Origin: Octopus sinensis | Taxonomy: Eukaryota | Length of the DNA: 64,000 nucleotides | Direction: 5' to 3' | NCBI RefSeq assembly: GCF_006345805.1 | Contig: NC_043017.1 | Location: 6,944,001-7,008,000, forward strand | In this document: positions 1 to 64,000 of the stretch, in pieces | Layout of the letters: each line of letters opens with the position of its first letter | Position numbering within the stretch: the stretch's first letter is position 1 | Translations under genes and position numbers: made by a program | The notes under the pieces: generated by a model | The model's input: the letters and a program-made list of their open reading frames with translations, nothing else | The model's database searches: none | What the model was told of the DNA's origin: nothing

Positions 1-358
1 ACAACGCCCGGTCTGGGAATCGAAACCGCGATCCTGCGACCGCGAGTCCGCTGCCCTAACCACTAGGCCATTGCGTGAGGAAAGGACGGGAAATAAAGAA
101 AGAAAAGGTGTGAGGCTGAACAATAGACAGAGGAACTATAAATGGTTAGGACGACGAGGGTTCCAGTTCATTCGATCAACAGAACAGCCCGCTCGTGAAC
201 TTAACTTTCAAGCGGTTGAGCACTCCACAGATATCTGCCCTTAACCTAGTTCCCAGGGAGATTCAGCGTGACACAGAATCTGACAAGGCCGGCCCTTTGA
301 ATTACTGGTACAGCACATTTTTGCCAGCTGAGAGGTCTTGAGGAACGTGAAACAGTTG

Positions 359-698
359 GCACTCCGTCGGTTACGACGACGACGAGGGTTCCAGCTGATC
401 CGATCAACGGAACAGCCCGCTCGTGAAATTAACGTGCAAGTGGCTGAGCACTCCACAGACACACATACGCTTAACATAGTTCTCAGGGAGATTCAGCGTA
501 ACACAGAATGTGACAAGGCCGGCCGGCCCTTCGAATTACAGGTACAATTCATTTTTGCCAGCTGAGTGGAGTGGAGTTGGAGTGGAGCAATGTGAAATAA
601 AGTGTCTTGCTCAAGGATACAGCGCGTCGCCGGGAATTGAACTCACGATCTTACGATCTTGAGCCGAATGCCCTAACCACTAAGCCACGCGCCTTCAC
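359..698 (-). mobile_element. tRNA-derived SINE family D, full length
   Basis: Head GAAGGCGCGTGGCTTAGTGGTTAGGG...GAGTTCAATTCCC, CCTTGAGCAAGACACTT box, tail CCCTCGTCGTCGTAACCGACGGAGTGC. Other copies at 58173-58490 and 11724-11965; fragments at 145-335 and 25500-25600. Confidence 0.85.
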
Positions 699-724
699 GC
701 GAGGAAATAACACCGGAAGGATAA

Positions 725-755
<31 letters not shown>

Positions 756-1487
756 GGATTACGTTCGCATTTCCTCGGGGCAATGATCTCCTTAATCAAG
801 TCAATAACTCGTATTCACCACTCCCTTGTTGCTTGGTGCCATAACTCTTGGCATCAATTTCGCTTCCAAACTCCTTCTCAGCACATTAGAATTCCTAAAA
901 TCAACAACAATTTCAATAAACAAGACAGAAATAAGCCGTTCGCGAACGACAGTCATTACGAGGGGAGGAGGTGTGTCTGGGGTGGAGTGTTGGAAAGGCC
1001 ACAAGAGAAAAGAAGGTCAAAGTGACCTGCAGAAATAAATATACGATGTGTTGATGACGCTGGTGGATTGGATGTCGGACAAAAATCAAATGGTGTTATT
1101 TAGTTGACATCCTTCGCGTGTTCTCCTGATTTCGAATCCCGCTCAGGGAAGTTTAACTTCATCTATCTGAGTCTATGAAATAAGTCAGTCGTCCCAGGTA
1201 CGTATCCGGGTAGATATAATTGGCTATACCTCACCTGACCACCAGCACCAGTTATAAAAAAAAATAGGACTCCTTTTGGTAATCATTATTTATGTTTTTT
1301 TTGTTTTTTGTTTGTGTTTTATACAAGATGGTGAGCTGGCAGAATCGTTAATGCGTCGAACAAAATGCTTAGGGGCATTTCATCCGTCTTTACTTTGCCT
1401 TTCATCCTTTTGGGGTCGATAAATTAAGTACCAGTGAAACACTGGAGTCGATGTAATCGACGATTTCCCTCCCACGAAATTTCAGGC

Positions 1488-1540
<53 letters not shown>

Positions 1541-3026
1541 TATTATTATTAAAGGCAACGAGCTGGCAGAATCGTTAGCGCACCGTTCTAAGTTCAAATT
1601 CCTCCGGGATCGGCTTTGCCTTTCGTCCTTTTGGGGTCGATAAAATAAGTACCAGTTGAACACTGGGATCGATATAATCGATTTACTCCTCCCCCAAATC
1701 TGCTGGCCTCGCACCAAAATTTAAAACCATTATTATTAGTAAAGGCGGCGAGCTGGTAGATTCGTTAGCACATCGGAAGAAAATGCTTAGCGGCATTTCA
1801 TTCGTCATTACGTTCCGAGTTCAAATTCCGCCGAGGTCGATAAAATAAGTACCAGCTGAATACTGGAGTCCATATAATCGACTGACTCTCTCCCCACAAA
1901 ATTCTTGACCTTCTACCCAAATTAGAAAGAGTTATCTGTTTTGTTTACTTATGTTTATTGTCACGAAAAATGAACTTTAGTTTAGCATATTACATGGTGG
2001 ATTCAAGAGGGCGTGAATAGGACACAACATCGTCATAAAAGATACAACATAGTGGATATAAGATACAGCATGCTGGTTGTAAAATATAACATGCTGTCGA
2101 TGTTTATGCTGGTGTAGTGGGGGAGTATCATAGCTATGTGTTGAGAGGGATTCTTTGGGGTTTGAATCAATGTAACGAAAGCGAAGTTTGAAGGAAATAT
2201 TAGCAATTTTTCATATTTTCTAGGGGTAAGTAAATAGGAAATAACAGTCGCTACCCAAGGACAAAAATCACATTATACAGTGTAATTATTACACTGTATA
2301 CTCCCCCACTACTCCTGCTCATGATCAGAAGTGCACATATCGTCAGCCACTAAAGGGATATGCTCAATTGGTTAAGGTGAAGCAACTGACAAGCAAATCT
2401 GTGGTATTTACCAGAATATTTGCGATACTTCTGCTTCAGCGACTCAGCGCTGAATCTGTCTGAAATGTTATGGAAAATAGGTCAATTTTAAAACATTGTT
2501 GTCCAGGTGACAAAAGCAGGGTTTAAAGGGTGCATATCTATGTGACTAACTTCCTCAGTCTCAGTTTTGAATAGCTTAGTTTCATAAAACTGGACAGAAC
2601 ACACATAATCAGTGGTTTACGGTTTCAAGCTGTCAGAGGTCCTGTAAAAGTATGTTCAAACACTCAACATATTTAGAATGTGATAAGATCCACATGTACA
2701 ATGATATGTATGCCTCTGCTCACGTGCATGTTTACATGCATGCATACATATATACCCAAAATATACATACATACACGCATCTATACATGCATGTATATAT
2801 ATATATATCTAAAACATACAGACAGACAGACGTCAGTGCCTACGAATAAATTAAGAAATCTCATTTTTATACTAGAAACCGAGTTTTGCAAAGTAATTCG
2901 AACACCAGAAGCGAAAATAGATATATAAATTCAGACAGACAGACATATATATATATAATCATACATACATACATACATACATACATACATACATACACAC
3001 ACACCATACATACATACATACATACA

Positions 3027-3059
<33 letters not shown>

Positions 3060-3836
3060 GTAGAAACATACATATTCACACACACACACGTTCAAACACA
3101 TCTGATAAGATATTTTCTCCGGGGAACAAGAAACCTATAAAAGGAGAAACACATCCTTGTTACGAGGACCCTTTTTTTTTCTTCTTTATTATTGCCCCCA
3201 GAGTAAATGGATCCAAACGACTTCCATAGAAATGGCAATTCGTTATCTTCTGTCCTAACACATTACGCTTTACGTTGTGACATTTGGGTGTCATCGCCGC
3301 CATCTCCTTCGTCGTCGTCGTCGTCGTCGTATCATCGTCGCCGCCGCAGAGGTGGTGGAGGTGCTGGTGGTTGTTTGTGGTGGTCGTCGTCGTCGACGTC
3401 TTCGTCCTCTTGATGATGGTATTACAGCCATCAGTTTAATGCTGTTTTTTTCTTTTTTGGATAGTCTTTTTGTTTTGAGGCATAGTGTATCTAGAACTAG
3501 TGGAGGCGCAATGGCCCAGTGGTTAGGGCAGTGGACTCGCGGTCATAGGATCGTGGTTTCGATTCCCAGACCGGGCGTTGTGAGTGTTTATTGAGCGAAA
3601 ACACCTAAAAGCTTTTAGAGTTTTCAGTTATTTGACTGTGGCCATGCTGGAGCACCGCCTTTAGTCGAACAAATCGATCCCAGGACTTATTCTTTGTAAA
3701 CCTAGTACTTATCCTATCGGTTTGTTTTGCCGAACCGCTAAGTTACGGGGACGTTAACACACCAACATCAATTGTCAAGTGATGAGGACAAACCACACAC
3801 ATCAACACACCCACACACACACACAACACACACACA

Positions 3837-3914
<78 letters not shown>

Positions 3915-3918
<4 letters not shown>

Positions 3919-4120
3919 ATCCAAACAAGAAAGCACAAAAAAAACACAACAACGCGAGGTCGTGGGAACAAAATAGTATTATTGGACGCTCAAGAAAGAA
4001 GGAAAGAAGGAGGGTTAAACGTTTCGAGCGGAGCTCTTCGCGGGAACATAGGAGAAGGAATGATCCAGAGAAGGGAAGACAGAGGAAAAAAATCGCCAAC
4101 GGTACACACGCGGTCACATT
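3915..4120 (-). mobile_element. Related short element with a degenerate hammerhead-like motif (about 4012-4048)
   Basis: Retains GAAGAGC-tcc-GCTC-GAAACGTT but the CUGANGA core is damaged; same layout next to (TA)n. Confidence 0.35.
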
Positions 4121-4334
4121 TTATACGACGGGCTTCTTTCAGTTTCCGTCTACTAAATCCACTCACAGGCTTTGATCGGCTCGAGGCTATAGTAGAAGGC
4201 ACTTGCCCAAGGGGCCGTGCAGTAGGACTGAACCAGGAACCATGTGGCTGGGAAGCAATCTTCCTACTATACAGCCATGGATTTGTGAAGACTTTTTTTC
4301 AGCTTCAATAAAATGTGTACAACACACGCACAGA

Positions 4335-4404
<70 letters not shown>

Positions 4405-4420
4405 ATATATATATATATAT

Positions 4421-4457
<37 letters not shown>

Positions 4458-4799
4458 TGTATCTATATATATATATATTATAATATATATATGAAAAAAT
4501 CAACGAAAATGCACATTGCAAATAAACAAAGGGCTTTTTATGACAGGTAACGATAAATATATCAATTAGATGGACTGAGGTAGTTCATAAGAGTCGTTAT
4601 TATGAGATGATATAAGATGATAATAATAAGTAAGAAAACAAAGTGAACCATGGTTCGGCGTCGTCGTTACCTCAAAAAAAGCCTTTTTTTATTTGCAATG
4701 TGCATTTCGTTTTGATTATTTCCACGTGAATTTTATATTTTCTTTTGTAACATATTTCTACTGTATTTTAATTTTCTTTTTTGTAACATATTTCTACTA

Positions 4800-4830
<31 letters not shown>

Positions 4831-4834
4831 ATAT

Positions 4835-4865
<31 letters not shown>

Positions 4866-5460
4866 GTTTTTGATTTTCACTCTCGATGAATTTATCCCTT
4901 TTTTGTGTCCCTGCACTTGGCATCCTTATTGGGGAGCCTTAATTAATTTCTATATGAATAAATTTCTATATGAACTATATTTTGTCTAATGACTAATTCG
5001 TCTTTTGTGCTGCGGCCACTGATAACAACAATCTATGTTATTACCCTTTTTTTTGAATATATATATATATATATATATACAATCCCGTCGCATTAACAAA
5101 AGAATGTGGGTTCGCATCCCACGCGTACGGGACCCTACTTTTTTCTGACAGTCTGTCTGTCTGTCCTCCACCCCCTAACCCGCTCCCCTGCTACTTCGTC
5201 TCCTTTGACCTTTCCACCAACCTTACACCCTCCAGCGAAGCAAGCCGTCTTCAAATCCCTCCTACAACATCAACATAAACAACATCAACCGTCGCCATTA
5301 TGTGCTGCTGTTTTACCTACAGCAAAGTCCCTGCGATGATGGTTGCGGAGAAGGTCAACTTGCCTGCGTAGAAATCGCACCACCCACATAGGTCAACAAC
5401 AACAAAAATCTTCTTCTCTCTCCCTTACTCTATCAATCGCACCCTCCTCTCCCTCCCTCC

Positions 5461-5511
<51 letters not shown>

Positions 5512-5634
5512 CCGTTCCCCTCCGCCATCCTCTAGTTTCACTAGATTCCTGCTCACAATTGACAATAAAAGCCTCTTGACCTTCGCTTTGGTTTTGTGAA
5601 GGAAAGCTGGGTATATTCCTCTCGCCTTCTCTCT

Positions 5635-5666
<32 letters not shown>

Positions 5667-5914
5667 AATTATCTCTCTATCGCTATCGTTCCCTTTCTCT
5701 TTCTCTGTCTTCTCTTTCTCTCTTTCCTTGTCTTTCTCCTTTTCTCCCTCTCCCTTTCTTCTTCTTACTCTCTCCATCTCTACTCTTGCTTCCCCCCTCT
5801 CTCACCGTTTCTCTCTCTTTCTCACCCTCTCTCCATCTCTCTCTCAATGTCTCCCATCCTCTCACTTTATCTCTCTATCCTCTCTCCCACCCACTCTCCT
5901 GTCTCTTTAATCTC

Positions 5915-6135
5915 TCTCTCCTCGTATCTCTCCCTCTCGCCTTCTCTCTCTCTCTCCTGGTATCTCTCCCTCTCGCCTTCTCTCTCACTCCTCGTATATC
6001 TCCCTCTCGCCTTCTCTCTCTCTCTCCTCGTATCTCTCCCTCTCGCCTTCTCTCTCTCTCTCTCTATCTCTATCTATCTATCTATCTATCTATCTATTTA
6101 TCTATCTGTCTATCTATCTATCTGTCTATCTATCT
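5915..6135. repeat. About 36-bp pyrimidine-rich tandem repeat (four copies) grading into (CTAT)n
   Basis: CTCGTATCTCTCCCTCTCGCCTTCTCTCTC repeated. Confidence 0.75.
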
Positions 6136-6796
6136 GTCTCACTCTCTAACAAACGACACAAACCGCATTCAGAAACCCCTCAACCGCCAACAGCGCAACT
6201 ATTGTGATCAACGTCCTTAACAGTTTTTCGCTTGTTTTCCCAAGGCCACACAAACACAGTCATCGATCGATTGTTCACCCTTCACCGTCATCTTCTACCT
6301 ACCAACCAACTAACCAACCAACAACGAAAAAAAAGCCCCTTCGTGGTACGATCGACCAACAAGAAATAGCAGCTAAAGATCTCTCTCAGAATACACCCAA
6401 CTAACTAAATCAGTGATTCTCAAATTTTCGGGGCTACTGCCCCCTCTCATGGCCACATCAGCGCCCCCACCCCTATTTTTATGCATAAATAAATATTTTA
6501 TATTTTACTAATTTATATATACAATGAATAATTTGATTTTTAATATATTATATATGTATACACTACTATAATAATATTATAATAAATTCATAGTGTCCCT
6601 TAATCCATTACCTTCTTCTCAATGCCTCCTTTTTCTCTACCACCACCACCCCCTTAGGCACCAGCGCCCACCTGGACTGTCTCAACACCCACCGGGGAGC
6701 GGTAGCGCCCACGTTGAGGACTTATGATATAAAATAAGGAAAACATTGGATAATGTTAGGCGTAAGAGTGGCTATGTGGTAAGAAGTGTGCTTCTC

Positions 6797-6830
<34 letters not shown>

Positions 6831-7157
6831 ACATATATATATATATATTATATATATATAGATATTATATATATATATATCTATATATATATATATCTAT
6901 ATATATATATAATATAAGATTGAATGAATGTGTGGTGATATCTAAGGTATGTTTGTTCCCCCAAAAAAAACACTTATTTTAGCGCTGTGGACACCGCCGG
7001 ATTGAATGGTACTGCCCAGGTGTCGAAACCATAGTGATATCCGAGAGGACAGCTGATGATGGAGGTATGTTGGATTGTTTGTATGGTTTTTATTGTATGT
7101 GCGGAATAGTTTTATAAGACATCTATTTGATGTGTGTGTGTGTGTGTGTGTGTGTGC

Positions 7158-7496
7158 GAAGGCGCATGGCTCATGGGTTAGAGCGTCGAGCTTACGATCG
7201 TGAGGTTTTGAGTTCGAATCCCGGACCGGGCTGCGTGTTGTGTTCTTGAGCAAGGGACACTTCATTTCACATTGCTCCAGTTCACTCAGATGTAGAAATG
7301 AGTTGCGACGTCACAGGTGGCAAGCTGTATCGGCCCCTTTGCCTTTCTCTTGGATAACACAGGTGGCGTGGAGACGAGTGGCCGGTATGCATGGGCGACT
7401 GTTGGTTTTCCATAAACAACCTTGCCCGGACTTGTGCCTCGGAGGGTAAGTTTCTAGGTGCAATCCCACGATCAGTCATGACCGAAAGGGGGGTCT
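7158..7496 (+). mobile_element. tRNA-derived SINE family E (D-type head, different 3' half); second copy at 59985-60320
   Basis: Shares head and TTGAGCAAG..ACTT box with family D, then GTAGAAATGAGTTGCGA...GCATGGGCGACTG...GGTGCAATCCC. Confidence 0.8.
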
Positions 7497-7629
7497 ACAT
7501 ACATACATACGACGGTCTTCTTTCAGTTTCCATCTACCAAATCCGCTCAAAAGACACTTGCCCAAGGTGCAGTGGAACTGAACCTGGGACCATGTGGTTG
7601 GAAAGCAAAATTCTTACCACAGAGCCACA

Positions 7630-8200
7630 TCTTTTTGCAATTACCATTTTTCTATTGAGAAAATTGCCAAAGAATTTAAGTGTTTCTGTCTTGGATGACC
7701 TTAAATATGTCCTTATAAGCTTTTAGTACACTTGATCTGCTCTCTCTCCTCATCCATGGCCAACAGTTATAAATATTGTATACCTTAATTTTAATGCAAA
7801 CCACAGGTTTTGCATGATATCCTGTAACCTGTTACCGCTGATGAATCTAACGGTTTCTATCAAAAGCTTTGCATCTCCAGGAAATAATTATTTCATAATA
7901 TATCTAGTTCAGTCAAGAGACCACATCCGTTAATATCGTTATTTTCTTGCTACTTGAAACTTATCCTACAAACCTTGACATGCCAATCTGAGTTTATTTT
8001 TGTCTGACAAATCTTTTACGGTAAGTTTTTGTTTTAAATGTCCATGTTTTATTGAAGCTTTTTTAAGTCTTCATATGTCTCTGATAAAGAAATATTAGCT
8101 GTGTCGAGTAATAATATCAAACAAATGATTTTTTTTTTAAGTTTCATTCTGGGTCATCTATGTTTGGAACCACGTCAATGCACTTATATTCAAACGACCT
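7630..8200 (-). pseudogene. Degenerate hAT transposase C-terminus (dimerisation domain)
   Basis: Stop-riddled translation ...NLWFALKLRYTIFITVGHG*GERADQVY*KLIRTYLRSS...LNSLAIFSIEN, resembling the hATC pattern TVASGERSFSKLKLIKTYLRS...RLNSLAILSIE. Confidence 0.6.
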
Positions 8201-9565
8201 TGATTTGGTTGTTTTTGTTTGTTTCTTTTTGTTTTGTTTTTTGACATTTTTTTTTTTTAAATAGGCTCAACATATAATTCTATAACTAATTCTTTCGCTG
8301 ACGCTTGCACCCTTTCGTTTCCAAAGACACGATATTCAGTTAGTGTTGGCGTTAGTGTTGTTATCATTTATTAATGAAATTCCGGCAGCAATTTTGGCAC
8401 AAGGTGGAGGGGGGGATTTTTTATGGGAGGAAGCAAATCGATAACATCAAATCCAGTACTTAGCTGGTCCAACGTAAACACAAAGGGATAAACGACAAAG
8501 AAAACCTCGGAGGAATTTGAGCTCAGAACATAAAAAGCCGGAAGAAATGACGTTGAAGCATTTTAGCCAAAGTGCTAATGGTTCTGTCAGAGCCCCGCCT
8601 CTGTTAGGACATAAAGTGGTTTCAAATTTTGGCACAGGAGGATTAGCCGATTACATAAACCCCAGTACACACCTGGCACTCATTTTATCGACCTCGAAAT
8701 GATGAAAGGCAAAGTCGACCACGGCGGAATTTGAACTCAGAACGTAAAGACGGACGAAATGTCGCTAAGCATTTTGTCCGACGTACTAACGGTCCTGCCA
8801 AGCTCGCCGCCTTTGTTTAGGGAATAAATTGATTTCAAATTTTGGCACAAGGCCAGCAATTTCGGGGTAGAGGTTAAGTCTACCCCGTTGCTCAACTGGT
8901 ACTTATTTTATCGACCCCGCAAAGATGAAAGACAAATCGACCACGGCGGAATTTGAACTCAGAACGTAAAGACGGACTGAATATCGCCAAGCATTTTGTC
9001 CGACGTACTAACGGTCCTGCCAGAAAGCTGCCTTTATTTCGAACTTAAATTAGCATAAAATTTTGAAGGGAGGTTTTAAAATATAAAGTTTGTATCATAG
9101 AATCCAGAGGGAGGGTCTCGGGTGAGTTGATAACAAATGAGTATAACTATATTTATCTGAATGCAATTTGATTTTTTGAGGGAGTTCAATCACATTATTT
9201 TCACCACTGAATGGAACATACATTTTTCTGGGGTTTTTTTCTTCTTTCTTTTTTCTTTTGTGGAGTATCTTTGGGAATAAAATGAAGCCAGTGAATAAGA
9301 AAATTTCAAAGGATATATAATATAGACAATAAGTGGTCAGACCGAGCCAAGTGCCTAAACAGCGACGTTATCTCCCGGGTTACAAAGATCCGTAGAAATA
9401 AGAGCTGGCTCTTCGCAATGCAGTGGTCGAGCTGATGAAGTTATAACAGAAGGAAATATGAACAGAGTCCAAAAGTATTGAAAAGGTTGCAAGACGCAGC
9501 GAAAATTTTAGAAAAATAAAAAAAGAAATAAGTGGAAATTTTACCAATGTCTTTTTATATATTTA

Positions 9566-9617
<52 letters not shown>

Positions 9618-9620
<3 letters not shown>

Positions 9621-9850
9621 CGGGAAGTTTACGAAAATAACAAAAGACGAAGGCAGGTGGAGTACAAACAAACAATTGTATTAGTATGGCGCTCAGGAAT
9701 AGAAATAGAAAAAGTCTTTTACGTTTCGAGCCTACGCTCTTCAACAGAAAGATACACAGAAAAGCAACAAGGAGGGAAAAAAAGGAGAGAAAAAACCAAG
9801 GAGAGAAAAAAATGCGTGTAGGAGTTAACGATCTATCATGGCGTCCTATA
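9618..9850 (-). mobile_element. Short non-autonomous Penelope-like/retrozyme-like element carrying a hammerhead motif
   Basis: About 230 bp between (TA)n tracts; homologous to 58512-58690 and more distantly to 3915-4120. Confidence 0.5.
9715..9752 (-). ncRNA. Minimal type I hammerhead ribozyme-like motif (A6U core variant)
   Basis: Minus strand UCUUU-CUGUUGA-A-GAGC-guag-GCUC-GAAA-CG-UA-AAAGA: 5-bp stem I, 4-bp stem II, palindromic ACGU stem III, GUA cleavage triplet. Confidence 0.6.
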
Positions 9851-10284
9851 TATATATTACATACATATAAGAGGGATGACCACTAAGTGGACGTCCATTA
9901 TGCTAGAAATCGACCCCCTATGGTCTTACCACTAAAAAAGGAATGTTCTCAAGAAAATTTAGCGACTTCCGATATATATATATATAAAATAAAGCCGGAG
10001 TGAGAGGTGAAGGCAGAGGAGATAAATAGCAAAGAGAGCGTCGTATGAATGAGAAAGGAAGGGGTGATAGATGAATAACGAAGGAAGGAGTGAAAAAGCT
10101 GATAAACGGCGTTTGAAGTGTGTGTGTGTGTGTAAAAGAGAGGTATGTTTGCGTGCGTGTGTGTATGTGTATAATGGAAATGGGATGGTAATGTTCAACG
10201 TTGAAAATGTGTGAGTACATGTGTGTATGTGTGTGCGTATACAAGAGAACTATACGAAACTTTGCATATACATGTAAAGTCTTT

Positions 10285-10460
10285 CTCTATCCGCTCAGTC
10301 GAAGTCGACTCTCGGTCACTCGATGGATCAGTGTCCTCCCGTCAGTTCTATCCCGGGCCGCTTCTTTCAGATTGGCTATGTCCATTCCGGTATCCCTCTT
10401 GATGGTGTCAAGCCAGCGGGTTCTTGGTCGGCCTCTTCCTCTGACCATTCCGAGCATGAT
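10285..10460 (-). mobile_element. RTE (BovB-like) ORF C-terminal fragment
   Basis: IMLGMVRGRGRPRTRWLDTIKRDTG...AARDR...RVTESRLRLSG*. Confidence 0.7.
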
Positions 10461-10469
10461 GTAAAGTAA

Positions 10470-11186
10470 AGAAGATATTAAAAAAAGCCATCCAGAATCA
10501 TTGTCCGGTATCAGATCGATCCCAAAATCTAATCAGTTCGTGCCAGTCATGAGGCCAAACATCACTGAAAGTTTCATCCGAATCCATCCAGTGGTTCTTG
10601 AGATATCTTGTCCACGGATAAACCAACAAACAAACAAACACGACAGACGAAATACCTATTTCTTTACTACCCACAAGGGGCTAAACACAGAGGGGACAAA
10701 CAAGGACAGACAAACGGATTAAGTCGATTATATCGACCTCAGTGCGTAACTGGTACTTATTTAATCGACCCCCGAAAGGATGAAAGGCAAAGTCGACCTC
10801 GGCGGAATTTGAACTCAGAACGTAACGGCAGACGAAATACCGCTAAGCATTTCGCCCGGCGTGCTAACGTTTCTGCCAGCTTGCCGCCTTAAAACAATAC
10901 CTATTTCTTTATTACCCGCAAGGGGCTAAACACAGAGGGGACAAACAAGGACAGACAAACGGATTAAGTCGATTACATCGACCCCAGTGCGTAACTGGCA
11001 CTTATTTAATCGACCCCGAAAGGGTGAAAGGCAAAGTCGACCTCGGCGGAATTTGAACTCACAACGTAACGGCAGACGAAATACGGCTACGCATTTCGCC
11101 CGGCGTGCTAACGTTTCTGCCAGCTTGCCGACCTTAAAACAATACCTCCGCCTTATACCTCCGCCTTAGCGAAGGCGGAGATAACA
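10470..11186 (+). mobile_element. Helentron/DINE-like element interrupted by a SINE dimer
   Basis: aaagtttcatccgaatccatccagtggttcttgag, (ACAA)n, and terminal hairpin CTCCGCCTTAGCGAAGGCGGAG. Confidence 0.45.
10644..11132 (-). mobile_element. Head-to-tail dimer of tRNA-derived SINE family B
   Basis: A box TGGCAGAAACG, B box GAGTTCAAATTCC, central GCCTTTCATCCTTTCGGGGTCGATAAATTAAGTACCAG. Other copies at 1330-1920 (three), 8440-9030 (three), 29750-30160 (two), 31500-32050, 33590-33990, 50232-50625 and 55835-57715 (six or more). Confidence 0.85.
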
Positions 11187-12239
11187 AGCAGGCAATTGTG
11201 TTACTTAAAGACATAACGGAATTTTAAGTAGTTCGCAGTTCGTATGACTCCGTTCTTCAAAGTGTTCGGTGAGTGACAGGGACTACACGGTATGTCTAAT
11301 CACTTAAACACTTTTAATTAAAGAAGTCGCGGTGTAAATTGTCGAAAATTCCTTCACTTAACTATTTCCTCCGCTGAGCAATAATCGAGTCATCGACTTC
11401 CGATATTTTTACTGATGAATTTCAAAGGAATTTTGAATTCAATGAAATAGGAAGTAACGCCTAGCAGTAACACGATAACAGAAAATAACTGACGAAGGTG
11501 AGAGCGGGAGCCTTTACACGTTCAGCCGACAGCTGAAAATAGCAGCAACTCTTCCTCAAAACACGCCCAAACGCCGAAAGATAGAAAGACAGGAGGACAG
11601 ATCGGACGACCATGTCGTTCTGTGCATTAAAAGAAATATGATGGAGAGGAGGGGAAATCATAGATGAAAACGGTTTCATCTTAATAGGTCTGTCGGAATT
11701 TGGGCCCCCACTTTGGTTAAACACACTCCGTCGCTTACGACGATGAGGGTTCCGGTTGATCTGATCGATGAATCAGCCTGCTCGTGATATTAACATGCAA
11801 GTGGCTGAGTACTCCACAGACACGTATACCCTTAACATAGTTCTCAAGGAGCAGAATCCGACAAGGCTGACCCTTTGAATTACAGGTACAACTCGTTTTT
11901 GCCAGCTGAGTGAACTGGAGAAATGTGAAATAAAATGTCTTGCTCAAGGACACAACGCGCCGCGGGGAATTTGAACTCAGAACGTTCTGAGTTCAAATAC
12001 TGTGACTGAAAACAAAAAGACAATATTATCACAGTTAGAACGCTTTTAATCACCACAGTTCTACTCGATTAGGGCTAATCATGGACTACGCAACTACAAC
12101 AACAGCAGCAACAACAAAAACAACAACAATAACAGAAACCATATCAACAATAACAACGGCAGCAGCAATAACATCATCATCAACAACAACATGAACTAAG
12201 TTTCAATTACATCTCACAACTGACTTTTACTTGAAAAAG

Positions 12240-13150
12240 TGTGGGCACTATCGAGTGGTGTTCACGGTATCAGCGCCGTTAATTATAATAGTATTCATGA
12301 TGTCAGCTTTGTTAAATGCTGTTCACTACGTCAGCTTTGTTAACTGGTATTCAATGTATCAAGCTTCTAAACGCGAGTTCACAGTATCCGGCCTGTTAAC
12401 TGATGTTCGCATTATGCGACTTGTTAATTAGTGTTGGCAGAATCAAATCTGCTAGATACTGTTCAGGTCTGTTAACTGGTGTTCATGACATCGGGTCTGT
12501 TCACTTGTGTACACAGTATCAGGTTTGTTAGACGGTACTCACGACATCATGTTTGTTAACTGGTATTTTCTATATCAGGTTTGTTAGCTAGTGTTCACAG
12601 TATCAGGACTGTTTATTGTTCATGATATCAGCTCTGTTAACTTCTGTTTACATCATACCTATGTATTTGTGTTCACGACATCAGGTCTGTTAACTGGTAT
12701 TCACAGAATCAGGGTTGTTAACTGTTGTTTACGACATCATATCCATGTATTTATGTTCATTTCATCAGGTCTCTTAGCTGGTGTTTACGACGTTATATCT
12801 GTGTCCTCGTGTTCACCATATTATCAGGTACGTGAACATGTGTTCACCACGTCACATCTATTAGCCGGTGTTCACAACATTGTCTATTAAATAACATTCA
12901 CAACCGCACGTTTGTTAATGGATGTTCATAGTGTCAAGTCCGTTAACTGATATTTACGACCTCATATCTGTGTATTCGTATTCACGATATCAGGCCTGTT
13001 AACTGGTGTTTAAGATATCATATTGTATTCACAGTATCAAGTCTGTTAATTAATGTTTACAACATCATATATCAGTGTACTCGTGTTCACAGTGTCAGGT
13101 CTGTTAACTCGTGTTCACGACACGAGGCCAGTTAACTGGTTTCATACCTA
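12240..13150. repeat. Degenerate minisatellite, unit of about 28-30 bp
   Basis: Recurrent GTGTTCAC(A/G)(G/A)(T/C)ATCAGGTCTGTTAACTG. Confidence 0.85.
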
Positions 13151-13309
13151 TTCATATCAGCTGTTTGTTTTTCAATGATTCATTTCTCGTTTATTCTCTT
13201 TTTCTGCTTCTTCCTCTTTCGATAATTAATTCTCTGTCTCTGAGTTTTTCCTATTTTTCGCTCTGTCAGCCAGCCTGCGACTCTCCCTTTCTCCCCCTCT
13301 CTCTCTTTC

Positions 13310-13372
<63 letters not shown>

Positions 13373-14044
13373 CTTTCTTACTCTGTCTTTCTCTCTCTCT
13401 CTCCCCTCTCTCTCCCCTCTCTACCCCTTTCTCTTCCCTCTCTGCCTTCCTTCTCTCTCTTTTTCACCTCTCTTCCCCTCTCTGTCCTCTTCTCTTGTCC
13501 TTTCTCTATACTCTTCTCCCCTATCTTCTTTCTCTCCTTTCCTCTCTCTCCCTCTCTCTCTCTCTCTCTGTCCTTTTTGCTATCTCTCTCTTCTTTACCT
13601 CTCTCTCTCTTTTTCCTCATTTTTCCAACTTTACCACCGCCTCTTCTTCCATATTCTTCCTACTTCGTCTGCCTTCCTACTTCTCTCTCTCTTTCTCTCT
13701 TTCTCCCTCGCTCTCTCTCTCTCCCTCTCTCTCCCTCTCTCTCCCTCTCTCCCCCCTCTCTCGCTGTTTATCTCTTTCTTTCTCTTCCTCTCCATGGACA
13801 CATCCTACATCGTAAGCAATAGAGATTACACAAACAAACACAAATACACTCACACGCATACATACGCACACACACACATGCACATACACTCTCACACAAA
13901 CTCACACACACACTCACACGCATATACACATACACACATGCACACGCGCACACATACAGATATTCCCAGAAGCGCGAGCGAACACACACACACACACAAA
14001 CTACATACACGCACACAGACTAGCACACACACACACACACATAA

Positions 14045-14075
<31 letters not shown>

Positions 14076-14995
14076 AGCACATTCACACACACACAAGCAG
14101 ACTGACACACAGACAAGCACGCACACACACATACACACATATACATGTACACACACACACACTCACACACACACACTCTCATACAAAACGCACGTACGCA
14201 CATTATCATAAGGAAAACCCATTCGAAGATAAACATTCACCCAGTGTCTACAATATATTCTTAATGTAACTCAACCTTTTTGTTTCATATGGAAATGGAA
14301 TGTCTTTTATTCCAACTGGGAACTGGAATTGGATCCAAACCCTATTGTTTTACCAATTAAACGAGATCAGGTCACAAAGAATTAGAGGCGTTGGCAAGAA
14401 CGAAAATTAACCCGAACAAGTCTGAAGTTTTGCAGCCCAACATTTTGAAGACGTAGTTTCTATGCCGCCGCCGACCAACATCGTGAATTGGTTACTTCAC
14501 CGGCAGACCGGTTTAGTTGCTGGTTTTGGTCAAGATCTCGAGAAGGATGGGAGAATAAGTAAAACGTTTCTTATTCTTTACTAAAAGTGATAGCATGTCC
14601 TATATTTTTCCAGGTGTAATAACTTGTCCTGTACTTTTCCCGGTTTATAATCTTAAGAATATTACTTTTCATGCTTACATTTTTCCATGAACTAAAGTCC
14701 CTTAAGGGATGCAAGCATCCTAGTTCTCCAGTTTGTACCAGCGTTCGGTGTAAAAAAAACTACATTAGTTTATCATTGAAACATATAGGTATCTAAAATA
14801 CTTTATTGATGAGAAAATGGGGAAAAATTGACGTACATGCGTTAATTACTTAAAGACATTCTGTATTTGAAGCGATTGGTTGTAGAAACAGCTGTAGGTA
14901 GGAATTTCTGTGTATGAATTTAAATGTCGTTAAATAAATAACGTCTGTATGTCAATTCTCTCCATTTTCTTCATTTTCTCATTCATATGTTGGAA

Positions 14996-15369
14996 GCACT
15001 CCGTCGGTTACGACGACGAGGGTTCCGGTTGATCCGAATCAACGGAACAGCCTGCTCGTAAAATTAACGTGTAGGTGGCTGAGCACTCCACAGACACGTG
15101 TACCCTTAACGTAGTTCTCGGGGATATTCAGCGTGACACAGAGAGTGACAAGGCCGGCCCTTTGAAATACAGGTACAACAGAAACAGGAAGTAAGAGAAA
15201 GTTTTGGTGAAAGAGTACAGCAGGGATCACCATCATCCCCTGCCGGAGCCTCGTGGAGCTTTAGGTGTTTTCGCTCAATAAACACTCACAACGCCCGGTC
15301 TGGGAATCGAAATCGCGATCCTATGACCGCGAGTCCGCTCCCCTAACCACTGGGCCATTGCGCCTCCAC
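14996..15369 (-). mobile_element. tRNA-derived SINE family C, full length
   Basis: Head GGAGGCGCAATGGCCCAGTGGTTAGG...GATTTCGATTCCC; 3' half shared with family D; head fragments at 1-75 and 3503-3610. Confidence 0.85.
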
Positions 15370-16354
15370 TCTCATTCATATAGTATATATTTAGATAGAT
15401 AGATTGATACATACATACAGATATATGCCGTGCTTCTTTCAGTTTTTTGTCTACCAAATCCATTCATCAGCCTTTGGTTCGCGCAAGGCTATAGTAGAAG
15501 ACACTTGCCCAAGGTCCCACGCAGTGGGACTGAACCCAGAACCATGTGTTTGGAAAGCAAAGTTCTTAACACAAAACCTTCCCCTGCGCCTAAATGCTAA
15601 AACACCCAGTAAGCTGCAATAGTCAATAAGAAAGAAAATGTATTTTTTCTGTGTGGCCCGGTACTGGACCGCGGACCGATAGTTGGGAACCCGTGTGATA
15701 GATCGTCACCGCCAGCACTACCGCCACTGCTGCTACAACCGCTACTACCATTGTCACCACCACCACCATACTACACCTCCACCGACACTACAAATATTTA
15801 CATAGCCGAAAAATAGAATAATCCTAGACACAAATTAATTAGACATTTTCTCTTCCAACTCCAAGGAACCCCAATGTGGTCGACCCGTTTGCTAGAAATA
15901 GCTGCCAAATCACCTTCAAATCACATCTTACTGTTTTGAAAAGAGAGAGAAGGGGATGAAGAGGAAGAGAGAGAGGAAGAGAGAGTGGGGGGGGAGAAAG
16001 AACACACTGAATAATGTAACCCAAGGTACATTATGCCTAGAATAGAAAACGCGGGTGTAGTAGTTGATCGATGGTCTTTCGGGGAAAATATCACAACTTC
16101 GTGGAGTAGGAAAAGGGTTGGGGATGGGGTGATTGCTTCTTTCTGTGAAAGTTTTTTCACTTTTTTATTTGTTCCAAACATTTAATTTCTTACATTTTTG
16201 GCCTCCAATTCTGTACCCTTTTCCGGTAAATTTTTTACCGGTACTTTCCTCCACAAGGTAGTGATTGTTATTCTAAGGGTCAGCCGACCAACTGTTATAC
16301 CATTCTCACAAGATTGAATAGTTTTATTTACCAATCCTTTCGTAAAGTAAACAT

Positions 16355-16508
16355 AGGCGCAGGAGTGGCAGCTTGCTAACCAACCACATGGTTCCGGGTT
16401 CAGTCCCACTGCGTGGCATCTTGGGCAAGTGTCTTCTGCTATAGCCCCGGGCCGACCAATGCCTTGTGAGTGGATTTGGTAGACGGAAACTGAAAGAAGC
16501 CTGTCGTA

Positions 16509-16577
<69 letters not shown>

Positions 16578-16795
16578 GTTTGTGTGTCTGTGTTTGTCCC
16601 CCTAGCATTGCTTGACAACCGATGCTGGTGTGTTTACGTCCCCGTTACTTAGCGGTTCGGCAAAAGAGACAGATAGAATAAGTACTGGGCTTACAAAAGA
16701 ATAAGTCCCGGGGTCGATTTACTCGACTAAAGGCGGTGCTCCAGCATGGCCGCAGTCAAATGACTGAAACAAGTAAAAGAGAGTAAAGAGTATTG
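16355..16795 (+). mobile_element. tRNA-derived SINE family A (CORE-like box, internal (TA)n(TG)n), representative young copy
   Basis: Head GGCGCAGGAGTGGC...GGGTTCAGTCCC, CTTGGGCAAGTGTCTT box, tail GACTGAAACAAGTAAAAGAG. Other copies at about 25800-26180(-), 27383-27787(+), 37648-38050(+), 40145-40685(-), 45268-45650(+), 47555-47950(+), 49708-50068(-), 51026-51425(+) and 61070-61450(-), plus many fragments. Confidence 0.85.
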
Positions 16796-17569
16796 GATTT
16801 CGATAATAGGAAAGCACCGAAATTTCATACGCCCTTCACAATTGCACCCCAGCAAGGAGGAGGTTGCTGTCCCCTTATGCATTCCATATCATTAAGCATC
16901 TGGGTTGAAATAACGAATGAACCATCGACACGAACAAGTCTGCTTCACTGTTTGACAAAAGATACACAGTGAACTTCTGCCTTGAGATGAGCCAACGACA
17001 AAGCTTCTCTGTATTTGCTTGTCGTAATACAAATAATGGCTTAATTTTCATTTAAATCGCACCAAGCATCTATTTAGCATTCAGATTACTCTGTCAAATG
17101 TAATGCTTATTTGTTCACATTGTTTTCAATTAATCATGTGTTATCTCGTCTCGTAGCTTTGAGATTTCGATGATGCAATTGTTTATTTTTAAAATGATAT
17201 TGCTAGATAGCGTAGGAGTGGCTGTGTGGTTAGTAGCTTGCCTACCAACCCGTTCCGGGCTCCAGGTTCAGTCCCACTGCGTGGTACCTTGGGCAAGTGT
17301 CTTCTACTATAGCCTCGGGCCAACCAAAGCCTTACACCCACGTTTTTTATTCTAACCTTGGGCTACTTGTAGAGGGAATATTCTACTCAAGTGTGCACCT
17401 CTTCTCACCGACTTTATTTCCTAATAATTTTCTGAAAAATTGATATTAATGAATATTGTTATATTTGAGGATGATCCTGTTTTGCCTTTTAAACACACGC
17501 ACCATCTATTTGATCTTCACAATAGCTTTTATTACTAACCCGTTTGACATCGCACGCTCAGTCCGTATT

Positions 17570-18132
17570 GGCACTTGATCCACTGTTGCGAAAGATGGAA
17601 CAGCTAAGAGGCATCCATTTCGAACTGTGACAAGGAAGAGCAGCGTCGACATACGCAGACGATGTCACCGTTATGGCGTCGGACGCCTCCGAAATGGAGG
17701 TGGTCGGCACCATCCCAAATGAATATGAGCCGGTTTGAGGCTCGTTTTTAGTCCTTCAATTGGACAGGCAATGCAGTTTTCCGTTGCCTGGTGGTTGTGG
17801 CGAAAGAGATTGTTTGGGGGACAGATACATTCCTCTTTGGTAAAGCTCTCATTGACTTTTTCGAGTTTCACTTGAAAAGTAAATGAGAATGGAGAGGGAA
17901 GTGCTGTCCTCGAGTGAGTTTACTGAAAGGTGGGTGGAAGTTGTGAAAACGGCAAGAGTGGATGGTACCTCTCTAAGTGTAGACCTGTGAGTCGGAGAGA
18001 AGGGACTGGAGAGGGATCTTGCTCTTGGTGTTCAGGGACATCTCAGACAGTGGGGTTCCTCGATTATCCCTAGAGGTCTTCCTGTATCAGTTGGGCTACA
18101 CCCCTATCATCCTCCCCGCCACCTTTTTTTTA
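17570..18132 (+). mobile_element. L1/Tx1-like LINE fragment with internal deletion (RT motif plus C-terminus and 3'UTR)
   Basis: Translates ...GRAASTYADDVTVMASD... (YADD motif), then ERWVEVVKTARVDGTSLSVDL* and a short 3'UTR. Confidence 0.6.
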
Positions 18133-18137
18133 AACCT

Positions 18138-18873
18138 TTATATGCTACGTATGCTGTTTCCAGTGGCATTTACACAGCACGCCAATGTAACCAGAGTTCC
18201 CCTCTCCGCACTTGTCATTTTTCCCACTTGCTTTGTTCCTTTTCTGGCAATAATTCTGTCGGGGCGCTGCACAGTTGTTATGCCAGTTTCATCCACGTTG
18301 TAGATATTGAATGGATCAAATTTATACCGAAGCATCACCTCAGCAAGTTGGTTGAAAAACAGCAACATTTGTCTTGTTGAAACTTGTTGCTCGTGCCAAG
18401 CTTGTTGCCTGTGGACGTCTTATGGATAAATTCTTGTGTCGTTGAAGATATCCAGAGAACCAGTCTTCACCTACCATTTCTGTCTCATGCCAGGTTGGAG
18501 TGATATTACATCCATGTGCCTTTGCAATCTGAAAAGCCAATTTCCGCACATCCTTTCAAGCAAGCCCATAGTAAATTTCTACGGCAGCCAAAACAATAAG
18601 CCTCTAACTGATTCTCGAACTCGTCGATGAGAACTTTCCGTGGCTTTTTGTATCCACTAAGACTGTGATCGTTGTTGTTTGCTTCAGCAGCCTTGGTACA
18701 GTAGCAAGACAGAGATTTTAAAGGGATGCCAAATATCCTCGAAGCTTCCCGCAAGAAGATGACACGAGATCGGACCTGTTGAATAGCCTGTTGGATTACA
18801 TCCTGTGGAAGGGTTGCCCTCTCGCTTTTGCGTTTGTAGTGTCGCACCATGATAATTCTAGATCTAGGTCTGT

Positions 18874-18930
<57 letters not shown>

Positions 18931-19723
18931 AAAAAAAGCAATTTAGCTCATTGCATAATCCAACAGTGAAAGCAAAACGAAGCTCTGCGTGTTTACCTAC
19001 TTTTTAGTTTCAAGCATGCCTGGTCACGGCATAACTTCATGCTTATATGTCAGTGGTACAGGTTACAAAGCTAAGGCAGAATACAAGCTGTTGACTAAAT
19101 AGGTAGCGGTATGAAGATAGAATAGGTTGGTATAGATAAAGATAGCTGATCGAAAACTATAGCAAGCAATGCATAAATTACTCAATGAATTGCTCCATTG
19201 TACCAGACATGAATCAAATAGCAAATACTCTTAGTTGAAATGGGTTAGATACAGTCTGTGAATCAATGTAAGCAACCTACAACAACTTTATCACAGGCCG
19301 GGGCAAGTTGACACACTGTGTCAACGTGCCCCTGTTTCCATGTGTCAACTTGCCTCGACCCCGTTTTCCTCGTAAATGTAAACACTGAGAGAAAACCACT
19401 AGGGTTTCTCAAGGATCCATTTGTATAGGGTCGTGAGAGATATTTTACTAACTCCTTAAGGTTTAATACACATAATGCAGTCTTAAACAATATCCAAAAT
19501 AACTAATTATCAAAAATGTCGAAAATAACTTACCAAGTGGAAAATTCCAATGTTGTCCGCGTGGAGCAGACAAAATCTCACAATGGCGACGAAATCAAAC
19601 GAGGAGGAAGCTTATACTAACAGCATTACTATGATGTCGTTAAATCGTCCGAAAGTATTTTCGCATTTTCTCTAGAGAAAATGTGTCAACTTGCCCCTGT
19701 AGCCAACTTGCCCCGGTCTCCCC
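18138..19723 (-). mobile_element. pogo/Tigger-like (HTH_psq/CENP-B, DDE_1) DNA transposon, frameshifted and 3'-truncated
   Basis: Three overlapping ORFs: MVRHYKRK...HTH, GEDWFSGYLQRHKNLSIRRPQATSLARA, and IYNVDETG...SAERGTLVT. Left end TA|GGGGAGACCGGGGCAAG with internal repeats of the motif. 5'UTR intron GTAAGT (19533) to (CT)n-CAG (18870). Confidence 0.88.
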
Positions 19724-19803
19724 TACCAGTGAAACACTGGGATCGATGTTATCGACTAGTCTCTTCCCCAAATTTCAGGCCTTTTGCTTTTAAAAGTCTA
19801 GGA

Positions 19804-19978
19804 CAGTCGTTCCCAAACTTTTTAGAGTCGCGACCCACTATTTATCACACCAGTTTATGACGACCCACTAATAAGTCTTGAACTATCTCGATAGACAGCA
19901 GTTAATCAAAGCTAATGCGTAATTTTATAACTTTTTGCGACCCTCTGTGGGTCGCGACTCATAGTTTGGGAACCACTG
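19804..19978. mobile_element. hAT (Charlie-like) MITE
   Basis: TIR CAGT(C/G)GTTCCCAAAC; perfect 8-bp TSD GTCTAGGA at 19796-19803 and 19979-19986. Confidence 0.85.
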
Positions 19979-20315
19979 GTCTAGGATTATTATTCATAGT
20001 AATTTGTCAGAGCTCTTTCGTTACACATTCTGTAACCTCTACAGCGGCTCTCTGTCCCACGTGTTTCTTCTTGTCCTCACTGTTCCATTTTGTCTTTAAT
20101 GAAATTTTCCACAAATGCCTTTCAGATGGTGTAGATTACGATTATAAGGGAATTCAATGTGCAAAGTAACTGATGGGCGCTCCCATATCTCATACTGATA
20201 CAAGTCGCATGTTTTTTTCAAAATTTCGAGCTTCATTTTAGGTGATAAGAGGGTCTGTACGTATGGGTGCGCGCCTACAAAGTTTTTTACCCATTAAACC
20301 TTAATATATAAAATT

Positions 20316-20496
20316 GGCGATCCTTCGGTATAAGTACACACGTGACTTCGTTTACATTTGTGAAGATAACAGAAACCCTTTTCTCCCACCCCTAACCCTA
20401 ACCCTAACCCTAAGACAAACCCTAACCCCCCACCACCATATAAAAAAAAAAAACACTTTCTTGAAATGTATCCGGTACTTATACCTAAGTTACGGC
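20316..20496. mobile_element. Helentron/DINE-like non-autonomous element with internal (CCCTAA)n; inverted copy at about 30435-30607
   Basis: Sub-terminal inverted repeat TTCGGTATAAGTAC/GTACTTATACCTAA; second copy in reverse orientation. Superfamily assignment is inference. Confidence 0.45.
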
Positions 20497-20638
20497 ATAA
20501 AATTCACTGTGTGTGTGTGTGTGTGTGTCCGTTATGCACGGCCAATTGTAATTTACTTCATCTGAAAGTTATTTGTAGAAAGTTTCACACAAAACAAAAC
20601 ATCCACTTTTTTTCTGAAATTTATGAGGAAACAAAGTC

Positions 20639-20947
20639 GGTACTACTTAAGGAAAGTGGTCCCGGTGCGCGCACTCGCGTACTCACGCATCCGCGCTAGC
20701 TAGTCGTGACTAGTCGATCCTTACGTTGTGTCTTTGTTTTATTTACTTTGTTTAAAAAAATTATTTACTTTGTGTTTTTGTGTTTTATTAACTTTGTTTT
20801 TTAAAATTATTTTGTGTAAAAAAATTATTTTTTTGTTTTATTTACTTTGCTAAGTAGTCGTTGTAGGATCGACTAGTCACGACTAGCTAGCGCGGATGCG
20901 CGAGTACGCGAGTGCGCGCACTGGGACCACTCTACTTAAGTAGTACC
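20639..20947. mobile_element. Merlin-like MITE, about 83-bp TIRs, 9-bp TSD
   Basis: TIRs GGTACTACTTAAG...GTCGATCCT and their reverse complement; TSD AACAAAGTC at 20630-20638 and 20948-20956. GG termini with an 8-9 bp TSD fit Merlin/IS1016; MULE is not excluded. Confidence 0.75.
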
Positions 20948-21139
20948 AACAAAGTCGGAGAGTAGCACTCTTATGTACGTATGCCGGAATATTCGGCCCT
21001 TTTACGGCCGGTTTAAATGCTAAGTGATTGACTAAATAAAAATAGTTTGGTTGAGTTGACAAAAAAATTCTTTTCCAAGGGAAATAACTTCCAATTCAGA
21101 TTTTCTTAATTCCCTCCCTTGACAAGTTACCGGCTGCTT

Positions 21140-21153
21140 GTTGCCATAGAAAC
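21140..21153. promoter_or_regulatory. RFX X-box-like motif GTTGCCATAGAAAC in a CpG-containing promoter-like segment
   Basis: Fits the consensus GTYNCY-AT-RGNAAC. Confidence 0.5.
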
Positions 21154-22299
21154 AAACGATCGGATGCTAAACAAACGCCAGCAGACGTTAAACATTGTAT
21201 GAGAGTAAATCCATTAAAAATCATGAGATATACTTTTAAGCTGAGAGTAATGAATGGAGGTAGATCTAAGTATCGCCTTATGACATTTTCGTTAGCTCCT
21301 GACCATCTACTGTTCCTTTTACTTCATTCCTTCTATCTCTCTTCCAGTTATTCCCTTATCCTAGTATTCTGTCTCATGTCCCTTAATTCTCCGCTTTCTT
21401 TTTCTTCTTCGTCTTTTTCCGTCATTCCCCGTGTTTTACTTTGAAAAGATTTTGTTTGACTTTATTTCCCTTTCTCGTTTTACAATCTTTCTTTCCAATT
21501 TATTCGCTCTTTTACCTTCTTTTTCTTTAGTTTATCGTTTCTCTTTCAAAAACTTTTACTTCTTTCACATAGCTCATTTCTTTTCCTTTTTCTTTTTCTT
21601 TCTACTTTTTCCTCCCTTCTCTTTATTCTTTTCTCTTTTCTCTATGTCTTTTCTACTCTTCCCTTCACTTCTCTTCTAACTCACATTCCCTATATCTATG
21701 TCTTCCTCTCTTTCTCTCTCTCTCACTCATGTTTAAGCCTCGGAATCCCCTCTCCAGTTTCCTTTCATTTTAGGGTTTATCTTTAATTTTGCATAAATAT
21801 TTTAATCTTTTATTTATTTATTCACTTTTCTGTTAATCCTTATACCCATTCCCTCTTTATCTCTTACTCTCCTCTTCTGTCTCTTCCTGTAATTCCAACT
21901 TTCTTACATACCTCTTCTTTTGCCTCACTCTCTTCAGTGACTCCCTCTCTTTCACTCTCTCTTTCTCACTTTCTCTCTTCCTATGTATTTATCTATCGAA
22001 CTTGTCTATGTGCCAATAACTTCAAAGAAAGTTAATAAAAAACACAGGGAGAGTTTATGACCTCTTATAAAATAAATAAACGAACGATAAATAGATCGGA
22101 AAGAATAGATATTAAAACTCAGGAAGAAATTACGAGAAAAACAAATAACACGGAGAAAGAAAGTGATTAAAGAGAGAGGGGAACAAAGCGACAGTGTGAG
22201 GAACGAAGAGAGAGAGATATATATATACAGCGTAAGACGAAGAGGGAAAGAAAGATATACAGAGAGCATAAACTGGAGTGGGAGGAGAGGGAGGGAGAG

Positions 22300-22384
22300 G
22301 CTGACAAGATCATAGTGTCCGTCGGTCGTCCGTCACAACGAGTTCGGCCGTTAGGCCTGGGTAGACATCGTTCTTAAGGTAAGT
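22300..22384 (+). other. Candidate first exon (CpG-rich) ending in a consensus splice donor
   Basis: CpG-dense gtccgtcggtcgtccgtcacaacgagttcggccg followed by TTAAG|GTAAGT (exon end 22378). Confidence 0.4.
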
Positions 22385-22552
22385 TTATATAAAAAAGTTT
22401 TATAAGTTGATAATACGAGAGCTGGACATTTGATTTCTTATTTGTCTCTCTATGATTTAATGATATCTCTCTTTTCGTGTAGAATATGGCGAGATATTAT
22501 CAAAGATCCATACATACTTTTTATCCATCCATCTCTTTATAACTTTATACGT

Positions 22553-22584
<32 letters not shown>

Positions 22585-22585
<1 letters not shown>

Positions 22586-22605
22586 TGTATGTATGTGTGT
22601 GTGGA

Positions 22606-22644
<39 letters not shown>

Positions 22645-22791
22645 GTGTATCTATATATATATATGTGTGTGTGTGTATCTATATATTTTTCTCTTTATCA
22701 TATGTATGAGGAAATCACCAAAACATACATCTATCAATGTGTGTGTGTGTGGATCTATATATATATATATATATATATGCGTGTGTGTATC

Positions 22792-22832
<41 letters not shown>

Positions 22833-23100
22833 ATCTATATATATTTTCTCTGTGACCATCTCTTTATGTGTATGAGGAAATCACCAAGATATACATCTAT
22901 CAATGTGTGTGGTGTGTGTGTGGATCTATATATATGCGTGTGGATGTGTGGATCTATATATATGCATGTGTGTGTGTGTGTACCTATATATATGTGTGTG
23001 TGTCTATATATATTTTCTCTATGGCCATCTATTTATCATATATATGGGGAAATCACCAAGGCATACATCTATCAATGTGTGTGTGTGTGTGTGTGTGTGT
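22585..23100. repeat. Compound tandem repeat (three microsatellite-rich units)
   Basis: GAAATCACCAA..CATACATCTATCAATGTGTG occurs three times. Confidence 0.8.
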
Positions 23101-23188
23101 GACTCAAGGGCCAAGAGTAGGCCCTTATCACTGATAAGTGCTAATACACGAAACTCTCAGCCCTTGAGTCACTGTTGTTTCTGCTAAA

Positions 23189-23420
23189 GGTACTACCTGA
23201 GAACAGGGGTCCCGGTGCGCGCACTCGCGTAGTCTCGCATCCGCGCTAGCTAGTCGTGACTAGTCGATCCTAAAACGACAACCCAGCAAAGTAAATAAAA
23301 CACAAAATAAACCATTTTTTTACACAAAGTAAATAACACAAAAACACAAAGTAAAGATCGACTAGTCATGACTAGCTAGCGCGAGTGCGCGCACCGGGAC
23401 CACTGTTCTCAAGTAGTACC
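23189..23420. mobile_element. Second Merlin-like MITE of the same family, opposite orientation, 8-bp TSD
   Basis: Same TIRs; TSD CTGCTAAA at 23181-23188 and 23421-23428; internal A-rich strand reversed relative to copy 1. Confidence 0.75.
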
Positions 23421-24389
23421 CTGCTAAATATTAATAAATTATACACATATTTTGATTTCTATTTTTCTTGTTTACATCACCACACCTGTGTGTGTGTTTG
23501 TATATATATTATATATGCTTGTTTGTCACTACACTGCTTGTCATATGTCTACACATGTGGGTTTCTATTTGAGAGGTGTATACATACGTACATACTCTAT
23601 CACATAAACATACATCAGGAATACAATCTGTAAGCGGAACAGTAAAAATGTGCAAGACTTTTCTCAAGTTCCTCATGTGAACTTGTTTTTCTTATCTACA
23701 TTCCAATATTGGAGTTTTGTATATTTATTAAAAACCAGCTTCTTCCTTACAGGAAGACTTCAAATCACTGATAATGGAAGAGAATATATATACATATAAA
23801 TACAGGTGTTTGTATACATATATATAGATTGATAGACAGACAGACAGATAGATAAATAGGCAGTTAGACAGACTGATAGATAGACAGATTTAGACAGACT
23901 GATAGATAGACCGATAGATAGATGGGTTGATGGATGGATGGATGGATGGATAGATAGATAGATGGATGGATAATAGATGGATGGATGGACAGATAGATGG
24001 ATCGATAGATAGATGGATGGATAGATGGAGGGATAGATGGATGGATGGATAAATAGATGGATGGATGGATGGACAGATAGATGGATAGATAGACAGATAG
24101 ATAGGTAGATGGATGGATAGATAGACAGATAGATAAAAATAGATATGGCTGGTCTGTGGGGTTAAACTGGGTTTCACATCCATAAAGCGCTTAGCTTTAC
24201 AGTGTTTCTTGAGGCCCAAAACTTGTTGGCTTTGCTAGAGGGGCCATAAGCCAATGGGTTTAGGGTCTGAAGAAATGCTATAAACCTAAGCACTTTGTGA
24301 ACGTGAAACCCAGGGTAAAACCCATGGACCAGCCATATCTATCTTTATCACTACAACTACTCTAATCACCACTACCACCGTTGTCAACA

Positions 24390-24680
24390 CCATCACCAAG
24401 GAATTTCTATGTGGCCACTCAAACTTCTGAAAATAGCAGCCAAAATATCCCTCAAATCATCATCATCATCGTCAGTCACCATTATCATTATAACTACTCT
24501 AACCACTACCACCACCATCACCAAGGAATTTCTATGTGGTCACTCAAACTTCTGAAAATAGCAGCCAAAATATCCCTCAAATCATCATCATCATCACCAT
24601 CATCATCAGACATCATTATCATTATGACTACTCTAACCACCACCATCACCAAAGAATTTCTATGTGGTCACTCAAACTTC
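24390..24680. repeat. Tandem repeat, unit of about 125-135 bp, about 2.3 copies, with (CAT)n/(CAC)n
   Basis: CAAGGAATTTCTATGTGG(C/T)CACTCAAACTTCT occurs three times. Confidence 0.85.
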
Positions 24681-25064
24681 TACAAACAGCTGCCAAAACT
24701 GGACACACCTGGCCGAAATATTCTACCCATTTTATTTTTAAGAAATAAGCAATGACATCATCAAAACCTGAAAGGTATGAAATAACACATGATTAATTCG
24801 AAATGATGTGAATAAATAAGCATGACAGTTTGATAGAGCAATCTGAACACTTGAAGGGTTGAAGAGCTTCAGCAGTGTGGGCCACCGGGGAATCATGTTA
24901 CACCAACCTCACAAGCAAGAATATCAACAGAAGTGGCTGTAATTTCAGAAGTGCACGATTGCCCAACTGTCACCTTTGAAATTCAGGATTCATAATTTAT
25001 ATCGCAAAGACACTTGCCCAACACAGCTTCATGTTGGCATTAGGTGTATGTCCCAACTTGTCAT

Positions 25065-25370
25065 GTTGTTTGTTCCTTCTTGAGTCATGCCTGGCTCATA
25101 AGGGCCAGTTTCCTGGTTTCTTTGGCGTATAGGTTCCCCCACCTGGACGGGACACCGGTCCGTTGCAGGTGAGCTGCAAGATGCAGGAGGAAAGAGTGAG
25201 AGAAAGTTGTGGCGAAAGAGTCAGCAGAAGTTCGCCATTACCTTCTGCCGGAGCCGCGTGGAGGTTAGGTGTTTCGCTCATAAACACACACATTGCCCGG
25301 TCTGAGATTCGAACCCGCGATCCCTCGACCGCGAGTCCACTGCTCTAACCACTAGGCCATGTGCCTCCAC
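25065..25370 (-). mobile_element. tRNA-derived SINE with a C-type head and a third type of 3' region
   Basis: Head as in family C, followed by GTCCCGTCCAGGTGGGGAACC...GAAACTGGCCCTTATGAG. Confidence 0.7.
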
Positions 25371-27099
25371 AACCTGTCGTGTCACTGGTGTTATAGCTGA
25401 CTATGCTGAAAAGTGAGTTCAGGGCCATGCAACAGTTTTTGCTTTGAAGAGAATAAAGTTCGATATTCAAGAGACGAGGAATTATGTGCATTAAGAGTAC
25501 ACATGTCTGTGGAGTACTCTGCCACATGCATGTTAATTTCACAAGCAGGCTGTTCCGTTGATTGGATCAACTGGAACCCTCATCATCATAATTGGTAGAG
25601 TGCCAGTCAATATCAACACAAATATGAAAACATGCAGTGTGGCCAAACTGATAAGGAAGTTCGCTTCACAACTCCAAGATCCTGGTTTCAGTTCCACTGC
25701 ATGGCATCTTGAACTAATATTATTTTGTCAAATCCATGCCAGCATGGAAGGCTAACATTAAATGATTATGATGATGACGATGATATCTTTTATCTTTTAA
25801 TTGTTTCAGTCAGTGGACTGTGGCCATGCTGGGGCACCACCTTGAAGAATTTTTAGTCAAAGGAATCGACCCCAGTTATTTTTTCTTTTTAAGCCTGGTA
25901 CTTATTCTATTGGTCTCTTTTGCTGAACCGCTAAGTTAAAGGGACATAAACACACCGACATTGGTTGTCAAGTGGTGTGGTGATGGACAGACACAAAGAC
26001 ACACACATATATACATGACGGGCTTCTTTCAGTTTCCATCTACCAAATACACTCACAAGGCTTTGGACTGGCCCAAGGCTACAACAGAAGACACTTGTTC
26101 AAGGTGCTATGTAGTGGGCCTGAACCTGGAATCATATGGTTAGGAAGCAAGTTTCTTACCACACAGCCACGCCTCTGCCTACCATTTGTTTAATTTTTTT
26201 TTTAATGTCTTTTAATGTTTTTTCCCTTCTATGATGAGTTAAATGAATATGTATTTTATTGAGATAATTGTTTTGTGGCTGACTGGCCTTCTTGTAACTA
26301 ACCCCTCAATTGTTTTTCGTGCAAGGGTCCTCTTATGCCACACGTCTTTGAAAACAACAGATCCAGTTGGAGGATTTGTTAACAGGCAAATGACTAGAAA
26401 TTAACACCTTGTGGCTCCACAGATTTTTCTGTTTCTTTATGCAAAGCGTGCAAAATGTAAGCATTTAAATATACCACACACACACACACACACACACACA
26501 CATGCATGCACACATGCACACACGCACACATATGCACATGCGCACACATACATTCACGTATGCACACGTACATTCATGTATGCACACACAACACACACAC
26601 ATTCACACACACACACTCACACATACAGACACACTCACACACAAACACACACTCTCACACACACACACACACTCACATACATGCACACACATTCTCACAC
26701 ACACTCTACACACAAACTCACACATTCACACACACACACACAATCAACACACACACTCACTCACACACATTCATGCATGCACACAACCAACACACACACT
26801 CACACACATCCACTCACGCACACACACACATCCACGCATGCACACACTCACACACAAACACACACACACGCATGTATGTATATTTTTTTATCATTTACTA
26901 GTTTTAATCATTGGACTGTGGTCCCATCCTTCGGCTCAACTTTGAAGGGTTTAGCTGAACAAATTGACCCTTGCATTTCTTTTTTTTTTTGTTAAGCCTA
27001 CTTCTTATTTATTTTATTAAATAACTGCTAAGTTACAGGGACCTAATCCAACCCCAGTTGTCAAGTAGTGGAGAAGAGACAAGCACACACACACACACT

Positions 27100-27548
27100 C
27101 AGGGTGGCATGTGAAAAAGTAGTCCAGGTTCTATAGCATAGTGTAAACTGTGAAACAAATCTACTCACATGATAAAGTACCCAGCCTTTTGTTTGCGAGT
27201 GTCATTATGAAATTTCGACTTCAACTAAAAAAAAAAGTAGGCTTTTAATTGCTCTGCACAAGTGAAATGATATGGCTTCAACTCTAGACCTTTCAACACC
27301 CGTTGGTACGACCTCCTGCTTATGTGAAACTGCTGCGCCAATTTACACGTCGACTTCTTTGAACTTTGAGTAATCATTTGACAGGCGCAGGAGTGGCTGT
27401 GTGGTAAGTAGCTTGCTTACCAACCACATGGTTCCGGGTTCAGTCCCACTGTGTGGCATCTTGGGCAAGTGTCTTCTACTATAGCCTTGGGCCGACCAAA
27501 GCCTTGTGAGTGGATTTGGTAGACGGAAACTGAAAGAAGCCCGTCGTG

Positions 27549-27579
<31 letters not shown>

Positions 27580-28000
27580 ATGTTTGTGTGTCTGTGTTTG
27601 TCCCCCTAGCATTGCTTGACAACCGATGCTGGTGTGTTTATGTCGCCATCACTTAGCGGTTCGGCAAAAGAGACCGATAGAATAAGTACTGGGCTTACAA
27701 AGAATAAGTCCCGGGGTCGATTTGCTCGACTAAAGGCGGTGCTCCAGCATGGCCGCAGTCAAATATTTGAAACAAGTAAAAGAGTAAATGTCCTGAGTAA
27801 ATTCCCCGTGCCAGTAGCACGTAAAAAGCACCATCCGAACGTAGGGTCTGTTAGTTTTGGAGCATTGGGTGCTGACCCTGTAGCATGCCACTTCTTGACT
27901 AACATTTCTATCATTCTCTTTGCTGGTTATAAGTCTTAAGCCGGGATGCTTTTGCCTTGAAGTGACACTTCCAAAAGAAAAGCTGGGTGCCTTTTCATGT
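27100..28000 (-). mobile_element. Degenerate mariner/Tc1 relic split by a SINE
   Basis: CAGGGTG terminus at about 27100; minus-strand KSTCKLAQQFHISRRSYQRVLKGLELKPYH (27250-27370) resembles the transposase HTH region. Confidence 0.45.
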
Positions 28001-28134
28001 GTGTAAATTTATTTCATGGCCCAGTGGTTAGAATGTTGGGCTCTAACATGTTTTCTCAAAATAAGAAACTACTAGTAGCACTTTAATACATGTATTGTGA
28101 CCTTTAAATAAATAATATATGTATATATATATCA

Positions 28135-28770
28135 TCGTCATCATCATCGTTTAACGTCCGTTTTCCATGCTGGCATGGGTTGTGTAGTTCATCTGGGCTC
28201 AGGGAAGCCAGAAGGCTGCACCAGGCCCCTATCTGATCTGGTAGTATTTCTACAGCTGGATGCCCTTCCTGACGCCAACCACTCCGAGAGTGTAGTGGGT
28301 GCTTTTTACATGCCACCAGCACAGGGGCCAGGGGAGCTGGCACTGACCACGATTGGGTGGTACATTTTACATGCCACTGGCACAGAAGCCAGTCAAAGTG
28401 GCACTGGCATCAGCCACATTCGGATAGTGCTCTTTACGTGCTACCGGCACGGGGGTCACAACTACAATTTTCATATTGATGTTGATGTACTTGATTCTAT
28501 AGATCTCCTCAAGCACAGCATGTCACCCTACGATCCAAGGTACTTTGGAGTGGGCTGGTTATGCAACACTGGTGTAGGTTACAGCTGTGAACTCACTTTA
28601 TTTGCCGGGGTCTTCTCAGTCACAGCATATCCCCAGAGGTCTCTGTCTTTTGTCATTGCCTCTGTGAGGCCCAACGTTCGAAGGTCATGCTTCACCACCT
28701 CATCCCATGGATCCCCAATTTGCTATTTGGTTACGTGGGGCCCCAAAAATCTTATATGAACCCTCAGGGG
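28135..28770 (-). mobile_element. 3' end of the same RTE-like LINE family
   Basis: Minus strand WDEVVKHDLRTLGLTEAMTKDRDLWGYAV plus 3'UTR and (GAT)n. Shorter tails of this family occur at about 36435-36680, 38085-38345, 41800-42125, 42570-42730, 43370-43570, 52095-52235 and 55140-55365. Confidence 0.75.
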
Positions 28771-29064
28771 TTAAGGGATCTTGATGATGATGACGGTTAT
28801 TTTCTGTCCCACCTCACAACGTGTGTTCTATTATATATAGATATGATGGAAGTTTTGACCAGAATTCTCCGTCATCAATAGGGCAGAGAGACATTTAGAT
28901 CTATTGTCATCTTGACACTAAAATTATCATCATCATCATCATCATTGTCTTAATGTCTACTTTTCCAATGTTCACATGAGGCCAACAGAATATGTATATA
29001 TGTATGTATATATACATATATACATATATACACACACACACACCAATGTAATGTATGTGTATGC

Positions 29065-29154
<90 letters not shown>

Positions 29155-30653
29155 TGCATGTGTGTATGTATTTGTGTGTATATGTATGTATATATGTGTA
29201 TGTATGTATATGTATGTCTGTACCTGCATGTATATATATATATATACACACATGCACACACATACATTAGCTGTAACAGCAGACCACCGTATGTAATCTT
29301 TCAACTGCTTGCCTAGGAGTAGTTGACAGCTTCTGTTACCTAGGAAACCTAATCAGTAGTGGTAGAGATTGGGCATGTGGGGGGGGGGCTCAAAAGTATA
29401 GTAGCCATCTTTAGGAGTGGGGAAAGTTCAGAGAACCAGTACTTTTGTTGGCAACAAAGGGTGTGAGTGTGCCTCTGTGTGTGTGTGTGTGTTGTGCATC
29501 TTTCTCTCTCACTCTCTCTCTCTTTCTCAAGTGAAGGGTGAATTATATAGTAATTATGTGCAAAGTGCTACGTTAATAAAACATGGGTGTTGATTGGGGT
29601 GGATGTGTGAAGACTGGAAATTAATGAGAGTTGAGCCTGTGTGTTGGGTCATGTCAGCACACAGCAACAACAAAAAGGCAGGTGTGGGGCTAGAGAAATG
29701 GGTATTACAGGTATGAGTCATAGAGGAATCTGTGTATGGTATGGGCAGGTGAGCTGGCAGAATCGTTAGCACGCTGGGCGAAATGCGTAGCCGTATTTCG
29801 TCTGCCGTTACGTTCTGAGTTCAAATTCCGCCGAGGTCGACTTTGCCTTTCATCCTTTCGGAGTCGATAAATTAAGTACCAGTTACATACTGGGGTCGAT
29901 ATAATCGACTTAATCCGTTTGTCTGTCCTTGTTTGTCCCCTCTATGTTTAGCCCCTTGTGGGTAGTAAAGAAATAGGTATTTCGTCTGCCGTTACGTTCT
30001 GAGTTCAAATTCCGCTGAGGTCGACTTCGCCTTTCATCCATTCGGAGTCGATAAATTAAGTACCAGTTACGTACTGGGGTCGATATAATCGACTTAATCC
30101 GTTTGTCTGTCCTTGTTTGTCCCTCTATGTTTAGCCCCTTGTGGGTAGTAAAGAAATAGATATGGGCAGGTGATATGTAGGTATGAAAGATGAGTTGGGT
30201 TGGGAGAGTAACGGTCAAAATAAACTGAGTGGAAAAAGAAAGCCTGGGGAAAAAGAAAACATGGGAAGATGTGGTGTAGACTAATTTGAGAATTATGAAC
30301 CTCAAGGTGATGAGGAGGGACCACAGCAAATAGTGGGATGCTCTGATGAGGTAGACCCTTTCGGTTTATATCTGCATGGGAGAAAAAATGGGTGTTAATG
30401 AGGATGGTGTCAATGTTTGTATATTCATTCAGTGGCTTAACTTCGGTATAGGTACTGGAAGTACCGGATACATTTCAAGAAAGTGTTTTTTTTTTAATAT
30501 ATATGGGGGGTTAGGGTTAGGGGTGGGAGAAAAGGGTTTCTGTTATCTTCAGAAATGTAAACAAAGCCATTTCCGGTACTTACGGTACCTATACCGAAGG
30601 ATTGCCCATTCAGTTGTTCTACATCTGCTTTTCAATGCTAGCATGGGTTACAG

Positions 30654-30943
30654 TAGTGGTTCCCAAAGTGGGTGGTATCCCCCACCACCTGGAAGGGGGG
30701 ACAGTGGAAAGTTCCAAGGGGGCGTTGAAGAAAAGTGGGGCGATAACGGGGTAGTGATTCATGTAAAAACAATAAAAGAAAGGGTTCATTAGGTTAAGTT
30801 TTATTTGTGAAATACAGTTACTTTGAATTTGCTTCAGAAAGAGGTCTATGGTTGTGAGGGTTAGCTGGGATGGGGGGGGGAGCGTTAGGAATGTGCCCTG
30901 GGTGCCAAGTGGGTGGCAGCCCGAAAAAGTTTGGGAACCACTG
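30654..30943. mobile_element. hAT MITE, same family as 44211-44505
   Basis: TIR (C/T)AGTGGTTCCCAAA; TSD matches at 6 of 8 bases. Confidence 0.7.
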
Positions 30944-32148
30944 GGCTAGAGAAATAGATGAGAATATATTATTGAAGCATTGTTTTACAGTTGGATGCCC
31001 TTCCTGTCACTAACCTGTCCCTGTTTTTCAAGTAAGGGATTTCTCCTTTGACATGGCTTTGAAGGTGCTATATTTTATCAACGCTGAAAAGATATATAAG
31101 GCAAAGTTAACCTTGGACAGAATTTAGTATCAGGACGTAAAGAGTTAGGGCAAAAAACTGCAAAGTAATTTGCAATGCGCTAATGATTCTAGCAAATTCG
31201 CTACCAATAATAATGGGTTCTAATTTAGGTACAAGACCAGCAGTTCTTGCTCAAGAACACATCACACAGCCCAGTCCAGGGCTGAACTCAGATATGTATA
31301 CTCAGATGTGTAACTCAGATGTGTAAGCAGAACAGTAAAAATGTGCAAGACTTTTCTCAAGTTCCTCATGTGAATTTGTTTTTGCTATCTACATTCCAAT
31401 ATTGGAATTTTGTATATTTATTAAAAACCAGCTCCTTCCTTACAGGAAGACTTCAAATCACTGATAATGGAAGAGAATATACATACATATAAATACAGGT
31501 TTCTGGTTTAGGTACAAGGCCAGCAATTTTGAAGGATGATGGAGTAGTTGATCCCATCGGCCCCAGAACCATTCTAGAACTTTATCTTATTGGCTTCAGA
31601 GAGATGAAAGGCAAAGTTCACCCAGCTGAGATTTGAGCTCAGAAATAAACTAGTTTTTCATTTAAACACAAGGCCAGCAATGTTATGAGTAGGAAATAGT
31701 TGATTTTGTCAACCCCAATACTAGACTGGTACTTTGTCTTTCATCCCTTGGTGGGTGTCAATAAAATAAAGTTGACTTCAGCAGAATATGAACTTGGAAC
31801 ATAGAGGGAGGACATAAATACTACAAGGCATTTTGCCCAACACAATAACAATTCTACCAGCTCACCACCTGAATACCAACAACAACAACAATCCTTTCTA
31901 CCATAGGCTAGCAATGTTGAGGAGATTGGGAGTGGCTGGTGCCAGCCAACCCAGGACGAGACTGGTATTATATTTTATTGTCCACAAAAGGATGAAAAAC
32001 AAAGCTGACTTTGGCAGTATTTGAACACAGAACATAAAGTGCCAAAACGAAAACCACAAAGCAATTTCTCCCGAAGCTCTTACCACTCTGCCAGTACAGA
32101 AACCAGATTTTAATTGGTGACAGCCATAGGGATGATAGACACAGTATA

Positions 32149-33077
32149 CAAGGTGACTGAAAAGTAGCTCCCTATTTTAAAATACTTATAAATCTCTCTA
32201 TATATATAAAGCTGAAGTTGTCTGTGTATGGCAGGTTTGGTAGCCTTCAACACTATCTCCTCCGAGACCCTGCAGCGCAAGTGGACCAAAATTGAGAGTA
32301 TGATAGAGGAAGGCTTGCTCTTCCTTCCGTAGAAGTAAAAATTCAAATCGGACCATGTTAGCACCAAAAATTATTTACATTAAAAAGGTGCTTTTTTTTA
32401 TTCTATGAAAATCCCTATTTTTTACGATCTTTTGACTGCTGTGTCGCCATTTTTCAGTGTATTTCAACCAGAAAAATGTTCACTTAAAGAGAATAACAAG
32501 CTTCATAATGCAAAATTTTTACTTTTCAAAAATTCCAATTCTAAAGGGTCAAAACAAACCCGAGCAACGCCAGGCGATACTGCTAGTTATTTATTAATTG
32601 TAATTTTTTTCTCAAATATTTTGTGTTTGTTTTTTGAAGTATGAGAGTTCAATCTGTAATCGTGTTGCTCTTGTCGTGCGTGAATGGGTGAATGCCCACT
32701 TCCCCAGGAGATAGATGGGTCATCATGGTCCACATGAGTGGCCAACCAGGAGTCCTGACTTAACGCCTTATGACTTCTTTTTTTCGGGTTGGTTAAAGGA
32801 ACGAGTCTACAGTACCAAACAAAAGGCTTTGGAAGAATTTGAAGGAAGAATACGAGATATTCAGTCTTCCATCCTACAAGAGTTTCTGGCAAAATCAGCT
32901 GACGCAACTTCTGGGAAACTCAAGAAGTTTGTGGCGACATCTGGAGCCCATATTGAACATTAAATTAAACCTCATACTAGAAACTTTCCTCACATATCCA
33001 TTTTTTGGTAAAACTTACAATTAATAAATAATTTATAACTATTTTAAAATAGGGAAAGTAACTTTTCAATCACCCTT
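32149..33077 (+). mobile_element. Internally deleted Tc1/mariner element with about 65-bp TIRs, interrupted by a Helitron
   Basis: TA at both flanks; TIR CA(A/G)GGTGA(C/T)TGAAAAGT...; remnant WPTRSPDLTPYDFFFSGWLKERVY. Confidence 0.8.
32193..32586 (+). mobile_element. Non-autonomous Helitron
   Basis: 5' A|TC..., 3' hairpin CCCGAGCAACGCCAGG then CTAG|T; no TSD. Confidence 0.85.
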
Positions 33078-33523
33078 TAGATCTGGGGATGATGAAAGTC
33101 TTTGAGTTTTTAATTTACTGAGGACAAATTCCTTCTAGAGAATTTCTTGTATAATTTTCCATTGAAATTACTTTTCTTGTCTTCTGTGGAGGGTATTAAT
33201 TGAATACCACTCTACCCCAACACATATACCCTTTGCCGTGTACTGAAAATGGTATCATTGTGCTAACCATTCCTTTGTTGACTTGAATAAAACAGTGTTT
33301 TTAATTGAAAAGCAGGAGAGGGTGGGTTCTGTCTTAAGACCTTACAATATTATTTTCTTTTATCGTAGAATAAGTACTCCAGGGTGGTGGTAAAATTATA
33401 TAATGTTCTTTTGATTCAACCTTATCAATTACGTTATATTAAATGACGTAGATGAGAGATGACAGATTTTCTTTGAAGTTGCTTCTGGTAATATTAATCA
33501 GAAAAGAAAATATAATATATAAC

Positions 33524-33558
<35 letters not shown>

Positions 33559-34021
33559 TAATAATGATGATAATAATAATAATAATGGTTTCAAATTTTG
33601 CTACAAGGGCAGCTATTTTGGGGGAGGGGATGAGTCAATTAAATCAACCCCAGTGTTCAACTGGTACTTAATTTATAGACTCCGAAAGGATGAAAGGCAA
33701 AGTTGACCATGGCAGAATTTGAACTCAGAACGTACAGCCAAACGAAATGTCACTAAGCATTTTGCCCAGGATAATAATGATAATAATAATGATAATCCTT
33801 TATGTTATAGGCACAAGGCCTTAAATTTGGTAGGAGGGGACGAGTCGATTACATTGATCCCCAATGTTTCACTGGTGCTTAATTTATTGACCTTAAAAGG
33901 ATAGAAGGCAAAGTTGACCCCTGTAGCATTTGAACTCAGAATGTAGCAACAAGCAAAATACTGCTAAGCATTTCGTCCAATATGCTAAAGATTTTGCAAC
34001 CTTAATAATAGTAATAATAAT

Positions 34022-34700
34022 AAATGCCCTGAGGCAGTACCAGGCAGTGGCTCTTAGTACCCTGATGCAGTACCTGGCAGTGGCTCTCAGTGCCCTGATG
34101 CAGTACCTGGCAGTGGCTCTCAGTGCCCTCATGCAGTACCCAGCAGTGGCTCTCAGTGCCCTGATGTAGTACCTGGCAGTAACTCTCATGGCTTCTGTTC
34201 TTAACTGATTGGAAGTGTTATCATGTACATTGTTTTGTCTTGGTATAAAAGATGGGCTACAGCAAATATTCTGCTCAATATCACAGATTTGCTTGTCAGT
34301 TGTCTAACCTTAATCAGTTGAGCATCTCCCTTAGTAGCTGACGATATGGGCATCTCTGATCACAAGCAGAAGTACTGGGAGAACATCATAGCCATGTGTT
34401 GAAAAGAATTCATTGGAGTTTGAATAATTCTCCTCTGGAAACATGGGTGTTTTGTTCAATATCCTTAAACAACCCTTATTCAGGGATCTTTTGAGCAGGA
34501 TGGGTTACTCGACCAGAAGAAATTTCTAACTAGGCCCCACCAGCAAAGTCATGCACTGTTTATTTTGATGTGAGATCACCGTGTCGCACACATATGGTTG
34601 TGATGCAAGTACCTGGTGTACCCTTATCAGACAGGTAGTCACAATGGGTATATTGGGCTTCATATATTTTACGACAGTGTCACTTTGATGGCATGCACCA
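34022..34700. repeat. Unclassified interspersed repeat of about 680 bp inserted in (TAA)n; begins with five 33-bp tandem units
   Basis: Unit TGCCCTGATGCAGTACCTGGCAGTGGCTCTCAG at 34025-34190; homologous fragments at about 2110-2170(+) and 2300-2425(-). Confidence 0.65.
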
Positions 34701-35068
34701 CTCTCTCACTCAGTAATAATAATAATAATAATAATGATTTCATTTATTTGCCACAAGGGCAAAGAATGGAGGGGACAATACAAAGACAGACATAAAGTGT
34801 TGGGGTTTATATGTAATGATTCTGCCAGCTTGCCACTGAGACCCAGCAGAAAAAGAAAGTTTCCCATGAATTTGTAGTTGGTTGATGAAGCCCTTCGCCT
34901 GACCAAAGCACTTTCATCATTTTCTCCTAAACCTCCATGCTTGTTTTCAGACCTTCAGTTAGACTTGGTTCCAAATGTTCTGAATAACATAAAGCTTTCC
35001 TTTCATTGGTACACAGTTACTCTGGTAATTGAATAAAAACTGGGAATGCATATCAAATGCTACTTTAA

Positions 35069-35789
35069 CCCTTTCATTACCAGCCTGCCTGAAACTGCCT
35101 CTGGCTTTGTTGTACAAATGTCGTGTTTTCATAAGTTTTGAATTAAAATCTTCCACCAAACCTTAGTCACAATTTGTATTCCTAACACTAGCATAATAAC
35201 TAAGTTATTTTACTAAATTCTTTGTTATATTTTAAATTAATTGAAAGAAACACAGAGCCTCTCAACAGAAATATGGTAACAAAAGGGTTAAAATATATAA
35301 TAGAGAAACAATTCTTAACCCTTTTGATATCAACCTGGCTGAAGCCACTTCTGGCTCTGTAATACAAATGTTTTGTTTTCATAAGTCTTTAATTAAAATC
35401 TTCCACCAAACCTTAGTCACAATTTATATTCCTAACACTAGCTTAATGATAACTAAGTTATTTTACTAAATTCTTTGTTATGTTAAAAATTAATTGAAAG
35501 AAACACAGCATCTCAACAGAAATATGGTAACAAAAGGGTTAAAATATATAATAGAGAAACAGTTCTTAACCCTTTTGATATCAACCTGGCTGAAACCACT
35601 TCTAGCTCTGAGTACAAATGTCTTGTTTCCATAAGCTTTGAATTAAAATCTTCCACCAAACCTTAGTCACAATTTATGTTCCTAACACTAGTTTAATGAT
35701 AACTAAGTTATTTCACTAAATTCTTTGTTATATTTAAAGTAATTGAAAGAAACACAGAGCATCTCAAAATAAATACAGTAACGAAAGGG
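35069..35789. mobile_element. Three tandem piggyBac-type MITEs (35069-35287, 35319-35538, 35570-35789)
   Basis: Each is bounded by TTAA|CCCTTT...AAAGGG|TTAA; near-identical spacers between copies. Confidence 0.8.
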
Positions 35790-36333
35790 TTAATCATCTG
35801 GTCTACTGCAATAACTGTGGTCTACACTTTGAAATGAGGGTTTAGGGATAGGATTAAGATGTAGGGTTAGGCTAGGGTTATGATTAGACTGCACACTAAA
35901 GGGTAAATGGCCAGGGAGGCAGGCCATATGCTAAAGTGGAACCATGAATTCATATATGATGTAGGGATGCCAGGGGAATAGATTTTGTATATCACGTGAT
36001 ACACAGGACAGGTAAAGGGTTTATACCTTGTTCAAACTTAGTTTGTCTCTGTGCATTGTTATATGAACAGAACAGGCTACTCTGTACATAGATAAAACAA
36101 CACATAAACACATACGCATGCACACATCACACACGCACACAGCCCTACTCAAGGAAGAAAATGAATGTACAATTAAAGATTATTGGTCAAACAAGTACAC
36201 TTAGTATTATTGATAATAAATCTCTGGGAGTAACTAAACTATGAAGAGGCTACTTCAACGCTCGTTAGCAACCTAATATGACAGTTGTCAAGACAGTTTG
36301 TCACAAAGTGTGTGTGTTTGTGTATATATATAA

Positions 36334-36378
<45 letters not shown>

Positions 36379-36401
36379 ATCCATATAAATATGTATATAT
36401 G

Positions 36402-36438
<37 letters not shown>

Positions 36439-36684
36439 TCATCATCATCATCATCGTTTAACGTCCGTTTTCCGCGCTAGCACGGTTGGACGGTTTCGAC
36501 CGGGGTCTGGGGAGCTCGGGACTGCCCCAGGCTCCAGTCTAGTCTGGCAGTGTTTCTACAGCTGGATGCCCTTCCTAACGCCAACCACTCCGCGAGTGTA
36601 GTGGGGGTTTTTTACGTGCCACCTGCACAGGTGCCAGAGGGGTCTGGCATCGGCCACGTTCGGATGGTGCTTTTTATGGGGGGG

Positions 36685-37060
36685 TGCAGAAATATAGGGG
36701 AGCACCAGTGGGAGGGGTGGTTCAGAGGACAGGTCTAGGCAAGTAGAACGTAGGAAATCGAGAGAGGGGTAATGCATGGTGAAATAGCGTATTGAAGAGG
36801 GGGTTCAAAGAGTAGACACTATAATGGTGGTGGGGGGGGGGGTGCAGAAAATATAGCGGAGCACCAGTGGGAGGGTGGTTCTGAGGACAGGTTCTAGGCA
36901 AGTAGAACGTAGGATATCGAGAGAGGGGTAATGCATGGTGAAATAGCGTATTGAAGAGGGGGGGTTCAAAGAGTAGACACCTATAATGGTGGTGGGGGGG
37001 TGCAGAAATATAGGGGAGCACCAGTGGGAGGGGTGGTTCAGGGACAGGTTCTAGGCAAGT
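36685..37060. repeat. G-rich tandem repeat, unit of about 160 bp, about 2.3 copies
   Basis: GCAGAAATATAGGGGAGCACCAGTGGGAGGG... starts three times. Confidence 0.8.
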
Positions 37061-37110
37061 ATATATATATATAATATATGCATATCCATATAAATATGTA
37101 TATATGTATG

Positions 37111-37145
<35 letters not shown>

Positions 37146-37510
37146 CTAGCAGTATCGCCCGGCGTTGCTCGGGTTTGTAAGGGAATAACTATAAAGCATT
37201 TTTAGAGAGTTATAGCCAAAAATGTAAAAAAATATGGTCAATTTTTTTTAGTTAAAAAGGTCGAGTTGCGTCCCCTAGACAGTCTGTGGTTTGTGTTCTG
37301 ATTCTCGACCCCATGTCGAATTTATCGATTTTTTCAGAAATGGGGGAACTTTTCAAAATTTTCGCTGCGTTAGTTTTGAATTATGACATTGGGCTATGTG
37401 TGTGTCAAGTTTCATCAGAATCGGTTGAAAGCCGTGGTCAGGGTGAGGGTACAACCTAACAGACACACAAGAAACACACACAGACAAACTGCCGTTTATA
37501 TATAGAGAGA
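37146..37510 (-). mobile_element. Non-autonomous Helitron with the same termini and a different interior
   Basis: Minus strand TCTCTCTATATATAAA...CCCGAGCAACGCCGGGCGATACTGCTAG|T. Confidence 0.8.
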
Positions 37511-37610
37511 ATATATATTATATATATATTGCATATCCATAAATATGTATATATGTATGTATGTATATATATATATATATATTATATATATATATATGTA
37601 TATGTATGCA

Positions 37611-37651
<41 letters not shown>

Positions 37652-38351
37652 GTAGGAGTAGCTGCATGGTAAATAGCTGCTTACTAACTAAACACTGGTT
37701 CTGGGTTCAGTCCCACTGCGTGGCATCTTGGGCAAGTGTCTTCTGCTATAGCCTCGGGCTGACCAAAGCCTTGTGAGCGGATTTTGTAGACGGAAACTGA
37801 AAGAAGCCCGTCGTATATATGTATATGTATATATGCGTGTGTGTGTTTTTGTATGTCTGTGTTTGTCCACCCTACATCGCTTAACAACCAATGCTGGTGT
37901 GTTTACATCCCCATAACTTAGTAGTTCGGCAAATGATACTGTTCGAATAAGTACTAGGCTTACAAAGAATAAGTCCTAGGGTTGATTTGCTCGACTAAAG
38001 GCAGTGCCCCAGCATGGCCGCAGTCAAATGACTGAAGCAAGTAAAAGAGTACATATATATATATGTTTATATATTATGTATATATATTTATATGTGGCAC
38101 GTAAAAAGCACCAACCGATTGTGGCCACTGCCAGCCTCCCCTGGCACATGTGCTGGTGGCACGTAAAAAGCACCCACTACACTTATGGAGTGGTTGGCGT
38201 TAGGAAAGGCATACAGCTGTAGAAACACTGCCAGATCAGACTGGAACCTGGTGCAGCCTCCTGGCTTCCCAGACCCTGGTCAAACTGTCCAACCCTTGGC
38301 TTCCCAGACCCTGGTCAAACTGTCCAACCCGTGCTAGCATGGAAAACAGAC

Positions 38352-38710
38352 CTCATTCTGGACAGCCAGAATGAGGTGCGTGTTTGAGGTCAAATTTCCA
38401 TCTTTGAACTTGGCATATCAATCACGAGCGGTTCTCTATACACAGCACAAATGTTGCAAGCAGCTTTTGTGGCCTTAGAACCTTGGTTAAAAGCAAAAAG
38501 AAGGAGGTGTCGAAAATGCTCATTTTTTTTTAAAACTTGACATTCCATTTTAATGATCTGAAAATAAACAAAAATTAACTAGAAAAAAACAAAATAGATT
38601 CCAAAATGATTCAAAAATAGAATTCTCAGAAAAAATAGATTCCAAAATATAAAAACGCAATAAATGCCAAAATTTAAAAGAACGGCGGGAACTTAGTTGC
38701 CAACCCAATA
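38352..38710 (-). mobile_element. mariner transposon 5' fragment
   Basis: Terminus TATTGGGTTGGCAACTAAGTTCCCGCCG; degenerate translation MECQV..NEHFRHLLLFAFNQGSKATKAACNICAVY...WYAKFKDGNFDL. Confidence 0.7.
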
Positions 38711-38871
38711 TTTACCATCATCGTTGTCGTTCTAATGACCACTTTTCCATGCTTGCATCGGTTATATAAAGTTTATCGAGGCATGGTCGCAGTCCAATGA
38801 GTGAGATAAGTAAAAAAAGAATAAAGATATGCATGTGTGTGTTTGTGCTTGCGGCTGCTTTAACCACTATA

Positions 38872-39640
38872 TTTTGTGTCACCGACACCGGAGCCTTTTT
38901 GTGTCACCAGCATGGGTACCTTTTTTGTATCACCAGCATAGGTGTCATTTTCGTGTCACCAACATAGGTACCTTTTTGTGTCACCAGCACACGTGCCTTT
39001 TTCATGTCACCAACACGGGTACCTTTTTTGTGTCACCAGCATGGGTACCTTTTTTGTATCACCAGCATAGGTGTCATTTTCGTGTCACCAACATAGGTAC
39101 CTTTTTGTGTCACCAGCACACGTGCCTTTTTCATGTCACCAACACGGGTACCTTTTTTGTGTCACCAGCATGGGTACCTTTTTTGTATTACCAGCACAGG
39201 TGCCTTTTTCATGTCACCAACACAGGTGCCTTTTTGTGTCACCAGCATGGGTACCTTTTTTGTGTCACCAGCAAAGGTGCCTTTTTCATGTCACCAACAT
39301 GGGTACCTTTTTCTATCACCAGCACAGGTGCCTTTTTCATGTCATCAACACAGGTGCCTTTTTTGTGTCACCAGCATCGGTACCTTTTTTTGTGTCACCA
39401 GCACAGGTGCTTTTTTCATGTCACCAACACGGGTACCTTTTTTGTATCACCAGCACAGGTGCCTTTTTCATGTCACCAACACAGGTGCCTTTTTTGTGTC
39501 ACCAGCATGGGTACCTTTTTTCTGTCACCAGCACAGGTGCCTTTTTCATGACACCAACACGGGTACCTTTTTTGTATTACCAGCACAGGTGCCTTTTTCA
39601 TGTCATCAACACAGGTACTTTTTTTGTGTCACTGGTATAG
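38872..39640. repeat. Minisatellite, 25-26 bp unit, about 30 copies, with higher-order structure
   Basis: Unit (G/A)TGTCACCA(G/A)CA(C/T)(A/G)GGT(G/A)CCTTTTT(T/C). Confidence 0.9.
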
Positions 39641-40345
39641 GTATTTAAACAATTTTTTTTAAATATACAATCTCTACTAATATTTAATTATAAAAATACA
39701 ATAAGATTTTTTTAATATATACATTAAATGCCCCTGGAGGTCCAGTAGAGTAAAATAGGAAAGAAAGGGGTCCTATAGGCAAAACAGGGTTTGCGTACCA
39801 CTGGTTTATAAGAATATATCACAGAACCATTTATATTAACTAGTTTCCTTTATAGCCGTGGGGGGGATGACACCACCCCACCTTCTCCAATTTAGAAGTC
39901 TATCAGATGGTTGTAAAACAGAGTGGGGGAGCAAGGGTGGATGGAGGGATGTTGCCTGTTAAAGCCTCCACACACCCCTTTTGCTGCCTTAATCCAGTGA
40001 GTCACTTGGAGGTGGGTGGTGAGCAGGACATTTATTACATGGCTCCTGTCATACAGGCGTGGGGGGGAGTGGGGGGTGGCATGGAGGAAATATTATCCTC
40101 TGTTTACATGAAACATGGTTGTTAAAGCAGCCACACACACACACACTTGACTGCGGCCATGCTGGAGCACCGCCTTTTTAGTCGAGCAAATCGACCCCCA
40201 GGACTTATTCTTTGGAAGCCTAGTACTTATTCCATCGGTTCTCTTTTGCTGAACCGTTAAGTTACGGAGACGTAAACACACCACCATCGGTTGTCAAGTG
40301 ATGTTGAGGGGACAAATACAGACACACAAACATATATACACACAT

Positions 40346-40411
<66 letters not shown>

Positions 40412-40719
40412 AATGGCAGTGCCCCAGCACGGCCACAGATAATGAGCTGAAACAAGATAAAAAAATAAAAAATGAAAATGATATATGTGTGTGTGTGTGT
40501 ATATATATATACATATATACGACGGGCTTCTTTCAGTTTCCGTCTACCAAATCCACTCACAAGGCTTTGGTCGGCCCAAGGCTACAGTAGAAGATACACT
40601 TGCCCAAGCTGCCACACAGTGGGAATGAACCCAGAACCATGTGGTTGGTAACCAAGCTACTTACCACACAGCCACTCCTGCGCCTATGTTTACTTTTTGT
40701 TTCTGTTTTTAGACCATGC

Positions 40720-41110
40720 ACATACATATCAGCTTGATAGGGGGCAGAGGAATATTGGTCAACAACAAGCTGAAGGGTAACCTCTTAGCAATGAAGAGAG
40801 ATCACAACACCTTTGAGCAAACAGCCTTGGAGCGAAGAAAATGAAGATCATTGTGTGTCAAAACAGTATTAGAAACTTTGTTGCAACCAGCATTTATAGG
40901 CTTCAGGGTGCAAGGCAAAGGAGAAAAGTGGCTGCAAATAACACCACATACACAGATCTGTAATCCTCATACTTGTAGGATCTGTGGCCTTCTTTGCAAA
41001 TCGTTGGTGGGACTTAAGTGCCACATTCAACATAAGCATTTTGACTGACAACGAAAGAGTACATTGTCAGATCCTCATATGTTGAAACCGACAGGAGAGT
41101 CCATCATATA
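40720..41110 (+). mobile_element. RTE-type LINE 3' fragment with C-terminal Cys/His motif
   Basis: HTCRICGLLCKSLVGLKCHIQHKH* followed by a short 3'UTR and a microsatellite tail. Confidence 0.6.
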
Positions 41111-42283
41111 TATATATATGTGTGTATATATAAATATATAAATATAAAATATAAATTAGAGATAAAACCACTATTATGCAACTCAAACAGTGATAGACAT
41201 AAACAATACATAAATAACCAATATATATATATATAATTGTTTTTTAAATATATAACTTATCTAAAAAAAAATTATATATATATTGGTTATTTATGTATTG
41301 GTTTATGTCTATCACTATTTGAGTTGCCTAATAGTGGTTTTATCTCTAATTTATATTTTATATATTTATACTGTGAAATTTGATGTAATACTAAATTGAA
41401 TTTTCCCTGTAAGTTTGGAGTTATACTCCCTAATATTATTATTATTATTATTATATATATATCCTTCAATATGTATTTAGCAACACAGTTGAAAGCATAA
41501 CCCCCTTTTTTCATTGAAACCCCCTACTGGTAATAGCAGTGACATATCTTGTTATCTTTGTTGTTGATGCTATTGTTGTTGTTGTTGTTTTGGGGGACAG
41601 AGGAACGCACTTATTCTGTGATTTATTCACTGGCAATTACTTTCCATTTCATTTCATATCAAGGAATTTGTCATTCAGAGATCAAGTGCTTAGAGAGCCA
41701 GCTGGATTAAATGGCTTAATTTTGCCCTTGTTATTTGGCAGTAATTCTCTTCATACTAATACGGACTCACAGACACACACATACACATATTTGTCATCAT
41801 CATCGTCGTCGTCGTCATCATTTAACGTCCGCTTTCCATGCTGGCATGGGTTGGACAGTTTGACTGAGGACTGGCAAGCCAGAAGGCTACACCAGGCTCC
41901 AATCTGATCTGGCAAGGTTTCTACAGCTGGATGCCCTTCCTAACGCCAACCACTCTGAGAGTGTAATGGGTGCTTTTTACGTGCCACCAGCACAAGAGCC
42001 AGTCAGGTGGCACTGGCATCAACTACTTTTGGATGGGGCTTTTTATGTGCTACTGGCACGGGAACCAGTCAAGGGGCACTGGCATCAACCACATTCAGAT
42101 GGTGCTTTTTACATACCACTAGCACAGGTCTGTATATATATATGTGTGTGTATATATATATAACAAAAGATTCAGGGTGAATACCAGATGAATACTTGAT
42201 AATTGTAAGCACCTGTATATGCCAGTTAGTGGTGTAGGTGATAGGGTATATTTATCAAAAGAAAAACAGGATGCAAAAGATTT

Positions 42284-42372
42284 AGCGGTACATATGTTTC
42301 TGGCTTTATTGGACAGTTTATATCAATGCATAATTGATGTAACATGTACGTCAATAGCCTTCTTCAGCCGCT
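42284..42372 (-). ncRNA. Type I hammerhead ribozyme-like motif with long branched stem II
   Basis: Minus strand AGCGG-CUGAAGA-A-GGCU-(about 50 nt)-AGCC-A-GAAA-CAUAUG-UA-CCGCU: 5-bp stem I, palindromic ACAUAUGU stem III, canonical CUGANGA. Confidence 0.6.
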
Positions 42373-42510
42373 CACAATTACCACACTAAAGACATGTATT
42401 ACATTATAGCAGGTCAGTCACAGAAGTCCAGTGCAGGAACACAGACATTGATGATGATGATATATATATATCATCATCATTATTTAACATCCATATTCCA
42501 TATGGATATG

Positions 42511-42546
<36 letters not shown>

Positions 42547-42742
42547 CATCCATATATATATATATAAAATCGTCATTGTCCATGCTGGCATAGGTTGGAT
42601 GATTTGACCAGAGCTGGCAAGCTGGGAGGCTGTACCAGACTCTAGTCTGATTTGGCATGGTCTCTGCAGCTGGATGCGCTTCCTAACACCAACCACTCCG
42701 AGAATGTAAGGGGTGCTTCTACATTCCACTGGCAACATAAGC

Positions 42743-42802
<60 letters not shown>

Positions 42803-43586
42803 CATGCATATGTATATGTGTATATGCATGTATATATAAGTGTATGTATATGTGTATATATGTATATGCATATATATGCACATATGTATATACATATGCA
42901 TTTATAACTATATATATATATATATATAAGCATATGTACATATGTATATATGTATATGCATGTAAATATATATGCACATATGTATATGCATACATATATG
43001 TGTGTATGTGTATCTGTCTATCAATACAGGATGTGAGTGTGTATTATTTTCACCTGATAAAAGCAATCTGACCTCATTGAACTAAAACTATTTATAAGAC
43101 ACACACCTACAGGTATACATGTGAGTATCCATGCATAACGCAACTGCAACAAGCCTTACTAAATAATGTCATGTCACCTGGTACACCTGAGAGATTAAGT
43201 CAAAAGTACTTTATAATATTACATAATCCTGGAGTCATTTGTCATCCTAGAACTGATAAAAGAATTTAGGGCAACTGCTTAACAATAAGGTAAAGCACTG
43301 GATTTATTATGTCTTTGCTGAGTGTTCAAATTCCACTGAGGAATTTACATTTCATTTTTCCATCATCATCATCATCATCATCATACATCCACTTTCCATG
43401 CTGTCATGGTTTGGACGGTTTGACAGGCACTGGCTAGGCAGAAGACTGCACCAGGATTCAGTGTCTGTTTCGGCATGGTTTTTATGGCTGGATGCTCTTC
43501 TTAACACCAACCACCCCACAGAGTGGGCCGAGTACTTATTACATGGCACCAGACCAGGCACGGTCAGTTTTGGAACAGTTTTTTTA

Positions 43587-43797
43587 CCCTTTTGTTACCA
43601 TATTTCTATGGAGATGCTCTGTGTTTCTTTCAATTACTTTAAATATAACAAAGAATTTATTAAAATAATTTAGTTATCATTCAGCTAATGTTAGGAACAT
43701 AAATTGTGACTAAGGTTTGGTGGAAGATTTTAAATGAAAACAAGACATTTGTGCTACAGAGCCAGAGGTGATTTCAGCCGGGTTGGTCTCGAAAGGG
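43587..43797. mobile_element. piggyBac-type MITE of the same family, opposite orientation
   Basis: CCCTTT...AAAGGG|TTAA termini; internal sequence is the reverse complement of the 35-kb copies. Confidence 0.75.
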
Positions 43798-44210
43798 TTA
43801 AAGCTGGATACCCCTTCAAAAAAAAAGAATATACCCTTGATGATATTAGTCTTGTCTTCTTTGTAGTCTAAAAATGGTCTAAGGCTTTGTTCCCTGCACC
43901 AGACTATAAATTAAGGAATTATATTCAGTGTGGGCATGGCTGTATAGTTAAGAAGCTCAATTTGTAATCATGTGGTTTTGGGTTCAAAGCCCAGATGTGG
44001 CCCCTTTGGCAAGTGTCTTCTATGATAGCCCTGGATGGACCAATGCCTAACGAGCGAATTTTGTCGGCAGAAGCTTTGTAGAAGCCCATCATTGTGTGTG
44101 TGTGTGCGTGTGTGCGTGCATGAGTGTATCCCATCATTGCTCAAAAACCATTGTCGGTTTGTTTACATCCCTGTCAGAAGAGATCAATAAGTATCGGGCT
44201 ATGACTAAAC

Positions 44211-44505
44211 CAGTGGTTCCCAAAGTGGGCATTACTGCCCCCTTTGTGATGGGGGTGGAATGGAAAGATCCAGGGTGCGTCGAAGAAAAGTGGGGGTGGG
44301 AATGAGGTGGCCGAAAGAGGGCGATGGATGTAAAAACAACAAAATAATGGGTTAATTAGTTCAAGTTTTATTTGTGAAATACAGTTGTTTAGGGTTTGTT
44401 GCAGAAAGTGGTGTACGTTTGTGGTGGTGAGTGGGAGGTGGCGGGGCTAGGAATGTGGCCCAATCGCCAAGGGGATAGCAGCCCCAAGATGTTTGGGAAC
44501 CACTG
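44211..44505. mobile_element. hAT MITE
   Basis: TIR CAGTGGTTCCCAAA; TSD GACTAAAC/GACTAAGC. Confidence 0.75.
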
Positions 44506-44997
44506 GACTAAGCCCTTCAGGGCAGTGCTCCAGTACGGCTGCAGTCCAATGATTGAAACAAACAAGAATTTCAGCAATAAGGACATAAACACAAGGCCAT
44601 AAACTTTGAACAAGGGGTTACAGTCAATCAAATCAACCCCTAATACGTGACCAGCATTCTATTTTATTGGCCCCCTGGAAGGATGTAAAGCACAACTGAC
44701 CACAGCAGGATTTGAACTCACTAAGTGAAGCACCAAACTATACACCACAAAGCATTTCGTCCGATGCTCTACCGATTCTTGTCAACTCATCATTGCCATG
44801 TTGCTGCTGTTTATTGATTTTAGTTTCCGAATTAAGATTCAGATTTGGAATACTCAACCATAAAACAACTGGGGTTTGTTTGTTTTTTAAGTGTCAAAGA
44901 AACGGCAACAATTGTTTTGTATTGTTTGTTCCCAATGAAAAAAGTTACCGTTTTCTTTGGATCGGTTAATTTTGGCACAAAAGCAAGGCAAAGAATA

Positions 44998-45003
44998 TTT
45001 ATT
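44998..45003 (-). terminator. Candidate polyadenylation signal AATAAA of the BEN gene
   Basis: AATAAA on the minus strand, 38 nt after the stop codon. Confidence 0.45.
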
Positions 45004-45040
45004 AAAGTTTATAGATGTCGACTTCGTAATAGAGACATTC

Positions 45041-45192
45041 TCATGAGCTTATGTTTGCAGCAATTTGGTCAATCTTGAACTCGTTCCGTAAGTTCCTGCG
45101 TGCATTTGTGATTTTATTCCCCACTGTTACCCGAAACGTCCGTGAATCCATCATCTTAATATTCTTTCTGTCAGAAAACTCTGCCAGGAACT
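45041..45192 (-). CDS. BEN gene terminal coding exon: C-terminal BEN helices, stop TGA at 45041-45043
   Basis: Acceptor ttttcttttctttacAG|; phase 1; encodes EFLAEF...FRVTVGNKITNARR. Absent from the ORF track because it is short. Confidence 0.88.
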
Positions 45193-48100
45193 CTGTAAAG
45201 AAAAGAAAATTCTTTTTTTAAATCTGTAATTTATGTTAGTTGGTAAAACATTTAAAATATACTTTGGGAGTGGCTGTGTGGTAAGTAGCTTGTTTACCAA
45301 CCACATGGTTCCGGGTTGAGTCCCACTGAGTGGCACCTTGGGCAAGTGTCTTCTGCTATAGCCCCGGGCCGACCAATGCCTTGTGAGTGGATTTGGTAGA
45401 CAGAAACTGAAAGAAGCCTGTCGTATATATGTATATATATATATATGTATGTGTGTGTATGTGTTTGTCCCCCTAATATTGCTTGACAACAGATGCTGGT
45501 GTGTTTATGTCCCCGTCACCTAGCGGTTCGGCAAAAAGAGACCAATAGAATAAGTACTGGGCCTACAAAGAATAAGTCCCGGGGTCGATTTGCTCGACTA
45601 AAGGCAGTGCTCCAGCATGGCTGCAGTCAAATGACTGAAACAAGTAAAAGAGTAGGCACAGATGTGGCTGTGTGGTAAGAAGTTTGCTTCCTAACCACAT
45701 GGTTCTGGGTTCAGTCCCACTCTGTGACATCTTTTGTCCTGACATTGTCTAGTGTCACCACAGTGTGGGAGTGTGACTGAATGATGTTTAGCATCCACTT
45801 TTCCATGCTTGCATGTATCGATCAGACAAGAATTTGTTGAAGCAGGAATCAGAGTAGAAGTCCCTTGCCTAAAGTGCTACACGGTGGGACTGAACCTGAG
45901 ACCACATGGTTGGGAAGCAAGCTTCTGAACCACACAGCCATGTCTGTGCCTATCAACCACATCAATGTCAGAATTTGGTGATGATGATGATCATTATCAC
46001 CATGCAGGCCATCACTCACATCAATCTCATTTGTCTTGTTGATCAAAATATTAAACCAGGTGATGTCTTTGTTTCAAAAGAAAAATTATTTATAAAAGCA
46101 GATTTATAATGATTACCTTTTATGGCAGTTAATTTCTTCCTATCAAGTGGTGTGTGTTGTTTGTCTTTCTGTGTCCGTAGCCCTAGGCCACTAGCTGCCA
46201 CCAGCTCATCGCGTGTGAACATAGCATCAACCAACTGCAACAGTAGAAAAAAAAAAAGGGTTTACTAAAGCAACACACTGATATTTTACACCGTTTTACA
46301 CAGGTGCCTCCAATTTATCCCTCTGATGCCCACCACATACATTTCACCGGGCAAGCCTACAAAATCAGAAAACAGCACAGCTCCCTTGACTTTCAGAAAC
46401 ATCTTTTCACACTTAGTGTTGCTGAAGCATGGAACAAATTACCTGCATCAGTTGTTAGTTGCTAAGACATTGCATCCTTTAAAACCTCCATGCTTCTTGA
46501 AATTTGCCAACACTACACCTGACATCCGACCTCCATATGCATGCACACATGTATATCATGATTCATACACTGTTCACTTTCCTGAAAATTATCAACCATC
46601 TTACAAACAATAACTCTGAGCACCTTTTCAAACTCCACCTGTCTAACATCCGTGGACATATTTACAAAGTCAGAAAACAGCACAGCTCCCATGACTTTAG
46701 GAAACATTTTTTCACGCTGAGAATTGCTGAAGCATGGAATAAACTGCCGGCATCAGAAATTTGTACATTACATGCACCTTTGATGAGTTGAAGTGCACCT
46801 GAGCACTAAACACAATAATTTTATTATTATTATTATTATTAAATCCACTCACAAGATTTTGGTCTGCTCAGTGCTGACGCTTGTCTAAAGTGCCAAATGG
46901 TTAAATAATAATAATAATAATAATGAAATTATTGTATACAGTGCTCAGGTGCACCACAACTTGTCAAAAGTGCATATAAAGCATATGCATTAATGTACAA
47001 ATGTCTGAAAAGTGAACAGTGTATGAGTCAGATACATGCTTGCGTGTGTATGGAGCCGAGAAAATCAGGTGTAGTGTTGGCGAATCTCAGGAAGCATGGA
47101 AGTTTTGAAGAATGCAGTGCTCCGACAACTAACAACTGATGCCGGCAGTTTATTCCATGCTTCAGCAATTCTCAGCGTGAAAAAATGTTTCCTAAAGTCA
47201 TGGGAGCTGTGCTGTTTTCTGACTTTGTAAATATGTCCACGGATGTTAGACAGGTGGAGTTTGAAAAGGTGCTCAGAGTTATTGTTTGTAAGATGGTTGA
47301 TAATTTTATGGGTGTCTGTCAAGTCAGCTGCCAGACGTCGGAGTTTCAATGTATCCATGCCCTGGGAAGTAAGGCGTTCAGAATATGGCAAATGCCTAAT
47401 GGAGGGTATTCTCTTGAAGCCAAACCTCTTAGCCACTCATCCATGCCTGCATTTATATTCAAAGTTATTATTATTATTATTCTAGTATATCACCATATTT
47501 CTGCTGAAATACACAGCTTTTGTTCCAAATTTATTAACAATTTATTTATTAACATAGGCGCAGGAGTGGCTGTGTGGTAAGTAGCTTGTTTACCAACCAC
47601 ATGGTTCCGGGTTCAGTCCCACTGCGTGGCACCTTGGGCAAGTGTCTTCTACTATAGCCTCGGGCCGACCAAAGCCTTGTGAGTGGATTTGGTAGACGGA
47701 AACTGAAAGAAGCTCGTCGTATATATGTGTATATATATATATGCGTGTGTGTGTTTGTGTTTGTCCCCCTAGCATTGCTTGACAACCGATGCTGGTGTGT
47801 TTATGTCCCTGTTACTTAGCGGTTCAGCAAAAGAGACCGATAGAATAAGTACTGGGCTTACAAAAGAATAAGTCCTGGGTCGAGTTGCTCGATTAAAGGC
47901 GGTGCTCCAGCTTGGCCTCAGTCAAATGACTGAAACAAGTAAAAGAGTAAAGATTCCATTAAAATAACTTTAAGCCGGTGTTTGGCGCATAATTTTCTCG
48001 CTGTCATTTTATCAGTGTCCGTGGTTTTTATCTGCTGTTATCTATGGCAGACGTTCAAGGAACACCGTCTTCCACCCACATCAACCTTTCCTTCTTCAGA

Positions 48101-51100
48101 ACCAAACCATTAAAAAAACAAAAAAAAAACAAACAGAATAATTGTAGACGTAACAAACTGACTGACCTTGTTTAAAAGATATTTCATTTTATCTCCGAGT
48201 CGTTCATTTGTTGCTCGTAGAATTGCTTTTAACTTCATGTAATTTATTGGAAGGGACTTTGTCATGGCTGTTCCCTAGATATAAGAATACAAGGAATACC
48301 ATAAGCATCATCATCATCGTCGTCATCATTATTTAATGCCTTCTTTTCCGTGATTGCATCGATCAAATAAACTTCCCACCATACCCCATCTAGGAATACA
48401 TTATCCAATGCGCCCCCACCACCACCACTTTTGCTTTTCGATAGTAGATGATTTTAAAGAAATTTAGCTACTATTTTTAGCAAGTCAAGTGACCACATAA
48501 TGCCGATTCTTCTCATTTTGTTCATCCGAAAAGAAATTGTTTCAAGGGAGATAACTTTGATAAACACTGAACCGATTGACAAATTTACTGATTTTTCAAG
48601 GGAATTTCTTTTTCTTTCCTATCATGCGTTAAAATCTTTTAAATAAACATCATGCCTCATAAGGAATTTTTTAAAACTGATATTTTAAAAGCGTAAATGT
48701 GCAAAGTTATTATTCAGTGAAAATTTTCTGTATAATATAAACTTGAGAAGAAATCGATTATAAAAAAGAAAAAAACTTAAAAACATACAATTACATCCTT
48801 TTTACTTTCAACAAGAAAAAAAGAGAATAAGTAACAATAATAAAACTAGATATATGCTATATATATACATATGTATATACACACACACACGTACATACAT
48901 ACACAGTAATCTCTCGACTATCGCGGGTGTTACGTTAAAAAAAAAAAAAACGCGAAAGATAAAAATCCGGAAAAACAGAACTGTACTGTATAAATTTTTT
49001 TTTATTAATTTTATAATTTGTATATATTCATCTCTCTCTATATAAAGCTGGAGTTGTCTGTGTACGGCAGGTTTGGTAGCCTTCAACTAACACTATCTCC
49101 TCCGAGACCCTGCGGTGCAAGTTGACCAAAACTGAGAGTATGATAGAAGAAGGCTTGCTCTTCCTTCCGTAGAAGAAAACATTCAAATCGGACCATGTTA
49201 ACACCAAAAATTATTTACATGAAAAAGGTGCTTTTTCCCTATTTTTTACGATTTTTTTGACTGCTGTGTCACCATTTTTCGGTGTATTTCAACCAGAAAA
49301 ATGTTCACTTAAAGAGAATAACAAGCTACATAATGCAAAAATTTTACTTTTCAAAAAATTCCAATTCTAAAGGATCGAAACAAACCCGAGCAACGCCGGG
49401 CGATACTGATAGTTTAATTATAAATGCAAAACAACACCACGAAGGAATGGACGTAAGCTTAAAAAAATAAAGTGGGAGATTATCGGTAAAGGTTACCTCC
49501 CTTGAAGTAGGTTCTAATCGAGAAATCCAAGCTTTGATCAGCGCTCTGTCTCTTTGTTAGTTGCTGGCATTGCACGCCGAGCGTTGGATTAAGCATTTTA
49601 TTTAAGCCGGATCGCAAGAACCCATATGGAGGTTGTATTTAATCCTTGATGAATGGTTTAATGGTTAGCAGAGGAGGAAAATAACAGCAAATATGACAAC
49701 ATCAGTCCGATATACTCTTTACTCTTTTACTTGTTTCAGTCATTTGACTGCGGCCATGCTGGAGCACCGCCTTTAGTCGAGCAAATCAACCCCGGGACTT
49801 ATTCTTTGTAAGCCCAGTACTTATTCTATCGGTCTCTTTTTGCCGAACCGCTAAGTGACGGGGACGTAAACACACCAGCATCGGTTGTCAAGCAATGCTA
49901 GGGGGACAAACACAGACACACACATATATATAAATACATATATACGACAGGCTTCTTTCAGTTTCCGTCTACCAAATTCACTCACAAGGCATTGGTCGGC
50001 CGAAGATGCCACGCAGTGGGACTGAACCCGGAACCATGTGGATGGTAAGCAAGCTACTTACCACACAGCCACTCCTACCATGATAATTAATTAAAATGTG
50101 GTGGGATAAGAGGACTTTTATGTAATGAATACACACACATACGTACGTCGGTACGCGTGTGTGTGTTTATATATGTATATAAATATGGAAGCCGTTTAGG
50201 GGTCAATAAGTCTGGCTAAAATACACTTGTATACCTATTTCTTTATTACCCACAAGGGGCTAAACACAGAGGGGACAAACAAGGACAGACATAGGTATTA
50301 AGTCGATTATATCGACCCCAGTGCGTAACTGGTACTTAATTTATCGACCCCAAAAGGATGAAAGGCAAAGTCCTTGGCGGAATTTGAACTCAGAACATAA
50401 AGACAGAAGAAATACCACTAAGCATTTCGCCCGGCGTGCTAACGTTTCTGCACGCTCGCCGCCTTTATACACTCGTATACCTGTCAGTAGAGTGGGTATG
50501 TTCTTTTCTACTCTAGGCACAAGGCCCGAAATTGGGGGGGGGGGTCAGCCGATTAGATCGACCCCAGTACACAACTGGTACTTAATTTATCGATCCCAAA
50601 AGGATGAAAGGCAAAGTCGACCTCAGTGATTTCTTTTGTGCTGTAGACCTTTTACCATTTCTGTAGTGCTCCTTGCCTTGATGTCCTCAGCACATATTTA
50701 TTTGGCTTAACTTTTTAGTATTCAGATTACTCTGTCTAAAATAATGCTTATTTATTCACACTGTTTTGAATTGATCATACATTATCTTGTAGCTTCAAGG
50801 TTTTGATGATGTGATTGATAATTTTTAGAATGACATTGAAGAGTAGGTGCAAGAAGCCAGATCTAGCCAGTCTGCACATAAAACAGGTAGAATATGTGGG
50901 TTGGATATGGCTGGTTCAAATGCTAAACGGTTCGTGTTTCATTCAGCCCTGGGGCACAAGTGGTCAGCACGTGATAAACACACCGTAGTCATAAAAAGAC
51001 CCAACAAACAAACAACAAATATAATAGGCGCAGGAGTGGCTGTGTGGTAAGTAGCTTGCTAACCAACCACATGGTTCCAGGTTCAGTCCCACTGCATGGC

Positions 51101-52062
51101 AACTTGGGCGAGTGTCTTCTACTATAGCCTCGGGTCGACCAAAGCCTTGTGAGTGGATCTGGTAGACGGAAACTGAAAGAAGCTCGTCGTATGTATATAT
51201 ATATATATATATGCTTGTGTGTCTGTGTTTGTCCCCCTACCATTGTTTGACAACCGATGCTGGTGTGTTTATGTCCCCGTTACTTAGCGGTTTGGCAAAA
51301 GACACCGATAGAATAAGTACTGGGCTTACAAAGAATAAGTCCCGGGGTCGAGTTGCTCGATTAAAGGCGGTGCTCCAGCATGGCCGCAGTCAAATGACTG
51401 AAACAAGTAAAAGAGTAAAGAGAGAGTAATGTAGAGGGTGAGGGTGGATTTGGAAAGTGATTAAAAAAAAAATGGTGATGAGGTACCAAAACTTACCTCG
51501 ACTAACAGTGGCTGGAGATTCATGGCTGGATTTGAAGGAGAAAGAGGTAGAGGAAGAGTAGGTGGAGGGGACGGAGCAGCAACTGGAGGGGGTGCCGCTG
51601 GCAGGGACGGTACATATCTGCTAGTTGTATCTTCAACAACAATTTCAGAGTTCTCTCGTTGGCTTTTGATGGCTATTAAAACACTTTCCAGCCAATTGCT
51701 GACCACTGTTCGTTCTTGGTCTGAATTTGGCATCAACAACTCTACAAAAAATATAGGAAAAAATAATGACAATAATAATAAGTCCATGGCTATGTGGTTA
51801 AGAAACTTACTTTGCAACCACATGGTTTCAGGTTCAGTCCCACTGCACAGCATCTTGAGCAAGCATCTTCTATTATAATCTTGGGCCAACTAATGCCCTA
51901 TGAGCGAATTTGATAGAGGTGTGGAAGCCTAATGGAAAACCTCTATAATTGGCTGATGAGTACTCAGCATTTTAAAACTGTTGTATTACTTACAACATTT
52001 AATAAAATGATGTAGTACGAAACGATCGTACCAAATTACCAGAGTCATTCTTGTTGCTTATT

Positions 52063-52099
<37 letters not shown>

Positions 52100-52423
52100 T
52101 AGGAAGGGCATCCAACTGTAGAAACTCTGCCAGATCAGATTGGAGCCTGGTGCAGCCATCTGGTTCGCCAGTCCTCAGTCAAATCGTCTAACCCATGCCA
52201 GCATGGAAAGCGAATGTTAAACGATGATGATGACGATATATATATTATATATATAGCTGGGTGGCGTCATTCGAAGGCTAAAACAATGCAAACGCATTGT
52301 GACCAGCGATGTGTAACAACATCTGATGGTCTGGTCGGTCACGTGATCACGTGATATATATATATATATATATTGGATAATAAAACCAATGGTTTACACC
52401 TCCTATATTCCATCTTCCATCTG

Positions 52424-52457
<34 letters not shown>

Positions 52458-55400
52458 TTGAACTGTGTATGTGTGTGGTTATGTTTGTGTTGCATTTTGG
52501 TATGAAAGTGAAAGTAATGGGATGATAATTAATTTTAACTAATATAATATATTTATATATATATATATATATTTTTTTTTTTTAAAGAAAAATATATATA
52601 TAATGAGTTAAAAGAAACATATAAATAACAAACGAGAAACAGACATAACTCATCAGTTATTGGGTCAGTGGATCAAATGCAATTTCACCCATATGTCTAA
52701 ACACTCACACAGCCCACCCAGCTGTAAAATCGAGTGAAAAGGGACATAATCACGCTTTTTAAATCAAATGTTTGACAGAAGGGAGATAATCTCACATCAC
52801 TAAACACTGGACTCGACTGTGCTGAAAGCATGGGAAAAAAACACCCGGTTCATTCTGTAAAGTAGTCAGCATTAGAAAGGGCATCCGGCTGCAGAAACAT
52901 TGGGGGCCAGTGCAGCCCTCTGGCTAATCGGGTCCTGTTGAACCATCCAATCCATCCTAGCTTGGGATGCAGATGTTTGATGATATATATGTGAGTGTAA
53001 GCATGTGTATATATACGTATATATAGTCACTTATATAGTTAACCAGGTGACACACAAAGGAGTCGTACCCACCGACTGGTGTAGCAGCACCATAGTCAAC
53101 TGCTACAAAGGTAAAGGTGACACCTTAGATAGAAATAATTACAGAACTAGAGAAGTTTCAGGTGTGGAAGCAAGGTCTAGAATTGAAGTTAACCTAGCAA
53201 AAGCCAAAGTCGTAGTAAGTAGGAAGGCGGACAAATCACAAATCCCTTCAGGTAGATGGTCCTGCTCAATCAGCAGAAAAGGTGTAGGTAGACACTCCAG
53301 AAGATCTACACAGTGTAAGCTATGGACACATAAGAGGCGCAGCAATATCAGAGGAAGGTTAATAGGAAAGATAGTTTTTGTGTGTGGAAGGTGCACAGGT
53401 ACAATAAACACAAAAAACGTGCAGAAAATAGATTCCATAATGTGCCAGGAGGGAAAAAATAGAAGTAGTCGAGAGCTTCCGTTACCTAGGTGACCACATC
53501 AGTAGCAGGGGTGGATGCTCTGAGAGCATAGCTGCTAGAATAAGAATAGGCTGGGCAAAGTCCAGAGAGCTCCTACCTCTGTTGGTAGTAAAGGGCCTCT
53601 CACTCAGAGTGAAAGGCAGACTGTATGATGCCTGTGTGTGAACAGCCATGCTACACAACAGTGGAAACATGTTGCTGTGACTGCTGGGGACGTGTGAGCC
53701 TGTAAGAAATGAAGCTTACTTGTTCTGCTGGATGTGTAAGGTCAGAGAAACGTTGGACATGAGAAGCATCAGATGTGGTGCGCAAGAGGGACGACTGCGT
53801 TGATATGGTCATGTGATGAGTATGGATGAGGACAGCTGTGTGAAGAAGTGTCACATTTTAATGGTGGAGGGGACCTGTGGAAGAGGTAGACCCAGGAAGA
53901 CATGAGATGAGGTGGTAAAGCACGAACTTCGAATGTCGGGCCTCACAGAAGTAATGACAAGCAACCAAGATCTTTGGAGATATGCTGTGCTTGAGAAGAC
54001 CCATCAAGCCAAGTAAGATCATAGTCGTGGCTGATGCCAATGTTGTTTAACTGGGCCATTAAAAGCACCCTTCAATCGTTGGGTGATATACTGTGCTTGT
54101 GAAGGCCTATCAAACCAAGTGAAATCATAACCGTGATGGATGCCAGTGCTGTCTGACAGGCATCCATACTGGTGGCACATGAAAAGCACCATTTCTGCAT
54201 TGGGCCTCATGGAAGCAGTGACCTCAAGCCAAGTAAGAATGTAGTCATGGCCAATGCCAATGTCATTTAACTGACCCATTAAAAACACTCTTCAATCGTT
54301 GGGCGATATGCTGTGCTTGTGAAGACCTGTTGAACCGAGTGAAATCATAGTTGTGGCACGTGAGAAGCACCATTCGAGTGTTGGACATCACGAAGGTAGT
54401 GACAGGTGACCAAGACCCTTGGCGATACACCCTGCTTGTGTTGACCTGTCAAGCCAAGAGAGACTATAGTTGTGGCCAATGCCATTGTCAGATCAACGGC
54501 ACCCATGCTGGTTCCATGTAAAAAGCACCCACTATACTTTCGAAATGGTTGGTGTAGGAAGGGCATCCAGCTGTAGAAACCTTGCCAAATCAGACTGGAG
54601 CCTGGTGCATCCCCCCCCCCGCCGCTTCCCCTAGCTTACCAGTTTTCAGTCAAACCATCCAACCCATGCCAGCATGGAAAGCAGACGAACAATGATGACG
54701 ATGATGATGATGATATTATCCGTGTGGTAAGCTTTCTACAGCCGGATGCCCTTCCTGCTGCCAACCCCCCACCTCTTCCCAAGTGAGGTAGTTTCTTCCC
54801 TCCTCCCTCTTTGGAGGCACAAGCACTTCCACACACATGTACACACACAACAGAAACTTCCGCCAACCAAATTGAATCACAAGGCTTCAGTCAGCCTAAA
54901 GCTACAGAGGAAGACACTTGCCCAAAGTGCCATGCAGTAATATGAGTATAAAGATGCACAGATAGACAGACAGACAGACAGAAAATAAGCAGGTGCGAGG
55001 GGTTGCTGAAATGGCCCTGGCTTTAAGGGTATCACAAAAGGCCTGGTTGGAGGCCCAACCTCCCAAGTTCTTTTACAGGGCTTAGAAAAACTGAAGGACT
55101 GCTGTGATAAGTATGTGAATCTGAGAGGGGAATATGTCATCATCATCATCATTGTTTAGCGTCCGCTTTCCATGCTAGCATGGGTTGGACGGTTCAACTG
55201 GGGTCTGGGGAGCCAGAAGGCTGCACCAGGCCCAGTCTGATCTGGCAGTGTTTCTACAGCTGGATGGCCTTCCTAACGCCAACCACTCCGTGAGTGTAGT
55301 GGGTGCTTTTTACGTGCCAGACGAGGCTGGCAGGCGGCCACGATCAGATGGTGCTTTTTACGTGTGTTGAATAAAATCATAATTAATTGAACACCCTGTA

Positions 55401-55737
55401 TTTAACTTTTTACCCAAAGCCAAGAACTTTTCAGCACCCTCTCATAAACAGCTAGAAAATAGGCATGGATGTGTAATATTGAGACAGAAATCTAGAGAGG
55501 GGGAGTAAAACCTTAGCAGTTTTTTTTGAAAAACAACAACGTGACCTGAGCTTATAAAAGAGCCTGCTTACCACACCAGTCGCAACATTTGCCTTGCAGC
55601 TGTTGGAGCTGTTCAAGAGCTTTCTTCAACGTATCATTCTCTTCTTCTAAGTATTTTATTTTCTTCTTTAAATTCTCTTTATTATCATCATCATCATCGT
55701 CTTCTGTTTTTATGTACATAACTTGAGGTTCTGACAT
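45041..55737 (-). CDS. BEN-domain (BEN-solo) protein, 226 aa, 4 coding exons: join(55572-55737, 51497-51741, 46117-46234, 45041-45192)
   Basis: Exons of 166+245+118+152 = 681 nt. Introns are GT-AG with compatible phases 1, 0, 1. The spliced protein reads MSEPQVMYIKTEDDDDDDNKENLKKKIKYLEEENDTLKKALEQLQQLQGKCCDWC-E-LLMPNSDQERTVVSNWLESVLIAIKSQ...Pro-rich...NPAMNLQPLLVE-LVDAMFTRDELVAASGLGLRTQKDKQHTPLDRKKLTAIK-E-FLAEFSDRKNIKMMDSRTFRVTVGNKITNARRNLRNEFKIDQIAANISS*. The motifs LVDAMFTRDEL, PLDRKKLTAIKEF and GNKITNARR follow the BEN-domain pattern as I recall it. Orthology is not determined. Confidence 0.88.
46117..46234 (-). CDS. BEN gene exon: BEN domain core
   Basis: Acceptor ttttttttttctactgttgcAG|; donor AAAG|GTAATC; 118 nt, phase 0 to 1; encodes LVDAMFTRDELVAASGLG...PLDRKKLTAIK. 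Confidence 0.9.
46358..46840 (+). mobile_element. Old CR1-clade LINE 3' fragment containing a 172-bp templated insertion
   Basis: Diverged ...RKHFF...AEAWNKLP... region, 3'UTR and (TAT)n tail. Confidence 0.75.
46905..47410 (-). mobile_element. Younger CR1-clade LINE 3' fragment, tail-to-tail with the previous copy
   Basis: LPYSERL...TLKLRRLAADL...RGHIYKVRK...RKHFFTLRIAEAWNKLPASVV...FKTSM; (ATT)n tail. Confidence 0.85.
49030..49413 (+). mobile_element. Non-autonomous Helitron, same subfamily as 32193-32586
   Basis: Colinear with the 32-kb copy; terminal CTAG mutated to ATAG. Confidence 0.8.
51497..51741 (-). CDS. BEN gene exon: amphipathic helix, Pro-rich linker and start of the BEN domain
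   Basis: Acceptor ttcctatatttttgtAG|; donor GAG|GTAAGT; 245 nt, phase 1 to 0; open frame matches ORF 51461..51889. Confidence 0.88.
53040..54715 (+). mobile_element. RTE-like LINE, 5'-truncated and internally deleted, with PHD-like Cys motif, repeated 3'UTR and (GAT)n tail
   Basis: VPTDWCSSTIVNCYKGKGD...RNNYR; FRYLGD; GRGRPRKT*DEVVKH; the 3'UTR ends ...CATGGAAAGCAGACG-(ATG)n. Confidence 0.8.
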
Positions 55738-55741
55738 TTGC
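55572..55741 (-). CDS. BEN gene exon containing the start codon (ATG at 55737); acidic stretch plus coiled coil
   Basis: Acceptor tttttttttctgtgttatctctttgaacAG|gcaaATG; donor GTGTG|GTAAGC (phase 1); heptad pattern LKKKIKYLEEENDTLKKALEQLQ. Confidence 0.85.
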
Positions 55742-56239
55742 CTGTTCAAAGAGATAACACAGAAAAAAAATATTATTGTTGTTGTTGTTGCTGCTGTTAT
55801 TATTATTACTGTTGTTGTTGCTGTTGTTGTTAGTGGAGGCAGCGAGCTAGCAGAATTGTTAGTATGTTGGGCGAAATGCTTGGTGGTATTTCGTCTGTCG
55901 CTACGTGCTGAGTTCAAGTTCCGCCAAGGTCAACTTTGCCTTTCATCCTTTCAGGGTCAATAAATTAAGTACCTGAGAAACACTGGGGGGGTTAATGTAA
56001 TCAACTAGTCCCCTCCCCTAAAAAACTTCAGGTCATGTGCCTATAGTAGAAAGGATTTCTGCCATTACGTTCTGAGTTCAAATTCCGCCGAGGTCGACTT
56101 TGCCTTTCATCCTTTCGGGGTCGATAAATTAAGTACCAGTTACGCACTGGGGGTCAATGTAATCGACTTAATTCGTTTGTCTGTCCTTGTTTGTCCCCTT
56201 TATGTTTAGCCCCCTGTGGGTAATAAAGAAACAAAAACA

Positions 56240-56273
<34 letters not shown>

Positions 56274-56506
56274 GAAGCAGCGAGTTAGCTGAATTGTTAG
56301 CACGCCGGACAAAATGCTTAGCAGTATTTCGTCCTTCTCTATGTTCTGAGTTCAAATTCCGCCGAGGTCAACTTTGCCTTTCATCCTTTCGGGATCGATA
56401 AATCAAGTACCAGTTGAGTACTGGGGTCGATGTAATCCACTATCCCCTTCCCCTACATTTCAGACTTTGTACCTATAGTAAGAAAGAATTATTATTATTA
56501 TCATTA

Positions 56507-56537
<31 letters not shown>

Positions 56538-56545
56538 TATTATTA

Positions 56546-56585
<40 letters not shown>

Positions 56586-57475
56586 GGCAGTGTGCTGGTC
56601 GAATTGAAAGCATGCCAGGCTAAGTGCTTACCAGCATTTTGTCTGTCTTTACCTTCTGAGTTCAAATTCCACCAAGGTGGACTTTGCCTTTCCTCCTTTC
56701 ATGGTTGATAAAATAAATGCCAACTGAACACTAGGAGGAGGGGGGGTGTCAGTGTAATCAACTTAAACTCGCCCCCAAAATTGCCGACCTTGTGCCAAAA
56801 TTTAAACCTCAACTCTAGACTTTATGATTGGGGAAACAAGCTTCTTAGCCTCACAGCTATGCCTGTGGCTATAAAACAGGTCAATAACATAAACTACTAG
56901 TCACGTACTAACGATTGCTTACATCAACTGTACTCCTCATCAAATTTGCAACTTTCAGGTAAAGCTAAAAATCATTATTAATTACAAGGTGAAGGCGGCG
57001 AGCTGGCAGAATCGTTAGCGTGCTGGACAAAATGCTTAGAGGTATTTCACCTGTCGTTACATTCTGAGTTCAACTTTGCTTTTCATTCTTTCAAGGTCAA
57101 TAAAATAAGTACCAGTTGCATACTAGGGTCGATGTAATCGACTCATCCCCACCCACCTCCCCCAAGCTGCCCTTGCGGCAAAAATTTGAAATAATTATTA
57201 CTTATAAGGTGGCAGAATCGGTAGATCACATTTCAGGTTCAAATCCAACGAAGACCAATTTTCCATTTCATTCTTCTGAGGTTAATAAATACCGGTCATA
57301 TACCAGGGTTGAAAACATTTGTGGGCTCGTGACTATATTAGAAGAAGGTAAATCCCGCCAGAGTCAGCTTTGCCTTTCATCTTTTTAGGCATCATCATCA
57401 TCATTTAACATCAAGATAAACAATGCCAAATTTCAGGCCTCATGCATTTAGTAGAAAGGATTATTATTATTATTA

Positions 57476-57510
<35 letters not shown>

Positions 57511-58122
57511 GGTGGTGAACTGGCAGAATCATTAGCATGCCAGGCAAAATATTTAATGGCATTTCATCTGTCTTTACGTTTCTGAGTTCAAATTCTGCCA
57601 AAGCCAACTTTGCCTTTCATCCTTCTGGGGTCAATAAAAGGAGTACCAGTCAAACACTGGGGTCGATGTGACTGGCTTGTCCTCATCCCATAAAACGGCT
57701 GACCTTGTGCCAAAATTATTATTATGATTACTATATCGTTTTATCAGTATTAAGGACTGGCATGTAGCACATTCCCAAGCCACCCAGTTTTAGTTACATA
57801 ATTATAAACAACAGAACTGAACCAACCAAAGTCAGATGGATGTCATACAAGCGACAGTGGAAACATCACAATGATGATGATGATGATAGCCGTGCAAGTA
57901 CAGTTGCAAGTGGTGATGGTTCTACTGGTGACAATTATGGAATGAATAGTCCTGACAAGTGGTACCAATTACACCCTCCCAGCCATTTTCATTAAAAATT
58001 TTTTTTGCTTTGTTTTAATGAAGCTATATTTAAAACATGCCTTTTGATGTGACAGACATTGTTAATATTATCCTTGTTAGAGAATACCATAATTATTATA
58101 TATATATGTGTGTGTGTGTGTG

Positions 58123-58154
<32 letters not shown>

Positions 58155-58511
58155 TTTAAATTTATTTAAAGACTCCGCCGGTTACGACGACGAGGGTCCC
58201 AGCTGATACGATCAACGGAACAGCTTGCTCGTGAAATTAACGTGCAAATGGCTGAGCATTCCACAGACACGTGTACCCTTAACGTAGTTCTCGGGGATAA
58301 TCAGCGTGACACAGAGAGTGACAAGGCTGACCCTTTGAAATACAAGTACAACTCATTTTTGCCAGCTGAGTGGACTGGAGCAACGTGAAATAAAGTGTCT
58401 TGCTCAAGGACACAACGCGTCGCCGGGAATCGAACTCACAACCTTACGATCATGAGCCGAATGCCCTAGCCACTAAGCCACGCGCCCTCACATATATATA
58501 TATATATATAT

Positions 58512-58690
58512 AGGGAGAGTTTACGAAAATAACAAAAGTCGAAGACAGGTGGTGTACAAAACAAACACATGTATTAGTATAATGCTCAGGAATAGAAAAA
58601 GTCTTTTACGTTTCGAGCGTACACTCTTCTACAGAAAGGGACACAGAAAAAACAAGGAGAGAAAAAAATGTGTGTAGTGGCTAACGATCT
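58512..58690 (-). mobile_element. Second copy of the hammerhead-bearing short element
   Basis: Shares gtttacgaaaataacaaaag...gtattagtat..gctcaggaatagaaaaagtcttttacgtttcgagc...aaggagagaaaaaaatg with 9618-9850; adjacent to (TA)n. Confidence 0.5.
58602..58639 (-). ncRNA. Second copy of the minimal type I hammerhead-like motif (A6U core variant)
   Basis: Minus strand CCUUU-CUGUAGA-A-GAGU-guac-GCUC-GAAA-CG-UA-AAAGA, in a homologous element. Confidence 0.55.
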
Positions 58691-58703
58691 ACATACACAC
58701 ACA

Positions 58704-59952
58704 CAGGGTGCGGTGAATAAATTGTCATGTAAATAACACTGACATCTCATTTTAACAGATATATTTACCAAAATTACATAAAAATATCTTGAACTATTAA
58801 AGAGTAAATTTATTCAATAAAATCGCCATTGGCTTCAACCATGGCCTCCAGACAACTTTGGAATCTCCTGCAACTCTTCTACATGATCTCCTTGTTACAG
58901 TTGGTGAATGCTGCCATAATCCTTGCCTTCAGTTCACCTTTGGTCTTACAAGTTTTGTTGGTCTCTCGCTCAACTGCCCCCCACACGTATTAATCAAGGG
59001 AGTTGCAGTCTGGAGAGTTAAGTGGCCAGGTCTTAGGGGTGATGTGGTCACAGAAATTATCTGACAGCCATGACTTGGTTCTCCTGCTTGTGTGGCATGG
59101 TGCAAAGTCCTGTTGCCAGACATAGGGTCTTCCAGTGGCCACCCTGTTGACCCAGGGCAATACCACCTCCTCCAGGCACTTGATGTAGGCCTCCGTGTTG
59201 AGTCTGAGGCTAAGTGGGAAGATGGATGGGGGCATAACATCGCCATCACTAGTGATCACTCCAAACACTATGATGTTGACTGGATGTTTGATTTTTATCA
59301 CTCTTGGTACATGTCTTGGGGACACAACAAGCCAACGGTTGTTCTGTATATTCATCTGATCCTGGCAGAGATTTTTCTTGTCTGAGAAAAACCAAAGCAT
59401 TTCAGTTGGAGGGGATGTTTGAGTTTGTTCAAAAACTTTGTAGCATGGTCTTTCCTGTTGCCCTTGATGGCTTGAGATAAAAATTGGCCCTTTCTCATCT
59501 TGCATGAGGAATACTGAATGTCTTCATGCACTACCTGCCTGATAAGAAACTCAGACACTCCCATATCCATGGCAATGGACCTGATTGACATGGAGGGATC
59601 GATGTCAATCATGGCCTGGATCTCACCAACCAATTCAGGAATTCTTTTCTTATCATAACAATCAGAATGCGTTTTTCAAGCTGCCGTATCTTCGTAATCA
59701 CCATTAGACTCATTCAACCCTTTCCAAATCCTCTGCGCTGTCCTCAGATTAACACCCAAACACCCTTAAATGTTCGTATTGGAGCTTCTGGCACAAATGC
59801 CAAGCAGTACAGCATGTAATTTCCAAATTTCTGGCAGAATGAATTGCATCAGGGTGCTGTGTTTCTCACAGACAGTGCCCAACTGACCCTACTATACTGT
59901 GTAGTCAACAAAATCAAAAACAAAATGGTGACAATTTACTTTTCACACCCTA
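58704..59952 (-). mobile_element. Tc1/mariner DD37D (maT-type) transposon, near full length, inactivated
   Basis: Motifs WFFSD, WQQDFAPCH and SPDCNSLD, with 37 residues between the second and third Asp. Imperfect TIRs (C/T)AGGGTG..G..TAAATTGTCA. Frameshifts and stops present. Confidence 0.88.
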
Positions 59953-60520
59953 TGTATATATATAAATGTGTGTATATATATATAGGTGCATGGGTCAGTG
60001 GTTAGAGTGCTGGGTTTACAATCATGAAGTAGTAAGTTCAAGTCCCATGCTGGACTCTGTGTTGTTCTTGAGCAAGACACTTTATTTCATGTTGCTCCAG
60101 TTCACTTAGCTGTAGAAATGAGTTGCGATGTCACTGGTACCAAGCCTGTATCAGTGTTTGCCTTTCCTTTGGATAACATTGGTGTCATGGAGAGGGGAGG
60201 CTGGTATGCATGGGCGACTGCTGGTCTTCCATAAACAACCTTGCCTGGACTTGTGCCTGGGAGGATAACTTTCTAGGTGCAATCCCATGGTCATTCATGA
60301 CCAAAAGGAATCTTTACCCATTACATATATATATATATATATATATATACAGGCACAGGCGTGGCTGTGTGATAAGAAGCTTACTTTCCAACCACATGGT
60401 TCTGGATTCAGTCCCACTGCACAGCACCTTGGGCAAGTATCTTCTACTATATCCTTGGGCCAACCAAAGCTTTGTGAGTAGATTTGGTAGACAGAAAGTA
60501 AAAGAAGCCTGTCCTATGTA

Positions 60521-60557
<37 letters not shown>

Positions 60558-61513
60558 GCATGAGTGTATAGCCCCCACCACTGATGTAAGCACACCAGTT
60601 GGTGTTGGTGTGTCTATAGCTTCGGGAGACCAAAGTCTTGTGAGTAGATTTGGTAGACAGAAAATGAAAGAAGCCCATCATATATAACATATGTGTGTAT
60701 TTGTGTCTGTGTTTGCCTCCCCCCCACCCGCCCACATCACTTGACTACTGATGTTGGTGTTAGCAGTTCAGCAAAAGAGACTGATAGAATAAGTACTAGG
60801 CTTACAAAGAATAAGTCCTGGGGTTGATTTCTTTGACTGAAGGCGGTGCTGCATACATATATACATATACATATGTATGTATCTTTTATTCTTGTTTCAA
60901 CCAGAGGCTGAGGCCATACTACAGCACTGCTTTTTATACATACATGTGACAGGCTTCTTTGGTCACCTCATGGTTGTAGTAAAAGAAACTTGCCCAAGGT
61001 GCCACAGAATAAAATATACATACATACATATGTATATATAAATATATATATATGTATCTTTTATCTGTAACTTGTTTCAGTCATTAGACTGCGGCCATGC
61101 TGGGGCACCGTCGTCAAGAATTTTTAGTCGAATGAATCGAACTTGGTACTTATATTTTTCCCTTTTAAAGCCTGGTATTTATTCTATCAGTCTCTTTTGC
61201 CGAACTGCAAAATTATGGGGACGCAAACATGCCAACACCAGTTGTCAAGGGGCCGGAGGTAGGGAAAGCACACCCCATACACACACACACATGGCGGGCC
61301 CCTTTCAGTTTCTGTCTATCAAATCTACTCGTGAGGCTTTGATCAAGCCAAGGCTGTCATAGAAGACATTTTGCCCAAGATGCCACGCAGTGGGACTGAA
61401 CCTGGAACCATGTGGTTGGGAAGAAAGCTTACTACCACACAGCCACGCCTTATTTTATTTTTCAGCTTTCAAGCCATGGCTGAGGTTATGCTGGGGCCAC
61501 TGCCTTTTATATA

Positions 61514-61556
<43 letters not shown>

Positions 61557-62134
61557 TATATATATGTATATAGATATATACACCTCATAGGCTTCTTTCA
61601 GTTTCCGTCTACCAAATGAACTCACAAAGTTTTGATCAGCTTGAGTCTATACTAGAAAATACTTGCCCAAGTGCTAACAGTAGGGCTTGAACTCAAGACC
61701 TTGTGACTGGGAAGCAAGATTCTTAACCACAGTCACGCCTGCACTTAATCAATGACTGTCAATATCCAAATTCGAACTCTACACCTCAGCCTTGCTTTCC
61801 ATTCCAAGTGAGCGACAATCCTGGAGGCAGCGTAGTAATGTATTCTGTAAACGTTTCGTCAAGTATAATTTTTAAACGCCTTAAAGGAGAGATAAAATAG
61901 TGAAATAATTTATAATTATATAAAAATATTAATTCTCAACTTCTAGAATAAAATAAATTCTTGATTGGTCACATAGACACAATTTTTTTTTCCCTTTTTT
62001 TAATACTTTTTTTTCACAGATTTCAGAAGTTGGAATAACATTGAACGATTTAAAATAATTAAATAATAATAATCTCATCCGCCGTGAAAATAGGAAAGAT
62101 ATATATAAATATATATATATATATAATATATATA

Positions 62135-62174
<40 letters not shown>

Positions 62175-62733
62175 ATTTTTCTTAATAAACTCAGCCATGT
62201 TGCAAGTTGACCTAAATTGAAATAGCAATTGTTAGCATGGTTGTTTAAATCTTGCTATCTTTTTTTATTCTTATTCCTAGACAATCGGTAATTCGCGTGT
62301 GTTTTTCTTTTTTAAATCTGTTCCTCCTTTCTCTCTTTCGTGTAATTAATTTTCTTGAAATACGTGATTTAATATATATATTTTTTTTTTTTTTTGTTAA
62401 ATATAAACACACATAACGTAACAAATGACTAATGTATTCAAATGGACTGAATTTTCACTCGTTGCGAATGCTAAGCTCAACCAGGCAACTATGTACGGAA
62501 TGCTAAAGAAGGCTAAAACAACAGGGCAAGAACTACAGATCTATTATGTTGCCGTGGAAGCTGTAGTCGGTGTCTTAATTCTGCTCTAACTGCAGCAGCA
62601 GCGGTATCAAATTGAATATCATGTATATATTTATATATATATATATACATACAGCAAAATCTTGGCCGTCTTAGACATTTATTATTACTATTATTATTTT
62701 CTCTGGGTTTTTTTTAGATGAAGTTCTACCTAC

Positions 62734-62900
62734 CTTTGTATGAATGACTGTTTACTGAAGTGCAGCTAACTGGAATTGCTAGTAGTACTGTGTGTATTAT
62801 ATAAACTGCTTCTTCCGGTGGTAGCAAAAGCCCAAAGAACTGGTAGTGTTTTGCTTAGCTCGTCAACCCACCCGCGACCCTCAATATCAATTCTTTTGTC
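62734..62900 (-). other. Candidate non-coding 5' exon of the BEN gene (5' boundary unknown)
   Basis: Donor CAAAG|GTAGGT at 62734/62733. If spliced to 55741, an in-frame TAG lies upstream of the ATG, consistent with a 5'UTR. CpG-containing sequence lies around it. Confidence 0.35.
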
Positions 62901-63309
62901 TTCTGTAATTTTTTTTTGTTTTTGTGTTGTTGGTTTTTTTTTTTCCTCATTTGCATTCTTTTTTTTTTTTTTCTTATTCCTTCCTTCTTTTCTTCCTTCT
63001 TTCTTTCCTTCCCACACCCCAACTAGTTTTATTCATTCCGAAGCCTTTTTTCTATCCTCGCGTCGGTGTCTGAATTTTCTCCCAGACATTTAAAAAAATA
63101 TTTATTTTTAACTTCTCACAAATAATACATTTAAACATAAAACTCCGACTTCTTTTCTCTTTTCTTTTTCTTTTTTCTTTTCTACTTCATTTTCGAAAGT
63201 AGTTTTTCAATAGTAGTCCAGTTAGTATTCATTTCAACTATGGTAATTAAAACAAAAATAAAATAAAACACAATAAAATAAAACAAGCGGAAAAAAAAAT
63301 AAAATGTAT

Positions 63310-63313
63310 GCGA

Positions 63314-63354
<41 letters not shown>

Positions 63355-63420
63355 TATTACTATGACTATTATTATTATTATTACTATTATTATTATTATT
63401 ATTATTGTTATTACTATTAC

Positions 63421-63454
<34 letters not shown>

Positions 63455-63468
63455 GTTATTACTATTAC

Positions 63469-63517
<49 letters not shown>

Positions 63518-63522
63518 TATAT
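63310..63522. repeat. (TTA)n microsatellite, about 210 bp
   Basis: Direct inspection. Other long tracts: (ATT)n 1489-1552, (CATA)n 2960-3055, (TA)n 3840-3915 and 29065-29150, (CA)n-rich 13850-14180 and 26470-26870, (GATA/GGAT)n 23825-24135. Confidence 0.95.
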
Positions 63523-64000
63523 ACTATGGTGTCGACAAGGAAACTAATTTTCAGACTTTCATATTAATGAGCAAAGTGACGACATTTTTAAAACAAAGAA
63601 AATTACTTTATTTTTTGTAGATGATTTTTTTTTTTCGTTATTAATCAGTTGAAAGGAAGGAGAGTTGATTAGTTAGTCCGTTTGGTTTATGTAATTATTT
63701 TAAATTTCCCAAACGAGTTTATTATTGCTAATAACTGTAAATTGGGGTTTGTGAAATTAACGCTTAATCCCATCCGCGGCCACCGCAACCATCAGTCAAT
63801 ATATATAGAAGGGCTTCATTAGTGAAATTAAGTGAAAGGAAGTTCGTTAAATAAATTAATTTCGCTAAATTCTGTTGTTAAATATAATGTTCTTTGGGGG
63901 TGCACAGCCTTAGGAAGAGGTGTGGTGGCGTTGATCCTTTTCCTCATAGGTGTATTTATTAGCGATATAATTGTAAAATTATTGTTTCGAAGCCGGCTTT

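Follow-up and report, generated by a model that had tools for sequence, protein, structure and literature searches.

The locus at positions 45041-55741 of the octopus DNA analysed here (a stretch of 64,000 nucleotides, hereafter the 64-kb window) raises the question of whether a genuine regulatory gene lies among its repeats and, if so, to which group of DNA-binding proteins its product belongs. A first-pass annotation had proposed a complete but hidden gene of four short exons, encoding a coiled coil and a single BEN domain. BEN factors, which comprise sequence-specific regulators and insulator proteins, form a young class. To our knowledge, no lophotrochozoan BEN factor has been studied, and we know of no characterised member, in any animal, of the BEN subtype encoded here. 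In line with the earlier remark that the target motif and the role in neurogenesis are not known to be characterised, searches of the available literature returned no paper linking BEN domains with octopus or mentioning LOC106872038, the corresponding gene of Octopus bimaculoides, and nothing relevant on BEN domains in molluscs. The minus strand of the span carries a real spliced protein-coding gene. It is the orthologue of LOC106872038 in Octopus vulgaris or a very close relative and is already public, under the label "uncharacterized".

Gene structure and reading frame

Of the exons of the gene, all on the minus strand, five are coding and at least one more lies upstream. The features are as follows:

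62734..62762, minus strand: upstream exon, probably 5' UTR; donor GTAGGT at its 3' end (62734), 5' limit uncertain
55572..55741, minus strand: coding exon 1, residues 1-55 plus 1 nt; acceptor AG at 55743-55742, ATG at 55737-55735; with an acidic tract at D13-D18, a leucine zipper over residues 20-48 and CCDWC (residues 51-55, at 55573-55587)
51497..51741, minus strand: coding exon 2, residues 56-137; second helix (63-85) and proline-rich linker
48167..48274, minus strand: coding exon 3, residues 138-173; BEN helix 1 and most of helix 2
46117..46234, minus strand: coding exon 4, residues 174-212; BEN helices 2-3, GLGLR loop and start of helix 4
45041..45192, minus strand: coding exon 5, residues 213-262; end of helix 4 and long helix 5 (NKITNARRNLRN); TGA at 45043-45041
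44998..45003, minus strand: AATAAA hexamer, candidate polyadenylation signal read from the sequence, 38 nt past the stop codon

The four exons proposed earlier (1, 2, 4 and 5) do splice in frame. Each is preceded by a polypyrimidine tract and AG, exons 1, 2 and 4 carry GTAAG or GTAAT donors, exon 5 ends at the TGA stop, and the 226-aa join was reproduced. The gene is not complete in this form, as the exon at 48167-48274 was missed (108 nt, 36 aa, GTAMTKSLPINYMKLKAILRATNERLGDKMKYLLNK; preceded by ...TATCTAG and followed by GTCAGT). Skipping an exon of 108 nt preserves the frame, hence the complete look of the four-exon join; the five-exon join encodes 262 aa. The junction 51497/46234 is therefore replaced by 51497/48274 and 48167/46234, which stand beside the remaining coding junctions 55572/51741 and 46117/45192. 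Moreover, the gene exceeds the span of 45041-55741, since its upstream exon ends at 62734.

In the O. vulgaris annotation (protein P0001), the upstream exon is read as a coding segment, LHFSKQSFIQR. This N-terminal extension was considered and rejected. An 'MAA' start exon upstream of 62762, which would have backed it, was sought in the 64-kb window and none was found. O. bimaculoides has nearly the same sequence in the upstream exon, in the donor and over about 200 nt of surroundings, yet an indel of 4 nt there would break the LHFSKQSFIQR frame, which argues that the exon is untranslated. The MSEP/MSA methionine is the start both in the RefSeq model of O. bimaculoides and in the cephalopod transcripts, the latter having in-frame stops upstream. 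The upstream exon is probably a non-coding 5' UTR. In practical terms, the analysis yields a corrected five-exon model, a correction to the start codon of the O. vulgaris annotation and a corrected family assignment, probably a NACC-type BEN domain in a BEN-solo layout.

Orthologues and conservation in cephalopods

The gene is not hidden, as identical or near-identical models are annotated for O. vulgaris and O. bimaculoides: the 262-aa product equals residues 16-277 of O. vulgaris P0001 without a difference and is 98% identical to the product of O. bimaculoides LOC106872038. Argonauta and two sets of transcript contigs from cephalopods yielded further full-length orthologues. Among them, P0004 and P0005 are unbroken reading frames with in-frame stops before the ATG, on RNA-type contigs 1-1.4 kb long; they are referred to as cephalopod transcripts and are probably of decapodiform origin, as judged from their sequence divergence. 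All of P0001-P0005, the five orthologues from annotation or transcripts, contain exon 3. Its boundary recurs in shorter database entries as well, with the cephalopod fragments P0008 and P0017 stopping at its ...LLNK end and P0008 also sharing its phase-0 start. The fragment P0007 has boundaries identical to those of exon 4, and P0009, a single-exon gene call on a genomic contig of another cephalopod, begins at the equivalent of residue 59 in exon 2.

All five coding exons and their AG/GT sites are kept in O. bimaculoides. There, exon 1 matches positions 10001-10166 of locus L006 (tblastn identity 100%) and exon 3 positions 13333-13440, with both splice sites of the latter kept. The coding sequences are 96.7% identical versus approximately 72% in the flanks, and the codon differences amount to 19 synonymous and 4 non-synonymous ones, those in exon 3 being all synonymous. 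The gene is under purifying selection. Additionally, the 150 nt downstream of exon 5 are 95% identical between the two species, which suggests a conserved 3' UTR.

The BEN domain

The earlier description as coiled coil plus single BEN domain holds for the 262-aa protein, which features a zipper of four heptads and matches Pfam BEN (PF10523) with 25.5 bits (cut-off 23.2), while its orthologues P0004 and P0005 reach 28.1 and 28.3 bits. The Pfam check that had been proposed for the 226-aa join fails, with 22.9 bits, just under the same cut-off. No other Pfam family reached its cut-off in the 262-aa protein. The AlphaFold2 model of the BEN domain (pLDDT 83.8) has five helices, and the top 12 Foldseek matches to it in the PDB are all solved BEN domains (NACC1, Bsg25A, Insv, BEND6, BANP), with probabilities of 0.98-1.0, target-normalised TM-scores of 0.54-0.68 and a modest best E-value of 2.7e-3. 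As judged from profile and model, a BEN domain with the BEN fold is present, and no other domain.

Type-I BEN domains, i.e., those binding DNA, are distinguished by a long helix 5 and a substantial loop between helices 3 and 4, both of which contact DNA (Zheng et al., 2022; PMC8887127). Both features are found in the predicted octopus structures: the full-length model shows a helix at 229-261 and a helix3-helix4 loop of 16 residues (189-204), and the BEN-domain model agrees. The domain is also strongly basic (pI 10.2). Its putative DNA-contact residues were mapped by sequence alignment with NACC1, using the contacts listed in PMC11472053. The base-reading T465 and R469 and the minor-groove R421 of NACC1 are kept as T241, R245 and R193, and N466, R468 and R472 are kept likewise, with D462 being replaced by N238. 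The backbone contacts R400, R401, S423 and R429 correspond to N172, K173, Q195 and H200, and due to these replacements the affinity for DNA could be lower than that of NACC1. The helix-5 motif T-N-A-R-R-x-x-R and the G-L-R loop are invariant in cephalopods.

The N-terminal module

From its start, the protein consists of an acidic tract, a four-heptad leucine zipper, CCDWC, a second helix, a proline-rich linker and the basic BEN domain. The zipper begins 20 residues from the protein start and carries L23, L30, L37 and L44 at the d positions and I27, N34 and L41 at the a positions. In the AlphaFold2 full-length model, which is of low confidence overall (pLDDT 63), it lies within a helix spanning 16-57, with pLDDT values of 83-84 over residues 21-40. 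Weak Pfam matches to bZIP and TSC22 cover the zipper part only. An assignment as bZIP protein was rejected: the zipper is preceded by the acidic D13-D18 and by no basic region, and bZIP_1 and bZIP_2 stay below their cut-offs.

CCDWC and the second-helix segment VVSNWLESVLIAIK (residues 68-81), both of which had been pointed out before, are present, and CCDWC is invariant across the cephalopod orthologues. In the homologue searches, the N-terminal module was found in cephalopods only, and CCDWC and the second helix are absent from the non-cephalopod relatives. Thus, the module appears to be cephalopod-restricted, and the earlier suggestion of a cephalopod-restricted family member stands for this part of the protein; it does not for the BEN subtype, which is widespread in animals.

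Proposed mechanism and alternative explanations

Taken together, we regard it as likely that the five-exon LOC106872038 orthologue encodes a 262-aa nuclear BEN-solo protein which reads DNA as a zipper-mediated dimer. Its most probable role is that of a regulator which binds DNA sequence-specifically as a dimer. The four-heptad zipper would probably form a parallel dimer, which CCDWC and the second helix (63-85), directly past the zipper, may steady, or they may bind a partner, both being guesses. The flexible proline-rich linker would tether two basic (pI ~10) type-I BEN domains. As NACC1 does, each of them probably reads the major groove through its long helix 5 and the minor groove through Arg193 of the helix3-helix4 loop. 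Because T241, R245 and R193 are kept and D462 is changed to N238, the predicted short site is akin but not identical to the CATG core of NACC, and the dimer would read a paired or palindromic version of it. By analogy with other BEN factors, the likely output would be transcriptional repression or chromatin-boundary activity. The combination of kept and changed DNA-reading residues renders the binding site a concrete, testable prediction. The wider significance of the gene is modest. So far, neither a novel mechanism nor a neural role specific to cephalopods is indicated.

Other explanations differ in the product, in the function of the domain or in the origin of the gene. Regarding the product, the four-exon protein of 226 aa might be the true or main form, or a regulated isoform skipping the 108-nt exon, as the skip preserves the frame and the donor of exon 3, GTCAGT, is the least canonical. 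This is improbable given that exon 3 occurs in each of the five orthologues in the databases, with five independent transcript contigs among them, that the exon and its splice sites are kept in O. bimaculoides with only synonymous changes inside, and that its omission would remove BEN helix 1 and most of helix 2 and lower the Pfam score below the cut-off. Regarding the function, the domain might be a type-0 module for protein interaction, or the protein a co-repressor tethered via, e.g., CSL/Su(H), in either case lacking sequence-specific DNA binding. BEN domains without specific DNA binding do exist, such as BD1 of BEND3 (PMC8887127), the Notch co-repressors BEND6 and Insv use their BEN domains to bind CSL directly and repress Notch targets (PMC4281564), and some of the phosphate contacts of NACC1 are changed in the octopus domain. 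Nevertheless, the agreement of T-N-A-R-R-x-x-R and G-L-R with base and backbone contacts of NACC1, their invariance in cephalopods, the basic character of the domain and the type-I hallmarks of its modelled helix 5 and helix3-helix4 loop make this reading unlikely, albeit clearly less so than the loss of exon 3.

The repeat-rich setting could further suggest that the BEN gene is carried by a transposon or was domesticated recently, or that it is a pseudogene in decay. BEN domains occur on viruses and mobile elements, the introns are full of SINE and LINE fragments, approximately 44% of the span 45041-55741 has another copy elsewhere in the window, and amphibian relatives are fused to KRAB. Such an origin has hardly any probability in view of the single copy of the gene in the 64-kb window, its repeat-free exons without a single base inside a repeat, the strong synonymous excess versus O. 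bimaculoides, the collinearity with that species (introns, promoter-proximal exon and 3' flank are conserved) and the orthologues in octopods as well as in further cephalopods. Four transposon-like reading frames gave no match in Pfam scans, and Rfam and tRNA scans of the whole 64-kb window were empty.

Relation to known BEN proteins

In its architecture, the octopus protein is a BEN-solo factor, a type defined by the presence of one BEN domain without any further recognisable domain (PMC4281564). The earlier classification as such is borne out: no second Pfam domain was found, and the stops upstream in the transcripts exclude a hidden N-terminal domain. Insensitive, Elba1 (Bsg25A), Elba2, BEND5 and BEND6 share this layout with a single C-terminal BEN domain. 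The first-pass annotation also ascribes to BEND5 and BEND6 a coiled coil before it. The resemblance to these factors that it had drawn holds in architecture but not in sequence, for which NACC1 is nearest among the solved chains. Among the PDB sequences, from which BEND5 is missing for want of a solved chain, the BEN domain of NACC1 was matched with E-values of 5e-5 by the single sequence, 3e-6 by a cephalopod profile and 1.5e-10 by a family profile, the latter reaching BEND3 at 0.45. No match at E<=10 was obtained in all PDB sequences for chains of BEND6, Insv, Elba1 (Bsg25A) and BANP with the family profile, or for BEND6, Insv and Bsg25A with the cephalopod profile. In structural alignments, Bsg25A, Insv and BEND6 are 17-19% identical to the octopus domain. 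By sequence, the domain is therefore nearest to NACC1 among the solved chains, rather than to BEND6, Insv or Elba, and orthology to Insv, Elba or BEND6 is not supported. Neither recognition of an Insv site of the CCAATTGG type nor binding of CSL should be assumed.

Outside cephalopods, the closest relatives are BEN proteins of the pattern GLGLR...PLD...NARR (E-values of 1e-23 to 1e-4), with similarity covering the BEN domain and a short stretch before it. This subtype was seen in bivalves, a gastropod, echinoderms, hemichordates, several non-eutherian vertebrates and a sea anemone, and not among eutherian, insect or nematode matches. Examples are the oyster protein K1QNY3 ('BEND4'), a crinoid 'BEND4-like' protein, entries from Saccoglossus, Ptychodera and Amphiura, and vertebrate entries from sturgeon, lungfish, axolotl, platypus and opossum (LOC entries), the 'BEND4' labels being automatic names. 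A search for named relatives (BEND4, BEND7, NACC) through the family alignment scored 1053 candidates and returned 4 uninformative matches. Many of the relatives resemble the octopus protein in that a coiled coil precedes their only BEN domain, which is C-terminal; some differ by a KRAB domain, as in the amphibian fusions, or by two BEN domains. Tentatively, and with considerable doubt, the octopus gene may be the coleoid-cephalopod member of an old, animal-wide and unstudied clade of zipper-plus-BEN proteins, with a NACC-type BEN domain but no BTB, spanning molluscs, echinoderms, hemichordates, non-eutherian vertebrates and perhaps cnidarians. The clade would recognise a variant of the NACC CATG-type site, and cephalopods would have added a lineage-specific module of invariant CCDWC and second helix. 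If so, the module could render dimerisation redox- or metal-dependent.

NACC1 remains the closest solved BEN domain by sequence as well as by fold, being the top Foldseek match (solved as a BEN-DNA complex, 8yzs, and by NMR, 7bv9). Both domains are of type I, the octopus one according to its models, and share the G-x-G-[LI]-R loop, the PLD motif and T-N-A-R-R-x-x-R in helix 5 at an overall identity of approximately 26%. The proteins differ in the remainder, as NACC1 and NACC2 are BTB-BEN proteins. In the octopus protein, no Pfam match to BTB/POZ was obtained even at E<=1, and a NACC-like BTB-BEN gene with hidden upstream exons was rejected on account of the missing BTB match and the in-frame stops upstream in the transcripts. 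Compared with NACC1, the octopus protein would pair a related DNA-reading domain with a leucine zipper that dimerises in place of BTB/POZ.

Gene Structure and Missed Exon

The minus-strand BEN gene at 45041-55741 is a real, conserved five-exon gene, present as a single copy in the AT-rich eukaryotic window with its many interspersed repeats. The first-pass annotation had regarded a four-segment model as complete. All four segments stand, each having a polypyrimidine tract and AG ahead of it, with GTAAG or GTAAT after the first three and a TGA stop closing the fourth; their in-frame join from the ATG at 55737 gives 226 aa. The model nevertheless lacks one exon, which is part of the BEN domain and encodes 36 residues that all five full-length cephalopod homologues (P0001-P0005) carry in addition between '...LLVE' and 'LVDAMF...'.

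Exons of the gene
62734-62762, minus strand: upstream exon, source of the 15-residue N-terminal extension of P0001; about 6590-6640 in L006, the O. bimaculoides chromosomal locus
55572-55741, minus strand: coding exon 1, starting at 55741 with the acceptor AG immediately before
51497-51741, minus strand: exon 2
48167-48274, minus strand: missed coding exon 3, encoding the 36 extra residues; phase 0, TATCTAG before and GTCAGT after
46117-46234, minus strand: exon 4
45041-45192, minus strand: exon 5

Because exon 48167-48274 sits between them, the junction formerly proposed at 51497/46234 has to be replaced by two, 51497/48274 and 48167/46234. The complete join comprises 789 nt and 262 aa, identical to residues 16-277 of P0001, which identifies the source of the window as O. 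vulgaris or a genome almost the same. The added exon supplies BEN helix 1 and the greater part of helix 2. Sequence with further copies elsewhere in the window makes up 44% of 45041-55741 but includes no exon bases.

Orthologues and Transcripts

Five proteins were retrieved by the protein-collection search. Thus, the gene is not hidden as had been supposed: public annotation already has it, though uncharacterised.

Cephalopod homologues
P0001: Octopus vulgaris 'hypothetical predicted protein', 277 aa, UniRef name 'BEN domain-containing protein'
P0002: O. bimaculoides LOC106872038, 261 aa
P0003: Argonauta hians protein, 300 aa
P0004, P0005: unnamed proteins from RNA-type assemblies

Five sequencing runs supply the contigs (1.0-1.4 kb) on which P0004 and P0005 are unbroken ORFs containing the extra exon, with in-frame stop codons ahead of the start codon. 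These contigs are spliced transcripts. In genomic contigs of other cephalopods, four single-exon gene calls (P0007, P0008, P0009, P0017) match exons 4, 3 and 2. Both ends of P0007 and P0008 fall on the same exon boundaries as in the window gene, P0017 stops at the boundary of exon 3, and P0009 begins three residues inside exon 2. Likewise, L006 contains 5/5 exons with the same order and AG/GT sites and reproduces P0002. The two octopuses differ by 19 synonymous and 4 non-synonymous codon changes plus one in-frame codon indel, with an identity of 96.7% in the CDS vs roughly 72% in the 150-nt flanks.

The O. vulgaris annotation joins the upstream exon (3' end 62734) to exon 1 and reads it as coding 'MAALHFSKQSFIQR'. 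This exon, its donor and roughly 200 nt around are almost identical in O. bimaculoides, where a 4-nt indel inside the exon breaks the proposed frame. Moreover, no 'MAA' start exon for the P0001 extension is present within the window, and the MSEP/MSA methionine is the start in the RefSeq model and in the transcripts. The upstream exon is read as 5' UTR with translation starting at the ATG at 55737, and the P0001 extension is probably an annotation artefact.

Repeats in and Around the Gene

Intron 3 holds a 172-nt inverted repeat (arms 46585-46756 and 47136-47307, 100% complementary, 379-nt spacer) with the same LINE-tail-like ORF (...RKHFFTLRIAEAWNKLPAS) in each arm. Possible origins are an inverted duplication or insertion of very recent date and an artefact of assembly. 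In intron 1, about 2.7 kb (51771-54512) are without counterpart at the collinear O. bimaculoides point (L006 11277/11281) and are probably a lineage-specific insertion; the reverse-transcriptase-like ORF inside it (53005-53493, +) has no Pfam match. An element of about 390 nt occurs in four copies, 74-97% alike (45267-45657, 47563-47953, 51033-51421 (+) and, inverted, 49715-50001). Its start looks similar to a tRNA-derived SINE head; ARAGORN and Rfam reported nothing at the copies. A second repeat family is found at 55802-56737 and 50238-50624. The 171-aa ORF at 58990-59505 (-), within the long first intron, resembles the C-terminal portion of a Tc1/mariner-type transposase, with no Pfam match at E<=0.01. 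The long ORFs at 38829-39648 (+) and 26411-26995 (+) are tandem or low-complexity repeat products ('FVSPAWVPFLYHQHRC...' unit; (AC)n-type 'HTHTHT' run) and unlikely to be genes.

Protein Architecture and Relatives

A coiled coil with a single BEN domain had been recognised correctly. Pfam finds one BEN domain in the 262-aa protein (25.5 bits vs the cut-off of 23.2; about 28 bits in two orthologues) and no other family at its own cut-off, whereas the 226-aa join falls short at 22.9 bits. For the full-length protein, AlphaFold2 gives a model of low overall confidence (pLDDT 63), with a long helix at 16-57, a second at 63-85, disorder from 86 to 142 and a domain of five helices at 149-261. Modelling of residues 125-262 with a family alignment of 24 sequences gave pLDDT 83.8, and the best 12 PDB matches to this model were all BEN domains, NACC1 ranking first, followed by Bsg25A/Elba1, Insv, BEND6 and BANP; another structure search gave a like pattern. 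A leucine zipper of four heptads (position d L23, L30, L37, L44; position a I27, N34, L41) spans residues 20-48, preceded by an acidic run, not a basic region. The CCDWC motif (51-55) and the VVSNWLESVLIAIK-containing helix, both pointed out earlier, are invariant or nearly so in 5/5 cephalopod proteins. The linker has 14 prolines, and the pI is 10.2 for the BEN part vs 4.5 for the N-terminal part.

An exhaustive HMM search with the cephalopod profile against 1.84 billion representative proteins yielded only 40 matches at E<=0.001, of which only the cephalopod cluster matches at full length. The others begin at about profile position 90-120, covering the BEN domain and a short preceding stretch.

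Matches outside cephalopods
Echinoderms: brittle star, sea urchin, sea cucumber, crinoid
Hemichordates: two acorn worms
Vertebrates: sturgeon, paddlefish, lungfish, axolotl, newt, platypus, opossum
Other molluscs: oyster, hard clam, deep-sea snail
Further match: sea anemone

Hence, of the suggested cephalopod restriction, only the N-terminal module looks so confined; the BEN subtype is matched in other animals. Nearly all matches are labelled 'uncharacterized', two being auto-named 'BEND4(-like)'. In many relatives, the one C-terminal BEN domain is preceded by a coiled coil; KRAB is present in two axolotl proteins, and a second BEN domain in one brittle-star protein. CCDWC is confined to cephalopod proteins among the relatives compared. 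The KRAB-fused proteins are P0013 and P0014 (Ambystoma mexicanum); P0012 (platypus), P0032 (opossum), P0018 (sturgeon) and P0021 (lungfish) combine the BEN subtype with a zipper and a conserved N-terminal region. No eutherian match occurs among the 40 representatives, which may reflect lineage loss.

In a search of every PDB sequence, the cephalopod profile matched the NACC1 BEN domain at 3e-6 with no other relevant match, and the family profile matched NACC1 at 1.5e-10 and BEND3 at 0.45; neither retrieved BEND6, Insv, Bsg25A or BANP chains at E<=10. Therefore, the protein has a BEN-solo layout with a NACC-like domain. The earlier placement with Insv/BEND5/BEND6 is not supported as orthology, and NACC1, rather than Insv or BEND5/6, is the nearest characterised relative.

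Proposed DNA Recognition and Comparison With NACC1

The octopus gene is unstudied: the literature search found no experiment on the protein or its BEN subtype, no paper pairing 'BEN domain' with octopus and none citing the locus. 'Type I' DNA-binding BEN domains are defined by a long helix 5 and a long loop (PMC8887127). Both traits are present in the octopus predicted model, and a dimer binding paired DNA sites would therefore be expected. The zipper would mediate the dimer, and two BEN domains on flexible linkers would be expected to bind paired short sites akin to the NACC CATG core. If the zipper is parallel, the CCDWC clusters would place six cysteines close to one another at its end, where a lock by disulfide or metal is possible, as pure conjecture. 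Other BEN factors suggest, by analogy, that the protein would confer repression or boundary activity (PMC4281564).

In the structure of NACC1 bound to DNA, the major groove is occupied by helix 5; D462, T465 and R469 read bases, the minor groove is read by R421 of the helix3-helix4 loop, and N466, R468, R472, R400, R401, S423 and R429 hold the backbone (PMC11472053). In the HMMER alignment, D462/T465/R469 correspond to octopus N238/T241/R245 and R421 to R193; thus, the base-reading set is kept, save one Asp-to-Asn change. Among the backbone contacts, N466/R468/R472 are all kept (N242/R244/R248), whereas R400/R401/S423/R429 all differ (N172/K173/Q195/H200). In the family at large, residues matching octopus 238 and 241 are variable while the 'NARR' core is nearly fixed, a sequence pattern that fits specificity-determining positions.
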